From the NCBI GenBank assembly GCA_003635265.1, contig PYIZ01000010.1:258626-322625 (forward strand): a DNA stretch of 64,000 nt, in the 5' to 3' direction. The notes below the pieces were generated by a model. The model made no database searches. It was not told the DNA's origin and saw nothing but the letters and a program-made list of their open reading frames with translations. The translations under genes and the position numbers were made by a program. Below are positions 1 through 64,000 of this stretch, piece by piece. How positions within the stretch are numbered: the stretch's first letter is position 1; each line of letters begins with the position of its first letter. Origin of the DNA: Candidatus Poribacteria bacterium. GTDB taxonomy: Bacteria; Poribacteria; WGA-4E; PCPOR2b.

Positions 1-1
1 C

Positions 2-202
2 ATTCAGCCCGGCGAGGTAACCGTTGAAGCGCGGGTTGACCCGCAGGTGCGAGAGATTTTAAGGGAACGTGGGCATATCGTCCACGATAATCAGGAATGG
101 GGATCCGTCAGTTGCGTCTGTGCTATCACCGTCGATCCCGACACCGGTGTCCGTGCCGGTGGAGCGGATCCAAGATCAACATCTTACGCAATCGGATGGT
201 AG
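2..202 (+). CDS. gamma-glutamyltransferase-like protein, C-terminal fragment (5' end off-window)
   Basis: Frame 2 is open from the window edge to TAG at 200-202. The translation ...AITVDPDTGVRAGGADPRSTSYAIGW resembles the GGT small-subunit C-terminus. It is absent from the ORF track because no start lies in the window. Confidence 0.45.
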   Translation: MQPGEVTVEARVDPQVREILRERGHIVHDNQEWGSVSCVCAITVDPDTGVRAGGADPRSTSYAIGW

Positions 203-205
203 GAG

Positions 206-1651
206 ATGTCAAATACGTCAAATCAAAAACAGGCAATCGTCATCGGCGGCGGTATCGCCGGACTAACCACCTGCTACCGCTTAGTCACTGAATCAGCCAA
301 ACGCGGCATTCCCCTCAACGTGAAGCTACTCGAAGGGGAAAATCGTGTTGGGGGTGCAATCCACACATCCAAACAGGACGGCTTTATCATCGAACACGGT
401 CCCGATGTTTTCATCTCCACAAAACCGTGGGCAAAGGCTTTGTGCGAAGAGCTGGGCATCGACGATCAGTTTCTCGGCACAAACCCGAAGGAACGGCGCA
501 GCTTCGTCCTACGCAAGGGAAAATTGTATCCCGTCCCCGATGGCTTCTACCTGATGGCACCCGCTTCCTTTATGCCCTTTGTTAAGACGCCAATCTTTAG
601 TTGGGGCGGAAAATTGCGGATGGGCTTAGATTGGGTCATACCTCGCCGTCGAAGCGATGACGACGAATCGCTGGAAGGTTTCATCACGCGACGACTGGGA
701 AAGCAAGCCTTCACGCGGATAGCACAGCCGATGATAGGCGGTATCTACACCGCCGATGGAAAAGACCTCAGCCTCAAAGCCACGATGCCACAATTCCTTG
801 AGATGGAAAAGAAGCATGGCAGCATCATCAAAGCGTTAGTAGCACGGAAGAAAAAATCTCAAGGTGGAGCGAGCGGCACAAGTGGTGCACGTTATAGCCT
901 ATTTCTCTCTTTCAAAGATGGGATGCAGACCTTGACCGATACTCTCGCCGAACGTCTGCCCGACGATTGCATACAACTCGGCACGAAAGTCAGCCATCTG
1001 AACTACCAAAGTGATCTGGAAAAATGGCAGATTCATCTTGCAAATGGGGAACAGCTGCAAAGCGATTTGGTCTGTATCGCCCTCCCCGCACACGGTGCAG
1101 CAGGCTTGGTCAAAAAGATTGCTCCAAGTCTGTCAGAATCCCTCGCTTCTATCCCTTACGCTTCATCCGCCATCGTGAATCTTGCTTTCCGTCGCGCGGA
1201 TATTGAACACCCTCTCAACGGAGCAGGTTTTGTTGTGCCCGCGGTTGAGGAACGCTCGATTATCGGCTGCACATTCAGCAGCGTCAAGTTTGAGGGACGC
1301 GCTCCGGCGGAGTATGCCCTGTTACGCGCTTACGTGGGCGGAGCAGGCAGTAAGGGGGAAGCATATTTCAACCGCTCGGAATCGGAGATGGTCGAATCGG
1401 TGCTCAAAGAACTGCACGAACTGCTGGGACTCAAAGGGGATCCGCAGTTTGCGCTTGTGTACAAACACCCCAACGCAATGGCGCAATACCATCTGGGGCA
1501 TCTGGATCTCGTCGCAGAAATCGAGGCGCAGGCGAAAAAACTACCCGGATTTGCGCTCGCAGGAAACGCCTATCACGGAATCGGGATCCCCGACTGTATC
1601 AATAGCGGAGAGAAAGCAGCAGCCCTTCTTCTGGAACAAGGACTAAAATGA
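206..1651 (+). CDS. hemY: protoporphyrinogen/coproporphyrinogen III oxidase (HemY family, FAD-dependent)
   Basis: 481 aa with an N-terminal FAD dinucleotide fold (AIVIGGGIAGLTTCYRL). Length and overall similarity fit HemY-type oxidases. AGGAG lies 5 nt upstream of the ATG. Confidence 0.85.
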   Translation: MSNTSNQKQAIVIGGGIAGLTTCYRLVTESAKRGIPLNVKLLEGENRVGGAIHTSKQDGFIIEHGPDVFISTKPWAKALCEELGIDDQFLGTNPKERRSFVLRKGKLYPVPDGFYLMAPASFMPFVKTPIFSWGGKLRMGLDWVIPRRRSDDDESLEGFITRRLGKQAFTRIAQPMIGGIYTADGKDLSLKATMPQFLEMEKKHGSIIKALVARKKKSQGGASGTSGARYSLFLSFKDGMQTLTDTLAERLPDDCIQLGTKVSHLNYQSDLEKWQIHLANGEQLQSDLVCIALPAHGAAGLVKKIAPSLSESLASIPYASSAIVNLAFRRADIEHPLNGAGFVVPAVEERSIIGCTFSSVKFEGRAPAEYALLRAYVGGAGSKGEAYFNRSESEMVESVLKELHELLGLKGDPQFALVYKHPNAMAQYHLGHLDLVAEIEAQAKKLPGFALAGNAYHGIGIPDCINSGEKAAALLLEQGLK

Positions 1652-2676
1652 AATCGGATTTAGTTGTACGAATGGCACGGATCTGTCTGACCATTGCCCT
1701 TATAACTTTCTGTGCACAGGTAGAAACCGCTGACGAAATGGAAGATGACTCAATCTTCGAGCCTAGCTATCTCAGCTACGATGACATCTACCGAGATTTT
1801 ACTCAGAAAAAGATGTGTAAGCGATGTCACCCAGCAATCTGGCGCGAGTGGGAAAGATCAATGCACGCTAAAGCATGGGAGGATCCAATCTACCAAGAAG
1901 CTGCAAGTCAGGTGGAGGATCGGGAGAAGAAGTGCGATCCGTGCCACGCCCCCGAACCGATCCTCATCACCGGGATCGGAAAAATGCCGAAGCTGCGAGC
2001 CGAAGACCGGAAGTACGGTGTCTCCTGCATCGTATGCCATATCGACGCACACGGCGCAATGCACGGACCCCACAAGAGCGACAATCCGATGTACCACGCA
2101 AACGTGACTTCCGAGGCTCACGCCAAGCCGACTGAACTGTGCGCCACCTGCCACGGTCAACCGAGCGTACCTGAACACAATCAGGTCGCCAGTTTCAGAG
2201 ATAGCCCCGCAGCAGAAAAGGGGCTGAACTGTGCCTCCTGCCACATGCCTGCTGTCAAACGAACGTTAAGCGTCCATACATACGAGCCAGTCACGGTCCG
2301 ACGGCACACATGGGCGGGCAGTCGTAGTGTTAGCAAACTCAGAAGTGCCGCAAACCTGAAAATCGTCCGTGCGGAAGGCAAAGCAACGGTTCGCTTGACG
2401 AATAAGGCGGGGCATCTGCTTCCGGGTGAAGCCTTACGTGCGATTATCCTTGACGTGAAAATCTCCGATGCCACCGGAGCCGTGAGTCGCCATGAAAAAG
2501 CTGTCATTTCCGAGGCATCGGATAAACCCGAACACAGTCGCATACCGCCCGGTGAAACGCGAGAGTTTGTGTATCCCCTCAACGACACGGAAAAAATTGA
2601 AGCGAAGTTACTATATCGTCTAATACCAACAACACCAGAAACCGAATGGATTACAATGGCGGATGCAAGCCAATAG
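1648..2676 (+). CDS. multihaem c-type cytochrome (five CxxCH motifs), secreted
   Basis: Five haem-binding motifs are present: CKRCH, CDPCH, CIVCH, CATCH and CASCH. There is an N-terminal hydrophobic signal-like segment. The start overlaps the hemY stop (ATGA). Confidence 0.8.
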   Translation: MKSDLVVRMARICLTIALITFCAQVETADEMEDDSIFEPSYLSYDDIYRDFTQKKMCKRCHPAIWREWERSMHAKAWEDPIYQEAASQVEDREKKCDPCHAPEPILITGIGKMPKLRAEDRKYGVSCIVCHIDAHGAMHGPHKSDNPMYHANVTSEAHAKPTELCATCHGQPSVPEHNQVASFRDSPAAEKGLNCASCHMPAVKRTLSVHTYEPVTVRRHTWAGSRSVSKLRSAANLKIVRAEGKATVRLTNKAGHLLPGEALRAIILDVKISDATGAVSRHEKAVISEASDKPEHSRIPPGETREFVYPLNDTEKIEAKLLYRLIPTTPETEWITMADASQ

Positions 2677-2726
2677 GTCTTACTTTATGTGACAACAACT
2701 CAAGTTGCTAGTTTTCAAATCTGCTC

Positions 2727-2750
2727 GGCTTGGATAGACATATCCAAGCC
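2727..2750 (+). terminator. stem-loop downstream of the cytochrome gene (possible terminator)
   Basis: GGCTTGGATA-GACA-TATCCAAGCC forms a perfect 10-bp stem 50 nt after the stop. No U-tract follows, so the assignment is tentative. Confidence 0.3.
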
Positions 2751-2903
2751 ATAAACGCCCGGATTATAATGTAACATTCGGGACTGATTGAGCTATGACT
2801 GTTGCACAATATGATATGTATCTTGTGCAGTGGATTTGTCAATCCACTGCGAGCGGTGATGTAGTAATACCATACCAACAATCACAGGAGGTAAACTGAC
2901 AAG

Positions 2904-3035
2904 ATGAGACTTTCAGATCGTCCCGTTCGACGCAGAGGCTCATGGAAGCGCGTTATATGGTATCTTATTTTGCTCGCAATAATTCTGATTATGATGTGGA
3001 AGATGTCAGCAATCGTCCGCTGGCTGCCCGTCTAA
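2904..3035 (+). CDS. small hypothetical membrane protein (43 aa)
   Basis: ATG is preceded by AGGAGG at 7-12 nt. Translation is MRLSDRPVRRRGSWKRVIWYLILLAIILIMMWKMSAIVRWLPV, with one clear TM helix. It is below the ORF-track size cut-off. Confidence 0.3.
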   Translation: MRLSDRPVRRRGSWKRVIWYLILLAIILIMMWKMSAIVRWLPV

Positions 3036-3131
3036 CCGTCACGACCGACTCACGAGATAAATGCGGATTCAAATCCACACCATCTGTGAAGTTCACCCAA
3101 TCCACAATCCCAACAGTAAGGATATATCACT

Positions 3132-4487
3132 ATGCCAAAACCAACGACTAGCTTAACTTTTTCAATACTCATCACCCTCTGTACTGTCATCACACTAATC
3201 TTCGGACAAACCGCCTCCGCTCAAGATAAACTCGTCATTATATCGCCACACTGGGAAGGCATCGAAACAGAATTCGACACCGCCTTTAAGGCGTGGTATG
3301 TCAAGGAAACAGGACGCGAAGTCACTACAGATTGGCTCGATCAGGGCGGATCGTCTTCCGACTTTCGGTTCATCGAATCCGAATTCAAGCGGCTGCCCGA
3401 AGGAATCGGGATAGATCTCTTTTTCGGTGGCGGGACAGACAACTACCTCAAACTCGCTGCGAAAGGGTTGCTGGCTCCCTACAAACTACCAGAAGCCCAA
3501 CTGGCACGAATCCCGAAAGAAATTTTTGGCATTCCCGTCTATGACCCAGAATACCGTTGGTACGGTGCAGCACTGTCAAGTTTTGGGATTATGTATAACG
3601 AGGACTTACGTGCTCTGTTTAGTCTACCCGAAATCCACACGTGGAAAGACCTGACACACCCTGAACTCATCAACCGTGTCGGCGCAGCGGATCCCCGTGA
3701 AAGTGGGAGCGCCCACATGATGTACGAACTTATCCTGCAAGGTTACGGCTGGGAGGAAGGCTTTGAATTAATTACGCAGCTCGGTGCGAATGTCAGGGGA
3801 TTTTCCGCAGGGTCAAATGCAATCCCCGCTGATGTTGGGATGGGACAGGTCATCTACGGTATGGCAATTGACTTCTACGCGTTCGGTAAGATTGCCGAAA
3901 TCGGTGCAGATAAAATTCATTACGTTGTGCCACCCGATGCCGCTGTTGTCAGTCCCGACTCAATCGCCATCCTGAAAGGCGCACCCAATATGGAGGTCGC
4001 CCAGAAATTCCTCGATTTTGTTCTTTCCGATCAAGCACAAAAACTGTGGGTGTTGCGCGACACCGATCCAGAAGGACCGAAGTGGAAAGGAGGGTTGAAC
4101 CGTAGCAGCGTTATCCCTGCGTTGTACGATGAACTTGGGGACCGCTGTGTCGCCGCCAATCCGTTTGAGTTGGATCTGACTCCTATTGACTACGATGCGG
4201 TAAAAGGTGGGATACGTTGGGACATCGTCGGGGATCTTATCGGTGCGCTTGTCATTGAACCGCACAGAGATTTGGTCAGCGCATGGAAAGCCATTAATAA
4301 AAGCAAAGATCCAGCGAAACGTGCCGCAGCGATTCAGATCTTGGGTCAGGTGCCAATCACAGAGGCGGAAGCACTAGAATTGTCTCGGGCGAAGTGGCAA
4401 ATGCCAGACTTCCGAAATCAGAAGCTGAAGGAATGGAGAGCATTTGCTAAAGAAAAGTTCAAGGAAGCGAAGAAAGCAGCAAAATGA
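3132..4487 (+). CDS. ABC transporter periplasmic substrate-binding protein (family 1-like)
   Basis: 451 aa with a signal peptide ending ASAQD. The pattern KLVIISPHWEGIETEFDTAFKAWY... is typical of extracellular solute-binding proteins. Confidence 0.7.
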   Translation: MPKPTTSLTFSILITLCTVITLIFGQTASAQDKLVIISPHWEGIETEFDTAFKAWYVKETGREVTTDWLDQGGSSSDFRFIESEFKRLPEGIGIDLFFGGGTDNYLKLAAKGLLAPYKLPEAQLARIPKEIFGIPVYDPEYRWYGAALSSFGIMYNEDLRALFSLPEIHTWKDLTHPELINRVGAADPRESGSAHMMYELILQGYGWEEGFELITQLGANVRGFSAGSNAIPADVGMGQVIYGMAIDFYAFGKIAEIGADKIHYVVPPDAAVVSPDSIAILKGAPNMEVAQKFLDFVLSDQAQKLWVLRDTDPEGPKWKGGLNRSSVIPALYDELGDRCVAANPFELDLTPIDYDAVKGGIRWDIVGDLIGALVIEPHRDLVSAWKAINKSKDPAKRAAAIQILGQVPITEAEALELSRAKWQMPDFRNQKLKEWRAFAKEKFKEAKKAAK

Positions 4488-4522
4488 TAAGGTGCACCCG
4501 GCCTTTACGACGATTTAGGATC

Positions 4523-4613
4523 TCTGTAGGGGCAACCCTCGTGGTTGCCCTCCTGTAGGTCGATTTTCCAAAATCGACATTCTTTTGTCGAGATATGAAT
4601 CTCGACCTACAGG
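4523..4613. repeat. palindromic repeat cluster: GGGCAACC..GGTTGCCC hairpin plus a TGTAG...CTACA element
   Basis: 4552-4613 has perfect 12-nt terminal inverted repeats (CCTGTAGGTCGA / TCGACCTACAGG) enclosing two internal hairpins. The architecture matches the elements at 20584, 33133, 54220 and 54289. Confidence 0.6.
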
Positions 4614-4666
4614 TTGAGTATAGCTTGCTCGCCCTATAACCCCAACGGGACAGCAGGGATATTTTC

Positions 4667-4737
4667 GCTCCAGAGGAGCGATATGTATATAGCAGTGTTG
4701 AATCCCCACAACCTCAAAGCCCCAGCGGGGCGACATG
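4667..4737 (-). repeat. paired 20-nt hairpin motif (ACATrTCGCyCCnCTGGrGC x2, 51-nt spacing)
   Basis: Motif copies lie at 4667-4686 and 4718-4737 when read on the minus strand. The same pair with the same 51-nt spacing occurs at 33314-33384 on the plus strand. Confidence 0.55.
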
Positions 4738-4848
4738 TGTATCGAAACACACCATCCTCATAGGTCCGGCGTCTTTGACCTACGACAATCCGCATTGATC
4801 CAACCTACAGTGCCCTGCCACATAGGGCAATCAAGAGCTTAATTGCTT

Positions 4849-5691
4849 TTAAGTTATCCTCCCTATGGCTTCACATATCGTGGCAATGTATCTGCGAAAT
4901 TGAAGCAGAAGGATTTCCTGGTCTTCCCTTGACCAACTTTGCCTGATGCTTTGGGGGTGCCCTGCTTTGTTTCGGTTCTTACGATATAGAGTCCCTAAAC
5001 CGTCTAACAGTTCCTTCAACTCCCCGGCGAATTCCTCGTCAATTGCAAAAATCATGGGAATAACACTATGGGATAGATATTCGGTTAGGTCTGATATGTT
5101 CCCTTTCCTTCTTGTTTCAATTTTTCGTCGATACTTTTCAGAGTAAGATTCTATAGATTCTGCCAACCAGTGTATAGCCCTTTCCGAAGCGGCACCAAGG
5201 CAAATCACAGACGAGATGTATAGTCCCTTTTGGTAAGCGCGTAGACTTTCGATGTAGTATTGCCTAACGACAGGATCAAGGTCCCAGCTAACTCTCTGCT
5301 CAAGTGCACCGACAATTTTTTCGGGCTTATCCACCAAAAGGATTACTTCGTCATCAATTCTAGACTTTATGCCGACAGACGTGAGAAAAATGTAATACTT
5401 GTGGGACCCCATCATGTTGTGCGGATAAGAGCAGATGTCCTTCGCCACTAATCCTCGTCTTTCAAGCAAGGTGATTGCTTCCAATAGATGGGTATAATCG
5501 GAGCACGAACGTCCTCCTCTTTCACCGGGAAACAATACATTCCATAAGCCGTCGACAGAATGATAGAAATCTTGACCATCAGGCTCAGAATCAGGATTGT
5601 CCTTCAGATAACGAAATACAACTGTTGCCAGAGATTCAACATCCAACTCTCTGTGCTGCTGCTTTTCTGCCTCAGTGAAGCTGGTAGGCAT
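4849..5691 (-). CDS. hypothetical protein with C-terminal HEPN-like domain (R-x4-H motif)
   Basis: 280 aa. The C-terminal ~130 aa is helical and contains LYRKNRNKAGHP (RNKAGH = R-N-x3-H), as in HEPN/Abi-type RNase domains. AGGAGA lies 8 nt upstream of the ATG. The gene is AT-rich. Confidence 0.55.
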   Translation of the reverse strand: MPTSFTEAEKQQHRELDVESLATVVFRYLKDNPDSEPDGQDFYHSVDGLWNVLFPGERGGRSCSDYTHLLEAITLLERRGLVAKDICSYPHNMMGSHKYYIFLTSVGIKSRIDDEVILLVDKPEKIVGALEQRVSWDLDPVVRQYYIESLRAYQKGLYISSVICLGAASERAIHWLAESIESYSEKYRRKIETRRKGNISDLTEYLSHSVIPMIFAIDEEFAGELKELLDGLGTLYRKNRNKAGHPQSIRQSWSREDQEILLLQFRRYIATICEAIGRIT

Positions 5692-5795
5692 TGACTATTA
5701 TCTCCTTTCTGCTCAAATTCATACTTGCCCTTTTTTAGGTTCTCTGCTTGTTGATTAATCTCACGGGGTTCCTGGCCTATCATATTTTTTTCACC

Positions 5796-7229
5796 TCACG
5801 CTAACTGTATTTCATACTTGCGAATATCACCTGTCTCTGGAGAGTAATATGCCTGATAAAACTTGAAATCGGTCCGATTCTTTTGCGCGCACTTTCTTTG
5901 AATGATGTCGATGATTTTTAATTTTTGCTCATCAGATGTCTTGAGTCCAAAAATAACGCCTGTCAGCGAGTTGAAGTCGTAGGTTAGTGCACGGTCCTTC
6001 TCATCGTCGAATTGCCTCAAGCCATCTTCTAGGATTAGGCGGCACTCCTGTTCATACTCCCAATCCTTGGTCTTAACAGTAATATCACGGTAGAAACTAC
6101 TCCAATGTCTTTCTCGCCAATCAACCATTTCATCGCTATCTATGTCACCATCAAGTGGAATATGGGAGGCGCATTCAGAACTATTGCCTACCTCATCAGT
6201 GTACCAATGTTCCTTTGCATCCTTACCTGTCAACCTGCCAATGGATCTGAAGAAGTCAACCTCGTCCGGTTTATCTGCATATCTTATCTCTGACAACCGT
6301 ATTGCTCTAGCGTTTTTACCTGTCTCGTAAAATAACTCTAAACCGTTAGAGTCGCCCATTGTTTTAGATGCAAAAATCAAGCATGCCCCCTTATGGTTAT
6401 CTGCATAATGCCCCCATACAGAGGAATTGTAGTAATATTTCATAAAGCAGGCGGTGTACCACTGAGGGCCAAGCAGTCTCTCAAGCTCTTTCAAATATAC
6501 CATGGGAAAATCGACAAACACTATTTGACGATTATTCCAATATTCTTCACTTGGAATCAGTTGTTTGTGTTGCTGAATAAACCTTTGGCTCTGAAGCCTG
6601 TTCCTATAATCTATCACTGCAATTTGCTGCAAGGCAATGTTAATTTTGTCCTCAGTACGTGCTTCGTCAAACGTTTTTATCGATTTAAGAATTGTTTCAC
6701 ATATGCGCCGTACCGATAATTCTTCAGCCAGCGGAGTCTCTTGAGATTCGGGTATACGGCCATGTGCAATATATGTGTCTATGATTTCAGGAAGAAAGAA
6801 TGGGTGTATCATTTGAAGATAAAATTTAAGCTCTATGTATCGGATTGGGCGATTTGAGTTTGACAGTGCTTCAATAATCTCTGGGATATATGGTAGGCTA
6901 GAAAACCTGTCCCAAACATCATTGAACAATCTGCGTGCGTCGGGAGTTGGCAGGTGATTCCAGCCGTATAGGATTGGAAGGCGACCTTGTTCGAATTCTT
7001 TAGAGCTCAGGGTTATTTCAGGTCCAAGACATCTTACATGCAGACAAAGAACGTAATTTTTAAAAAAATTAGTCCAGACAATCTTATCTCCTCTCCACAC
7101 AATATCCCGGAATCCTTCCATTGGATCATTTAGTTGGTCAGGACTAGCGAAATAGATTGTCTGTTTCTCAAGCTCTTGATATTCATCTCCTAACAGATAG
7201 TCCATGCTTCTGAATCTGTATAATTTCAT
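5796..7229 (-). CDS. DUF2971 family protein with ~200-aa insertion
   Basis: All three blocks I associate with DUF2971 are present: LYRFRS...IYFASPDQLNDPMEGF, SVWGHYADNHKGACLIF and KDWEYEQECRLIL. AGGAG is upstream of the ATG and a TTGACA hexamer (minus strand, 7266-7271) lies in the 52-nt gap after modC. Confidence 0.75.
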   Translation of the reverse strand: MKLYRFRSMDYLLGDEYQELEKQTIYFASPDQLNDPMEGFRDIVWRGDKIVWTNFFKNYVLCLHVRCLGPEITLSSKEFEQGRLPILYGWNHLPTPDARRLFNDVWDRFSSLPYIPEIIEALSNSNRPIRYIELKFYLQMIHPFFLPEIIDTYIAHGRIPESQETPLAEELSVRRICETILKSIKTFDEARTEDKINIALQQIAVIDYRNRLQSQRFIQQHKQLIPSEEYWNNRQIVFVDFPMVYLKELERLLGPQWYTACFMKYYYNSSVWGHYADNHKGACLIFASKTMGDSNGLELFYETGKNARAIRLSEIRYADKPDEVDFFRSIGRLTGKDAKEHWYTDEVGNSSECASHIPLDGDIDSDEMVDWRERHWSSFYRDITVKTKDWEYEQECRLILEDGLRQFDDEKDRALTYDFNSLTGVIFGLKTSDEQKLKIIDIIQRKCAQKNRTDFKFYQAYYSPETGDIRKYEIQLA

Positions 7230-7281
7230 AGGTGATGCTCCTGCAATCTGATTAGGTATTTAATTTGTCAACAGGTTCCCC

Positions 7282-8361
7282 TTACCCCTCCCAAAGGAGA
7301 TTAATCGCACTCGCCTTAATAATAAAATAACACACCGTCCCCTCTGCAAGCCCAAGCTGCTCACGGGCATCGCCCGTAACCTCAACCGACAACAGATGCC
7401 CCTCAATGTCCACCGACAGCATCACACGCCCCGCTTGAACAGCAGCCCCCCGGATTGTCCCGCGCAAAATATTCCGCGCACTCATCCGCAGATCCGGATC
7501 CATCGCAACAATGATATCCCGCGCCCTGATAGCGATCGGCATCGTTGCGCCGGGCTCCGTCTCCGTATACGAAACCATCAATCTCTGCTCTCCCAACGCC
7601 AATTCCGTCACACCGCGTTCCTCCGACGCAACGACCACCGGCAAAGCGAGAATATTCTCCACACCCGTCATCTGGGCAACAGGCAATGCCGAAGGAGAAG
7701 CGAGCAGTTCATGGGGTTCCCCACGCGCCGTTATCTGACCATCGGAGAGCAGAAACGCTTCATCTGCAAGCGCCATCACTTCTGAAATGGAATGGGTAAC
7801 GTAGAGGAGGGGTATGTCAAACGCCTGTTTAATGTGATAAAGATAGGGCAGAATGCGGTTCTTCAAGCCCGCATCCAGAGAGGTAAGCGGCTCATCCATT
7901 AACAGCAAGCGCGGTGACATCCCCAAAGCGCGCGCAATGGCGACGCGCTGCCGTTGACCGCCGGAAAGCTGGTTCGGATACCGATCCAGCAATTCACCAA
8001 TTTCAAGAATGTCGATAATTGTATTGGAGTCAATCTGGTTATTACCATTAGGGCTGCGGGGACGACCATACGAAATATTCTGTCGAACCGTCAGGTGCGG
8101 AAAAAGATACCCTTCCTGAAAGACATATCCGAAACGACGCTTTTCTGGTGGCAGACACCTTTTCTGCTGGGAAGAATACAGGGTTTGACCGGAGAACAGC
8201 AGTTCCCCATCGTCAGGGTTCAAGATACCACTAACACAATTCAGTAGCGTGCTTTTGCCACTTCCCGACGGTCCCAGAAATGCCGTTACCTTCTCGGTAA
8301 TCGTATGATCAATCTCAAGCTGAAAGTTGCCAAGACGCTTGCGAAAACTGAGTTTTAACAT
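7282..8361 (-). CDS. modC: molybdate ABC transporter ATP-binding protein with C-terminal TOBE/Mop-like domain
   Basis: Walker A GPSGSGKST, signature LSGGQRQR and Walker B LLLMDEP are present. The 359-aa length allows a C-terminal extension. It follows modA-modB. Confidence 0.85.
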   Translation of the reverse strand: MLKLSFRKRLGNFQLEIDHTITEKVTAFLGPSGSGKSTLLNCVSGILNPDDGELLFSGQTLYSSQQKRCLPPEKRRFGYVFQEGYLFPHLTVRQNISYGRPRSPNGNNQIDSNTIIDILEIGELLDRYPNQLSGGQRQRVAIARALGMSPRLLLMDEPLTSLDAGLKNRILPYLYHIKQAFDIPLLYVTHSISEVMALADEAFLLSDGQITARGEPHELLASPSALPVAQMTGVENILALPVVVASEERGVTELALGEQRLMVSYTETEPGATMPIAIRARDIIVAMDPDLRMSARNILRGTIRGAAVQAGRVMLSVDIEGHLLSVEVTGDAREQLGLAEGTVCYFIIKASAINLLWEG

Positions 8362-8373
8362 GGTACATAATGC

Positions 8374-9039
8374 CTATTTCTTAATATACAACCGCTCCGC
8401 TATCCACAACGTCCCAAAAGCGATCAAGGTGGATAGAAACACCAAACGGTACGCACTCAGATCCTGACCGATCTGCACAAAGTTATAAATTGCCAGCGGC
8501 AATGTCTGCGTTTTGCCCGGAATGTTCCCCGCTACCATCATCGTCGCACCGAATTCGCCGAGACTCCGAGAAAATCCCATAATCGCTCCCCCGATAATCC
8601 CACGGTACGATAGAGGCAGCGTAACAGTAAAAAACACCTTCAACGGCGAGGCACCGAGCGTCCTTGCGGCATTCTCCAGTTGTGTGTCCACACTCTCCAT
8701 CGCCGTGACGATACCGCGCACCAGTAGCGGAAACGAAAGCACAGAGATCGCCAACACCACCGCCAGCCACGAAAAGACAATTTCAAGCCCAAAAAGTCGA
8801 AAGAGCAGCCCCCCAATTGGTCCGCGTTTACTCAGGAGAATCAGAAGGAAAAAACCGCTGACAACGGGTGGCAACACCATCGGCAGCATGACAACGGTAT
8901 TTAGGAGCGATTTGCCGGGGAATGAGAACTTGGCGAGGATCCAGCCGATCAGGAGTCCGAGAGGAAGGATGAAAAGCAGACTCAACAAGGCGGCTTTGAT
9001 AGATAAAACCAGCGCACTGACTTCCGCTGCTGTTAGCAT
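8374..9039 (-). CDS. modB: molybdate ABC transporter permease
   Basis: 221 aa, polytopic, with an EAA-like loop (ENAARTLGASPLKVFFTVTLP). The start overlaps the modA stop. Confidence 0.85.
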   Translation of the reverse strand: MLTAAEVSALVLSIKAALLSLLFILPLGLLIGWILAKFSFPGKSLLNTVVMLPMVLPPVVSGFFLLILLSKRGPIGGLLFRLFGLEIVFSWLAVVLAISVLSFPLLVRGIVTAMESVDTQLENAARTLGASPLKVFFTVTLPLSYRGIIGGAIMGFSRSLGEFGATMMVAGNIPGKTQTLPLAIYNFVQIGQDLSAYRLVFLSTLIAFGTLWIAERLYIKK

Positions 9040-9791
9040 TAGTTCACCACAGAGAAACCGTATTTTTCAAAGATTGCTGCAGCTTCGGCGGTTTGTAGGT
9101 AGTCTAAGAAGGCTTGAGCGAGAACTTTACTTCTGGTATCTCGGAGCACCGCTGCCGGATACACAATCGGGGAATGACTTGAGTCGGGAAATTGATAGAT
9201 AACCTTGACCTTTTTACTGAGCCTTGCGTCTGTTTGATAGACAATCCCGAGGTCAACCTCGCCAGATTCCACATACGCCAAAGTGGATCGAACATCGGCA
9301 CTAGGGATCAACTTCGGCTGTACAGCATCCCAAACCCCCAAGTGGGTCAAAGCCTCTTTCCCATAAATTCCAGCAGGAACTGAATTTGGTTCCCCGATAG
9401 CAATCCGTCGAATCGAGTCTTGGGGGAGCAGCCTCGCATCAGTTATGGCAAGCGAACTAGTGACAGGTGCCACCAATACCAATCGGTTGCTCAAAATCCC
9501 TTGGCGCGAACCGTCATAAAGTAGTCCTGCCTCTTGTAACGCATCCATCTGCCTAGGACTGGCAGAGATGAATACATCCGCTGGTGCACCTTTCTCGATT
9601 TGGCGTTGTAACGTGGAAGAACCGGCAAAGTTACAATATACCTTGACATTCCGCACCTCACCAAAACGCTGGCTGACCTCGGTGAGTGCGTCAGTCAAAC
9701 TCATCGCGCCAAAGATAACCAATTCCTCGCCCGAACAACCGATTAACAGATAAACAAAACTCAGAAAAATAAGCAGATGCAGTGTCATCAA
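9039..9791 (-). CDS. modA: molybdate ABC transporter substrate-binding protein
   Basis: 250 aa with a lipoprotein-like signal (LLIGCSG). ModA-like pattern: VFGAMSLTDAL...VYCNFAGSSTLQRQIEKGAPADVFISA. Confidence 0.85.
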   Translation of the reverse strand: MMTLHLLIFLSFVYLLIGCSGEELVIFGAMSLTDALTEVSQRFGEVRNVKVYCNFAGSSTLQRQIEKGAPADVFISASPRQMDALQEAGLLYDGSRQGILSNRLVLVAPVTSSLAITDARLLPQDSIRRIAIGEPNSVPAGIYGKEALTHLGVWDAVQPKLIPSADVRSTLAYVESGEVDLGIVYQTDARLSKKVKVIYQFPDSSHSPIVYPAAVLRDTRSKVLAQAFLDYLQTAEAAAIFEKYGFSVVN

Positions 9792-9892
9792 TTATGCAAT
9801 CTCATTTTTTGTATTGTCTAACTTCTGATAATGTGTTATCTTGCTTGCTACTGGTTAATCGAAATGACTGAAGATTCTACGGAGGAATCGCC

Positions 9893-10684
9893 ATGACAAA
9901 CCCAAATCAAAACGGTTCTCCCATTTCAGAAGCGCAAATTGAACAATATGATCGTGATGGCTACCTGCTCGTTTCTGGGTTGATTCCTGAGGACATCGCT
10001 GCAAAGGCGGAGGCTGCAATGTGGCGGTGCGCGGGAATTGATCCCGACGACCCACCCTCCTCTTGGGATCATGTCCAAGGAGGAATCTGTCTATACAACA
10101 GCGCGGATCTCGTGAACTGCTTCACACCGCAATGCCTCGCCGCAGCAGCGCAGTTGACAGGGGAAGATCCATCCACATTTAACAAGCTGCACAGACACCC
10201 AAAAACCTATTGCGCCCCAGATTTCCTAGCAGCACAAGAGGCAAAGGAAGATGTCTCCAAGTTTTTCAGATGGGATAGCGCCTACACCATCAATATCTAT
10301 CCAACCTCAGACGAATGGGAGTCTCCGACAATTACATCGGGCGGCCACCTAGATCACTCCCTTGAGGAACACTATCACAAGACCTTCCCACCCGTCTTCC
10401 GAATCGGTGCGCTGATTTATTTGAACGATATTCCTCCGCACGGCGGCGGCACGTATGTTTGGCCCGGATCGCATCATGAACTGGACCGAGTAGCGCGCAA
10501 AAAACCAGCACATTACGAATACCGTAACACACTGAACGCGGATCTCCCCGATCTCGACCTCGGCGACCCCGTGGGCATGACGATTCGGCGTGGCGATGTG
10601 CTATTCCTACATAATCTGTGCATCCATTCCGGCAGTAAGAATGTAAGCAACCAACCACGTTTTGCGCTGAATATGAAATGGTAA
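9893..10684 (+). CDS. phytanoyl-CoA dioxygenase (PhyH) family Fe(II)/2-oxoglutarate oxygenase-like protein
   Basis: The N-terminal ISEAQIEQYDRDGYLLVSGLI is typical of PhyH proteins. HLDH and a later H are candidate metal ligands. Confidence 0.55.
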   Translation: MTNPNQNGSPISEAQIEQYDRDGYLLVSGLIPEDIAAKAEAAMWRCAGIDPDDPPSSWDHVQGGICLYNSADLVNCFTPQCLAAAAQLTGEDPSTFNKLHRHPKTYCAPDFLAAQEAKEDVSKFFRWDSAYTINIYPTSDEWESPTITSGGHLDHSLEEHYHKTFPPVFRIGALIYLNDIPPHGGGTYVWPGSHHELDRVARKKPAHYEYRNTLNADLPDLDLGDPVGMTIRRGDVLFLHNLCIHSGSKNVSNQPRFALNMKW

Positions 10685-10724
10685 TGCGGATCTTTAGGAC
10701 CGATTGTGCAAGAGGATTGCGGGA

Positions 10725-11915
10725 TTATCCCTCCTCTTGGTAAAACTCCATCAAGATCTCTGCAACTTCAGGACGCGAAAACTCTGGCGGCAACATTTCA
10801 CCTGCTGCTAACATATCCCTGACCTTCGTCCCTGATAGGAACAGGTAGTCTTCCGGTCCATGTGGACAGTCACGCATCATTACAATTTCGCCGCACTGGT
10901 TGCACCAAACGGTATGATCGCCGCGAAAGATTTCGATCCCGAGGGCACCTTCGGGGATGTCATCAAAAATTGTCTGTGCATCAAAAGGTCCATAGTAATC
11001 CCCGACCCCCGCGTGGTCACGACCGACAATCAGGTGTGTGCAGCCACAATTCTGCCTGAACACCGCGTGCAACACCGCCTCGCGCGGTCCTGCGTAAAGC
11101 ATATCAAAACCGTAACCGGTAATTGAAACCGTGTTTTCAGGGAAATACAGCTCGACCATTTTGCGGATGGAAGCGTCACGGACATCGGCAGGAATATCGC
11201 CCGGCTTCAACTTCCCAAGCAGCATGTGAATCAGGACTCCGTCAGCACCAATTTCGTCTTGTGCAATTTTGCATAACTCCTCATGTGCACGGTGCATCGG
11301 ATTCCGTGTCTGGAAGGCAACAACCGTATTCCAACCCCGCTTCTCAATATCCTCTCGGATCTCAGAGGCAGTGCGGAAGGTATCCGGGAAGTCAGACCTG
11401 AAATAGGAGTAGTTGAGGACTTGGATAGAACCAGAAATCACCTGATCACCCATCTCGGTAAACGCTTCCACACCCGGGTGTGCTGGGTCCGTCGTCCGAA
11501 AAATCTGTTCAATCAGATACGTTCTCTGGTCATCGGAAATCTCTTCAATCCCCGAAACGTCCATGACAGCGATAGGCGGTTGACCATCTACATTCGGATC
11601 GAGCAACGCGATCCGTCCCGCATTTTTAATCGCATCGGTGACCTGCTCTGATTTGACAATATTTATCACCGGGATGGGCCAAAATTGACCGTTTGGCAGC
11701 GTCATATTTTCAGCGACACTTGTCGCTTCAGCGAGATTCATATAGCCGGTAAGTGGATTAAAATAGCCTGAACCGAGCATCACTGCGGATGCAGCAGCCC
11801 CTGAAGAAATTAGGAGAGAAGGTAAGTTTTCAGCCTCTTTAGTCAACGCTGCACGCTCGGCATCATCAGCAACGTAAAGCGGATTCAAAGTCTCAGAACC
11901 GTGTGGTTTAATCAT
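10725..11915 (-). CDS. sat: sulfate adenylyltransferase (ATP sulfurylase)
   Basis: Contains QTRNPMHRAHEEL and VGRDHAGVG motifs. The 396-aa length matches homo-oligomeric Sat. Confidence 0.9.
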   Translation of the reverse strand: MIKPHGSETLNPLYVADDAERAALTKEAENLPSLLISSGAAASAVMLGSGYFNPLTGYMNLAEATSVAENMTLPNGQFWPIPVINIVKSEQVTDAIKNAGRIALLDPNVDGQPPIAVMDVSGIEEISDDQRTYLIEQIFRTTDPAHPGVEAFTEMGDQVISGSIQVLNYSYFRSDFPDTFRTASEIREDIEKRGWNTVVAFQTRNPMHRAHEELCKIAQDEIGADGVLIHMLLGKLKPGDIPADVRDASIRKMVELYFPENTVSITGYGFDMLYAGPREAVLHAVFRQNCGCTHLIVGRDHAGVGDYYGPFDAQTIFDDIPEGALGIEIFRGDHTVWCNQCGEIVMMRDCPHGPEDYLFLSGTKVRDMLAAGEMLPPEFSRPEVAEILMEFYQEEG

Positions 11916-12233
11916 TCAGTGCTCCTTAGATAGATGATAGAATGGCGCAAATTGCCATCTTATTCATTTAGCATAACGCAAGTTGTCATCTTATTTACTT
12001 CAAAAGATTTCGGGTTTTCCTTATACACAATTATAATAGCGAATTTGTGCCTCATTGTCAATCGGTTTCTAGGCTTCAGATGCACCAACTTCTCCTGATT
12101 TGAGATTTGCACCCTCACCACCTTTCGCGGTCTGCGACGGTCTTTTTACATGGCAAACCGTCCACTCCAAGGATCCCGTCAACGCCAAACAGAAAAAAAA
12201 TGTAGACAAGTGAATATTTTCTGAAACATCCCC

Positions 12234-12262
12234 TTGATACTTAACGTATGTTATGGTATAAT
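12234..12262 (+). promoter_or_regulatory. sigma70-like promoter upstream of the first Rieske-fusion gene
   Basis: TTGATA (12234-12239), a 17-nt spacer, then TATAAT (12257-12262), about 85 nt upstream of the ATG at 12345. Confidence 0.5.
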
Positions 12263-12344
12263 TAACATCTATCACTTCATCTGTTGGACAGCTTTATGTA
12301 TAATTGTCATGAGAACCCCTAACCCTAGAGAGGACAAATAACGC

Positions 12345-14078
12345 ATGGCAACCCAAGAAGCACAATGGACAAAATTGGCGGATTTGAGCGATGTACCCAT
12401 CGGGGAATCAAAAGCGGTGCGGATCGGTGAAGGACGGAGCATTGCACTGTTCAATGTTGACGACAAGATCTACGCAACCGACAACCAGTGCCCCCACATG
12501 GGCTATCCACTGACACGCGGACGCATTCGACACGGCATCCTCACCTGCGACTGGCATGAACGGAGTTTCGACCTTGAAGGAGGTGGCTGCTTTAACGTCG
12601 AGTGCGACGACCTACAAACCTTTCCCGCTGAAGTACGAGACGGTGAGATCTGGGTCCAACTCGGCGATTTGACCTACAGACGAAAGGCAGAACACCTCAG
12701 CCTACTGTGGGAGGGACTTCTGAGTGGAGACCGCTGGACAATGTCAAAGGCGATTGCCCTACTCCTCAAAGGGGGCGTGCTAGAAGGCGAAATCGTCGAG
12801 TTAATCCTACGGCATCTTGGGCGACACATCGCTAGCTCACACGGCTCGGAAGCAGGTTGGGATGTCGCTCGGTTGATGAATGGCCTTTCGGTTGGACGAC
12901 GATACAAAGATGCCGACCGACTGATCGCAATGACAACTGCAGCCTGTGCCGCCTCCGGTGGAGCTGCCGAACGCCTAGAGGTCGTCCCACTGCCAGAACC
13001 GGTGGCTTGGGAGAATATTGAACCGTGGGTGCGCAGCTTCTCACGTGATGGCCACTCGGGCCGCATCGAGCGGTGCCTCTTCACCGCCTACACACTCGGC
13101 GATGCAGATAAAATTTTGCCCCTCCTTCTTGAATGTGCCGTTGAGCCACACTTTCTCGGTTTCCCGGATAATCTCATTTCCCTCGGTTACCTCTCCGAAG
13201 CGGTCGATGAATTTGACTGGGAGAAAGCATTTGAGTTGGTCTTCAATCTCGGTGCAAGCCTAGTCGGGCGCGGGCGCGGTGAACCACAACGGTTCCGGCG
13301 AGACGCTATCGCCATCATGAGAGAAAAACTCAGCGAACTGGATGCTGGGGGTGCCACAGCAACAGCCTACGATGAAGATGTCTTCGTCAACGCATTAACA
13401 AGCGTGGATATTCAGAAGTCGTTCGACGCCGTCGCAGCAGTCCTAAAAGATGGCGTTCCAATCGACCAACTTATTTCAACCCTGGTGATCCTCGCTGCCG
13501 ACCGGATGGCACGCACGCCGGTGAACGTGGATGCCGGCTGGGAATGCTTGACGACGGAACTCAACCTCGCCGCTTCACTCCGCACAGTACGACGCATCGC
13601 CGGTGATGATGCAGCGGTAAAGGGAATCTTCCACGGAGCGTGGCTTATCTTCGATGACCGTTGGCTCAACATCCCGTCGCGGGCATTGACTCCCCCGCCG
13701 GTCGAAACTGAGTGCAATGCTACCAGCGAGGAAGAAGGTATCCAACAGATTATCAATGCTATTGAAACCCTCAATGTGCAGTCGGTCGGTGGACAGGTGC
13801 TTGCGTATCTTAACGCTGGCTACTCCGGCGATGCCTTGCTCCACGCGCTCGGAAAAGCCATCCTCTGGAACGATACCGCGACTGAAATCCTTCCTACACT
13901 CCGCACCGTTTTCGATGAGTGGACAAATTGTGCAGCACACCCCGCTCGCAATCAACTGCTCGTTGCACTTGCCCGATATGCCACCGACATCCGTACTAAC
14001 AAGGACAGCGAATCTGCTACAACCACAGCGATGCGCTTTGCGGAAGGGCGAACGACGGTAGAGGTATTTGAGGATTAG
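12345..14078 (+). CDS. Rieske [2Fe-2S] domain fused to ~470-aa domain of unknown function (paralogue 1)
   Basis: CPHMGYPLTRGRIRHGILTCDWH matches C-x-H-x16-C-x2-H. I do not recognise the remaining ~470 aa. Confidence 0.7.
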   Translation: MATQEAQWTKLADLSDVPIGESKAVRIGEGRSIALFNVDDKIYATDNQCPHMGYPLTRGRIRHGILTCDWHERSFDLEGGGCFNVECDDLQTFPAEVRDGEIWVQLGDLTYRRKAEHLSLLWEGLLSGDRWTMSKAIALLLKGGVLEGEIVELILRHLGRHIASSHGSEAGWDVARLMNGLSVGRRYKDADRLIAMTTAACAASGGAAERLEVVPLPEPVAWENIEPWVRSFSRDGHSGRIERCLFTAYTLGDADKILPLLLECAVEPHFLGFPDNLISLGYLSEAVDEFDWEKAFELVFNLGASLVGRGRGEPQRFRRDAIAIMREKLSELDAGGATATAYDEDVFVNALTSVDIQKSFDAVAAVLKDGVPIDQLISTLVILAADRMARTPVNVDAGWECLTTELNLAASLRTVRRIAGDDAAVKGIFHGAWLIFDDRWLNIPSRALTPPPVETECNATSEEEGIQQIINAIETLNVQSVGGQVLAYLNAGYSGDALLHALGKAILWNDTATEILPTLRTVFDEWTNCAAHPARNQLLVALARYATDIRTNKDSESATTTAMRFAEGRTTVEVFED

Positions 14079-14147
14079 GTCAATCTTTCAAATGGCCATG
14101 AATCTTCTTGAAGAACACTTCACACAGAACAACAATGGAGATTAATC

Positions 14148-15896
14148 ATGTCAAACACATCATCCAACTTTGTCAAAGTCGGTAATCTGGATGACCTAGC
14201 AGAAGGAAAACCAAGGGCGGTTAGAGTCGAAGGACAGAGCGTTGCCTTATTCAAACACAACGGGAACATCTACGCTACTGATAATCAGTGCCCCCACATG
14301 GGCTATCCGCTTACACGCGGGCGCGTCCGTGGTGGTGTGCTCACCTGTGATTGGCACGGCTGGAGTTACGATATGGGCGGTGGTGGCTGTTTCACCGGCG
14401 GTTGTGATGACCTATCAACTTTCCCCGTCGAAGTCCGTGAGGATGAAATATACATTGATATTGCCGGAGGTGGAAACAAGCGGGACGATGCTCACTTTCT
14501 CCTTCTCCAAGAAGGACTATTAAGCGGTGACAATTGGACGCTCTCGAAGGCCGTTGCGATTATGCTCGCAAGAGGGGTTCCCGAAACGGACGTCCTGAAC
14601 CGATTGGTACGACATGGGGGTCGTCACTTTGTGACCGAACTTGACGCAGGAAATGGGGGATGGCAACTCGCGTATCTAGTCAACGGTGTGAAAGTTGCCA
14701 GTCAGTATGACCCGGAAGACCGGCTCATCCCACTGATGATGGCAGCGTCGGGTGCATCGGGACGCGCAGGTGATCGTCCGCCGGTTGCGCCTCTGCCCGG
14801 AGAGATTACGTGGGAGAAGTTAGAGCGATGGATTCGCGTCTTCTCTGCTGATCGAGAATGGGAGGGTATCGAAAAGTGTCTCATCACCGCACGGCGTCTT
14901 GGCGGGCATGACGACAAGATCATCCCGCTGGCGTATGAATGTGTTGTTGAGCCCTTCTTCCTAGGCCATAACGAGAGTCTGCTCTATATTGGCTATCTCG
15001 CCGAATTGCTCGAACAGTTCGGTTGGGAGGTTGCGGAGGAGTTGGTCTGCAATCTCACGGCGAAAATACTTGGTCGGGGCCGTGGTGCACCCGACGAAAT
15101 CCGGCGCGAGGCAATCAGCAAGTTGGAATCGCTGGAGGATTTCATCGCCGATTTAGCTGCCAATCCGCCGACTCAAACAACCGATTTTGACGAGGACGCA
15201 TTCGCAGCAGGTCTTGTCAGCGGCGATCTTGACGACACATTCGATACTATCACCAACACGTTGAAAAGCGGTGTTGATATAAACCGTATCGCTTCGACGA
15301 TGGTGCTTATAGGCGCAGATCGGATGGCACGCACCCCAGCAAGTATGAGCCCCGGCTGGTGGGAACTAGGACGGGAGATTTCTCTTGCCTCGTCCCTCCG
15401 CACAACATTGCGATTTGCCGGTTTTCAGGTTGCCGCCAAAGCGCTCTACCACGTAGCGTGGGAATTCTTCAGCAACCGCTGGCTTAACATCAGGCAGATG
15501 CCACTCAGCGCACCAAGAGGCGCAAACCCATCAGAGGCATCAAACGAACAGGAAGCAATCAATGAGGTCATAGATACTATTGAAACGGTTCAAATTCAAG
15601 AAATTGGGCGGATTACGCGACAGTATCTCAACAGTGGCTTCTCCGCTGACCGCTTATTGTCGGAGCTGGGGCAGTGCATCCTCAAGGACGATAACGGTTG
15701 GGACATCCTCAACACATTGCGGACCACTTTTGATGAGTGGAAACTTTGTCAAGGACACCCCGCTCGCACTCAGTTGCTCGTTGGACTGGCACGTTGGACC
15801 ACCGATGTGCGGAAAAACACCAACAGCGATTCCGCAGCGAGAACTGCACAGCGATTCGCACGGGGTGAAACTGCGGTTGATCTATATGAACAATAA
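14148..15896 (+). CDS. Rieske [2Fe-2S] domain fused to ~470-aa domain of unknown function (paralogue 2)
   Basis: CPHMGYPLTRGRVRGGVLTCDWH. It is collinear with the upstream paralogue over its full length, with roughly half the positions identical by eye. Confidence 0.7.
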   Translation: MSNTSSNFVKVGNLDDLAEGKPRAVRVEGQSVALFKHNGNIYATDNQCPHMGYPLTRGRVRGGVLTCDWHGWSYDMGGGGCFTGGCDDLSTFPVEVREDEIYIDIAGGGNKRDDAHFLLLQEGLLSGDNWTLSKAVAIMLARGVPETDVLNRLVRHGGRHFVTELDAGNGGWQLAYLVNGVKVASQYDPEDRLIPLMMAASGASGRAGDRPPVAPLPGEITWEKLERWIRVFSADREWEGIEKCLITARRLGGHDDKIIPLAYECVVEPFFLGHNESLLYIGYLAELLEQFGWEVAEELVCNLTAKILGRGRGAPDEIRREAISKLESLEDFIADLAANPPTQTTDFDEDAFAAGLVSGDLDDTFDTITNTLKSGVDINRIASTMVLIGADRMARTPASMSPGWWELGREISLASSLRTTLRFAGFQVAAKALYHVAWEFFSNRWLNIRQMPLSAPRGANPSEASNEQEAINEVIDTIETVQIQEIGRITRQYLNSGFSADRLLSELGQCILKDDNGWDILNTLRTTFDEWKLCQGHPARTQLLVGLARWTTDVRKNTNSDSAARTAQRFARGETAVDLYEQ

Positions 15897-16284
15897 AGAT
15901 GCTAGATTGAAATGCGCTATCCCTCCTCGGATAGTGCATTCCAATCCCATAAAAAAGCTTACCTGCTACCTAGTGGCAGTTGTTTTATTGTTAAGTCCCA
16001 TCTCGACCGCCTACAGCATCAGTGTAAAGACACAGGGAAAATTGGCGATCGTAGCAATTCTAGGCGGCGTTGCAGTCCTGACAAAATATCTCGTAGGACG
16101 CGATCAACAGGCTGTCGAGGCGCTTCATGCCAAACTCGGCACACCGGAGCGTGTCGTCAAGTTCGAACACGGTTTTGATCGGTGGCGCGTTGAATGGTAT
16201 GGAAATCGAAGATATGTATTCCGAAACAACATCTTGCAGAAAGAGACTGGCAAAAGACCAGCTGAAGTCCTTGAAGCATTTTAA
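15886..16284 (+). CDS. hypothetical membrane-anchored protein (132 aa)
   Basis: This is the in-frame ATG within the 234-aa track ORF that begins at the end of the Rieske gene. It has a hydrophobic segment, LTCYLVAVVLLLSPISTAYS. The 5' part of the track ORF is an alternate frame of the Rieske gene. Confidence 0.35.
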   Translation: MNNKDARLKCAIPPRIVHSNPIKKLTCYLVAVVLLLSPISTAYSISVKTQGKLAIVAILGGVAVLTKYLVGRDQQAVEALHAKLGTPERVVKFEHGFDRWRVEWYGNRRYVFRNNILQKETGKRPAEVLEAF

Positions 16285-17029
16285 GCTGTTCAGCAGCTGG
16301 ATCTGGATACTCTCAATCTACCTCCTCATCTTGATACTAATCGGCTGCGACACCGATCCAACCCTGACCCCTCCAGTCCGACATACCGTAGAAATCAGCG
16401 AACTAAGTCTGACAAATCAAACGCTCGAGGCCGGCGGCACCGCCACGGTTACTGTAACGTTTGATTATTCAGGCGACGCGCTAGATCTAATTTTTGGATG
16501 GGAGACAAGCAGCGGGCAGATTATTGGGGAAGGATCAAGCGTGACCTACGTTGCGTCAGACACACCCGGCACACACACAATCACGCTACAGTTGACCGAT
16601 GGGTTCGCAACAGCTGAACACGCCATCACAGTTGAGGTACTCGCCCAACAAGCACTCCTGATAGATGCTGATACCTATTGGGTGGGTCAAGGCGAAACGC
16701 TCGCGCTGAAATATCAGGTCAATGTCACCCAGATCTTGCATCAGCCCGTGATACTACAATATGATATCGCTCAGGACGAAGCCAGAGCCGGCGCGTTTCT
16801 GAATGTTGATGTCGATGGAGTGATGCTTGTCGAAGAAGAGGCAATTGGAGAGGTAGATCCCCCTGACAAGATAATCATTACCGGAGAGACCGATGTGTCA
16901 GGAATCATCACGGGGCCGGGGACGTACGAAATAACACTGACTTTGGTTGTTATAAACGCCGTTGAGCGCGGGTGGCTGTTACAAACAGCAGAACTGATCG
17001 GTGCGGAGGGATCAGCGATTCAACTGTGA
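16214..17029 (+). CDS. hypothetical lipoprotein with beta-rich (Ig-like) domains
   Basis: Lipobox-like LILILIGCDTD. The start codon is uncertain; ATG at 16214 was chosen and overlaps the previous ORF. Confidence 0.45.
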   Translation: MYSETTSCRKRLAKDQLKSLKHFKLFSSWIWILSIYLLILILIGCDTDPTLTPPVRHTVEISELSLTNQTLEAGGTATVTVTFDYSGDALDLIFGWETSSGQIIGEGSSVTYVASDTPGTHTITLQLTDGFATAEHAITVEVLAQQALLIDADTYWVGQGETLALKYQVNVTQILHQPVILQYDIAQDEARAGAFLNVDVDGVMLVEEEAIGEVDPPDKIIITGETDVSGIITGPGTYEITLTLVVINAVERGWLLQTAELIGAEGSAIQL

Positions 17030-17088
17030 AGGGATAACCTAGATTCCTAGTAGTAGGCATACTCGGTATGCGGTAATCAGATTGCGTG

Positions 17089-17188
17089 TTGGGTTTCACT
17101 GTCTCCATTTCTAAAACGATGTCGTTGAAAAACTGAACCGTTATTGGTATTGATACCAATTTGGTTTGCCCCGTTCAACCCAACCTAC
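17089..17188 (+). repeat. split copy of the TTGGGTTTCAC / GTTCAACCCAACCTAC element
   Basis: The exact 11-mer (17089-17099) and exact 16-mer (17173-17188) recur on the opposite strand at 46373-46406. Here they are 73 nt apart around a TTGGTAT-TG-ATACCAA palindrome. Confidence 0.5.
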
Positions 17189-17254
17189 GTACTATTAGCA
17201 ACTATTTACACCTCAAGTTCCGTGCGTGGAAAATAGGGAAATTTGTTGCACCCT

Positions 17255-18295
17255 TTACGGCAACACCAATACCTTCACCGAACCGTATGCTTCCCGTCCA
17301 TCGGCAACAGCAAACGCTTCACTAATCTCGTCCAAAGGAAAGCGATGGGTAATTAGCGGCGTGGGATCAAGCTTGCCGGCTCCCATCAGGTTCAGGGCGA
17401 TCTGGAACTCCTTCTCCCCTTCACGTCGTCCGTAACAGAAAGCCCACGTAACCGTCAACTCGCGACTACGCGCGTAACGGGCATCCAGCATCAAAGGAGC
17501 CACATGTCCACCCACCATGCAAATCCTTCCGCGTTTAGCAGCAATTTCGGTTGCCTGCATCAGCGTGTTTGATCGTCCACCCACTGCCTCAAAGACAACG
17601 GGAGCACCCCGACCGTTGGTCCACGCCATTACATCCTCCACCGGATTTGCCGTATCGACATTTATCGGAATCGCTCCCATCATCTGTTGTGCAATCTGCA
17701 AGGGACCGTCAGGTTTGCCCAAAATGGCAACCGATTCCGCCCCTGCCAAATCTGCCATCTGAGCGATAGTTAGACCAATGGGTCCGCTTCCGATCACAGC
17801 GACCTGATCACCGGGTTGCACCGGAACCATCGACAGCGCATGGACAGCCACGGCGTAGACTTCAGCCAACGCGCCGGCTTCAAAAGAGACATTATCCGGG
17901 AGGATGTAAACGTTATCCTCAGGAGCTACCATGTATTCAGCAAATCCACCTCCACGAACCGTCCCGCCGATGTGCACCAATTCGGAACAGATATTATAGT
18001 TTCCGCTGAGACACTCCGGACACTCGTTACAAGGAATAGTCGGCTCGATAGCAACGCGGGCACCTTCCCTGTGTTTGGCATCCCCCGGTCCAAGACCAAC
18101 TACGTGACCGGTCAATTCATGTCCTGCAATTCGGGCAGAGGACCGCCTCGGATTTTCCGCATGATAACCGTGTAAATCGCTGCCGCAGATACCCGTTGCC
18201 TCTACCTGAACTAACACTTCGCCCGGTCCCGGCACTGGTTCAGGCAGCGTCTCAAGTCGTATATCTTTCCCACCATAAAATCGTGCAGCCTTCAT
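17255..18295 (-). CDS. zinc-dependent alcohol/polyol dehydrogenase (MDR family)
   Basis: GICGSDLHGY zinc motif, structural Zn cysteines CNECPEC and NAD fold VIGSGPIGL. Confidence 0.8.
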   Translation of the reverse strand: MKAARFYGGKDIRLETLPEPVPGPGEVLVQVEATGICGSDLHGYHAENPRRSSARIAGHELTGHVVGLGPGDAKHREGARVAIEPTIPCNECPECLSGNYNICSELVHIGGTVRGGGFAEYMVAPEDNVYILPDNVSFEAGALAEVYAVAVHALSMVPVQPGDQVAVIGSGPIGLTIAQMADLAGAESVAILGKPDGPLQIAQQMMGAIPINVDTANPVEDVMAWTNGRGAPVVFEAVGGRSNTLMQATEIAAKRGRICMVGGHVAPLMLDARYARSRELTVTWAFCYGRREGEKEFQIALNLMGAGKLDPTPLITHRFPLDEISEAFAVADGREAYGSVKVLVLP

Positions 18296-18407
18296 TGTCT
18301 CCTCCGGGAATCAATTTACTATTGCAAAAAATGGATTGACTAAACTGGAAATCTAGCTATTCCCTCATAACCGAAAGCCTTCAATGTAAAGTCAAGACTG
18401 AAAATAC

Positions 18408-18436
18408 TTGACAGGCACGAAGAGATTAAATAAAAT
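18408..18436 (+). promoter_or_regulatory. sigma70-like promoter upstream of the lactonase gene
   Basis: TTGACA (18408-18413), a 17-nt spacer, then TAAAAT (18431-18436), about 75 nt upstream of the ATG at 18511. Confidence 0.5.
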
Positions 18437-18510
18437 CCACCAACCCCGTTCTGAATCATTATCATATCTACGTGCTAAAAGCGCACATGCCTAGACTAAC
18501 GAGGAACACA

Positions 18511-19542
18511 ATGGATTCAACACAATCGAATCTCTATGTATACGTTTCCATCGCAGGCGAGAACAAAATTGCTATTTTCAAGATGTCGCCTGATACAGCG
18601 GCACTTACTCCCCGCGCAGAGATCTCAGTCTACAGTCCCCCTAGTATACTCACCGTCCATCCGACGCGGGACGTTCTTTACGCTGCAATTCGAGCCACGG
18701 GAGACATCATGAGTTTCCGGATCGACCAAAGCACAGGTCAACTTCAACTAATGGACACAAGGGTGACAGGTTGGGAGGATCCGGCATACCTTGAGATAGA
18801 TAAGACGGGAGAGTTTTTGATAATCCCCTACTACGTTCCCGGCAAGGTAACCGTTTACCCCCTACGAGACGACGGAACGCTTCAAAGCGAACCGAGCGAT
18901 ACACACTCGACCGGTGAACACGCGCATGGCGTCGCTATCGATCCATCAAATAGATCTGTATTTATCTCCCACACATGTCCTACCAATTCCATCTTTCAAT
19001 TCCAGTTTGATCCCAGCACTGGAAACCTCTCCCCAAACGCAACACCCCAAGTTATCCCTGAAGGCGAAGACGGACCCCGCCATATCTGCTTCCATCCGAG
19101 CCAACCCTTCGTTTATGCAGATAACGAACAGGGCAGCAGCGTAACCGCTTATAAATTCAACGCCTCCGATGGGACTCTTAGCGCCTTCCAAACGCTCCCA
19201 ACGCTGCCTGAAAGTTACGATGGCAGCAACTCCTGTGCTCGTTTGGAGATGCACCCGTCCGGGAAATTTCTGTACGTTGCGAACCGTGGTCACGATAGCA
19301 TTGCCGGCTACGTTATCAATTCCGATGGTTCGTTGAACTCCATCGGTTACTTCCCGACAGAAAAAACCCCACGTTCCTTCAGGATTGACCCGAGTGGCAA
19401 ATTTATGATTAGCGCAGGTCAGTCTGCCGACCGGCTAATCGCATACCGCATTGATGCAGATGGAGGTTATCTCTATCCGTTGGATACTTACGATGTGGGC
19501 ATGGAGCCGTGGTGGGTGCTTATCGTGAAAGGGGTAGGGTAA
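18511..19542 (+). CDS. lactonase family protein (7-bladed beta-propeller, 6-phosphogluconolactonase-like)
   Basis: The start was moved to the ATG preceded by GAGGAA. LYVYVSIAG...IAIFKM and the repeated blade pattern are typical of this family. Confidence 0.7.
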   Translation: MDSTQSNLYVYVSIAGENKIAIFKMSPDTAALTPRAEISVYSPPSILTVHPTRDVLYAAIRATGDIMSFRIDQSTGQLQLMDTRVTGWEDPAYLEIDKTGEFLIIPYYVPGKVTVYPLRDDGTLQSEPSDTHSTGEHAHGVAIDPSNRSVFISHTCPTNSIFQFQFDPSTGNLSPNATPQVIPEGEDGPRHICFHPSQPFVYADNEQGSSVTAYKFNASDGTLSAFQTLPTLPESYDGSNSCARLEMHPSGKFLYVANRGHDSIAGYVINSDGSLNSIGYFPTEKTPRSFRIDPSGKFMISAGQSADRLIAYRIDADGGYLYPLDTYDVGMEPWWVLIVKGVG

Positions 19543-19592
19543 TCGGCAAATCGCTCGTTACTTTAGCAAGGTATGATGCAAGGGTAGCAAGT

Positions 19593-20516
19593 TCAGAACC
19601 GGGACGCTTCGTGCAATTGATGATAGCGATCTTCTATCTCAGATCGCGTCAGTCGACGTTGTCGGTTCAGGCTGAAATCCTCAACATTGAAGGAAGCGAC
19701 CACTGTTCCGTAGATAATCGCTTTGCGGATCGCCGACTCCGAAGTCTCTCCAACAGAAGCGAGATACCCCAAAAATCCACCAGCGAAGCTGTCGCCTGCT
19801 CCAGTTGGGTCCGATACAGAATCCAACGGATACGCAGGCGCGGCAAAGAACGTGGAATCGGTCAGGGTAATCGCCCCATGTTCCCCTTTTTTGATGACAA
19901 CTCGACTCGGACCGTAGGTGAGAATCTGCTTCCCAGCACGGATCAAGTTATCTTCTCCCGTCAATAGACGCGCTTCCCCATCATTTAGGATCAAGATATC
20001 CACTTCGCCTAGTGTCTGCATCAACGCGTCAAGACTGTTATTTATCCAGAGATTCATCGTATCACATACGATCAATTCTGGCGATACCGCCTGCCGAAGC
20101 ACATTCAGTTGCAATTCAGGATTTATGTTGGCTAGGAAAACGTAAGGGGTGTCTCTATACGTTTCCGGTAGTTTCGGATCAAAGTCGCCGTAGACATTTA
20201 GGTCTGTAAAAAGCGTCGTCGCAGCGTTGAGATCCCCGGTGTAGTCTCCGCCCCAACGGAAGGTTTTACCGCCTTGAATCTGTTCCAGCCCTTCAAGTCC
20301 AATCCCCCGCGCATCCAAGAAATCAAGATGCTTTTGCGGAAAATCATCTCCAACAACAGCGACCAGCCGGATAGAATCATAGAAAAAACTCGCCGCGGTC
20401 GAGAAATAGATAGCCGATCCGCCAAGTGCGTTTTCAACTTCGCCGGCATGGGTTTTAACATCGTCCAACCCTACGGACCCGACGACTAAAATACTCATAT
20501 CAACCTCGTGACTCAA
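19593..20516 (-). CDS. PfkB-family carbohydrate kinase
   Basis: PfkB signature DPTGAGDSFAGGFLGYL and N-terminal VVGSVGLDDV. Confidence 0.8.
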   Translation of the reverse strand: MSHEVDMSILVVGSVGLDDVKTHAGEVENALGGSAIYFSTAASFFYDSIRLVAVVGDDFPQKHLDFLDARGIGLEGLEQIQGGKTFRWGGDYTGDLNAATTLFTDLNVYGDFDPKLPETYRDTPYVFLANINPELQLNVLRQAVSPELIVCDTMNLWINNSLDALMQTLGEVDILILNDGEARLLTGEDNLIRAGKQILTYGPSRVVIKKGEHGAITLTDSTFFAAPAYPLDSVSDPTGAGDSFAGGFLGYLASVGETSESAIRKAIIYGTVVASFNVEDFSLNRQRRLTRSEIEDRYHQLHEASRF

Positions 20517-20583
20517 TCTGATGAGAATCGGCTTGCTATGTCAAAGTGAATAGGAGTTACGTATTTCCGTATGGAGCCTTTGC

Positions 20584-20665
20584 TGTAGTTGCCCGATTCA
20601 TCGGGCGTTGGGAACGGTGTCCAGCGGCGATAAATCGCCGAACTACAATCAACTGCGTAAGTCCT
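20584..20665. repeat. TGTAG...CTACA palindromic element with flanking CTGCGTAAGTCCT
   Basis: The 64-nt core is TGTAGTTGCCCGATTCATCGGGCG...GGCGATAAATCGCCGAACTACA. A near-identical core occurs at 33133-33196 in inverted order. The flank 13-mer recurs at 54200-54212 (minus strand, 1 mismatch). Confidence 0.65.
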
Positions 20666-20673
20666 GAGTGGAT

Positions 20674-20910
20674 TTAGAAAGGAAAGGGACCCTGACGGTT
20701 TTTGTTTTCGCGTAGTGCTGTGATGACACGCCGAACCCGCCGAATCAAGATAGTAACAAGGACAACTAATAACACAAATTGCGTTATCTGCAGGAATGTG
20801 AGAAGTCCGCCAGATGCTGCGTGTTGGTTGGAGGCGAATATCCAGATTGGTACGAGTAAAATTGCTGCCAAGAGTAATATGATATTTTCCCAGAGATCCG
20901 AATTTTTCAT
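20674..20910 (-). CDS. small hypothetical two-TM membrane protein (78 aa)
   Basis: Two clear hydrophobic helices with a basic tail (RRVRRVITALRENKNR). I recognise no homology. Confidence 0.4.
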   Translation of the reverse strand: MKNSDLWENIILLLAAILLVPIWIFASNQHAASGGLLTFLQITQFVLLVVLVTILIRRVRRVITALRENKNRQGPFPF

Positions 20911-21428
20911 AAGTTAAGCCTCCTGTACTTTTTTCACCGCCCATCGGATGGCATCAATAATCAGATCGGGCTGATCCTGTTGATTGACATACTCCGCAAA
21001 CCTAAAGGATTGGGATTCTTATCCCGATTTATCGGGACTCCGAGAATCGGAGCGCGCTTCCTTTCCGATAGGAGTGCTAATTGTGCGGTCAAACACGGCT
21101 GCGAACCGAAGTCCGTCTTACATACCGCTAACGCAATGGACAATGCCCTGCCCACTGCCCACAAGAGCAACTTTGGCGAGGCTATAGGGTATTCCGATAC
21201 CCGTCGGTATCATCAAACTATGGTGGATTTGAACCCGACTCATAGCAGGTGGAATACCCAACCTCTGAAAAGAAGGATACTACATTTTTATAGCAAGCTC
21301 AACAAAAAACAATGCTAAAGCAATCTGTATCCCAAGCGTAAACGCTTGGGTTTTAGACCTAAAGGAAGTTTCGATAAAATGACCGCTCTTTGTCACAACC
21401 TTTAGCATCTTACGTTTTACGTTTTACG

Positions 21429-22691
21429 CTACGTTCCCATCGTCCAAGAATTGAGATAAGTCTCCTGCTCTTCTGTCAAATCATCAATTGCAACGCCGAG
21501 GGCTTGCAGCTTCAGTGTTGCGATAGAATCGTCCAGTTCTTCCGGCACGTCATAAACGCGGTTTTCCATCTGCTCATAGTTTTTAACAGCATACTCCGCA
21601 GACAACGCCTGATTTGCAAAACTCATGTCCATAACGCTAGCGGGGTGTCCCTCCGCCGATGCGAGATTGATAAGCCTTCCTTCGCCCAGTAGATAAAGTT
21701 TGCGCCCATCCTTGAGGGAATATTCCTCGACTAACTCCCGCGTCGTTCTCACCTCGGTGCTCAAATCCTTGAGATCAGGGATATTAATTTCGACATTAAA
21801 ATGCCCCGAATTGCAGATAATCGCGCCATCCTTCATCGCTTCAAAATGCTCGCGGCGCAAGACATGAATATTGCCCGTTAAGGTGACAACCAAATCGGCT
21901 TCGGCAACGGCCTGAATCATCGGCAAAACGCGGAAGCCATCCATCACCGCTTCCAGTGCATTTAACGGATCAACCTCCGTGACGATGACATTTGCGCCTA
22001 ATCCCCGCGCCCGATCCGCAAAACCTCGACCACACCATCCGTAGCCAGCGACCGCAACAGTCGTACCGGCAACAAGCAGATTAGTCGCACGAATGATGCC
22101 GTCCAGTGTGCTCTGCCCGGTCCCGTAACGATTATCAAAGAAATGTTTGGTCTTGGCGTCGTTTACAGCAATGATCGGATACCGCAGGACACCTTCGGAG
22201 GCCATGCTCTTGAGGCGGATGACTCCCGTTGTCGTCTCCTCTGTTCCGGCGAGTACATTTTCCACGTAAGAAGGATTTGCATCTTCAGCGTGCAGCCGAG
22301 AAACTAGATCCGCACCATCATCCATAGTGATCGCCGGTTTGAAGCTGACCGCTTCATCAATATGTTGGTAATAGGTCTCGGTGTCCTCCCCTTTGATTGC
22401 AAAAATGGGAATGCCATCATGTGCAACAAGCGATGCGGCAACATCGTCCTGCGTACTCAGCGGGTTAGAGGCGCACAAGAGCACTTCAGCGCCCCCCGCT
22501 TTCAGTGCTCGGGCTAAGTTTGCCGTTTCCGTCGTAACATGCAAACAGGCAGAAATCCGCACTCCTTCGAGGGGACGTTCCTGCTCAAACCGTTGGCGAA
22601 TCAAACGCAGAACAGGCATGAAACGATCTGCCCAGTCAATTCGCCGCTTTCCATCGTCTGCGAGTTCTTGGTCTTTGATATCGTGATTCAT
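21429..22691 (-). CDS. ahcY: adenosylhomocysteinase (S-adenosyl-L-homocysteine hydrolase)
   Basis: The start was trimmed to [14 protein letters not shown]..., preceded by GGAGG and 11 nt after the metK stop. NAD fold [10 protein letters not shown] and HFNVEI are characteristic. Confidence 0.9.
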
Positions 22692-22702
22692 AGCTTCGCC
22701 TC

Positions 22703-23857
22703 CTACACACCTGCCTCTGACTTCAGCAGGTCTGCATAGTCCGTCAATTCCCATGTGAAGCCCGGCTCTTCACGTCCGAAATGCCCATAAGCCGCTGTGG
22801 CTGAGTAAATCGGTCTCCGGAGTTCAAGACGCTCAATAATCCCAGCCGGTGTCAGATCGAAATGCTTCGTCACAAGCTGCGTCAGTTTCTCATCGGGGAC
22901 TGTGCCTGTGCCAAAAGTATCGAGCATAATCGAGATCGGTTCAACAACACCAATGGCATAAGAGAGCTGGACTTCACATTGATCTGCCAATCCGGCAGCA
23001 ACGATGTTTTTCGCAACGTGCCTTGCCGCATACGCAGCGCTCCGATCTACCTTCGTCGGATCTTTGCCAGAAAATGCCCCGCCACCGTGCCTGCCCATGC
23101 CTCCATAAGTGTCAGCAATAATTTTTCGACCCGTTAATCCACAATCGCCTTGCGGTCCCCCGACAACGAAACGCCCCGTCGGATTGACATGGTAGGTGAT
23201 GTCAGATTGCTTTTGACGCAATTCGTCAGGAATGACAGGTTTGATAATTTCTTCGATGACGGCTTCTCTTAAATCTTCATTCGTAACTTCCGGATCATGC
23301 TGCGTCGAAATCACAACAGTATCAATACTTACAGGTTGTCCGTCGGCATATTCAACTGTTACCTGCGACTTGCCATCGGGCCTTAGGAAGTCCAATATAC
23401 CCTCTTTCCGTAACTGTGCAAGCCGGTGTGTCAGTCTATGCGCCAATATAATCGGCATTGGCATCAGTTCTGGAGTCTCGCGGCAAGCATAGCCGAACAT
23501 CATCCCCTGATCGCCGGCGCCGAGCCGATCCACACCCATTGCAATATCCGCTGATTGCTCGTCAATTGCAGTCAACAACGCGCAGTGTTCATAGTCAAAT
23601 CCGTAAGTCGCCCTAATGTAGCCAACCTGTTGGATAGTGTGCCGGACGAGTGCGGGAATATCAATGAAGTTCGCTGAGGTCGTCATTTCACCAGTAATGA
23701 GTGCCAGTCCGGTTGTTACCAACGTTTCGCAGGCGACACGCCCCATCGGATCCTCTTCCATAACCGCGTCAAGCACGGCATCAGAAATCTGATCTGCAAG
23801 TTTATCGGGATGTCCTTCAGTTACAGATTCAGATGTAAATACATAGTTTTGAGCCAA
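22703..23857 (-). CDS. metK: S-adenosylmethionine synthetase
   Basis: [25 protein letters not shown] and [16 protein letters not shown] motifs. It uses a TTG start with AGGAGA 7 nt upstream. Confidence 0.95.
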
Positions 23858-24556
23858 TTGAGTTTCTCCTGATTAGATACCATTCTACACTGAAAGAGGA
23901 AACCTCTTCAGTGCATGAAAAATCCTTCATAGTGCTTGTTCTTGAGCAGCACAAAGGTTCGGACGAATCACGATTAATCGGTGCACATACTAAACATAAT
24001 CCTCAGCCCGATCTCAAGGCATGAAAAATCCTTATCAGTTCTTATGGATTTCCAACAATCCCATCGGGTATTGTTGAGGATAGCAGCCTGTCACTCAGCC
24101 CTTGAGGCAGTCTGCTAATTCTAAATCCGTTGTCTTGCTTGCTTAACCCAGCAGACAAACGGACTAGCATGAGGCGTGATAAGCGATACACAGTAACACG
24201 CGCGTACCATAGTGAAGAGATGAGAACCGCTTGTTACCAGCCGCGAAAGGCTTGAAGCAACAGAGGAAGGATAACGGTAAGGTCTTAGATATATTCAAAA
24301 AATGTTGTGCTATCACATAACCCATGAGCAGCCGGAAAGCAGCCGCAACCATACACGAAACGTGAAGCGCGAAAGACAGGACAGCTCACTTCACGCCCCA
24401 TATCAGCGACTGAATAGCGGATCTACACCATTGAGCCCTTCGCTGAAGGCGGAGCGATAGCAATCTGTAATTTGCAACGATGCGAAATAATTCAATAGCA
24501 CATAAACGCTCAGATTCAAAACAGAGAGAAATTTAATCTCCCCAAACACCTACATG
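23858..24556 (-). promoter_or_regulatory. 700-bp structured non-coding leader/spacer between rpsA and metK-ahcY
   Basis: No credible ORF. Several strong hairpins are present, for example 23888-23913 and CAACAAT..ATTGTTG near 24054-24077. A 15-nt direct repeat (minus strand AAGGATTTTTCATGC) sits at 23913-23927 and 24019-24033, and each copy forms SD + AUG + one codon + UGA. Confidence 0.35.
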
Positions 24557-26650
24557 TCATTTTTCTTCAGAAGTCTCCTCCGAATTGTCTTCAGAACCAG
24601 ATCTATTTAGTTCTTGCCTTAATAAACCCCCAAATGCTGTCAGTTCCTCCTGGTCTTTCTGTTGAGGCTCGGAACGTTCTTCCTGTTCTTGTTGATACTG
24701 AGTAATGGTTGCACGCTCTTGTTCAGCCTGTGCAGCTTTCAAGGACAAACCAATTCGCCGTTCCGTCGGATCTAGATGAATCACTTTCAGATTCAATTCC
24801 TCACCAACCGAAACGATATCTTCTGGCTTCTCAATCCGCTGTTCAGCGAGTTCAGAAATATGGATTAACCCTTCAATATCATCTTCAAGTTGTGCAAACA
24901 CACCGAAGCTGGTTATATTCACAACCTTACCACGAACCACGGATCCAATTTTATACTTATTCGGAACCTCTATCCACGGATCTGGTTCAATCTGCTTGAG
25001 CCCCAGCGAAATCTTCTGTTGCGCCGAATCAATGCTTAAAACCATGACCTCAACTTCATCACCTTCCTTGAGAACCTCGCGCGGATCAACAATTCGCTTC
25101 AGCCAAGAAAGATCTGAAATATGGATCAAACCATCGATGCCCTCTTCGATTTCAACGAACGCACCAAAATTGGTCAGATTACGTACGCGCCCCGTGAGTT
25201 TTGTTCCGACAGGATATTTTGTCTCCAAAAGTTCCCACGGATTCGGGTGCAGTTGCTTCAATCCGAGCGATAACTTCTGGTTGTCCTTGTCGATATCCAG
25301 AACAACGGCGTCAATGACATCATCTTTTGCGACAACCTTTGACGGCGCAATGTTTCGCCGTGTCCACGACATCTCCGATATATGGATGAGCCCTTCAACC
25401 CCCTCTTCCAACTCCAGAAATGCCCCGTAGTTGACAATCCCCACCACTTTTCCTGTTACAGTGGAACTAATCGGGTATTTCTTTTCAACGGATTCCCATG
25501 GATCCAGCGTCTTCTGCTTCAATCCGAGAGAGACCTTCTCCGTGTCGCGATCAACGGAGATCACCATCACCTCTATCTCATCTCCCACGGCAACCACCTC
25601 AGACGGATGGTTGACTCGACGCCACGACATATCTGTCTTGTGGAGCAACCCATCAATGCCGCCGAGATCCACAAATGCACCAAAGGTCGTAATACTCTTC
25701 ACAACCCCGGATCTAATTTGGTTCGTTTCGATGTTCTCAAAGAGAGCAGTTTTTTGCGCGGCCAACTCCTCTTCGAGAATCACACGGCGTGACAAGACAA
25801 TATTACGGCGACGTTTGCTCAGTTTAACAACCTTCGCTTCAAGTGTCTGACCGATATACTGTTCAAAATCTTGTGGAGGTCGCAATTCAATCTGAGACGC
25901 CGGCAGGAAAGCACGTAACTTCCCAAGGTCTACTTGTAGCCCGCCCTTAATGCGCTGCACGACGGTGCCTGCCACAACTCGTCCTGCTTCGTAAGCCTCT
26001 GTGATTTCATCCCAGACCAATTTCTGGTCGGCAATCTCTTTGGATAAAACAAGCTGACCTTCGGAATCTTCTCTCCGGACGATGTACACATCAATCTGGT
26101 CACCAACATTTACAGTGGGCGTACGCTCGTCACTAACCGGAAATTCCGATACAGGGATATATCCTTCGGATTTGAACCCAATATCAACCATAACTTCGTC
26201 ATGATCGACGTTAATCACCGTTCCCTTGACAATTTCCCCCTCTGAAAAAGCTCTAAGGGAATTGTCATAAGCCTCTTCAAGGGATTCGATTTCCGTAAGC
26301 TCCGGTGTCGCTTCCGGCGCATCGCTAGATGCTTCTGCTGTTGTTGATTCATCAACAGAGGAAGTCTCATCGGTCACCTCGGCTTCGTCCGATTCGCCTT
26401 CAGACGGAGGAATCTCTTCACCACTTTCTCCCGTCTCCTCTGTTGGCTGTGCCCCCTCTGCCTCATCTTGTGGCTGATCCGCTACCGCAGGTTGCTCATC
26501 TGACTGCGTATCTTCGTCAGTCACTGGAGAAGCGTCCAACGCCTCCTGAGTCTCAACTGCACCGGTGTCTTCCACTTCGGCTGTGGGCTGATCTGGTGTT
26601 TCCTGTTCCTTTTTTGAATCCTCGTTCATCATGTAACTGGCTCTATTCAA
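24557..26650 (-). CDS. rpsA: 30S ribosomal protein S1 with acidic N- and C-terminal extensions
   Basis: Six S1 (OB-fold) repeats are recognisable, e.g. GxVxxxxxFGAFVxL.GxxGLxHxS. About 130 aa of D/E/T-rich N-terminal low-complexity sequence is present. The exact start is uncertain. Confidence 0.9.
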   Translation of the reverse strand: MNRASYMMNEDSKKEQETPDQPTAEVEDTGAVETQEALDASPVTDEDTQSDEQPAVADQPQDEAEGAQPTEETGESGEEIPPSEGESDEAEVTDETSSVDESTTAEASSDAPEATPELTEIESLEEAYDNSLRAFSEGEIVKGTVINVDHDEVMVDIGFKSEGYIPVSEFPVSDERTPTVNVGDQIDVYIVRREDSEGQLVLSKEIADQKLVWDEITEAYEAGRVVAGTVVQRIKGGLQVDLGKLRAFLPASQIELRPPQDFEQYIGQTLEAKVVKLSKRRRNIVLSRRVILEEELAAQKTALFENIETNQIRSGVVKSITTFGAFVDLGGIDGLLHKTDMSWRRVNHPSEVVAVGDEIEVMVISVDRDTEKVSLGLKQKTLDPWESVEKKYPISSTVTGKVVGIVNYGAFLELEEGVEGLIHISEMSWTRRNIAPSKVVAKDDVIDAVVLDIDKDNQKLSLGLKQLHPNPWELLETKYPVGTKLTGRVRNLTNFGAFVEIEEGIDGLIHISDLSWLKRIVDPREVLKEGDEVEVMVLSIDSAQQKISLGLKQIEPDPWIEVPNKYKIGSVVRGKVVNITSFGVFAQLEDDIEGLIHISELAEQRIEKPEDIVSVGEELNLKVIHLDPTERRIGLSLKAAQAEQERATITQYQQEQEERSEPQQKDQEELTAFGGLLRQELNRSGSEDNSEETSEEK

Positions 26651-27181
26651 AACCCGATGACGGCATTAGATTTGATAGATTTGATTCACCAGCTCCTCCT
26701 TTTTTAAGGTGACTAATGACCTATATTAGGTCAAAATCCTGACATAGGTTAAACATATTATAGTATAGCACAAATGGCAGAAAGACGCAACGGAATTTCT
26801 AAATGGATATAAATATCTGAATTAACAGAGAAAACTAGGAGATTAGACGGAGAACAGTAGATAGTAAATGCAGTCCTCACGGACGTTCTTAGGGGATATA
26901 TGAGAATGCATGACTTTTTCCAATACAGCTTTTTTCATTGCAGAATTGACTCCGCTCTGCTATGATAGCTTGCGCTCCACTATATTCTCAGTTAATCAGC
27001 ACCTAGGCTTACACCTACAGAATCCAAGACGATGTTACGAAGATTTTTACTCAAAAAAAACAGATTCGTTGGATTTTCCCGATCGGTTTCTGTATACTTT
27101 TAATTAGACATCTTGGAAATGTGAAATCTGCTTGGCGCGGTTTCAGACCAACTAGCATAGGACCCCATTAAGGAAATCATA

Positions 27182-27820
27182 ATGGAAAAGCAGCAAATCA
27201 TAATGGAATTGGAGTTTTCCGAATATGAAGCGTTGCGCCAAGAAATTATAGCAAATGCCGGGATAATCGCTGATGTTTTCACCATAAGTATTACAGCGGC
27301 AGTTGTGATCCTCGGATATGGCGTTCAGAGGGAGCAGGAAACGGAGGGCGATACAGGTAGTTGGCTTCTGTTTCTGTGTCCTCTTGCGATATTGGCTCCC
27401 TCACTATGGTTTATATCCTCACAATTGGAGTCAACGGTACGAATTGCGACATATATTCAGACGTTCATTGAGACAGGGCAGGATGTGCTGAATTGGGAGA
27501 CGAGACTCTCGCTATTGCGCCAAGCTGGTACAAGTTCCGGTACGCTGTACACATTTTCAATTTCAACTGTATATATGGGATTAGGCCTAGTTTCATTGGT
27601 TCTTTCGATCTGTTATGTGTTCAAGAATAAACGAGAAACAAGAGCCAGAATTGTCCGCATAGCATTTTGTTTGGCGTTGTTCGTCCCCATGGTGATCGCC
27701 TGCCATCAATTTAATATGCGATTAACCCCAAAATTTACCCAAGAGTATAAGGAAAAATGGGAAGCCGTGGGACGCTTGGAGAAGGAAAATAATGCACATT
27801 CACAACCCACGCTCAAATAA
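27182..27820 (+). CDS. hypothetical four-TM membrane protein (AT-rich gene)
   Basis: 212 aa with four hydrophobic helices and no motif I recognise. It overlaps the thiO start by 29 nt. One sampled 60-nt line is 35% GC. Confidence 0.5.
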   Translation: MEKQQIIMELEFSEYEALRQEIIANAGIIADVFTISITAAVVILGYGVQREQETEGDTGSWLLFLCPLAILAPSLWFISSQLESTVRIATYIQTFIETGQDVLNWETRLSLLRQAGTSSGTLYTFSISTVYMGLGLVSLVLSICYVFKNKRETRARIVRIAFCLALFVPMVIACHQFNMRLTPKFTQEYKEKWEAVGRLEKENNAHSQPTLK

Positions 27821-28943
27821 ACGAGTCATTATCGTCGGCGGCGGGGTCATCGGGCTCGGTATCGGCTGGCAGCTAGCAAAGGCAGGCTGCGCTGTTTCGA
27901 TCTATGAACGCGATCAAGCTGGACGCGCTGCGTCGTGGGCGGCAGCGGGCATGTTAGCACCACACGCGGAAGTTCATTTTGAGGAACGTGCCCTCCTCAG
28001 ATTGGGCGTTCAAAGTTGCCGAATGTACCCGGAGTGGGTTGTCGAGTTAGAATCCGATAGTCAGATGAGCGTCGGTTATCGGGCAGAGGGAACACTTATC
28101 GTCGGAGTAGATCGGGACGATGCACGAGAGTTGGGACACCTCTATGAGTCCCAACAACTCCTGGACCTGAAAGTGGAGTGGATTACCGGCGTAGAGGCTC
28201 GTGAGATAGAGCCACTGCTCTCCCCTAAAATCACCGCCGCCATTTGGAGTAGGGACGACCATCAGGTTGACAACCGAGCAATGGTTGATGCACTGATTCG
28301 GGCATATCGAAATGCGCACGGGATACTTCACGAAAATACTCCTGTTGAGAAAATTGAGGTCGTCAACGGAAAGGCAGAAGGGATTTGGGTTAAAGGTAAT
28401 TTAGAAGAAGCCGATGTCATTGTGCTAGCGGCGGGCTGCTGGTCGAACGATATTGACGGCTTGCCGAAAGCCGTGCAACCACCTGTCCGTCCGGTCAAAG
28501 GACAGATGCTCGCATTGCAGATGGAAGAAGGGATCGTTCTGCAAAAAGTTATCCGTGCACCACGTGCCAAGTATCCGACCGATGTTTATTTGGTCCCGAA
28601 AGATAACGGACGCTTGGTGATCGGTGCAACGAATGAAGAGATGGATTTCGACACACGCCTTACAGCGGGGGGCTTATTTGAACTCCTCAGAGGCACATGG
28701 GAAGCTGTTCCGGGCATATATGATCTTCCTGTTCTGGAGACATGGACCGGCTTGCGCCCCGGCAGTCGAGACAACGCACCGATTCTCGGCGAAACAAGCG
28801 TCGAAAATCTGATTATGGCAACCGGACACTACCGCAACGGCATTCTGCTCACCCCCGTCACCGCCCGTGAAATAGCTTCACTCATCTTAACAGGCGAAAA
28901 TTCAGAAACTATCGCACCTTTTCAACTGTCTCGATTTTCATAA
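27792..28943 (+). CDS. thiO: glycine oxidase (FAD-dependent), thiamine biosynthesis
   Basis: FAD fold VIIVGGGVIGLGIGWQLAKAG, DAO-family length, and context immediately upstream of thiS. Confidence 0.8.
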   Translation: MHIHNPRSNKRVIIVGGGVIGLGIGWQLAKAGCAVSIYERDQAGRAASWAAAGMLAPHAEVHFEERALLRLGVQSCRMYPEWVVELESDSQMSVGYRAEGTLIVGVDRDDARELGHLYESQQLLDLKVEWITGVEAREIEPLLSPKITAAIWSRDDHQVDNRAMVDALIRAYRNAHGILHENTPVEKIEVVNGKAEGIWVKGNLEEADVIVLAAGCWSNDIDGLPKAVQPPVRPVKGQMLALQMEEGIVLQKVIRAPRAKYPTDVYLVPKDNGRLVIGATNEEMDFDTRLTAGGLFELLRGTWEAVPGIYDLPVLETWTGLRPGSRDNAPILGETSVENLIMATGHYRNGILLTPVTAREIASLILTGENSETIAPFQLSRFS

Positions 28944-28958
28944 TCATGGAGGGAACAG

Positions 28959-29165
28959 ATGAAAATAAAAGTAAACGGCGAAACAAAAGAAGTTTCACCG
29001 GGGTTAACCCTCCGTCAATTGCTCTTGGATCTGGAAATAGATCCCTCTCGACCGGGGATTGCGGTCGCAATCGACCAAGAAGTGATCCCTAGAACACAGT
29101 GGGAGGAAACAGCAATCCAACCGGAAAGCGAAATCGAGATTATTCGAGCGGCGCAAGGAGGATAA
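28959..29165 (+). CDS. thiS: sulfur carrier protein ThiS
   Basis: 68 aa with a ubiquitin-like fold pattern and a C-terminal GG. Confidence 0.85.
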   Translation: MKIKVNGETKEVSPGLTLRQLLLDLEIDPSRPGIAVAIDQEVIPRTQWEETAIQPESEIEIIRAAQGG

Positions 29166-29190
29166 GAATTCAATCCGAAATGAGGATGTT

Positions 29191-30054
29191 ATGAAAGCCT
29201 TGGAAAAGGGAAATCATCTGATAATCTGGGGGGATACCCTTGATGCTTTGTCGAGCAAAATTCCTGATAGCTCAGTAGATTTAATCTTTACAGATCCTCC
29301 CTACAACATTGGCAAAAACTTCAATGGCAGAAAGGATAAGTGGAGTTCTGAGGAGGCGTACCTCGAATGGTGCTACCAGTGGATTGATCTTTGTCTCCGT
29401 AAGTTAAAAGACAAAGGCAGCTTCTATCTCATGGCTGCCACTCAAAATATGCCCTATTTTGACATCTACCTTCGGGATAAAATCTGCATTCTTTCTCGTA
29501 TAATTTGGTCTTACGATAGTTCGGGGGTCCAAGCCAAGAAATATTACGGCTCTCTATATGAACCGATTCTTTTCTGCGTAAAAGATAGGCAGCAATACAC
29601 TTTTAACGCTGATGATATTCTCGTTGAGGCAAAGACAGGGGCAAAGCGTAAATTAATCGATTACCGAAAGCAGGTTCCCACACAATACAGTTCAAGAAAA
29701 GTGCCGGGGAATGTTTGGGAATTTCCGCGTGTCCGCTACAGAATGGAGGAGTACGAAGAACATCCAACTCAGAAACCCGTTGCATTGCTTGAACGAATTG
29801 TTCGGGCAAGTTCAAACCCCGGCGATCTCATCCTTGACCCCTTCGCTGGTACATTTACAACATGTTTTGTCGCGAAAAAATTGGGGCGTCAATCAATCGG
29901 AATAGAGATAGAGGAAGATTACGTCAAAATTGGGTTGAGAAGACTTCAAATAATGACACATTATAGAGGGGAAGAATTGAAACGAGAACCTCGCTCTTAT
30001 GAGGAACAGGCGAACCCAACCCAACAGACCCTCAAGTTATTCGAGGGAAACTAG
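29191..30054 (+). CDS. DNA methyltransferase, beta-class (DPPY; N6-adenine or N4-cytosine)
   Basis: Motif IV TDPPYNIG precedes motif I ILDPFAGTFTTCFVAKKLGR, which is the beta-class order. The gene is AT-rich. Confidence 0.85.
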   Translation: MKALEKGNHLIIWGDTLDALSSKIPDSSVDLIFTDPPYNIGKNFNGRKDKWSSEEAYLEWCYQWIDLCLRKLKDKGSFYLMAATQNMPYFDIYLRDKICILSRIIWSYDSSGVQAKKYYGSLYEPILFCVKDRQQYTFNADDILVEAKTGAKRKLIDYRKQVPTQYSSRKVPGNVWEFPRVRYRMEEYEEHPTQKPVALLERIVRASSNPGDLILDPFAGTFTTCFVAKKLGRQSIGIEIEEDYVKIGLRRLQIMTHYRGEELKREPRSYEEQANPTQQTLKLFEGN

Positions 30055-31173
30055 ATGGAACACGAATTTACGCAGCAAATTCATGTTGTTTTGCGCTCCG
30101 ATTTTGGCGAAGCAGCAGAAGATATTTTTGAGAAAAGCGAACTCTTGCAGTACCTCAATCTCAAAACCAGATCCGCCACGCGTGGATCAAAAGCAAGAGG
30201 TAGCTTTGCCAATCTTTACGCACTCTACGTGTTAATCGAAGATTACCTTAACCACGGATTTGATGAAAAAGGCAACTACTCAAATTATCAAGGGGCAGCA
30301 TTTACAGACTTATTTAAGCGTCAAAGAGAATTGCCTTTTGGTAATAAGCTGCAGAATCATGCGCTCAACCACCGCATGAACAGCGATTTTCGGAAGTATT
30401 TTCCACAAACCGAGTATATCCCAATTTTACGCGATGTTGAAACAAAGCGTTATTGGATCAATGAAAATCTCCTAAACTTTTCCGTTGCAGGCGATTCGCA
30501 CAATATTGCAAGATCTATTATCAGTATCGTAAATCGCTATATAGAGACGAAGCGGAGTGCATTTGAGGCATTTATTCAAACGTGCGAACGTTTGAAAAGC
30601 ATTAACGAAGAGAGTATAGAAAATGTAGAAGCATTTATTGAAAGCCTCCTCGAACCAAACGCAGATGCACGTATCTTCGAAATTGTCAGTTATGCCATCC
30701 TAAAGTATTACTATAGCAATCAAACCGTTTATTTCGGTTTTGATCTGGAGAGCGTAGAGGAAGAAAACCTCACACTCTATAAAACTGGTCGCACCAATGC
30801 CAATGATGGCGGTATAGACTTTGTTATGCGTCCATTGGGCAGATTTTTTCAAGTGACAGAAACTCTAGACGTAAGAAAATACTTTTTGGATATCGATAAA
30901 ATTGAACGCTATCCTATATCCTTTGTCATCAAATCCGAGGAATCTATTGATGTGCTCAGGCAAAGACTCCAAGCGGGAGCAGAAAAACAGTACCTTATAA
31001 CGGCTATAGTCAGGAAATACATGAATTGTGTTGAAGAAATCATCAATATTCCTGTTTTGAAAAATAGGTTTAATGAGGCGGTGCAGGAAGGCTATTTGCA
31101 GAGTATTCTCGATGAGGTGATTAAACAAAGTAAAGTCGAGTTTAACTATGAAGAGCCGGCTGATACCGTTTGA
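30055..31173 (+). CDS. putative type II restriction endonuclease partner of the methyltransferase
   Basis: The ATG directly abuts the methyltransferase TAG. A possible PD-(D/E)xK-like core is ARIFEIVSYAIL...NANDGGIDFVMRP...FQVTE. One sampled line is 33% GC. I cannot name a specific family. Confidence 0.5.
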   Translation: MEHEFTQQIHVVLRSDFGEAAEDIFEKSELLQYLNLKTRSATRGSKARGSFANLYALYVLIEDYLNHGFDEKGNYSNYQGAAFTDLFKRQRELPFGNKLQNHALNHRMNSDFRKYFPQTEYIPILRDVETKRYWINENLLNFSVAGDSHNIARSIISIVNRYIETKRSAFEAFIQTCERLKSINEESIENVEAFIESLLEPNADARIFEIVSYAILKYYYSNQTVYFGFDLESVEEENLTLYKTGRTNANDGGIDFVMRPLGRFFQVTETLDVRKYFLDIDKIERYPISFVIKSEESIDVLRQRLQAGAEKQYLITAIVRKYMNCVEEIINIPVLKNRFNEAVQEGYLQSILDEVIKQSKVEFNYEEPADTV

Positions 31174-31224
31174 ACTTGCCTTATAACTATAGAAATTGAT
31201 GAAAGAATACAAAAGAGGACAAAG

Positions 31225-32001
31225 ATGGAAGGACTCAAAATTGGTGATACCCTATATCAATCACGACTACTAATCGGCACAGCCGGTTACCCCAATTTCG
31301 ACCTGATGATGCGGTCACTCGAAGCAAGCGGTGCAGAGATCGCCACCGTTGCCATGCGCCGGGTGAAACTCAGCGATGCCTCAGGTGAAAATCTGTTCAA
31401 TCTCCTCCGTGAGAAGGGATATACAATTTTACCGAACACCTCCGGCTGCTTCACCGCAAAAGACGCCCTGTTGACAGCACAACTCGCACGTGAAGCACTC
31501 GATACCTCACTCATCAAGTTGGAAGTTATCGGCGACGACCAAACCCTGTTTCCCGATGTTGAGCAGTTGTTACCCGCAGCCGCAACGCTGGTCAAAGATG
31601 GGTTCACTGTGCTGCCCTACTGCAACGATGATCCGATTACGTGCAAGAAGTTGGAAGATATCGGGTGTGCAACGGTGATGCCGCTAGGGGCACCAATCGG
31701 TTCAGGCATGGGCATCCGCAATCCGTACAATATCCAGATTATCCGTGACATCGTGAGCGTCCCTGTGATTGTCGATGCGGGGGTTGGGACCGCCTCCGAC
31801 GCAGCGATTGCAATGGAACTCGGCTGCGACGGCGTCCTGCTCAGTACCGCAGTCGCCAAAGCCCGTCAACCGGTCCTGATGGCAACCGCCATGCGAAAAG
31901 CGGTAGAGGCAGGCAGAGCAGCATTTTTGGCAGGACGGATTCCGAGAAAACTCTACGCAACAGCGTCGAGTCCTTTGGAAGGTATGATTGGTCAAGAATA
32001 A
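31225..32001 (+). CDS. thiG: thiazole synthase
   Basis: 258 aa with [18 protein letters not shown] and [11 protein letters not shown] motifs typical of ThiG. Confidence 0.9.
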
Positions 32002-32028
32002 CTACGGCAGATTTTAAGGAAAATTCCC

Positions 32029-32526
32029 ATGCCAGACGACCACACATCAGCCGAAGATCAACAAGTCGAAGCCGAAGGACAAACACCGGAAACAGAAACA
32101 TTAGCACAATTGCAAGAACTTGCCGAAAGTGGCAACCCCGCAGCCCAAAATGACCTCGGTTGGATGTATCAAAACGGTAGGGGTGTAGTGCAAGATGACA
32201 GAGAGGCAATTAAGTGGTATCGAAAAGCTGCCGAACAAGATTATGCCATAGCCCAAGACAACCTCGGTTGGATGTATCAACACGGCAGAGGTGTCCCGCA
32301 AGACGATGAGAAAGCAGTTAAATGGTATCGAAAAGCCGCTGAGGATGGCAATCTTGCAAAAGCTCAAGACAACCTTGGTTGGATGTACCAACATGGCAGA
32401 GGTGTCCCGCAAGACGATGTAGAGGCGGTCAAATGGTTTCGCAAAGCTGCTGAAGGTGGTTATTCCGCGGCCCAAGCTAATCTTGACTGGATGTATCAAA
32501 ATGGTAGGGGCGTTGAGCAGGTATAG
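32029..32526 (+). CDS. Sel1-like repeat (SLR) protein
   Basis: Four tandem units of AQxNLGWMYQxGRGVPQDDxxAVKWYRKAAExG. Confidence 0.85.
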   Translation: MPDDHTSAEDQQVEAEGQTPETETLAQLQELAESGNPAAQNDLGWMYQNGRGVVQDDREAIKWYRKAAEQDYAIAQDNLGWMYQHGRGVPQDDEKAVKWYRKAAEDGNLAKAQDNLGWMYQHGRGVPQDDVEAVKWFRKAAEGGYSAAQANLDWMYQNGRGVEQV

Positions 32527-32527
32527 A

Positions 32528-32608
32528 TTAATTCACGCCCAACCTACTCCCACTCCCGAATATCCACAAAATGCCCAGCCAGCGCAGTCCCCGCAGCCAT
32601 CTGCAATT
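32528..32608 (-). pseudogene. duplicated remnant of the leuC 3' end (last ~20 codons plus stop and 16 nt downstream)
   Basis: About 85% nucleotide identity to 33427-33506. On the minus strand it translates to [19 protein letters not shown], versus authentic Leu[20 protein letters not shown]. Confidence 0.7.
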
Positions 32609-32680
32609 GGAGGTAATTATACTTGCCCAGATGTCGGTGTATTGCGTCTGTTCAATAATAGAGTACCCTTCAGCTTCCAG

Positions 32681-32836
32681 TTATGCCTTTTTACCGCGTA
32701 ATTTCACCTTTCGCACATAATCTGCCCCGCGGTCAAAAGACTGAGACACCAAATCTGCTGTCAATCCTTCGGTAAGAAAAGCACTCACGGCAACAACACT
32801 ATCAAGGACGACATGCAGTTTTCTTCTGTTTATCAT
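32681..32836 (-). pseudogene. truncated PIN-like toxin fragment (51 codons)
   Basis: MINRRKLHVVLDSVVAVSAFLTEG... resembles the first strand/helix of PIN-family toxins, including the first acidic residue. It stops after 51 aa and lies directly downstream of an AbrB-type antitoxin gene. Confidence 0.3.
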
Positions 32837-33104
32837 ATTCTTCTTGTCGGAGCTCAGCAACTGCGCGTTCAACATCGTGATAGACTTCTTCTTCACTGAT
32901 ACCCCTATTTTGTTCGTGGACGCTGTGCATCAGTTGCAGAAGTTTCTCCCAGTCTTCCGATGCCACCAGCTTTCTGGGCGTAATCACGACGCAATCACCT
33001 TCAATTCGTGCATCTACGACATCACCTTTTTTAAGCCCTAAATTCTCTCGGATTGATTTAGGAATGGTTATCTGTCCATGTTCGAGAATCTTCGCAATTG
33101 CCAT
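32802..33104 (-). CDS. AbrB/MazE/SpoVT-family antitoxin-like DNA-binding protein
   Basis: N-terminal GQITIPKSIRENLGLKKGDVVDARIEGDCVVITP is a classical SpoVT-AbrB swapped-hairpin motif. Confidence 0.7.
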   Translation of the reverse strand: MAIAKILEHGQITIPKSIRENLGLKKGDVVDARIEGDCVVITPRKLVASEDWEKLLQLMHSVHEQNRGISEEEVYHDVERAVAELRQEEYDKQKKTACRP

Positions 33105-33122
33105 ACTATTACCCCTTTTCGT

Positions 33123-33196
33123 ACGTAAGTCCTGTAGTTCGGCGATTCATCGCCATAGAATACCGTTTCCCACGCCCGATGAATCGGGCAACTACA
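33123..33196. repeat. TGTAG...CTACA palindromic element preceded by CGTAAGTCC
   Basis: The 64-nt core at 33133-33196 is TGTAGTTCGGCGATTCATCGCC...GCCCGATGAATCGGGCAACTACA. It has the same hairpins as 20584-20647 in the opposite order. Confidence 0.65.
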
Positions 33197-33313
33197 ATAT
33201 TCATCGGGATCCTTAATAAGTTGGGACTAGTCTCGATTGCTAGCCCGCCGTGATCCAGCCAATAATCCGTGCAATCTGCGGTATCCGTTTAATCCGCGAT
33301 TCAGACAAATGGC

Positions 33314-33384
33314 ACATGTCGCCCCTCTGGGGCTTGGAAGGAGGGACCTATTGCCCGGCTATAGACATATCGCCCCTCTGGGGC
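33314..33384 (+). repeat. paired 20-nt hairpin motif (51-nt spacing)
   Basis: ACATGTCGCCCCTCTGGGGC at 33314-33333 and ACATATCGCCCCTCTGGGGC at 33365-33384. This is the counterpart of 4667-4737. Confidence 0.55.
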
Positions 33385-33440
33385 TAAATGGATCGATGCA
33401 CAGGCTTGATGTATTCAGATGTAGTTGAATTCACCTCAAC

Positions 33441-34844
33441 CTACTTCCACTTCCGAATATCGACAAAATGCCCAGCAATCGCGGCACCCGCAGCCATTTG
33501 CGGACTGACAAGATGCGTCCGTCCACCCTTACCCTGTCTGCCCTCAAAGTTCCGATTCGACGTGCTAGCACACCGCTCACCCGGCATCAGGATATCCGGA
33601 TTCATACCGAGACACATACTACAGCCAGACTCACGCCACTCAAATCCCGCTGCACGGAAAATCTCGTCCAAACCTTCCGCCTCCGCCTGTCGCTTGACCG
33701 CCTGTGATCCCGGCACAACGAGCGCGTTCACCGTCGGAGCAACCTTGCGTCCCTTGGCAATCTCAGCAGCCACGCGCAGATCGTCAATTCGAGAATTGGT
33801 ACAACTCCCGATGAACACCTTATCGATCTGAATTTCCTCAATCGGCGTCAGTGGCTTCAGGTCCATATATTCTAATGCGTGTTCTGCTGCCTGTTTCTCA
33901 TCTTGGGTCGGCATCTTATCCGGATCCGGCACCTGTCCGGTTACCTCAGTCACCATCCCCGGATTCGTCCCCCACGTCACTTGAGGTACCAGCGTCGCAG
34001 CATCAATGGCAATTGACTTATCGTAGACCGCCCCCTCATCCGTCGGTAACTGTTTCCACTTTTCAACCGCCTGATCAAACGCCTCACCCTGTGGACAAAA
34101 ATCACGTCCCGCGAGATATTCGTAAGTCTTATCATCAGGCGCAATCATGCCAGCACGCGCACCCGCTTCAATGGACATATTGCAGACCGTCATCCGCTCC
34201 TCAACGCTCAACGCCCGAATGGCAGATCCAGTGTATTCGACCACTGTGCCCGTGCCCCCAGCGGTCCCGATCCTGCCGATAATCCCCAGAATAATGTCCT
34301 TTGCGGTAACACCACGCCCCAATTTCCCATCAACCTCAATCTTGAAGGTCTGCGGACGCTGCTGCAAAAGGCACTGGGTCGCCAATACATGCTCCACCTC
34401 ACTGGTCCCAATACCGATGGCAAGGGCACCCAACGCCCCATGCGTTGAAGTATGGCTGTCCCCACAAACGATCGTCTTCCCCGGTTGCGTGATACCGAGC
34501 TCAGGTCCAATCACATGCACGATGCCCTGATTGGGGCTATGAAGGTCATACAACGTGATGCCAGTCTCTTCACAATTCTGTGCCAATACCTCCATCTGCT
34601 TGGAGGCAATCTCATCCAGGATCGGGAGGGTTCGATCGGTCGTCGGCACATTGTGATCCATCGTTGCAAAAGTCAGATCTGGGCGGCGCACCTTCCGCCC
34701 CGCGAGCCGGAGCCCTTCAAACGCCTGTGCAGAGGTAATTTCGTGAACGAGATGTGTATCAATATAGAGTATCGTTGTTTCGCCCGGTATTTCGTGGACG
34801 ATGTGTGCATCCCAAATCTTTTCAAACATCGTTTTCGGTGTCAT
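33441..34844 (-). CDS. leuC: 3-isopropylmalate dehydratase large subunit
   Basis: 467 aa, aconitase family. MFEKIWDAH..., VCGDSHT and GSCTNSR cluster-ligand motifs are present. No leuD is adjacent. Confidence 0.9.
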
Positions 34845-35101
34845 CTATCTCTCCTACCTATGAAATACTCAATAAAATGCATTTTAATTTCCACTTATTT
34901 AGTATACCCGATTTTTCCTCTCCTGTGCAATATCATAAGCGGATTCTAGGCATTTCCACCTGCCCTGTCCGCTTCATACTTGTCCAACACACTCAATTAT
35001 GGTAAAATGAAAGGACCCAAAGGGTAAATCCCTGCTCCACAAGCTGTAATAAAAAAGGCAATAAAATAACGGTAGGGGTAGCCCGAAAAGGAGTGAAAAC
35101 A

Positions 35102-35353
35102 TTGATAGTTACAGTCAAAGCAATCTACGACGATGGACACCTGATTTTTCACAACAAAGAAGATATTCCGGAGAATGGCACGGAAGTCACCGTCAATTTT
35201 GAAAAGCGATCGAAAACACCTGCGGTCTCATTACGGGGAAGCTGGGCAAAGTATTTCCCAGCAGATATTGATATAGACGAAGAATTACAAAATCTCCGAT
35301 CGGGAACAATTGAGTCCCCGTATGAGTATCCAACAAAACGAGAGAATTCATGA
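35102..35353 (+). CDS. small DUF104/AF2212-like (antitoxin-like) protein
   Basis: IVTVKAIYDDGHLIFHNKEDIPENGTEVTVNF resembles the DUF104 pattern. A TTG start lies 8 nt after AAGGAG; the track start GTG at 35093 is the alternative. There is no adjacent toxin gene. Confidence 0.4.
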   Translation: MIVTVKAIYDDGHLIFHNKEDIPENGTEVTVNFEKRSKTPAVSLRGSWAKYFPADIDIDEELQNLRSGTIESPYEYPTKRENS

Positions 35354-36627
35354 CAAGAATCGGCATTGCAAGCATTGACATAACCCCCCAGCATCCCGTC
35401 TGGCTAACAGGTTATGGCAATCGTGACCACAGATCCGAAGGTGCTTACCAGTCGCTTATCGCCGGGGCTATCTCTATCGCAGGCGACACAGACGAGGCCC
35501 TGATCCTGACCGCGGATCTCATCGGATACGACCTCGCCTACGCAGCGGCGACAAAGAATCGAATCGCAGAATCCACCGGTTTGCTACCACATCAGATCGT
35601 TTTGACAGCGACCCACACCCACTGCGCCCCGTTCTTCTATCCGATGGCAATGCCGGGCGAGGTCGAGAAGGGATACGCAGAATTTCTCTTGAACCAGCTT
35701 GTTCAAGTTGCAGTTTCAGCGAAAAATCAGCAAGTTGAAGGAACGGTAGAGTTTTCGAGGGGGCACTCCGAATTTGGCGTCAGTCGCCGCTTGCCCGATG
35801 GAGAGGGCGGCGTTCTGTTTGCCCCAAATCCAAACGGACCCATGGATCGAGATCTGGATACTCTCTGGCTTAGTAACACAAACGGAGCACTGATCGGCAG
35901 CCTAACAATCTTCGGCTGCCACCCAACAAGCCGAGGCGGCTACATGCTTGGCGGGGATTATCCCGGCTTTCTATGTCGCGCACTGAGCGAACAGACACAA
36001 GCGCCATCATTTTTCGCTACAGGCTGTGCGGGAAACATTCGTCCATGGTTTAAGGGTGAAAACAACGGCTTTAACACACCATCGCTCGAAGAGCTGGAAA
36101 CTGCCTCCCGGCGGATCGCGGATGAGGTGATGCAATCCCGACCACACGCCACTCCAGTGAACGCTGAAGAGTTGTCAGTCACAAGCGAATTTCATCACCT
36201 GCCGTATGCTGAACTGCCTGATGATGCATCGCTTCGTGATAATGCAGAAAACCACGCCAATCCACTCATAAGACATTGGGCATCAGAAATGCTCAAGTTA
36301 TCCGCGGTGGGCGGATTGCCCAGCAGCTGTCCACAAGAGATTCAGGTGGTGCAATTCAACGAAGCAACACGAGTCATCTTCCTCGGCGGTGAGGTGTTGG
36401 CAGAAATAGGTCTACACATCAAAAGTGCGCTCCAACCTGCGACAACAATTACGGTCGCTTACAGCAACGGCCTGATTGCCTACGTGCCGAGTAAGGCGAC
36501 CTATGACCTCGGTGGATACGAAGTGGATGGCTCTCACTTCTACTTCTTGCGTCCTGCCCCTTTTGCAAAGGAGATTGAGGATCTGATTGTTGCCAAGACG
36601 GTAGATATAGTCCAGAAAACAGGTTGA
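35350..36627 (+). CDS. neutral/alkaline ceramidase-like N-terminal domain protein (hypothetical hydrolase)
   Basis: IGIASIDITPQHPVWLTGYGNR...ALILTADLIGYD resembles this family. The start overlaps the previous stop (ATGA). Confidence 0.45.
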   Translation: MTRIGIASIDITPQHPVWLTGYGNRDHRSEGAYQSLIAGAISIAGDTDEALILTADLIGYDLAYAAATKNRIAESTGLLPHQIVLTATHTHCAPFFYPMAMPGEVEKGYAEFLLNQLVQVAVSAKNQQVEGTVEFSRGHSEFGVSRRLPDGEGGVLFAPNPNGPMDRDLDTLWLSNTNGALIGSLTIFGCHPTSRGGYMLGGDYPGFLCRALSEQTQAPSFFATGCAGNIRPWFKGENNGFNTPSLEELETASRRIADEVMQSRPHATPVNAEELSVTSEFHHLPYAELPDDASLRDNAENHANPLIRHWASEMLKLSAVGGLPSSCPQEIQVVQFNEATRVIFLGGEVLAEIGLHIKSALQPATTITVAYSNGLIAYVPSKATYDLGGYEVDGSHFYFLRPAPFAKEIEDLIVAKTVDIVQKTG

Positions 36628-36714
36628 CTCCGTCCATCGACAAGAAACGCCACACAACAAGAGGCACGGCTTTAGACCCCTAAATCAGTCTGAGGGTTCT
36701 GCCGCGAAAAGATT

Positions 36715-38058
36715 ATGAAAATTCTTGCAACCGCAACTTTCGTTATCGCATACCTGATCCTAGTCTGTGGATGCCAACCATCATTCAAACAGGTTTTTGT
36801 GGAGGGGAGTGAAATCGACAAGCAGCTTGTCAACTATGCCCTCCCCGAAAATGGTGGTGTGATCTATGTCTCTCAAGATAACCCCGATCATCCAGCTAGA
36901 ACCTTGACAAACGGAATTGTTGGTTCTGAAAACTGGGATCACGGCGAGGGTTGGGAATCAAAGTTTGATGGTGAATATGAATATGGTGGATACATAGAAC
37001 CCGGAGAACGTGAGCGGCTAGCGGTCTCCATTGGGGGAGGCAGAGCAGCACGTCAGCGTGAGGATGCGAACCAACCCGATTACAGAAGTCGAGACCTTTA
37101 CGGCGGCGGGATACAGGGCACTGCTTCTACGGCGGTAGGGTGGGTGGTTATTCAACTCGCAGCAGAAGAACTAGTAACCCGTGTCATCGTCCACACCGTC
37201 GATTCAGAAAAGTATCCCGCCAGCCAGTACGGCATCAGCGATTTTGCTGTGCAATATTGGACGCCACACGCAAACACATGGAAGCATGTCGATCGGGTCG
37301 GAAAAAAAATTGGAGACCAACATAACAGCATCCGTAACAACACACAGGGACGGGTGGTTGTGCGTTTCAGACCGGTCCGGACATCGAAGATTCGTCTGCT
37401 TATCCGCTTGACAAACGACACGGAGACCTACGCCAAAAGGCGTTCCATGGGCTACACTCAAGGAATGCTCAGTCGTATCCGTCTCCGATCTATGCGCGGG
37501 ACAATTCGCCTCACAGAAATCGAGATCTATGGACTTGAAAAGAAAGACGAAGTCGCATCAATGACATCAAGTGAAGATGACCTTAATGAACGACTTCTTG
37601 ATGAGATTTTCGCAGTAGATTCCGACGTGCCTGCGTCGTCCTCGAATTCTTCCGCATCGGCTGCTGAAGATTTTCCCCATCCCGAAATAGGTGTGCCGAC
37701 CAATCCACAGGAATCCATTGAAGCCGTTATCCAGAGGTATACATTGGCTTACAGCAGCCGCGATCTATCCGCATTGATGGCGACCATATCGCCTAAGTAC
37801 TCAAGAGATGGCGAAAATTACGAGCAACTGCGTAAAAAAATGGCGGGGGTGTTCCAAAGATATACGCAGATCGATTTTTCGTTGCAAAGATTGCGGGTTC
37901 AAGCCGAAACTCAAACGGCAACGGTTGACGCCGACTACGCAGTTGCCCTAACTGCTGCGGGAGGTTCACCTTTAACACTTTCAGGCAAGCTGTTTTTTGC
38001 ATTGATTGAGTCCAAAAACGGGTGGCAGATTTCAAGCATCAACGCCCAAGGACGATAA
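36715..38058 (+). CDS. hypothetical lipoprotein (galactose-binding-like middle domain, SnoaL/NTF2-like C-terminal domain suspected)
   Basis: Lipobox LILVCGC. The domain assignments are from pattern only and are low certainty. Confidence 0.4.
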   Translation: MKILATATFVIAYLILVCGCQPSFKQVFVEGSEIDKQLVNYALPENGGVIYVSQDNPDHPARTLTNGIVGSENWDHGEGWESKFDGEYEYGGYIEPGERERLAVSIGGGRAARQREDANQPDYRSRDLYGGGIQGTASTAVGWVVIQLAAEELVTRVIVHTVDSEKYPASQYGISDFAVQYWTPHANTWKHVDRVGKKIGDQHNSIRNNTQGRVVVRFRPVRTSKIRLLIRLTNDTETYAKRRSMGYTQGMLSRIRLRSMRGTIRLTEIEIYGLEKKDEVASMTSSEDDLNERLLDEIFAVDSDVPASSSNSSASAAEDFPHPEIGVPTNPQESIEAVIQRYTLAYSSRDLSALMATISPKYSRDGENYEQLRKKMAGVFQRYTQIDFSLQRLRVQAETQTATVDADYAVALTAAGGSPLTLSGKLFFALIESKNGWQISSINAQGR

Positions 38059-38083
38059 CATTAACTCTGGAAACCCCTCTTTT

Positions 38084-38995
38084 ATGCTACGAGTTCCGCG
38101 CCTCCACTCCGAAGATCCAAGGATCAGAGACCACCATACAGCCCATAGCTTCTTTATCCCAATCCGACGGGGGTTTGTATCGTACATCCTGCCGACGGTT
38201 CTGTGCTTGTTAGTTGTGCTCAATGGATGCGGAGGCGCAGCGACTAGTTTCCAGTTATCCCCCGCTGACGCCGAAAAATTGAACCCAATTCTCGCGGAGC
38301 TTCAGTTGAGTTATGATCTGACATCGACCTTAAGAATACTGCAGCTAATCGTGACCATCGAGGAAGAGGGTAAAAAAGAGGAAGTCAGAGAATCCCTCTG
38401 GTACAAGAAATCCGACGTGGACGGCGATCTGCTGCACATTCAAGCGATGGGTCCCCTGAATGAACCACGAGTGGTGGCTATCGCTGCCCGAAACCAGTTT
38501 CTACTTTATTTCGTCAATGAGGAAGAGGTTATTTTTGAACCGTTAGAGGATCAGGTTCTCCAAGAAATTTTTGGAGTAGATCTTCGGGTTTCTGATGTTC
38601 GTAGCGCGATTTTCGCTAACCCCTTCCTCGATGGACGGACTAGCGAGTTATCGCTATCCCATTCCGGCGCAAAATATGTGGTGAGGCGTCCCGGCATCGC
38701 AGCCGGTCAGATTGAGCAGATTACAATCTTTGTGCGTAATTCCGAACCACAACTCAGCGATTGGGAAGTCCGTGATTCCAGTGCTACGATTATTCAGCGC
38801 GCAAAGTTCTCAGACTATCGAGAGGTCGGCGGTATTCTCCGCCCCCATAAAATTGAGATTGAGCGCCCCATCGAGAAGACGCAAGTCGAACTGAAAATCA
38901 TAAAGCCTGAAATCAACCTTGATATCAACGACAGTAAGTTTGAGTTTGAGCGATTTTTGCAGCCCGGCATAAAGCGCCGATCTTTGGGGAAATAG
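38084..38995 (+). CDS. hypothetical lipoprotein immediately upstream of ispE (the position lolB occupies in proteobacteria)
   Basis: The start was trimmed to an ATG after the upstream stop. Lipobox VVLNGCGG. Any link to LolB is by position only. Confidence 0.4.
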   Translation: MLRVPRLHSEDPRIRDHHTAHSFFIPIRRGFVSYILPTVLCLLVVLNGCGGAATSFQLSPADAEKLNPILAELQLSYDLTSTLRILQLIVTIEEEGKKEEVRESLWYKKSDVDGDLLHIQAMGPLNEPRVVAIAARNQFLLYFVNEEEVIFEPLEDQVLQEIFGVDLRVSDVRSAIFANPFLDGRTSELSLSHSGAKYVVRRPGIAAGQIEQITIFVRNSEPQLSDWEVRDSSATIIQRAKFSDYREVGGILRPHKIEIERPIEKTQVELKIIKPEINLDINDSKFEFERFLQPGIKRRSLGK

Positions 38996-38996
38996 C

Positions 38997-39881
38997 ATGG
39001 CAACGTTCGACTTGCGCGTACAAGCACACGCGAAGATTAATCTGTACCTCGACATTATTGGGAAACGCCCCGATGGGTATCACGAAATCGAAACAATCTT
39101 CCATTCTATCGGGCTGCATGACGAGATCTACCTCCGTAAACGCACCGATAGACAGATTACAGTGCACTGCGAACACCCACATGTGCCGTGTGACCCACGT
39201 AACCTTGCCTATCGCGCTGCAAAGCTGCTGCTTGACGATAAGCCGGATCTGAGCGGTGTCGAAATTATGATCCTGAAACGGATACCGGTTGCAGCAGGGC
39301 TTGGCGGAGGTAGTGCAGATGCCGCTGCAGTGCTTTGTGGGGTGAATGCCCTCTTTGACCTCGGTTTGACCCAGAGGGATCTAATGCAGTTGGGTGTACA
39401 ACTTGGCGCAGATGTGCCGTTCTGTATACTGGGTGGCGCCGCCCTCGGACGCGGTATTGGTGAAATCTTAACACCATTACCTCCCATGGAGGAAACGTGG
39501 ATCTTGCTAGCAAACCCCGGCTTTGCGATTTCTACCGCTTGGGTTTACCAACAAATCAATTTATCATTGACTGTACCTAAAAAAAATGTTACAATTCTGG
39601 CTCGTTGTTTGCGGAATGGCGAGTTCATCAACATTGCGCGCCATCTCTATAACGGCTTAGAAGTACCTGCTCTGTCGAAATACCCCGCTGTCGCTAAGAT
39701 AAAAGCCAAACTCAACAAATACCCAAGCAGTTGCGGGGTGCTCATGTCAGGGAGCGGCGCAACGGTGTTTGCGCTCATGCAAAACCAAGTTCAAGCGCAT
39801 CGTGCTGCCCTGAACTTCGAGAACGACTTCGTTTTTTGCAGTGCAACCCCCATGAGTAGCGTGGGCGTGCGTATCTCTTGA
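38997..39881 (+). CDS. ispE: 4-diphosphocytidyl-2-C-methyl-D-erythritol kinase
   Basis: AHAKINLYLDIIGKRPDGYHEIETIF and GHMP motif PVAAGLGGGSADAAA. Confidence 0.9.
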   Translation: MATFDLRVQAHAKINLYLDIIGKRPDGYHEIETIFHSIGLHDEIYLRKRTDRQITVHCEHPHVPCDPRNLAYRAAKLLLDDKPDLSGVEIMILKRIPVAAGLGGGSADAAAVLCGVNALFDLGLTQRDLMQLGVQLGADVPFCILGGAALGRGIGEILTPLPPMEETWILLANPGFAISTAWVYQQINLSLTVPKKNVTILARCLRNGEFINIARHLYNGLEVPALSKYPAVAKIKAKLNKYPSSCGVLMSGSGATVFALMQNQVQAHRAALNFENDFVFCSATPMSSVGVRIS

Positions 39882-39953
39882 TGGGCGGTCGCCAAGCGGT
39901 AAGGCACGGGTCTTTGGCACCCGCATGCGTAGGTTCGATCCCTACCCGCCCAG
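39882..39953 (+). tRNA. tRNA-Gln (anticodon UUG)
   Basis: Hand-folded cloverleaf: 7-bp acceptor stem with U1-A72, D arm GCC/GGC, anticodon stem CGGGU/ACCCG with loop CUUUGGC (anticodon at 39914-39916), and T arm GUAGG-UUCGAUC-CCUAC. CCA is not encoded. It starts 1 nt after the ispE stop. Confidence 0.85.
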
Positions 39954-39962
39954 CATTTTTAC

Positions 39963-40003
39963 AAGCCGTAGCTATCGTCACAGCTACGGCTTTCTTTTGT
40001 TTT
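39963..40003 (+). terminator. rho-independent terminator after tRNA-Gln
   Basis: AAGCCGTAGCT-ATCGTCAC-AGCTACGGCTT followed by TCTTTTGTTTT. Confidence 0.65.
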
Positions 40004-40016
40004 GGAGGAATACAAC

Positions 40017-40691
40017 ATGCAACAAGTTAGACTTGAAGCCCAAAAACGGGAAACTGCCGGCAAAGGAGCCGCGCGTGGCATGCGACGTGCAGGGAATCTC
40101 CCCGGAGTCCTGTACGGTCGCAAGAACGAGGTTATCCCTATCCAAATTAATGCACGGGGATTTCAGGATTTTCTGCATAACTATGGGGAGAACGCCTTTA
40201 TCAATCTAGAAATCGCAGATCACGGCACCGAAAACGTCATGGTGAAAGAAATTCAGAGAGATCCGGTAAGCAATCAACTACTTCACACCGATCTCTTGCG
40301 GATCTCAATGGATGAACCGATCACCTCAGCCGCAACTATCGTCTTAGTCGGATCTGCCCCGGGAATCCAAGAGGGAGGAATCCTTGAGTTCCCACACCGA
40401 CAGCTAACGTTACACTGTCTTCCAACGCTTTTACCTGAAGAAATCGAGGTCGATATCAGCGAACTGTATATCGACGATAGGCTCTCTGTGGAAGATATTT
40501 CTCTGCCTGAAGAGATTGAAATCCTAGATGACCCGAACACACGGATTGTCGCTATTGTGCCGCCGAGGATTGAGGAAGAACCAGAAGCAGAAGTAGAAGA
40601 AGGTATGGAAGTAGAAGCGGAAGCCGACGAGGATGCGGAACCAGAGGTTATCTCTCGCCGTAGTGCTGATGACGAAGAGGATGAAGAATAA
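40017..40691 (+). CDS. rplY: 50S ribosomal protein L25/general stress protein Ctc with acidic tail
   Basis: The start was trimmed to the ATG 7 nt after GGAGGA. LEAQKRETAGKGAARGMRRAGNLPGVLYG is the typical L25 N-terminus. Confidence 0.85.
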   Translation: MQQVRLEAQKRETAGKGAARGMRRAGNLPGVLYGRKNEVIPIQINARGFQDFLHNYGENAFINLEIADHGTENVMVKEIQRDPVSNQLLHTDLLRISMDEPITSAATIVLVGSAPGIQEGGILEFPHRQLTLHCLPTLLPEEIEVDISELYIDDRLSVEDISLPEEIEILDDPNTRIVAIVPPRIEEEPEAEVEEGMEVEAEADEDAEPEVISRRSADDEEDEE

Positions 40692-40881
40692 GTAGTGGAA
40701 CCTTGCCTCCAAGTTATCCACTACGTTATTGCCTTGGGTAGATAACATCGTCCCTCTATATATGCTACACTAGGACGTCAGAATAAATCGTGATAAGTGA
40801 AGTAGACCTTTGGTCAATTTCGATAGAATTTTAGCCCGATCATCGGAAAAACGCTACTACAATTCTGCAGTTAGGTGCCTA

Positions 40882-42036
40882 ATGGTGCGTCAATTCATTC
40901 TATCCATTGCCATTCTGCTATTGAGTTTATTCAGCCATAGCTTTGCTCAATCGTCACTAATGCGTTTTGTTGATGGAAGCGGCAATACCCTTGCCCAAGC
41001 GCAGATTATTGAGCAGGACGGTGGATTGTATCTGCCAATTCAGACGTTGCGGGAAGCATTTGATCCGGGAATGAAGCAACAGTACATCGAGCTGACGAAG
41101 CGGCTGACCTTGAACCTCAAGGAGAAGCAGCTCCGTCTGCGAATTGGATCACTAGCTGTTAGCGCCGATTCGGACGAAACACAATTGTCGCTTGCTCACC
41201 CGCCACGGATCATTGAGGGGCAATTGATGCTTCCCCTCTCATTTTTCACCGATCTTCTGCCCGAGATATACGATTTTCGGGTCACCCATAATCCCGTAAT
41301 CCAAACGATACACATTACTGACAAGGCTGCACCGCTCCCTGAGCTCACCACCGACACAGCTACGGAAGGTCCAGCAAAATTTCTGGTCATTCTCGATCCC
41401 GGACACGGTGGGGCAGATACAGGTTATCGAGGCACCACACTGCGGGCGGAGAAAGATATTGTGCTTGACCTTGCCAAAAAGATCGAGGAGGTAGCTCGTC
41501 AGAATCAGGTAGCGGTCCTATTGACACGGGATGCAGATTTTGAGCAGCGTCCGAGAGAGCGAATCGATATTGCACAGAATAATCTAGGAAAGCTCTTTTT
41601 GAGCCTACACTGTAACGCCTCTTTTTCACAACACGCAGCTGGGATCCATCTCTATGTTAGTAATTCCTTGGGCATCACCTACGTAGACCGTCCACCAACC
41701 AATCCAAGCAGAGCTTCACAGAACAGCGTGACTATCGAAACTCTCTCCCAAGAAAACTTCCTGAAACAAAGTCGGCAGTTCGCTACGATTCTCCAGACAG
41801 AATTGGAAAAACTCTCCCCTGCACCAATTCCCCTGAGTGAGCTACCACTGGCAACGTTGGCAGCAGTCTATATGCCAGCAGTTCTTATTGAAATAGGTTA
41901 TCTATCTAACGAAGCCGACGAAGCACGACTCGCTGACCCTGAGAACCTTGCCTTAATCGCAGCAGGGATAGTGCAGGCAATCCAAACGTATGTCACAGAA
42001 TCGGATCAGGCGGAGGCAACTGCAAATGGCAGATAA
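40882..42036 (+). CDS. N-acetylmuramoyl-L-alanine amidase (AmiC-like)
   Basis: The start was trimmed to the signal peptide MVRQFILSIAILLLSLFSHSFA. Amidase_3 motifs VILDPGHGGADTG and SLHCNA are present. Confidence 0.8.
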   Translation: MVRQFILSIAILLLSLFSHSFAQSSLMRFVDGSGNTLAQAQIIEQDGGLYLPIQTLREAFDPGMKQQYIELTKRLTLNLKEKQLRLRIGSLAVSADSDETQLSLAHPPRIIEGQLMLPLSFFTDLLPEIYDFRVTHNPVIQTIHITDKAAPLPELTTDTATEGPAKFLVILDPGHGGADTGYRGTTLRAEKDIVLDLAKKIEEVARQNQVAVLLTRDADFEQRPRERIDIAQNNLGKLFLSLHCNASFSQHAAGIHLYVSNSLGITYVDRPPTNPSRASQNSVTIETLSQENFLKQSRQFATILQTELEKLSPAPIPLSELPLATLAAVYMPAVLIEIGYLSNEADEARLADPENLALIAAGIVQAIQTYVTESDQAEATANGR

Positions 42037-42040
42037 AGCG

Positions 42041-42742
42041 ATGCACAAAAATCTGAAATCCATGCAGATTCGGCAAATTGTAATTTCAACCGCCACCCTC
42101 GCAATCGGCATTGCTATCTTTGTGATATTTATATCATGTGATTCTCAACAGAACGATCCAACGCCGGCACCTCCTCCTTCACCTATTGTCATCTCCGAAC
42201 TGACACAAACGCAAATCCAGAAATGCACGCTCTTTTTTTTTGATACCAACTCGCTCAGACTCGCCGGTGAAGAGCGAGAGTTGAATCTATCCCAAGATGT
42301 CACTGAACGCCTCAAACAGACTATCAACGAACTCCTCAAGGATTCGATCAGCGGCTTGTACCAAACCATTCCCCAAGGCACCCTTCTCTATGAAGTCTAT
42401 GTCGATGAACAATCCACGGTGTATTTAGATTTTTCACACCACCTCAAAGACGAACATATCGGCGGCACAACCAGCGAAGCCCTCACCGTAGCCGCAATTC
42501 TCCGAACTGTTAAGGTAAATTTCCCGGACGAGATTAGAAAGGTGCAGATTCTCATTGAGGGACTTGAAACAGATACGATTGGAGGGCATGTCGATATTTC
42601 AAAGCCCTTGAGTCTTTCATTGGATTTGGAAGTTGTGAGCAGGCAGGGAGAGTCAATAGAAGCAGAGTCAACAGAAATTGAACCGACGGAAGCCGAGATA
42701 CTGGAAGCAGACACAGCTAGCGAGTGGGAAACAGATCGATAG
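42041..42742 (+). CDS. GerMN-domain protein (membrane anchored)
   Basis: The pattern YEVYVDEQSTVYLDFS...GGTTSEALTVAAILRTVKVNFPDEIRKVQILIEG is typical of GerM-like domains. It is adjacent to the amidase. Confidence 0.5.
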   Translation: MHKNLKSMQIRQIVISTATLAIGIAIFVIFISCDSQQNDPTPAPPPSPIVISELTQTQIQKCTLFFFDTNSLRLAGEERELNLSQDVTERLKQTINELLKDSISGLYQTIPQGTLLYEVYVDEQSTVYLDFSHHLKDEHIGGTTSEALTVAAILRTVKVNFPDEIRKVQILIEGLETDTIGGHVDISKPLSLSLDLEVVSRQGESIEAESTEIEPTEAEILEADTASEWETDR

Positions 42743-42800
42743 AGTCGTCTCTCAGAATAGGAAGATCCCTCCAAAGGTTGCCTTAAACTAGAGTCCCATA

Positions 42801-43391
42801 ATGTCTACGTCAACAAAACTAATCGTTGGACTCGGAAACCCCGGTTCCCGATACGAAAACACCAAGCATAATCTCGGGTTTTGGGTTGTCGACGAACTTC
42901 TCCGTAGATTGCAGTTAAATCGGTTAGCGGCCTTGTGCCAGTCGCTTGTTGCGCGAGCAGAATGGCGCGACTCCGAGGTTATCCTTGCCAAACCGATGAC
43001 CTATATGAACAATAGCGGACAGGCTGTCAACATGCTCGTTCAGAAATTTGATATTTTCCCACAGGATCTATGCGTGGTCTACGATGACTTGAACCTAGAC
43101 ATCGGTGTGTTGCGGATGAGAAAGGCAGGAAGCGACGGCGGTCATAATGGAATGAAGTCAATTATCCACCGTCTTGGCACACAGGATTTTCCCCGTTTGC
43201 GTGTAGGAATCGGAAAAGTGGAAGGAGATTGGATGGATCACGTTCTCAACGAATTTTCTGCCAACGAGAGAGAGGATATCGGTTGGGCGATCCCCTGTGC
43301 AGCCGACGCTATTGAAACATTTGTAAAAGAGGGAGTTCAAACAGCAATGAACCGTTTTAACGGCTGTGCTCCCCCAAAACATGAGCCTTAA
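42801..43391 (+). CDS. pth: peptidyl-tRNA hydrolase
   Basis: LIVGLGNPGSRYENTKHNLGF and GHNGMKSI motifs. Confidence 0.9.
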   Translation: MSTSTKLIVGLGNPGSRYENTKHNLGFWVVDELLRRLQLNRLAALCQSLVARAEWRDSEVILAKPMTYMNNSGQAVNMLVQKFDIFPQDLCVVYDDLNLDIGVLRMRKAGSDGGHNGMKSIIHRLGTQDFPRLRVGIGKVEGDWMDHVLNEFSANEREDIGWAIPCAADAIETFVKEGVQTAMNRFNGCAPPKHEP

Positions 43392-43424
43392 CCGAGCCGC
43401 TGGTCAACGTTTGAGAAAACGGGG

Positions 43425-44423
43425 TTAGGGCATGAGGGTCGAGTCCTCCCTCTTCTCCTCACTTCGCAGCGAAACATAGCTCAAATAACGAACATCACTG
43501 ATTTCACCCGCGTTGACTGCATCGGTAACCGCGCATCCGGGTTCAGATATGTGAATACAGTCTGCGTATTTGCACTCGCCAAGATACCTTTCCATCTCCG
43601 GGAAATAGAGGTCAAGGTTCTCCGTATCAACACCCCACAAGCCAACCTCTCGAATGCCCGGTGTATCCGCCACCTCGCCTCCAAAATCTAACCAGAAAAG
43701 TTCGACCAATGTTGTTGTATGCCTACCCTTCCCCGTTTTCAGACCCACTTCTCCGACACGCAAACCCAGTCCCGGCTGAACCGCGTTTAGCAGGCTTGAT
43801 TTCCCCACACCTGACGCACCAACGATAACGCTGAACTTATCCCTTAATGCGTCTCGAAAGGGTTCAATGCTCTGTGGCTGATGGATACTAGTAAAAATCA
43901 CCGGATACCCAAGTTCTTCGTAGGCACTCAGAATAGCTCCTAACTTTCGCTGCTCCAATGAATCAATGAGATCGACCTTATTCAGGCAGACCACCGCCTC
44001 CATCTCTCCCACCTCTGCCAAAATTAGGAATCGATCCAAGAAACGAAGGTTAAGGTCAGGCAGACGAGTTGAGAGTACAATACCCACCTGATTCGCATTC
44101 GCAACCACAATCTGTTCAATTGCGTCGCGCTTGCCGGGGTATCTGCGCGAAAATTTTGTCCGCCGTGGCAAAATCTCCTCAATTACCCCCTCCTCATTCT
44201 CGAGCGGCGTCACAAGTACCTCATCCCCAACGGCAACGGGATCCGCGTAGATTTGCCTGCCCTCCGCAGATCTCTGCGCACGCTTGACGCGTCCGCGCAG
44301 CTGACAACGAAGCACCGCACCGCCGTCTTGAACATCATAGAAGCTGGTTCTGGCTCGAATGACTCGCCCTTGAATCGTACCCATAGCCAACATTGAAGAT
44401 TGTAGGTTGAAGCCTTGTACCAA
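43425..44423 (-). CDS. rsgA: ribosome small subunit-dependent GTPase A
   Basis: Circularly permuted GTPase: NKVDL, then GASGVGKSSLLN, then Zn motif C..CxH..EPGCAV. The true start may be an internal Met. Confidence 0.85.
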   Translation of the reverse strand: MVQGFNLQSSMLAMGTIQGRVIRARTSFYDVQDGGAVLRCQLRGRVKRAQRSAEGRQIYADPVAVGDEVLVTPLENEEGVIEEILPRRTKFSRRYPGKRDAIEQIVVANANQVGIVLSTRLPDLNLRFLDRFLILAEVGEMEAVVCLNKVDLIDSLEQRKLGAILSAYEELGYPVIFTSIHQPQSIEPFRDALRDKFSVIVGASGVGKSSLLNAVQPGLGLRVGEVGLKTGKGRHTTTLVELFWLDFGGEVADTPGIREVGLWGVDTENLDLYFPEMERYLGECKYADCIHISEPGCAVTDAVNAGEISDVRYLSYVSLRSEEKREDSTLMP

Positions 44424-44465
44424 TTGCAGCGGCTAAATCATTTATACCGAACATAGAAAATCGGT

Positions 44466-45233
44466 CTAGATATACGCTTTCATCGTCCGGAGGGCAGTCT
44501 CCACATCGGCATCAAAATCATCAAAACTGCACTCACAGGAGACACGCCCATCGTAACCAGCCCCCTCAAGGGCAGTAAAGAACTCCTCGAAATCGAAGTC
44601 ATCGTTGCCCGGATACGAGCGTTTGGCGGGTTCAGCGATGTGGACATGCGCCAACCACTCCGCCGCATAAATGATGTCCTCCATCGGCTCATCTTCCTGC
44701 CAGACATGGTAGAGGTCTGCTAGCAACTGAACCCCCTCCCGGTTGACTCTCTGTGCCATTTGCAACCCGTCAGCGACTGTGCGGAGGATATTCCCCTCCC
44801 GGTGACAGATCGGTTCAATTACGATTGTAATATCGTTTGTTTCCGCGTGATCGGCAGCCATGTCCAAAAATTCCGCAATCTGACCCAATGCCCTCTCCTC
44901 CGAATAACCTTCCTCAAGATTGCGCGAGCCGCTGCTCCCATAGACAATAATCTCTCCACCGATCCCCTTCGCTCGACGACACGCAGTTTCGACATAACGT
45001 GATAATCGGGGAAAATCAACGGCATCCCCAACAACGCGCAGATCACCGGGAATAAAGCCTGAGTACGCTTCTGGCTTCAAATCAGACTGTGCCACGCGCT
45101 CCTGAATTGTCTGAAATTCTGCATCGCTTGCTTCCGGAATGAGCGCATTTTGCACTCCTAATTCGATGTAATCATAGCCTACCGCTGCGAGCCTATCAAT
45201 TTTGTCGAGCGGAGCGCAAATACCAAATCTCAT
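44466..45233 (-). CDS. sugar phosphate isomerase/epimerase (xylose isomerase-like TIM barrel)
   Basis: 255 aa. MRFGICAP...GYDYIEL and the IVIEPI / HVHIAE ligand pattern fit the family. Confidence 0.7.
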   Translation of the reverse strand: MRFGICAPLDKIDRLAAVGYDYIELGVQNALIPEASDAEFQTIQERVAQSDLKPEAYSGFIPGDLRVVGDAVDFPRLSRYVETACRRAKGIGGEIIVYGSSGSRNLEEGYSEERALGQIAEFLDMAADHAETNDITIVIEPICHREGNILRTVADGLQMAQRVNREGVQLLADLYHVWQEDEPMEDIIYAAEWLAHVHIAEPAKRSYPGNDDFDFEEFFTALEGAGYDGRVSCECSFDDFDADVETALRTMKAYI

Positions 45234-45282
45234 ACTGTTCTCCTCTGTGCTAAATTTGGTTCAAAGATAGATTGACATCCAT

Positions 45283-46311
45283 TTAGGCGCTATCACCAGC
45301 GATTTCTCGAACCTTTTCAAAGAAAGCCTTCTTACGTTCTGTGTTGAGTCCCCACTGCACAGGCACACTCTGGTAACCATCACAATAATTATTCTCGCCC
45401 GGATCAAAATAACCCCACGACGCATACTCGCTGATTGCAGCCACGAAGTTATTAAGCGGCTTATCGAAATCGAAGTGATCATCTTCGTTGAACAGAATTG
45501 GCATCGTTCGGTAGCCGGGCACCTGCCGCGCCTGCTGCACCATCTCTGCAATGCGGTTAGGGTCGCGGACACCGTTACCGTGCATCAGCAGAAAATCTGA
45601 TGTTCGCACGACGTTCTCCCGCGAGACTCTTCCCCCACCGTAACTCGTTCCAACAAGCAATCGCCGTCCATCGCGAGTTATCCCTTTAACCCGTTCAATT
45701 AACTCATGTACGCGGTCCGGCATCAAGATCTCGTGAATATATCGCTGAACGTTGCATTCATTGTTGACCTCAACGAGGACATTCGTATACTCCTGATCAA
45801 AAATCCAGTTGGTAACATTATCCACCCCACGAACTACCGCCGCCTCGTCACGAATACGTTCATCTTGCCCAAAATAGAAGTAACCCAAAATCACAACCAT
45901 CCCAAGTTCATCGGCACGATCGATGATACGGGTAAGTCGATCAATATAGTCGGGATTCAGGCTGCCATCGGCTTCAATCCCTGTATTGTGCCATGGCTGC
46001 CCCTTCGAGTATCCTTCGGGGCTGCCGCCTTGAAGATTGATTGTGAACGCCAATAAACCGTAGGATCTCCATTCTGGCATCGCCTCTAGAAACTCTCGCG
46101 TGTTCCTTTCCGCGTCCCACTCGCCGGTGTCAGGATATGCCCACATTCCAACAGTCTCTGGATTTCGATCGTCGAAAACCCCCTGCACCATCCGCGAATT
46201 GAGGAGTAACCCCTCGACCCTATGTCCATTATAAAACCGCCCCGGATAGGTGGTTTTTCCGTTGATATAAAACGCATCACCAACAATACTTATAGCAGTC
46301 TGTCTTTCCAT
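45283..46311 (-). CDS. putative glycoside hydrolase (TIM-barrel, GH5-like NE motif)
   Basis: VLVEVNNECN resembles the GH5 acid/base region. The family was not confirmed. Confidence 0.4.
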   Translation of the reverse strand: MERQTAISIVGDAFYINGKTTYPGRFYNGHRVEGLLLNSRMVQGVFDDRNPETVGMWAYPDTGEWDAERNTREFLEAMPEWRSYGLLAFTINLQGGSPEGYSKGQPWHNTGIEADGSLNPDYIDRLTRIIDRADELGMVVILGYFYFGQDERIRDEAAVVRGVDNVTNWIFDQEYTNVLVEVNNECNVQRYIHEILMPDRVHELIERVKGITRDGRRLLVGTSYGGGRVSRENVVRTSDFLLMHGNGVRDPNRIAEMVQQARQVPGYRTMPILFNEDDHFDFDKPLNNFVAAISEYASWGYFDPGENNYCDGYQSVPVQWGLNTERKKAFFEKVREIAGDSA

Positions 46312-46372
46312 ATAATTTCCTCTCTGAGTCTATATCAACTACTTAACCGTAAAGACCTAGGCTTGTGGTAGT

Positions 46373-46406
46373 GTAGGTTGGGTTGAACAGGAACTGTGAA
46401 ACCCAA
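46373..46406 (-). repeat. compact copy of the TTGGGTTTCAC / GTTCAACCCAACCTAC element
   Basis: Exact reverse complements of the 16-mer (46373-46388) and 11-mer (46396-46406) seen at 17089-17188, here only 7 nt apart. Confidence 0.5.
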
Positions 46407-46413
46407 TTCAATC

Positions 46414-48348
46414 CTAAAACGGCACCAGCCCCTTGTCGCCATGCCAAGGAAAAGCATAGCTCGGTTGATTCACAAAACGGTGCATCCCGGCTTCCAACCG
46501 AATACTTGTGGAGGGAGGTAGTTCGACCACAAAATATTTGCCCTCAACGGGAGCGACCTTCTCCGACGTTGCTCCTTGTTCATTCGTCTGAAACTGCACC
46601 TGAGTGAACCGGTGTTCTCCAAAAGCACCCGCCTGCACAATCACATTCCGTGTTTCGGTTCGGTTGAGGTTCACAAGCTGGAGGCCCACCCGATCTGCCT
46701 CCAATTTATAAACCAAAGCGGCAACATCTTTCGGAAGACCGGGACGCTCAAGGTCCATGTCGAAATAGCGCACGGTTGTGCGTAACAGTCCACCATTGTA
46801 AATAGGCTGCGGTGAGCCCATCGTCACCTGCGTAAGCCCCTTGGTCACCACAGGGTTCGGGGGCCACCGGTTGTCCGCAATAATCTGCGCGGGATCACGT
46901 GAATCACGACGCATATACTCATACATCGCCATAACATACTGATACTCCGCCTGCAACCGCTTTTGGGGCCAATCGGGATTTACACCGTCGTAGTAGTTAA
47001 AACGCGCTTCCAGATTCCCACTGCTTCGATCCCCAGCAACCTCGACCTCATTCCAGTCACTCTCCTTTTCACCAGCGCGCAGCTTTGTAATTAGCTCATA
47101 ATCCCTCGCCTCCATTGACGCGTGATACACCCGCGCCAACCACTGAATTCCTCTCGGCTGATACCCCTCCCAACCGTTGGGCGTAATCCGCGTCGGCACA
47201 AGCAATTGACCATCTTCTCGCGTCTTAGCAAGACTCAACAAAAATTCAATTTGCGAGCGGATAAACTCCAGATAGCCAAAATCACCGGTGAGCAACAACG
47301 CGCATTCGGAGGCAATGGTAGCCGCTAAAAACGCATTGCGCGCAGAGTTACGACTATTCCAGCCGTAAAATCCACCCCACCACTGACCGTTGCGTTGTTC
47401 CCCTATCTTCCCTGTGGGTCCAACATTGTCCGGAATAATCCCATTATTATCCCGAGTCCGATCCATCCAAGCTTCTGTATATTCCAGCACCCACCGTTTA
47501 TATTTCTCCTCACCGGTGTAAAGATACGCATTGGTAATCAGCCCCGTAGCTGCCAAATTATCAGGGATATCGCCGTTAAGAATAACATCGTCGAAGATCT
47601 TCAGAATCTCTTCCGCGCGCACCGGATTCTCAAACCAGTCATCCTCTAAATCGTTGACGACCGGGTAGAGATTTGACCGTTGAGCGTGCCCATGGGCAAC
47701 GCCACCCGGATAGTAAATCGGATCCAACAGCACCTTCGCCATCGCAAGGTCTGCATGAAAGCGAGGACCAACACTACCGTGGAAAGGCGAACGGATAATT
47801 TTATATTCAGGGTCATAGTTGGGTGCTTTAGGATCCTCAGCCATATACATCGCTGCGAACCGCTTGGCGCGCCGGATGTTTTCCGGATGGGTTGGGTCCG
47901 CCAACCCAAAGCAATAAAAAGACTGATTACCTTCACCCATGTGAAACCAGTCCGCGGGACCATTTAGGTTGTAGTATTCATTGTGGAGTTGCACCCGAAA
48001 CTCTGGATGTTGCGGATCCTCGTCCCGTCGCACTACGCCATCGTCATAAAGTCGGGTAATTGCATTCCATTCTTGGAGACCGATCTCAAGCACTCGCTCA
48101 GCCGCGCCAATGGCATAGAGAAGTCCTTTATATGAGTGCGCCTCATACGTATCATCGACATCGTTTACATTATAAGGAGTGCCATCAAGACGACCATACT
48201 TCTGCGCTGCTAACTCTACCGCCTCCTCCATGAGGCAGATAAGTTGACGCTCCATCAGTGCCCACGTCGGCGGAGATGAGATCTCAGTCGCCTTTATAGA
48301 TACTATATTTTCTGGCATGTTTCGTCCTGCCATCGTCCAACCTCCCAC
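46414..48348 (-). CDS. large hypothetical protein (possible alpha/alpha-toroid glycoside hydrolase-like)
   Basis: A 644-aa intact ORF with uniform coding character. I recognise no diagnostic motif, and the start is uncertain. Confidence 0.45.
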   Translation of the reverse strand: MGGWTMAGRNMPENIVSIKATEISSPPTWALMERQLICLMEEAVELAAQKYGRLDGTPYNVNDVDDTYEAHSYKGLLYAIGAAERVLEIGLQEWNAITRLYDDGVVRRDEDPQHPEFRVQLHNEYYNLNGPADWFHMGEGNQSFYCFGLADPTHPENIRRAKRFAAMYMAEDPKAPNYDPEYKIIRSPFHGSVGPRFHADLAMAKVLLDPIYYPGGVAHGHAQRSNLYPVVNDLEDDWFENPVRAEEILKIFDDVILNGDIPDNLAATGLITNAYLYTGEEKYKRWVLEYTEAWMDRTRDNNGIIPDNVGPTGKIGEQRNGQWWGGFYGWNSRNSARNAFLAATIASECALLLTGDFGYLEFIRSQIEFLLSLAKTREDGQLLVPTRITPNGWEGYQPRGIQWLARVYHASMEARDYELITKLRAGEKESDWNEVEVAGDRSSGNLEARFNYYDGVNPDWPQKRLQAEYQYVMAMYEYMRRDSRDPAQIIADNRWPPNPVVTKGLTQVTMGSPQPIYNGGLLRTTVRYFDMDLERPGLPKDVAALVYKLEADRVGLQLVNLNRTETRNVIVQAGAFGEHRFTQVQFQTNEQGATSEKVAPVEGKYFVVELPPSTSIRLEAGMHRFVNQPSYAFPWHGDKGLVPF

Positions 48349-48665
48349 ATACGAAAAGAGGAAAAAGGCTTTGTCGCAATCTGCTAGCTGATTGCAACAC
48401 AGGGATGTTCATTATCTCATATCAGTATCTATTTTTCAACGCCAATTCCCGTGCTACAGCCAAATTTTCATGCCAAGCAAAAAGTTTGACAAAGTTTGCC
48501 ACATTGGCATAAACTAATACCTGTTATGGTGCTCCCAAACTTCTCATACACAATCGCCATTGTCCCATTTCAATTTTGCGCGAACCATACTCTCTTCGCT
48601 CACGAAACGCCCGCAACCACCCTTAGACACTTAAACTATTCGTGAGAGGTACTCCGAAAAGCAGC

Positions 48666-50564
48666 ATGGCAATCAACAACCTCAAATTACCAGAAACCAC
48701 CAATCCATCTCTTGGGAAACCTGCCGACGCATCAGTTTATCAAACGACAGTCCAACGGAAGGCTGGTAGGATCGGAAAACTCCATTTGCAGCGCAATGGG
48801 ATAGCACTCCCACCCCTATCGACACCAATTTTGTATCCTGTCCTCTCATTCATGACCAGCACCAGCACAAATGGCGGCGGAATATGGAAATACCTGCTGA
48901 AAGATGTTATGAAACATGACGTACCGATCCTTTCACAGGTACTGCATTTCCTCGATTTTAATATCACAGGCAAACACATCGGTTATTGGCGTGAAATGTC
49001 CATGCGTGAACGCTACCGGGAGCCGAATGGCCCCTATGACGCTCCCATGTTTTTGGACTCCGGCGGCTTCAAACTACTTTATAACGCTGGGCTCTCGCTC
49101 TCAGAATTCGGTATCCATAAGGAGACAGAAGCGGATGATATCTTAGATTTTCAACTCAGTCTTGGGGGAGATATCATAGCCTCCCTCGATTATCCACTAC
49201 CTCCCGGTCTCGTCCGTTCCGAAGCGAAAACTCGTATGAAGCGAAGCCTTCAGAACGCATTCCATGTTGCAGAGCGACTCGCAGAAATGGACAATCCACC
49301 TTACCTCTATATTTGCTGCCACGGACAATCCAGAGAAGATATTCAGAACTACGTCACTCAGGTTTTTGAACGGCTAACGGAGGTTCCGCCCTTCGGACTT
49401 GCAGTCGGCTCGCTTGTACCACTACGAGGAGACAACGATTCCGAGGTACTATCACGGATATGTGGTGTGCTGGACGCTATTCCGGAATCAGCACGGGATC
49501 GGATACCCATCCACGCCTTCGGGGTCTCTGGCAACCTAACTCCAGTACTCGCCTATTTGGGAGTCGATAGTTTTGATAGCACAAGTTATATTCAAGCAGC
49601 GCGTAGTCTGAGCTATTCACATCCGGAGACACAGAAAAAACTAAAGATCATGGAGTTGGATTCAATGGAGTGCACCTGTCGGATTTGTCGAGAAACTTGT
49701 CTCGGAGAGATGCAGCAGGCATTCATGGATCCGATACGCTATCGACGCACCTCAACAGGAAAATACAAAAGCTACTACTACGCCAAAATTGCGCTCCACA
49801 ATTTCGAGATGGAGGTCAAAACCCTCGACGACATGGTGCAGGCGATTAAAGCCGACAATGCGCTTGAAGCACTCGTTGAACACGTCTCAAAGGCACGCGG
49901 TGTTCGAGAAGCAGCCAACTGGCTCGTCGAAAACAGAGCTGAGTTTGCAACGAAAATGTCAAAAACTGTTATCCCTGTTCCCAAACGTTCAAAAACTCAA
50001 CGCGCGAAACAAAACCTCTCACTGAACTACACCCCCGACTCATTTTCTATCCCACCAGATTATCAGCCACCGCCAGAAAAACGGATTCTTTTGACAATCC
50101 CTTGTGCCGGAAAGAAGCCGTACTCCTTTTCACGCACCCATTCCATTGTGAACACCACACTCCGCACCGCATTTGGCAAGGATCAGCAGTTCATCCACAA
50201 AATCACCCTTTCAGGGCTCTATGGTCCCGTCCCCGAAGAATTTGAGTCGGAAAAAGCAGTAGTCCGCTACGATTTTCAATTGTTGCCTCGAAACGCCACT
50301 CAAATTCAACTTGGGGCAGATCGGTTCAACACCTATCTTGATAAACATGGGCAACACTACGAACTGATTGTCGGTTATGCTACCAGTAACGCCTACCGCA
50401 AGGTCCTAGGACTAGTCCAAAGGTATCATCAGGATTTTATCCTGCTGCCCACGAAACCTAAGCAAAAACGACTTTCTGAGTTTTTCCGACACATCCACCT
50501 CGACGAACTTGTAGAGGTATTATCCAGTGTTTTAGGTAGAAAAAAGGAACAGCCTTCGAGTTGA
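48666..50564 (+). CDS. tRNA-guanine transglycosylase (TGT)-fold domain fused to an archaeosine synthase (ArcS)-type motif domain
   Basis: TGT hallmarks: FLDSGGFKLL (catalytic Asp region), IHAFGVSGNLTPVLAYLGVDSFDS, and Zn site CTCRIC...LHN. The C-terminal domain carries IPCAGKKPYSFSRTHS, which matches PC-X3-KPY-X2-S-X2-H (nt 50100-50141). Confidence 0.7.
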   Translation: MAINNLKLPETTNPSLGKPADASVYQTTVQRKAGRIGKLHLQRNGIALPPLSTPILYPVLSFMTSTSTNGGGIWKYLLKDVMKHDVPILSQVLHFLDFNITGKHIGYWREMSMRERYREPNGPYDAPMFLDSGGFKLLYNAGLSLSEFGIHKETEADDILDFQLSLGGDIIASLDYPLPPGLVRSEAKTRMKRSLQNAFHVAERLAEMDNPPYLYICCHGQSREDIQNYVTQVFERLTEVPPFGLAVGSLVPLRGDNDSEVLSRICGVLDAIPESARDRIPIHAFGVSGNLTPVLAYLGVDSFDSTSYIQAARSLSYSHPETQKKLKIMELDSMECTCRICRETCLGEMQQAFMDPIRYRRTSTGKYKSYYYAKIALHNFEMEVKTLDDMVQAIKADNALEALVEHVSKARGVREAANWLVENRAEFATKMSKTVIPVPKRSKTQRAKQNLSLNYTPDSFSIPPDYQPPPEKRILLTIPCAGKKPYSFSRTHSIVNTTLRTAFGKDQQFIHKITLSGLYGPVPEEFESEKAVVRYDFQLLPRNATQIQLGADRFNTYLDKHGQHYELIVGYATSNAYRKVLGLVQRYHQDFILLPTKPKQKRLSEFFRHIHLDELVEVLSSVLGRKKEQPSS

Positions 50565-50569
50565 ACCCC

Positions 50570-50767
50570 ATGAAAACCAAAAACCGAGTGGAAATAGGAT
50601 TGTGTCAAACCTGCCAGCACGTCAAAATAATCGAAAACGCTAATCAGAGCCGTTTCTATCTGTGCCTTCTCTCCGATTCCAACACCGACTTCCGGAAATA
50701 TCCACACCTGCCTATGCTCACCTGCCCCGGCTACCAATCCCAGAAGAAAACACATCATCGGAAATAA
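50570..50767 (+). CDS. small Cys4 (zinc-ribbon-like) protein, 65 aa
   Basis: CQTCQH...YLC...TCPGY. The track start (TTG at 50561) overlaps the upstream stop as TTGA, and the first ATG is at 50570. The ...FRKYPHLPMLTCPGY pattern looks like a conserved small-protein family whose name I cannot recall. Confidence 0.45.
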   Translation: MKTKNRVEIGLCQTCQHVKIIENANQSRFYLCLLSDSNTDFRKYPHLPMLTCPGYQSQKKTHHRK

Positions 50768-51032
50768 TACCCATCTTAACCCGATCAGCTGAATACTCGG
50801 AATTTTTGTATCCTTAACGACTTTGATCTTGAATATCAGCCGTGTTTCCCTTATAATATTTGATACTATGTCAATCTAATATCTCAATCCACCAAACTTA
50901 CTTCCAGATAAGGTTTTCATGCTAAAATATAAAAACAATATGTAAGACTTGGTGGGTATCCGTTGTACTATTGGACTTTTACACCACTTAACCGATCGCC
51001 GCAAGGCGGTCAGGGGTTCGCCGGTAAGTAGG

Positions 51033-51050
51033 GAACAACGATCGTTGTTC
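51033..51050. promoter_or_regulatory. 18-nt perfect palindrome upstream of argD
   Basis: GAACAACGATCGTTGTTC lies 35 nt upstream of the argD ATG and just before the RBS GAGGAGG. It could be an operator or a leader hairpin. Confidence 0.3.
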
Positions 51051-51084
51051 TCCGAATACGCTAGCCCCAAGAGGAGGACACAAA

Positions 51085-52272
51085 ATGACAACCGCTGAAA
51101 TCAAAGCAATGGCTACAGAGTATATTATGAACACCTACGGGGAACGCTCGCTGGCGTTCGTCCGTGGCGAAGAGGCTTACCTCTGGGATGCCGATGGTAA
51201 GAAATACCTCGATTTCCTAGGTGGCTTGGCCGTCAACGGCCTGGGACACTGCCATCCCAACGTGGTCGCAGCAATCCGTGAACAGGCAGGCAAACTCCTG
51301 CATATCTCCAATCTCTACTACATTGAACCGCAAGCCCGGCTGGCAAAGATGCTGATTGATAACTCTGATATGGATCAGTGCTTCTTCTGCAACAGCGGTG
51401 CCGAAGCCAACGAAGCCGGGATTAAACTCGCGCGGAAGTACACAAGAGACCAAGGTAGAGATGCGTACGAAATCATCACGATGGACAACTCGTTCCATGG
51501 ACGTACAATGGCAACGATAACAGCGACCGCTCAACCCAAATATCACAAAGGATTTGAGCCGATGGTTCCTGGGTTCACCTATGTTCCGTACGATGATCTT
51601 TCCGCTGTGGAAGCCGCTATTAGCAGCAAGACCTGCGGCATTCTTGTGGAAGCAATCCAGTCCGAAGGGGGTGTTAACACACCGGGCAGCGGTTACATCG
51701 AAGGGCTGCGCGAACTCTGCGACAAACACGATCTAGTGCTTATCCTCGACGAAGTACAAACCGCAATGGGACGGCTAGGTCCTCTGTTTGGGTATCAAAG
51801 TTACGGCATTATCCCCGATATTATCACAATGGCAAAGTCCCTCGGTGGAGGGGCACCAATCGGCGCGATGCTCGCCAAGGGGCAGATCGCAGCAAGTTTC
51901 GTTCCCGGCACCCACGCCGCGACATTTGGCGGAAACCCGCTGGTGACCGCCGCAGCATGTGCAACGGTCGAAACCATCCTCGATGAAAACCTTGGCGAGA
52001 ATGCGGTTAAAATGGGGGACTATCTGGAATTCAAGTTGATGGGACTCAAAGATCAATACCCGATCAAAGAGGTGCGCGGCAAAGGCCTGCTGCGTGGCTT
52101 GGTACTGTCTGTCGATGCCAACGAGCTCGCCGCCAAGTGTATTGAAAATGGCTTAATCACGATCTGTACAAACGATTATATCCTTCGCTTTTTGCCACCG
52201 CTCAATATCACCGCTGCACACGTTGACGAAGCGGTTTCGATTGTTGAGAAGTCGCTAGCTGAAACTGTCTAG
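51085..52272 (+). CDS. argD: acetylornithine aminotransferase (class III PLP aminotransferase)
   Basis: FCNSGAEANEAGIKLAR, DEVQTAMGRLG and the PLP-lysine context TMAKSLGGG. Confidence 0.85.
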   Translation: MTTAEIKAMATEYIMNTYGERSLAFVRGEEAYLWDADGKKYLDFLGGLAVNGLGHCHPNVVAAIREQAGKLLHISNLYYIEPQARLAKMLIDNSDMDQCFFCNSGAEANEAGIKLARKYTRDQGRDAYEIITMDNSFHGRTMATITATAQPKYHKGFEPMVPGFTYVPYDDLSAVEAAISSKTCGILVEAIQSEGGVNTPGSGYIEGLRELCDKHDLVLILDEVQTAMGRLGPLFGYQSYGIIPDIITMAKSLGGGAPIGAMLAKGQIAASFVPGTHAATFGGNPLVTAAACATVETILDENLGENAVKMGDYLEFKLMGLKDQYPIKEVRGKGLLRGLVLSVDANELAAKCIENGLITICTNDYILRFLPPLNITAAHVDEAVSIVEKSLAETV

Positions 52273-52309
52273 TGCGGGGGCAGAAGTAATTTACGCGTTA
52301 AACAGAACC

Positions 52310-52342
52310 AGAGACCGAGTTTTTACGAACAACTCGGTCTCT
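52310..52342 (+). terminator. stem-loop after argD (AGAGACCGAGTT...AACTCGGTCTCT)
   Basis: A 12-bp perfect stem 38 nt after the stop. It shares the ACCGAGTT/AACTCGGT core with the hairpin at 55414-55478. There is no clear U-tract. Confidence 0.45.
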
Positions 52343-52395
52343 ACACATAGGAGACAAACTAAGACTCAAGAGTGCAGAGTCTTTCTATAATACTA

Positions 52396-52953
52396 ATGCC
52401 GACTACAAAATCTTTGTTATGGTTGGGAGCTATCATCCTCACCACTTGCAACGGGTGTGACAAGTCCAAACCCAACGCAGTTTTAGAAACTAGCAAAGGA
52501 CGAATCATTATCGAACTCTATCCCGACGCTGCACCGAAAACCGTTGATAATTTCGCAACCCTCATCCAACAGGGGTTCTACGACGGACTCTCTTTCCATC
52601 GTTATGTGCCTGACTTTGTAATCCAAGGCGGTGACCCAGCGGGCGACGGCACCGGAGGACCAGGGTGGATGATTTACGGTGAATTTCAAGACCCCGAACT
52701 TCGCTCAAAAATGCCCAAGCACGAAAAAGGTACTGTCGCGATGGCACGAAAGCCACAGCCGAATTCCGCGGGCAGCCAATTCTACATCTGCCTGAATCCA
52801 GACGCCAACGGGTATCAGCACCTCGAAGGCAAATACACCGCTTTTGGGCGCGTCATCGAAGGGCTAGAGGTCGTCGATCAACTCCGCCAAGGTGATAGGA
52901 TGAATAAAGTCACACTCGAGGGCTACCAGCCACCAACAGAAAGCGAAAAATAA
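52396..52953 (+). CDS. peptidyl-prolyl cis-trans isomerase, cyclophilin type (lipoprotein/secreted)
   Basis: FHRYVPDFVIQGGDP and GSQFYICL motifs. The start was trimmed to the Met before the signal sequence. Confidence 0.85.
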   Translation: MPTTKSLLWLGAIILTTCNGCDKSKPNAVLETSKGRIIIELYPDAAPKTVDNFATLIQQGFYDGLSFHRYVPDFVIQGGDPAGDGTGGPGWMIYGEFQDPELRSKMPKHEKGTVAMARKPQPNSAGSQFYICLNPDANGYQHLEGKYTAFGRVIEGLEVVDQLRQGDRMNKVTLEGYQPPTESEK

Positions 52954-52979
52954 CTTCACGCGAAAGGCAAATAAATCTC

Positions 52980-54041
52980 ATGGAAGAATGGAAAAAACTC
53001 GTTCGGGATACGGTCAATACACCTGAAAAACTTGCTGCTATCTTCGATGTCGATCTCGACGAGATAAAGCGCGTTCACGACGTATTTCCTATCCGTATTA
53101 ATCCCTACTATTTGAGCCTGATCGAGGAGCCGGGAGACCCGATCTGGAAACAGGTTGTCCCAGATCCAAAAGAACTGATCCGAACCGGATTTGAGGAAGA
53201 TGACCCACTCGGCGAAGAGGATGATAGCCTCGTACCCAACGTCACACATCGTTATCCGGATCGGGTATTGTTTTATGTCAACTACATGTGCCCGATCTAC
53301 TGCCGATTCTGCACCCGAAAACGCAAAGTCGGAGATCCGGACTCCATTCCCGACAACAATATCGAGATGGGTTTGGACTATATCCGCAGTCACCCCGAAA
53401 TTCGCGACGTCATCATCTCCGGCGGTGATTCGATGATGCTGACGGATCGGAAAATTGATTATATTGTCGGCAGCCTCCGTGACATCGAGCACCTCGAAAT
53501 CATCCGAATCGGTTCGCGCGTACCCGTTACCTTGCCACAACGTATCACGCCGGAGTTATGCGCAATCCTCAAGCAGTACCACCCTTTTTATATTAACACC
53601 CACTTCAACCACCCCCGCGAAGTTACGCCGGAAACCGAGAAAGCGTGCGGCATGTTGGTAGATGCCGGTATCCCTGTCGGCAATCAGGCTGTCCTGCTCA
53701 GAGGCGTCAACGACGATCCCACAGTCATGGTTGATTTGATGAAGAAACTCCTCAAAATCCGCGTCAGACCCTACTATATCTATCAGGCAGACCTCGTTTA
53801 CGGAACAGATCACTTCCGCACATCGATCAAAACAGGACTGGAAATTGTCTCCGCATTGCGCGGACACATTTCTGGGCTCGGCGTGCCGCACTATGTGGTT
53901 GATGCACCCGGCGGTGGTGGTAAAATTGCTCTCATCCCAGATCCAGTCGTGTCGTTTGATGATGAGGAGATTCGGTTGAAAAACTACGAGGGGAACACCT
54001 ACAGCTATCCAAGTACCTCCTTCTATGATGAAGATTGGTAG
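52980..54041 (+). CDS. KamA-family radical SAM enzyme (lysine 2,3-aminomutase-like)
   Basis: CPIYCRFCTRK (CxxxCxxC) and the N-terminal PYYLSLI...DPIWKQVVP typical of KamA/EpmB. Confidence 0.85.
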   Translation: MEEWKKLVRDTVNTPEKLAAIFDVDLDEIKRVHDVFPIRINPYYLSLIEEPGDPIWKQVVPDPKELIRTGFEEDDPLGEEDDSLVPNVTHRYPDRVLFYVNYMCPIYCRFCTRKRKVGDPDSIPDNNIEMGLDYIRSHPEIRDVIISGGDSMMLTDRKIDYIVGSLRDIEHLEIIRIGSRVPVTLPQRITPELCAILKQYHPFYINTHFNHPREVTPETEKACGMLVDAGIPVGNQAVLLRGVNDDPTVMVDLMKKLLKIRVRPYYIYQADLVYGTDHFRTSIKTGLEIVSALRGHISGLGVPHYVVDAPGGGGKIALIPDPVVSFDDEEIRLKNYEGNTYSYPSTSFYDEDW

Positions 54042-54199
54042 GATTTCAGAACCTGTTTAAAAAAGAAAACAGCTCTCACTCCCTAAGCCAGACATCTTGC
54101 CCACCACCACGAACAGGAAACAAACCCAACCCCGTAGGCGGGGCATCTTGCCCCGCCACGCTATGTCATCATAACCTTCCAAACAGGTTAGTAGATAAT

Positions 54200-54423
54200 A
54201 GGAGTTACGCAGTTCAGTTTGTAGTAGCACAATTCATTGCGCGTCCGGACGGGCGATAAATCCCTCTACTACAAACCTAAGACCTGACTGTAGTTGCCCG
54301 CCTGTCCCGATAATTCGGGGATTCATCGGGCGTTTGAAATGGTGTCCTGTGGCGATGAATAGTCGAACTAAAAATCGAAGACTCTCGGAACGGAGGGTTT
54401 GAGCGTTCAAGTGCATAAGTCCT
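54200..54423. repeat. cluster of two TGTAG...CTACA-type elements plus flanking CTGCGTAAsTCCT / ATAAGTCCT motifs
   Basis: Variant core at 54220-54273 (TGTAGTAG...CTACTACA). Core at 54289-54372 is the TGTAGTTGCCCG... type with a ~20-nt internal insertion and a degenerate right arm. A GGCGGGGCA-TCT-TGCCCCGCC hairpin lies just upstream, near 54128-54148. Confidence 0.6.
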
Positions 54424-54440
54424 AAGATAAATCAAATCCC

Positions 54441-54671
54441 ATGAAAAAAGAACAGATTATCACATGCGATAAAGAAATAGTCAGCGGAACGCCCGTCTTT
54501 GCCGGTACGCGTGTGCCCGTCGCAATACTGATTGACTATCTTAAAGCAGGGGATTCCTTGGAGCGTTTTCTGGAGGGCTTTCCTACAGTCAAGCGTGCAC
54601 AAGCCATCGCTTTTTTAGACATGGCTCTCGAAGCTGCCCTGACGGAGAACCCTAGTGCGCGTGCTGCTTGA
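54441..54671 (+). CDS. DUF433-family antitoxin-like protein
   Basis: ITCDKEIVSGTPVFAGTRVPVAILIDYLKAGDSLERFLEGFPTV is the canonical DUF433 pattern. Confidence 0.75.
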   Translation: MKKEQIITCDKEIVSGTPVFAGTRVPVAILIDYLKAGDSLERFLEGFPTVKRAQAIAFLDMALEAALTENPSARAA

Positions 54672-54942
54672 TGAAAACATAGACCGTTTCTTGAAATCTC
54701 TATTCGCTTCTGATATGGAGGTATTCACCGTCCGTGAGCAGGGTTGGACAAGCATGGAGAACGGTAGATTACTGCGTGTAGCACAGCATGAATTTGATGT
54801 TTTGGTCACGATGGACAAGAATTTGGAACACCAGCAGAACCTAAATGTGATCAATATGGGTATCGTCGTGATTCGAGTCGCAGATTTTCACTGGTATTCA
54901 AGATCTTGTTTGGATTGTCATAAAAAGCCCTGCGAAATATGA
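54655..54942 (+). CDS. DUF5615-family (PIN-like) toxin-like protein
   Basis: VRVLLDENIDRFL...DVLVTMDKNL is typical of DUF5615. A GTG start overlaps the DUF433 stop by 17 nt. Confidence 0.7.
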   Translation: MRVLLDENIDRFLKSLFASDMEVFTVREQGWTSMENGRLLRVAQHEFDVLVTMDKNLEHQQNLNVINMGIVVIRVADFHWYSRSCLDCHKKPCEI

Positions 54943-55415
54943 AAAAAACTATGGCTTGGAGCTGTTACGTTTTTACTAGTTTTTCCTCTATTCCTGCCCA
55001 TAGGGATAGCGAGCGATGTTCCTTTTGCAGATGTTCCGTTTGATGTTAACAACATCCCAGAACCCGTGCTGCCCCCAAAGGAAGTCCGTGATTTCTTTGA
55101 GCTAGACCCATATTACCAACAATGGATAAATGTCGGAGGATTTCCTGTCCTCGCGTCAGCAGAGGTCAGCCCTTATACTGTAAAAGAAGCGGCATGGACT
55201 ATCGGGCACATGGTCGGACATCGTCCGGATATTCTAAAGGTAATGGCACAAAACAAAGCACGTTTTTCCATAGTTCCTCATAACAAACATCTCCCTGACA
55301 TTCCCGAATATGACCTTGGTAGACTCGATTTTTTTGGGAGATGCGTGCTCGCGGTATAGGTGGTTTGACGACGACTTCGCCTGAGGAAAATATAATCGCT
55401 CATGTTAAGATTTAG
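54939..55415 (+). pseudogene. degraded secreted-protein gene (two homopolymer frameshifts, 3' truncated)
   Basis: ATG at 54939 is followed by an A7 run. One fewer A would give MKKLWLGAVTFLLVFPLFLPIGIA, a signal peptide in frame with the 55066 ORF. At the T7 run (55329-55335) one extra T would continue ...DFFWEMRARGIGGLTTTSPEENII. The reading then ends at 55413-55415. Confidence 0.55.
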
Positions 55416-55478
55416 TGCAAAGAAACCGAGTTTTCAAGAAAAAACTCGGTTTCTCTGAGTGCTTTGCACTTTCTTTTT
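55414..55478 (+). terminator. long hairpin plus T-tract
   Basis: AGTGCAAAGAAACCGAGTTTT-CAAG-AAAAAACTCGGTTTCTCTGAGTGCTTTGCACT followed by TTCTTTTT. Confidence 0.55.
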
Positions 55479-55512
55479 ACATGAGCCTTTCCGCTATACG
55501 GCGGATGTTGAT

Positions 55513-55578
55513 ACTCAAGTAATGGGCAAAATCATTCTCAAAGGCATTTGATTTCATGAATATCACGGCGTCGCAGAA
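55513..55578 (+). pseudogene. duplicated remnant of the folB 5' end
   Basis: About 86% identity to 58205-58270. It reads MGKIILKGI* versus authentic FolB MDKIILKGIGFHGYHGVVE, with an in-frame TGA. Confidence 0.7.
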
Positions 55579-55583
55579 TAATA

Positions 55584-58214
55584 ATGGGTACAAACCTGCT
55601 GACAAAACAATGCTTTCAGTTCATCCCCATTTTCACAAGGGGCTGCCTTTTCTTGTGGATTTCTCTCGTGGCGGGGGCACTTCTCCCACAGATTGTTGAT
55701 GCCCAAAATTATCAAGATTATCAGACCTGGAGTTTACCCCATGGCGCGATTGCTCGCTTGGGAAAAGGGCGCGTTAAGAGTATTGCCTTTTCGCCCGATG
55801 GCTCACGCCTTGCTGTGGTAACCTTTATTGGCGCCTGGCTTTACGATGTGGAGACGGGGCGTGAACGGGCACTACTCACCGGGCATATGGGTGCGTTTGC
55901 GTTTATAGTGTTTTCACCCGACAGTACAAAAATTGCATCAACGGGGGAGGCCGGTAAGACAATCCAACTGTGGGATGTTTCGACCGGACGAAACATCGCT
56001 ACACTCAAAGGGCATACGGGGATAATTAACTCTATTGCATTTTCGCCTGACAGCACCAAAATCGTATCGGGGGCACGGGATGTCATACTCTGGGATACTG
56101 CGACGGGCAAACAGATCGCTGCGCCCATAGAACAGAGGGATTATTCGGTATCGGAGGTAGCGTTTTCACCCGATGGCACAAAAATCGCATCAGGGATAGG
56201 AGGGGAAATTAAGCTGTGGGACGTTGCGGCGGGGGACAACATCGCCACGCTCAAAGGGCATACGCGCCGGATCAATTCGGTGGTGTTTTCGCCCAATGGC
56301 ACAAAAGTCGCGTCAGCGTCAGAGGAAGATATTAAGCTGTGGGACGTAGGGACAGGGGGCAATATCGCCACACTCCAAGAGCCTAACGGACGGATCTACG
56401 CTGTGGTATTTTCACCTGACGGTACTATTCTCGCATCAAGGGCTCATCGGCACGGGTTCGGTCCTAGTGACGAGATAGTTAAGCTGTGGGATGTTTCAAC
56501 TGGTCAACACATCGCTACGCTTGAAGAACATGAAACACGGTCCCTGCCTATGGCATTTTCGCCCGATGGTACAAAACTCGCATGGGGATCATGGGAAGAG
56601 ATCAAACTATGGGATGTAGAAACCAAAAAAAACATTGATACACTACGGGGACATACGTGGATAGTCAGAACTATAGCATTTTCGCCCGATGGTACAAAAC
56701 TCGCATCGGGGTCATGGGATAGACTCCGCGAAGAAGGAGAGATTAAACTGTGGGATGTTGCAAACAGACAAAACATTGCCATACTCCACGGGCATACGAG
56801 GGAAATCCAATCTGTGATGTTTTCACCCAACGGCACAAAACTCGCCTCAAAGTCAGGGGAAGAGGTCAAATTGTGGGAGGTAGGGACAGGGCGAAACATT
56901 GACACGCTCCACGGGCATACGGGGGGAGTCCAATCTGTCGTGTTTTCGCCCGACGGCACAAAACTCGCATCGGAGGCTTATGATGAAGAGATTAAACTGT
57001 GGGACGTAGGGACAGGATACAACATCGCCACGTTAGAAGGATATACGAGACCAGCGTTTTCGCCTGACAGCACAAAAATCGCATCGTGGGGAGAGTTAGG
57101 GGTGAACCTGTGGGAGGTGGAGACAGGACGAAATATCGCCACGTTACAGGCGCATACGGATGGTGGGGCTGTTGTAGTGTTTTCGCCCGATGGTGCCCTC
57201 CTCGCATCGGGGTCTTATGATACAAGAGTTAAACTGTGGGATGTAGAGACAGGACGAAATATCACTACCCTACCTGTTACGGGGCGGGTCACTTCTGTGG
57301 CATTTTCGCCTGATGGCACAATAGTCGCTTCAGGGGCAAGCAACTCCAGCAGGGAAGGGGAACTCAAGCTGTGGGACGTAGAGACAGGACAAAACATCGC
57401 TGCGCTAGACAAGTTTCCGAATGCGGTCTATTCTGTGGCATTTTCGCCCGACGGCACCATCATTGCGTCGGGGTCTGATGATGAAGTAGTTGAACTATGG
57501 GAGGTAGAAACAGGACGCCACATCAAAACACTAAGAGAAAATGGGGATGAGGTTAGGGTTGTGGCGTTTTCGCCCGATGGTACGAAAATCGTATCATTAT
57601 CATTGCAAGCGGTCAAACTATGGGAGGTTTCGACCGGCCAAGATATCGTCACCCTAAAGAATCAGTGGACAGATCATGTCGCATTTTCGCCCGACAGCAC
57701 CATACTCGCATTGGGATCCAGGTTAGCGGTGAACCTGTTGGATGTAGAGACGGGACGAATCATCGCCACACTGCCCGGGCACGGGGGATTTGTCAACGAC
57801 GTAGCGTTTTCACCAAATGGCACAAAACTCGCATCGGGAGCGGGGGATGGAACAATTCTGCTGTGGGATATGTCGCCGTACCTCACACCTGTCCCATTGC
57901 CTTTTCAACGGCCGAACGTGACAGAAACGGCACTATTGCAAAACTATCCTAACCCGTTCAACCCGGAAACTTGGATTCCTTACCAACTCGCCAACGACAC
58001 CGATGTGCAGATTGCAATCTACGATACCAAAGGCACATTAGTGCGTCGATTAGATCTGGGGCATCAGAAGGCGGGCTTCTACACCTATCAGACAAAGGCA
58101 GCGTATTGGGACGGATGGAACGAAATTGGGGAATCGGTTGCAGCTGGAGTGTATTTCTACACGCTGACGACCGATGACTATACCGCAACTCGTAAGATGG
58201 TTATTCTCAGGTAA
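55584..58214 (+). CDS. secreted WD40 repeat protein (about 17 blades) with T9SS-type/FlgD-Ig-like C-terminal sorting domain
   Basis: Signal peptide ending VDAQ. There are 17 recurrences of (V/I)AFSP(D/N)G(T/S)K(I/L)AS...(I/V)KLWDV. The C-terminal NYPNPFNPETWIPYQL...IYDTKGTLVRRL...GVYFYTLTTDDYTATRKMVILR is typical of Por-secretion CTDs. Confidence 0.9.
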   Translation: MGTNLLTKQCFQFIPIFTRGCLFLWISLVAGALLPQIVDAQNYQDYQTWSLPHGAIARLGKGRVKSIAFSPDGSRLAVVTFIGAWLYDVETGRERALLTGHMGAFAFIVFSPDSTKIASTGEAGKTIQLWDVSTGRNIATLKGHTGIINSIAFSPDSTKIVSGARDVILWDTATGKQIAAPIEQRDYSVSEVAFSPDGTKIASGIGGEIKLWDVAAGDNIATLKGHTRRINSVVFSPNGTKVASASEEDIKLWDVGTGGNIATLQEPNGRIYAVVFSPDGTILASRAHRHGFGPSDEIVKLWDVSTGQHIATLEEHETRSLPMAFSPDGTKLAWGSWEEIKLWDVETKKNIDTLRGHTWIVRTIAFSPDGTKLASGSWDRLREEGEIKLWDVANRQNIAILHGHTREIQSVMFSPNGTKLASKSGEEVKLWEVGTGRNIDTLHGHTGGVQSVVFSPDGTKLASEAYDEEIKLWDVGTGYNIATLEGYTRPAFSPDSTKIASWGELGVNLWEVETGRNIATLQAHTDGGAVVVFSPDGALLASGSYDTRVKLWDVETGRNITTLPVTGRVTSVAFSPDGTIVASGASNSSREGELKLWDVETGQNIAALDKFPNAVYSVAFSPDGTIIASGSDDEVVELWEVETGRHIKTLRENGDEVRVVAFSPDGTKIVSLSLQAVKLWEVSTGQDIVTLKNQWTDHVAFSPDSTILALGSRLAVNLLDVETGRIIATLPGHGGFVNDVAFSPNGTKLASGAGDGTILLWDMSPYLTPVPLPFQRPNVTETALLQNYPNPFNPETWIPYQLANDTDVQIAIYDTKGTLVRRLDLGHQKAGFYTYQTKAAYWDGWNEIGESVAAGVYFYTLTTDDYTATRKMVILR

Positions 58215-58582
58215 TGGACAAGATCATTCTCAAAGGCATTGGATTTCACGGCTATCACGGCGTTGTAGAAGCAGAGCGTCATATTGGGCAAAAGTATGAA
58301 ATAGATCTTGAGTTGACAACTGATCTCTCTGCCGCCGGCACAAGCGATGACCTCACTCACACAATCGACTACGCCCAAGTTGTCCAGTTGGCAATCAAAA
58401 TTGGAACCCAGCAGTCCTTCCGACTCTTTGAAGCCCTCGCCGAAGCGATTGCGGCGGCAATCCTCGATCAATTCCAAATCGAAGAAGTTCGCATTGCGGT
58501 CAAAAAATTATCTCCTCCCATCGAGCCAACACTCAGCTACGCAGGCGTTGAGATCCATAGGAAGCGAAAATCAGATGGATAA
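58214..58582 (+). CDS. folB: dihydroneopterin aldolase
   Basis: 122 aa. GFHGYHGVVEAERHIGQKYEIDLEL...DDLTHTIDYAQV is typical FolB. The ATG overlaps the WD40 stop (TAATG). Confidence 0.85.
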   Translation: MDKIILKGIGFHGYHGVVEAERHIGQKYEIDLELTTDLSAAGTSDDLTHTIDYAQVVQLAIKIGTQQSFRLFEALAEAIAAAILDQFQIEEVRIAVKKLSPPIEPTLSYAGVEIHRKRKSDG

Positions 58583-59822
58583 ACCAACGCCTGTTTTTCA
58601 TGCCATAATTTTCTTGTGCTTCCTTCTGATCACCAGTCGAACCGTCATAGCAAGCGATGCGGCTTCCTCGCCACTGAATCCCAATTCAACGCGCACAGAT
58701 ATGTTCGACGATTTGCATCCGGGCCTCCAAGTCTATCGGTACGACTGGCATGAGGAAGGGTGTGTCCTTTATGTGGCCGAAATGGACCGTTTTCACACGG
58801 ACCTCCATTTTGAAACGGCAATTGCCAACAACCAGATCTTAGGCAAGGAAACCGTCAGATCTATCGCAGATCGACGTTCGCAGCGCGGAGACCGCCGTGT
58901 CTTAGTTGCCATCAACGGTGGATTTGGTGTTCTCGGTGATATGAAAGGATACGGCGGCGCGTTAGAAAATCTACACATCCAAGCCGGGGAGTTGATGACC
59001 CAGCCTGCGTCGGATAAAGAGGCGTGTTTCGGTGTGACGTCGGACGGTGACTTTCTGATTGGTCCCCTTGAAATGCAAGCCACCGTAACGGTGGGAACAT
59101 ATAGTGTCCCGCTTGGGTGCATCAACCAGAGATTTCTCGATGGTTGCGAATCTATCCTCTATACGCCCCGCATGGGCGACTCGACACACACGAACCGTAG
59201 GCGGGCTTATGAAATTATTCTGACCGGACTCCAGTTACCAATCACAGGCAAATACCAAAGCGACTTCATCGTTGATCAGTTTGGAAAAGGTGGAAACAAC
59301 CCAATCCCTGAAAACGGTGCGGTCATTTCCTTCCGCTCACGAATTGATCAACAGTTGGAAGCACAGTTAGACGCGGGCAAGGGTGGCAAGATCGAAATAC
59401 GGCTCGAACCAGCTGTCTGGAATCGTACAATTCAAGCAATCGGCGGTCGAATCCGACTTGTGAAAAATGGGCGAGTCAACGAAATCATCGAAAAACATCA
59501 CCGTGCTCAGAAAAAGCATACGCCTGGCAAGCGACAGCGCGACTTGGCACTGAGCTATGAACCCCGCACTGCTCTCGGTTACAACGCACAGAAATTGATC
59601 TTAATTGTGGCAGACGGACGACGGGCGGGTTATAGTACGGGGTTATCCCTATATCGGCTCGCAAGCCTCCTTATTGAACTCGGCGCCACAGAAGCCATCA
59701 ATTTGGATGGAGGATCATCAAGCACTTTCGTTGTCGATGGAAAAGTTGTCAATCGTCCCTCCGGCCAGAGTGAACGTGATGTCCTCAATGCCGTTCTTAT
59801 CACGGCGGATCAATCCCAATAA
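58575..59822 (+). CDS. phosphodiester glycosidase family protein (DUF2233/NAGPA-like), secreted
   Basis: The start was trimmed to MDKPTPVFHAIIFLCFLLITS (signal). The C-terminal AINLDGGSSSTFVVDGKVVNRPS is the family hallmark. Confidence 0.7.
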   Translation: MDKPTPVFHAIIFLCFLLITSRTVIASDAASSPLNPNSTRTDMFDDLHPGLQVYRYDWHEEGCVLYVAEMDRFHTDLHFETAIANNQILGKETVRSIADRRSQRGDRRVLVAINGGFGVLGDMKGYGGALENLHIQAGELMTQPASDKEACFGVTSDGDFLIGPLEMQATVTVGTYSVPLGCINQRFLDGCESILYTPRMGDSTHTNRRRAYEIILTGLQLPITGKYQSDFIVDQFGKGGNNPIPENGAVISFRSRIDQQLEAQLDAGKGGKIEIRLEPAVWNRTIQAIGGRIRLVKNGRVNEIIEKHHRAQKKHTPGKRQRDLALSYEPRTALGYNAQKLILIVADGRRAGYSTGLSLYRLASLLIELGATEAINLDGGSSSTFVVDGKVVNRPSGQSERDVLNAVLITADQSQ

Positions 59823-60013
59823 CATCGGTAGCTCACCCTGCACAACGTATTCCATCCAGTTCGCCAACGAAAGTTTTTCATAGCCTTCCACTGTAATCTG
59901 TGATAAAATCCCATCACACAGAAAAGGAACACAGCACACTGTGCTAAAGAAATGTGTCTGTATCCGGTCTTCAATAAACCATAATTACTAATCAAAACAC
60001 TAGGAGACACAAA

Positions 60014-60409
60014 ATGTCAGAGCGAGTCGAACTAAATCCGCCATGGCCCTGGGCGAGCCAATTCCGGATTGCCCAAGGGGTACAGGTGGGAAATACCGTA
60101 TATGTATCAGGACAGGTCGCCTTCGATCCAGAGGGCAATCTCGTCGGCGGGGACGACATGGGCGCACAGGCGCGACAAGTTTTCGCTAATATTCAAGCGG
60201 TCCTCGCTGAAGCAGGTGCAACCATGGAGGACGTGGTAAAGATTACAGCGTTTCTGACCGATATGAGCCGGTATGCAGAATACGCAGCCGCGCGTACTGA
60301 GGCATTCCCGAACAATATACCCGCTAGCGCGACAGTTGCCACACCGATACTAGTCAACAGCGATCTGCTTGTCGAGGTCGAAGCGATCGCCGAGATTGGC
60401 TGTGGTTAG
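60014..60409 (+). CDS. RidA/YjgF-family reactive intermediate deaminase
   Basis: 131 aa. VYVSGQVAFDPEGNLVGGD...DVVKITAFLTDM...PASATVATP...VEVEAIA. Confidence 0.85.
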   Translation: MSERVELNPPWPWASQFRIAQGVQVGNTVYVSGQVAFDPEGNLVGGDDMGAQARQVFANIQAVLAEAGATMEDVVKITAFLTDMSRYAEYAAARTEAFPNNIPASATVATPILVNSDLLVEVEAIAEIGCG

Positions 60410-60550
60410 GGAATGCAGTGCATTAGGTTCGTAAATGTCCCACCATGGAATTGTTGTATCATTAACATCAAAGCGGTATAGCACATCTGTCGAGGCAAAA
60501 GCAGTGATTCATTGATTTCCCATCTATTGACGAAGCGAAGCGATAGCCCA

Positions 60551-62488
60551 ATGAAAGACACATCTATCACCTTCCATAGAGGCTTAACGCTCAAGTCTTG
60601 TCTGATTGCTCTATTGCTCATGCCAATCACTGCGTATTGGCTTATCGAACTCGAAGTTGTTCGCTATACCTTTCCAACAATTATCCACCCGTTTTCAAAT
60701 GTCATCTTTGTCATTTTTTGGCTCCTGCTGATTCGGCATATACTTGTAAAAATTTCTCCGGCACTTGGGCTCTCTCAGCAGGAACTTCTCACTATCTATG
60801 TCATGCTGGGGTTCGTTTCCTGCCTCTGTTCGTATGACATGATGGAGATCTTGGTCCCAATCTTGGGACACCCGTTTCGCTTCGCTACCCCCGAAAACGG
60901 CTGGCGAGAACTGCTCTTCAAACATCTTCCCGAATGGCTTACCGTGCGGGACGACAAAGCCCTAACACCGTTCTACAAAGGAGGTACAACTCTCTACGAA
61001 GAGGGGTATTTTAAGGCATGGCTGATCCCCGGCGTTGCTTGGATCGCATTCCTATTTGCACTGATGGTTGTGATGTTGGGACTCACGACCCTGTTGCGGA
61101 AGCAGTGGACGGAGCACGAACGATTGACATATCCACTGATCCAACTTCCGCTAGAGATGACCAATCCCAGATCTAGCTTCTTCAAAAACAGACTAATGTG
61201 GCTTGGCTTCGGCATCGCTGCCTTAATCAGTGTCGAAAACCTGCTCAATTCAATCTATCCCGCATTCCCCTACATTCCCGTCAAACGTCAGAACATCCAT
61301 CAGTTTTTCACGGAGCGGCCTTGGAACGCGATGGGCAGCGTAAGGCTCTCTTTCTACCCTTTTGTCATTGGCATCAGTTTTCTTATGCCACTGGATCTCC
61401 TGCTTTCATGCTGGGTGTTTTACTGGGTTTACAAAGTTGAGTTGATGGTCGGGAACATCATGGGTTGGCAGGGGCTGCCGCGATTTCCATATATCGCTGA
61501 ACAGAGTTTCGGTGTATACATTGGACTATTTGCAGTCGCGCTATGGACCGGTCGGGCGCATTTCACAAGGTTGGGACGCCATCTGTTCGGCAGTGCCAGA
61601 TCCGCGTCCCAACTGGATGACTCCCAAGAACCGATACGGTATCGTATGGCATTTGTCTGTGTGGTCCTTGGTATGATATTTTTGACAATCTTTTCCTACA
61701 AGGCAGGTATGCCCCTATGGGTGATTCCGCTGTTTTTTGGAATTTACTTCTTACTAGGGACGATGATTGCGCGGCTGCGTGCGGAAATGGGATTCTTGTG
61801 CCACGATTTTCAGAACGGTGTTGATCCGCATCACATGATTATCGACGCCTTTGGAACACGCCGGCTGGGTGCCGGTGCGCTGACCGTTTTTACGTTGTAC
61901 ATGCACGTCACTTTCGCAAACCGAACCAACCTTATGCCGCAGCAACTGGAAGCCTTCAAGATTTCAGAACGGCGAAATATTAACCCCCGCCATGTCGTCA
62001 TCGCTATCGTGCTTGCAACACTCATTGGGGCAATCGCAACGTACTGGCTCTTGTTGGACAACTACTATCGACACGGCGCCGAGTCGGGATACTACATGGG
62101 ACCAACCACAGGACGGGGCTGGATTTATCACCGACTTGAAAGCTGGCTGAACTCCCCTCAAGAGCGAGATGAGCCCGCGCTTGCCTTCATGGGCGGCGGA
62201 CTCGGTATAGCAGTGGTATTGATGTTGCTGAGGGGACGTTTCCTGTGGTGGTCGCTCCATCCGCTCGGCTATGCAATGGCGGATAGCTGGGGGATGTACA
62301 ACCTGTGGAGCTGCCTTTTTGTCGCTTGGGCGTGCAAGGTGGTCATCCTGCGCTACGGGGGGCTCAACGGCTATCGACGCGCCATCCCTTGCTTTTTGGG
62401 ATTGGCTCTGGGAGATTATATGTTAAGCAATATCTGGGGAATTTTAAGTATTCTGACCAATACACCTTTATACCAATTTTTCCCCTAG
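60551..62488 (+). CDS. polytopic membrane protein of unknown function
   Basis: About 645 aa with more than 12 hydrophobic segments. I recognise no transporter signature. The start was trimmed to an internal ATG. Confidence 0.55.
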   Translation: MKDTSITFHRGLTLKSCLIALLLMPITAYWLIELEVVRYTFPTIIHPFSNVIFVIFWLLLIRHILVKISPALGLSQQELLTIYVMLGFVSCLCSYDMMEILVPILGHPFRFATPENGWRELLFKHLPEWLTVRDDKALTPFYKGGTTLYEEGYFKAWLIPGVAWIAFLFALMVVMLGLTTLLRKQWTEHERLTYPLIQLPLEMTNPRSSFFKNRLMWLGFGIAALISVENLLNSIYPAFPYIPVKRQNIHQFFTERPWNAMGSVRLSFYPFVIGISFLMPLDLLLSCWVFYWVYKVELMVGNIMGWQGLPRFPYIAEQSFGVYIGLFAVALWTGRAHFTRLGRHLFGSARSASQLDDSQEPIRYRMAFVCVVLGMIFLTIFSYKAGMPLWVIPLFFGIYFLLGTMIARLRAEMGFLCHDFQNGVDPHHMIIDAFGTRRLGAGALTVFTLYMHVTFANRTNLMPQQLEAFKISERRNINPRHVVIAIVLATLIGAIATYWLLLDNYYRHGAESGYYMGPTTGRGWIYHRLESWLNSPQERDEPALAFMGGGLGIAVVLMLLRGRFLWWSLHPLGYAMADSWGMYNLWSCLFVAWACKVVILRYGGLNGYRRAIPCFLGLALGDYMLSNIWGILSILTNTPLYQFFP

Positions 62489-62533
62489 TCCGCTTGTCTA
62501 ACTATCAAATTTACCGTAAGCGAAGGTGTAGCC

Positions 62534-63358
62534 ATGAAGCTAAGTTGTATACCTGTTTCACTCTATGAAGATATCTTTAGCGGTCAGAAATCCGTTAGTG
62601 ATTGGATCCGTTTCGCCGCTTCCCTAGGGCTGGAGGGAGCTGACTTCAGCGTGAAATTCTTCCCGAACCGAGACGAAGATACCCTTAATGCCATCTCTGA
62701 GGAAGGGCAGAAAATTGGTCTTGAGTTTTGTGCATTGGCATGTTATCCTGATTTTACACATCCCGACGCCGATCAACGTGGACTAGAGATCGAACAGATG
62801 AAAGCAGACGTGCACCTGACAGCGACACTTGGTGCCAAATACGCACGCGTGACCGCCGGACAGAACCACCCCGGCACCGATCGGACGCAGGGAATCCGAT
62901 GGGCAGTGGATGGGCTTCGCCAAGTCCTTGACGAAGCAGATCGATTGGGAATAACCTTAGTCTACGAAAATCACACCAAAGGCGCGCCTTGGCACTATTG
63001 GGACTTTTCACAACCTAGCGATATTTTCTTGGAAATTCTCAACAGTCTAGCGGATACTCCCCTTAAAGTCTGCTTTGACACCGCAAATTCTCTGGTACTC
63101 CAAGAAGATCCGATAGCGTTGCTAGAAACCGTGATAGACCGAGTGGCAGTCGTTCATGTATTTGATATCCGCACCCCGGGCGAATTCGAGACCGTCCTTG
63201 TTGGCACCGGAGCGTCTCCTATAAAACAGATTTTCTCCATTCTGAAACGACACGGCTACGATGGCTGGTTGAGTATCGAGGAGGCGAGCCGTACAGGAGA
63301 AGCAGGATTTGAAGAAGCTGTCCCCTTCGTTCGTCGTGCATGGGAGGAGGCTTCTTGA
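62534..63358 (+). CDS. sugar phosphate isomerase/epimerase (xylose isomerase-like TIM barrel)
   Basis: 274 aa with LVYENH, CFDTAN and HVFD ligand-like motifs. Confidence 0.7.
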   Translation: MKLSCIPVSLYEDIFSGQKSVSDWIRFAASLGLEGADFSVKFFPNRDEDTLNAISEEGQKIGLEFCALACYPDFTHPDADQRGLEIEQMKADVHLTATLGAKYARVTAGQNHPGTDRTQGIRWAVDGLRQVLDEADRLGITLVYENHTKGAPWHYWDFSQPSDIFLEILNSLADTPLKVCFDTANSLVLQEDPIALLETVIDRVAVVHVFDIRTPGEFETVLVGTGASPIKQIFSILKRHGYDGWLSIEEASRTGEAGFEEAVPFVRRAWEEAS

Positions 63359-63364
63359 TATAAA

Positions 63365-64000
63365 ATGAACATCATCTGCATTTGCTTAGATACATTTCGG
63401 GCCGACATCATCGGACCCGGCAAAAAGTACAGCCACACACAAACACCAAACCTAGATGCGTTCGCAGCCGAAAGTATTCGCTTTAACTGGGCATTCGGCG
63501 AAGGTCAACCTACCCTTCAGATACGTCGTGGACTGTTTACCGGCATGAGAAGTTTCCCATGGCGGTTCAATTTTGACCGCCGGGGACACTGGCACCACGC
63601 ACCCGGCTGGCATAAAATCCCACCAGAGCAAGATACAATCGCTGAAGTCCTGCTGGAACGAGGCTATCTGACAGCCTTAATTGCTGATACCTATCACATG
63701 TTCAAACCCACAATGAATTTTTCGCGCGGGTTTGCTCACTTGGATTTCGTCCGTGGACAGGAATCGGACAACTGGCGAAGCGGAGATCCGCGGCTGATTG
63801 AAGATCAACTCAGACAGCATGTCAGAGAACCGATTAACTGGCAGCGTCATGCAGGTTTGGTCAATTACCTTCTCAATCAACGGCATCGTCGTGCCGAAGA
63901 TGATTACAGTTGCGCCCGCGTGTTTCGTGCCGCGTGTGAATGGCTCGACGACAACCACACAGTGGGCTCCTTCTTTCTATGGATAGACAGTTTCGATCCG
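63365..64000 (+). CDS. sulfatase-like (alkaline phosphatase superfamily) hydrolase/transferase, 3' end off-window
   Basis: The frame is open from the ATG at 63365 to the window end, so it is not in the ORF track. ICLDTFRAD...TPNLDAFAAESIRF... fits the sulfatase N-terminal fold. T-L-Q-I-R replaces the C/S-x-P-x-R nucleophile motif. Confidence 0.65.
   Translation, partial: MNIICICLDTFRADIIGPGKKYSHTQTPNLDAFAAESIRFNWAFGEGQPTLQIRRGLFTGMRSFPWRFNFDRRGHWHHAPGWHKIPPEQDTIAEVLLERGYLTALIADTYHMFKPTMNFSRGFAHLDFVRGQESDNWRSGDPRLIEDQLRQHVREPINWQRHAGLVNYLLNQRHRRAEDDYSCARVFRAACEWLDDNHTVGSFFLWIDSFDP

Follow-up and report, generated by a model that had tools for sequence, protein, structure and literature searches.

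A truncated folB start in a Candidatus Poribacteria genome as the probable scar of one-sided recombination between two versions of one locus

The Candidatus Poribacteria genome studied here carries the first 57 nt of a folB upstream of a WD40 repeat gene, which itself abuts the intact folB. We propose that this stub is the scar left where two alternative versions of one variable gene slot, from related lineages, were joined by one-sided recombination, a reading to which comparison of the sequences leads us to assign a probability of roughly 0.6. On this evidence, the stub is most likely the trace of ordinary gene exchange rather than of a new insertion machine. How the recombination took place, and that one of the two copies is foreign, are both inferences; foreign origin is suggested by the lack of any shared derived change, by a divergence between the copies that is typical of the genus and by the occurrence of both versions in different species, no donor having been found. 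Positions refer to the window, that is, the whole stretch of 64,000 nt that was analysed (Table 1).

Table 1. Features of the folB locus and of the related leuC locus, by position in the window
Feature	Position	Strand	Basis and remarks
kamA-like lysine-2,3-aminomutase gene, conserved left border of the slot	52980..54041	+	Pfam LAM_C, Radical_SAM; syntenic in all congeners inspected
DUF433/DUF5615 pair, read as toxin-antitoxin, within the slot	54441..54942	+	Pfam
Type-A LRR/Big/dockerin/CTD gene, N-terminal remnant	54883..55396	+	Includes open piece 55066-55359
MITE-like dispersed repeat, 92-93 nt, inverted ends GCTCATGT...ACATGAGC	55396..55488	+	Exactly at the joint of the putative type-A internal deletion
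Type-A gene tail, last 10 codons (AIRRMLILK) and TAA	55491..55522	+	Aligns with G019 and G002 tails, SATRRM[LV]ILK and stop
folB 5' stub, first 57 nt of a folB	55522..55578	+	CGA-to-TGA stop at codon 10; three-base change cluster
Proposed illegitimate joint, A-version folB nt 57 to a point ~15 nt or less from the kamA-stop position in the W version	55578..55579		Limits of homology in relatives
WD40 upstream region, from the W version	55579..55652	+	Alignment with G013; likely ribosome-binding site AAGGGG
Intact WD40 repeat gene	55584..58214	+	876 aa from first ATG; signal peptide and C-terminal sorting domain; Pfam WD40/beta-propeller families
CTD of the WD40 protein	57870..58214	+	Pfam FlgD_ig 41.1 bits, Por_Secre_tail 34.6 bits
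Downstream repeat copy, WD40 tail (ATRKMVILR and stop) and first 57 nt of functional folB	58183..58270	+	Repeat finding, alignment
Intact folB, dihydroneopterin aldolase, sole folB of the genome	58214..58582	+	Pfam FolB 1.1e-34; one match per genome
NAGPA-family phosphodiester glycosidase gene, conserved right side of the slot	58575..59822	+	Pfam; synteny in relatives
Displaced leuC 3' end and spacer, contiguous with SEL1 gene as in relatives	32521..32604	-	Sister case
Functional leuC 3' end and ~22 nt spacer, partner of the displaced copy	33417..33501	-

A repeated junction around the WD40 gene

Repeat finding and pairwise alignment identified direct repeats of 88 nt at 55491-55578 and 58183-58270, with 80% identity. 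Counted from the ATG, 49 of 57 positions are identical (86%), in agreement with the first-pass annotation of this DNA, which had also correctly read the upstream copy as MGKIILKGI followed by TGA and placed the end of the WD40 open reading frame (..MVILR TAA) inside the repeat, with a TAATG overlap onto the folB ATG. That annotation had given the repeat about 8 nt ahead of the ATG and had taken the folB 5' end alone to be copied; the extension is in fact 31 nt, and the repeated unit is the whole junction. In each copy, the final 10 codons and the stop of a gene whose secreted product ends in a C-terminal sorting domain (CTD) run into the folB start with a TAATG overlap, and the portion ahead of the ATG encodes the CTD tail in frame, AIRRMLILK and stop in the upstream copy versus ATRKMVILR and stop in the downstream one. 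The longest exact run between the copies, ~20 nt in the ATCATTCTCAAAGGCATT region, might act as the core of an attachment site, but it equally coincides with the most conserved part of folB. When the upstream region was used as a BLAST query, the complete genome (5.3 Mb) yielded the folB copy (E = 1.7e-16) and no further copy, and the repeat is therefore not a product of chance. Within the window, the folB pair and a pair at leuC are the only two-copy repeats of this type. A decayed folB paralogue was ruled out as the source of the stub because each genome searched has a single folB; in annotation, the segment should not be called a gene.

The WD40 gene between the repeats has about 16 repeat units discernible in its DNA. 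The C-terminus of its product scores above the curated cut-off for a T9SS-type sorting domain (27 bits for both FlgD_ig and Por_Secre_tail), T9SS being used here as the name of the domain and not of a secretion machinery. The gene had been described as filling the interval between the repeats exactly. Its likely start is an in-frame TTG at 55653 that has AAGGGG ahead of it and is homologous to the ATG start of a WD40 remnant in the congener G013; read from this start, the gene does not fill the interval exactly. The best paralogue within the genome has 45% protein identity, and a homologue search returned no close relative, only distant paralogues (best 44-56% amino acid identity). Candidatus Poribacteria were among the sources returned by this search, with no donor among them. 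Neither the WD40 protein nor FolB had an exact match on record.

Two versions of the kamA-folB slot

Comparison with 19 congeneric Candidatus Poribacteria genomes (20 congeners with this one) shows that the kamA-folB interval is a variable slot: between conserved, syntenic flanks, almost all of the 20 differ in the genes or remnants that they have there. At least two gene versions occur among the 19 congeners. In type A, an LRR/Big/dockerin-CTD protein gene abuts folB, and the order is kamA, (TA pair), A, folB; in type W, the order is kamA, WD40-CTD gene, folB, and this version survives as folB-abutting remnants in two species. G013 has a collapsed WD40 orthologue directly between kamA and folB, with 76-81% DNA identity to 55604-55939 and 57807-58300, and G016 has kept a W-type tail fused to folB through TAATG; in both genomes the junction of W tail, TAATG and folB stands without a stub. 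The orthologue in G013 and the tail in G016 therefore indicate that the W-folB version exists independently.

The window contains both versions in series: a dead type-A gene (N-terminal remnant, MITE and A tail) with 57 nt of folB, and then the W spacer, the W gene and the intact folB. The upstream repeat copy is orthologous to the type-A tail/folB junction (89% identity over 94 nt in G019, 87% in G002). The N-terminal remnant is 89% identical to sequence located ~4.3 kb upstream of folB in G004, with homology stopping at 55396, and its protein matches the N-terminus of an intact 1005-aa gene in G002. The DUF433/DUF5615 pair has 93% DNA identity to a kamA-adjoining copy in G007 and is present in G016 as well. 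The MITE family comprises 24 full-length copies in this genome, most of them flanked by ~8-bp direct repeats, and copies in other species are 91-95% identical; no target-site duplication surrounds the copy at 55396-55488. The type-A gene would have been lost separately, through an internal deletion of ~2.7 kb with the MITE at the deletion joint. The MITE contains a hairpin and a T-run; promoter and terminator scan counts are otherwise at chance level, and an Rfam scan of 54000-55700 gave chance-level matches only.

When the two repeat copies are polarised against the 19 relatives, they share no derived change; five changes are private to the stub and four to the functional copy. The two tails, which differ at 10 of 31 nt, come from two gene types and match different sets of relatives. 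Stub and partner differ by 14-20%, the level of DNA divergence found across the genus (~86% identity), the divergence arguments as a whole being based on 57-94 nt. Because the stub is 89% identical to G019 despite differences of 21-39% at third-codon positions between species, it has probably been non-functional for only part of the history of the lineage.

Outside the repeat, both flanks (kamA and the body of folB) are syntenic and ~86-90% identical to relatives, with the same identity ranking. Segment identities gave no hint of a donor resembling G013 or G016 for the folB body, which is no closer to these two than to A-type species, in a genus whose near star-like tree limits the resolution of this comparison. 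Neither a donor nor a single-version strain of this species was found in the homologue search and pattern scans of public contigs. Neither the joint sequence nor a W-specific block had a match in pattern scans of metagenome contigs, and a scan of the genome collection matched G013 only.

The joint and its proposed origin

In all relatives, homology to folB ends abruptly at 55578, and homology to the kamA-WD40 spacer of G013 begins by ~55596-55604. A conserved block, AAATTATC, lies at a distance of 127 nt from the joint here and of 138 nt from the kamA stop in G013. One flank has continuous conserved homology and the other junction is non-homologous, which is the arrangement expected of homology-facilitated illegitimate recombination (HFIR). 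A kamA 3' fragment was sought in the 17 nt that follow the joint and discarded, as the match (~9 of 15 positions) is not significant.

We suggest that DNA of one slot version, from a related lineage, recombined with a chromosome bearing the other. One end would have been resolved by the usual homologous crossover in a conserved flank, and the other by a non-homologous join of A-version folB nt 57 to a point beside the W-version kamA stop, either through HFIR or through an equivalent unequal join of two co-resident versions. The 88-nt 'duplication' would then be the A-version junction remaining upstream of the W-version junction: because two versions of the same locus would have been joined, the foreign end would include part of the adjoining conserved gene and so appear as a diverged copy of it. 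Had the overlap with folB been longer, a clean, scarless homologous replacement would have been possible, which may be why the stub is short. The incomer may have been the WD40 version or, equally, a dead type-A segment placed upstream of a resident WD40-folB.

This proposal retains part of the earlier idea that the WD40 gene was inserted and either duplicated or carried the folB start. The junction is indeed of an insertion type, one side having its own folB start; duplication at insertion is disfavoured by the absence of shared derived changes, the four to five changes private to each copy and the two tail types, and the WD40 gene is not established as the incomer. The further suggestion of a process that targets gene termini found no support. 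Repeat finding detected no inverted repeat pairs in 54500-59500, and the insert (55579-58182) contains a single WD40/CTD open reading frame with matches to Pfam WD40 and CTD families only and no recombinase, for which no space is left because that frame fills the insert. No short (2-14 bp) identical target-site duplication was found, the repeat being 88 nt at 80% identity, and no joint motif is common to this and related loci. The segment between the repeats copies no adjacent sequence, and the WD40 gene has no second copy, as seen in a test for tandem duplication. One-sided homologous recombination accounts for the position of the event at a gene end.

HFIR is described in the naturally transformable bacteria Acinetobacter baylyi, Pseudomonas stutzeri and Streptococcus pneumoniae. 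The folB locus resembles it in having homology on one side only, with the other end joined non-homologously near the anchor, and in the putative addition of foreign DNA beside a conserved gene without mobile-element machinery, integrase, inverted repeats or short target duplications; it differs in that the event would have joined two versions of one locus. Certain integrative elements, such as lambdoid phage 21 and e14 in E. coli icd, integrate at one terminus of a protein-coding gene, for which they supply a substitute. They share with the folB case an intact target gene, a displaced and slightly different terminus on the other side of the insert and a duplication of tens to hundreds of bases, whereas the folB case has no recombinase, long identical core or element boundaries, and its 'insert' is the normal slot gene of another species. 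Variable gene slots (replacement islands) likewise have conserved bordering genes and differing content, exchanged by homologous recombination in the flanks, but at folB the replacement would have stayed incomplete, so that one version follows the other and a stub of flanking sequence remains.

Related loci and competing explanations

At leuC, an insert of ~810 nt, made up of a MazE/AbrB-type gene and two dispersed repeats, separates the displaced 3' end from its functional partner. The first-pass annotation had likened the two loci, and the comparison bears this out: in G001 and G002, only one leuC 3' end is present and it adjoins the SEL1 gene, and the leuC copies follow the same polarisation pattern as the folB copies, with no shared derived changes. 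Its expectation that such events recur also gains from a genome-wide search, which added a third case on contig C27. There, G007 (a single contig) and G001 (three contigs) have both stub and insert, and G002, G013 and G003 have an empty site. The C27 stub is common to three species and ~85% identical among them, so stubs can persist for a long time; this case may represent an old in-place duplication.

Duplication in place at folB would have arisen by insertion of a WD40 cassette at folB nt 57 with copying of 57-88 nt of target, or by a remodelled tandem duplication, leaving copies that were at first identical. A direct repeat does flank the insert, and at C27, in a structure found in three species, the stub and functional copy agree in states not seen in the empty-site genomes. 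We nevertheless regard such an origin as unlikely at folB, where the tails come from two gene types and match different relatives, no derived change is shared despite the four private to the functional copy, and the W tail-TAATG-folB junction already exists in the stub-less G013 and G016. The decay of the stub is also too slight for the age implied by its divergence from its partner. The local MITE family yields duplications of ~8 bp, not 88 nt, and we know of no insertion mechanism that makes 88-nt target duplications.

More doubtful still is a joining in series, during assembly, of A-type and W-type contigs from two co-occurring Poribacteria populations. The genome is a 53-contig MAG with 88% completeness and 4% contamination, and the divergence between the copies equals that between species, as such a chimera would have it. 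Graph assemblers, however, join at shared exact words, which would give one hybrid folB rather than two in series, and shared sequence is absent at the 55578/55579 joint; the ranking of relatives by identity is alike on both flanks, and G007 (one contig) and G001 (three contigs) have a stub-insert structure of this kind at another locus. The least probable origin is the remnant of a site-specific integrative element directed at the 5' end of folB, with a substitute folB start as part of its attachment site, from which the integrase and all other element sequence have since been lost. A displaced terminus beyond the insert together with an intact gene gives an attL/attR picture at three loci, and contig C37 has a phage-like region of 5 kb between 99-nt repeats with 85% identity. 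Yet a single WD40 gene makes up the 2.7-kb insert, which has no recombinase, G013 has the same gene in the same place as an ordinary chromosomal neighbour of kamA, the three cases have no joint motif in common, and the repeats lack a long identical core, their longest exact run being the ~20 nt noted above.

The scar reading reveals no new mobile element and no new targeting mechanism. The locus shows turnover of accessory secreted-protein genes (WD40, LRR) beside housekeeping genes in uncultivated sponge symbionts, and a short, divergent remnant from the end of a conserved gene offers a simple signature of one-sided inter-species recombination in MAGs. As a speculative extension that we hold to be rather improbable, gene-end stubs, which differ from the resident copy by the ~14% seen across the genus, might systematically document attempts at version replacement between Poribacteria species that failed, each stub marking an incoming fragment with a second arm too short for a homologous crossover, and the joint of CTD tail, TAATG and folB, with the ~75%-identical CTD 3' ends of dozens of paralogues, might serve as recombination handles for cassette-like swapping. 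Genome-wide self-comparison also brought up a 5'-end stub on contig C34, which we set aside as a different kind of feature, a degenerate copy from a tandem array of paralogues found in relatives, and further candidates on C29, C37, C38, C44 and C53.

A repeated gene junction at folB

The WD40 gene adjoining folB lies between two copies of an 88-nt direct repeat that share 80% identity by repeat finder and pairwise alignment, with 49 of 57 positions identical in the part counted from the folB ATG. The first-pass annotation had described this repeat, reading its upstream copy as MGKIILKGI followed by TGA and its downstream copy as the real folB start, and our analysis bears out all three points. 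The downstream copy begins the sole folB of this genome (Pfam FolB, 1.1e-34), folB is single-copy in each genome searched, and the folB copy was the only match to the upstream region in the whole 5.3-Mb genome (E = 1.7e-16). The repeat had been thought to extend about 8 nt upstream of the ATG; it in fact includes 31 nt there, an in-frame stretch that codes in both copies for the end of a C-terminal sorting domain (CTD; AIRRMLILK* upstream and ATRKMVILR* downstream). Because both copies encode this end before the ATG, the repeated unit is an entire gene junction, more than the folB 5' end.

The WD40 reading frame encodes 876 amino acids, and its TAA stop overlaps the folB ATG, as first annotated. 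AAGGGG precedes an in-frame TTG at 55653 that is probably the true start; the ATG at 55584 is probably too far upstream. The TTG and the AAGGGG align with the ATG and AGGAGAG of a remnant orthologue in a relative (G013), and a hairpin spans this likely start. Exact-protein look-ups, homologue search and within-genome comparison turned up no protein closely related to the WD40 product.

Features of the kamA–folB interval and of the leuC locus (window positions)
Feature	Position	Remarks
Displaced leuC 3'-end copy	32521–32604	Contiguous with SEL1-repeat gene and native spacer
Dispersed repeats in leuC insert	33127–33199; 33250–33401	~72 nt; ~140 nt
Dispersed repeat	54196–54374	~180 nt
DUF433/DUF5615 pair, then kamA-like aminomutase gene	Left of type-A remnant; pair at 54425–54877	Pfam; pair read as toxin–antitoxin (TA)
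N-terminal remnant of secreted-protein (type-A) gene	54883–55396	89% DNA identity to G004
MITE-like element	55396–55488	92–93 nt; inverted ends GCTCATGT...ACATGAGC; internal hairpin and T-run; directly upstream of repeat
Direct repeat, upstream copy	55491–55578	Type-A tail and 57 nt of folB (stub, 55522–55578)
WD40 reading frame	55584–58214	
Hairpin	55632–55659	
Direct repeat, downstream copy	58183–58270	

Two versions of the kamA–folB slot

We compared the locus across 19 genomes of the same genus and one genome of another genus (G022). The order kamA ... folB–NAGPA–RidA is present in 19 of 19 congeners, and the kamA–folB interval is different in almost every one. In one version, type A, an LRR/Big/dockerin/CTD gene abuts folB. 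The G002 representative, a 1,005-aa LRR/Big_1/dockerin/CTD protein, resembles the remnant in the window at its N-terminus and ends in ...SATRRMVILK, with a TAATG overlap on folB; the identical junction type is found in G019. The type-A gene has an internal deletion in G009, is reduced to short tail remnants in G003 and G007, and in G022 a CTD tail is also joined to folB via TAATG. The other version, type W, occupies the interval in G013 (OZ244042.1) as a collapsed orthologue of our WD40 gene, starting ~80 nt downstream of the kamA stop: the part running from the upstream region through the signal peptide to the first blade is 76% identical to 55604–55939, and its last blade and CTD are 81% identical to 57807–58300. 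This orthologue, left with the first blade, last blade and CTD, has frame breaks, and its collapse apparently came from recombination between WD40 repeat units. Only the type-W tail on folB remains in G016.

Across the relatives' folB loci (L039–L058, aligned in A3 with the folB ATG at position 2001), many congeners and G022 retain the TAATG overlap of CTD stop and folB start, even with a CTD gene cut down to 5–67 codons; in other congeners, a palindromic repeat (GCCCCGTCTACGGGGG...) precedes folB instead.

Of the two repeat copies, the upstream one is orthologous to the type-A junction (89% identity to G019 over 94 nt and 87% to G002), and the downstream one is that of type W. The window therefore contains the two versions one after the other: kamA, the TA pair, the dead type-A gene (its N-terminal remnant, the MITE and its tail), 57 nt of folB, the type-W spacer, the type-W gene and folB.

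A separate internal deletion of ~2.7 kb inactivated the type-A gene; the homology of its remnant to G004 breaks off at 55396. The MITE family has 24 full-length copies genome-wide, most of them flanked by ~8-bp direct repeats; unlike most of its family, the copy here has no flanking duplication, and it sits on the deletion joint, which points to a MITE-associated deletion. MITE copies of other species are 91–95% identical, exceeding the ~86% genome background. The TA pair is 92–93% identical at the DNA level to its copies in G007 and G012, where the flanking genes are at 80–88%, and this may reflect recent exchange or strong conservation. The dispersed repeat at 54196 has many copies in every congener (78–92% identity).

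Origin of the joint

Homology to folB stops at 55578 in every comparison, and type-W homology to G013 starts by ~55596–55604. A conserved block lies 127 nt from the joint (55578/55579) and 138 nt from the kamA stop in G013, with a 5-nt indel, which places the joint within ~15 nt of the kamA-stop position in the W version. By this placement, the W-derived piece is the full variable segment of a kamA–W–folB version; the A-derived piece is that of a kamA–TA–A–folB version plus 57 nt of folB.

When the 57 folB bases are polarized against the relatives' consensus, five changes are found only in the stub (among them a three-base cluster and the CGA-to-TGA change of codon 10), four are private to the functional copy and none is common to both. 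Between the tails, which belong to distinct gene types, 10 of 31 nt are different. The stub is 89% identical to G019, yet 14–20% off its partner, a between-species value (overall DNA identity of the region is ~86%, and third-codon positions differ by 21–39% between species); it is too similar to G019 for free drift over the entire lineage history. These private-only changes, tail types and divergence values, and the fact that each version exists independently, favor a join of two diverged versions over in-place duplication, the short samples giving support and not proof. The proposal that the WD40 gene arrived by an insertion duplicating or carrying the folB start survives in part: the repeat is real and one side of the junction carried its own folB start, but duplication in place is disfavored by the lack of shared changes and the differing tails.

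The simplest account is a single illegitimate join between the A and W versions plus an ordinary homologous crossover in a conserved flank: either homology-facilitated illegitimate recombination or, in a transient merodiploid, an unequal join equivalent to it. A W-version fragment anchored in folB could have been joined by its far end to nt 57 of folB in an A-type chromosome, or an A-version fragment anchored in kamA and ending 57 nt into folB could have been joined just past the kamA stop of a W-type chromosome; both directions fit the sequence. The second would explain both the position of the joint at the anchor end and the shortness of the stubs, since with a longer second arm the fragment would cross over cleanly and leave no scar. 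By identity comparison, the folB body is not nearer to G013 or G016 than to type-A species, and hence shows neither where the homologous crossover fell nor which way the transfer ran.

We rejected a mobile-element origin because the repeat finder returned no inverted repeats around the insert, the ORF list and Pfam contained no recombinase gene and left no space for one, and the 88-nt repeat greatly exceeds a target duplication (~8 bp in the MITE family) in both length and divergence. Pattern scans of metagenome contigs and the genome collection yielded no independent contig carrying the joint. An assembly chimera is improbable, because there is no shared sequence at the joint and the same architecture is present in closed genomes. 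We conclude that the repeat is most likely the scar of a recombination at a variable slot, an instance of an already known type of event.

Similar structures in the genome

The same junction logic had been claimed for leuC, and the relatives agree. In G001 and G002 the SEL1-repeat gene is immediately followed by the one leuC 3' end, whereas here the displaced copy is followed by an insert of ~810 nt (a MazE/AbrB-type gene and two dispersed repeats), then a ~22-nt spacer and the intact leuC end; the leuC copies have 4–5 private changes each and none shared. The two repeats, beside the MazE/AbrB-type gene, have dozens of copies in every congener.

A search for further duplicated gene termini, run as a genome self-comparison, identified 41 local two-copy repeats of 40–220 nt, ~8–10 of which pair a copy at a gene end with one displaced across 0.9–5 kb, mostly with 82–88% identity. 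On contig C27 (20821–20981 and 23166–23335), a gene for a 674-aa Kef-type transporter is flanked by a 170-nt stub of its neighbor's 3' end (84% identity). Because the single-contig G007 and the three-contig G001 also carry this stub and insert, such structures genuinely exist in well-assembled genomes and can date far back; the site is empty in G002, G013 and G003. Scars of this kind recur (leuC and C27, with further candidates in the self-comparison), as the first-pass annotation had supposed, with no sign of the active gene-terminus-targeting process that it envisaged.

On contig C34 (10600–16000), a 5'-end stub of a gene for a 121-aa membrane protein lies upstream of a 1,263-aa gene; we rejected this candidate because relatives have 2–3 tandem modules of small and large genes, which makes the stub a decayed paralogue within a tandem array. 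On contig C37, a 5-kb segment of phage-like ORFs lies between 99-nt direct repeats (932–1030 and 6085–6183; 85% identity) that are located at the 3' end of a gene encoding 288 aa and are possibly a true attL/attR pair.
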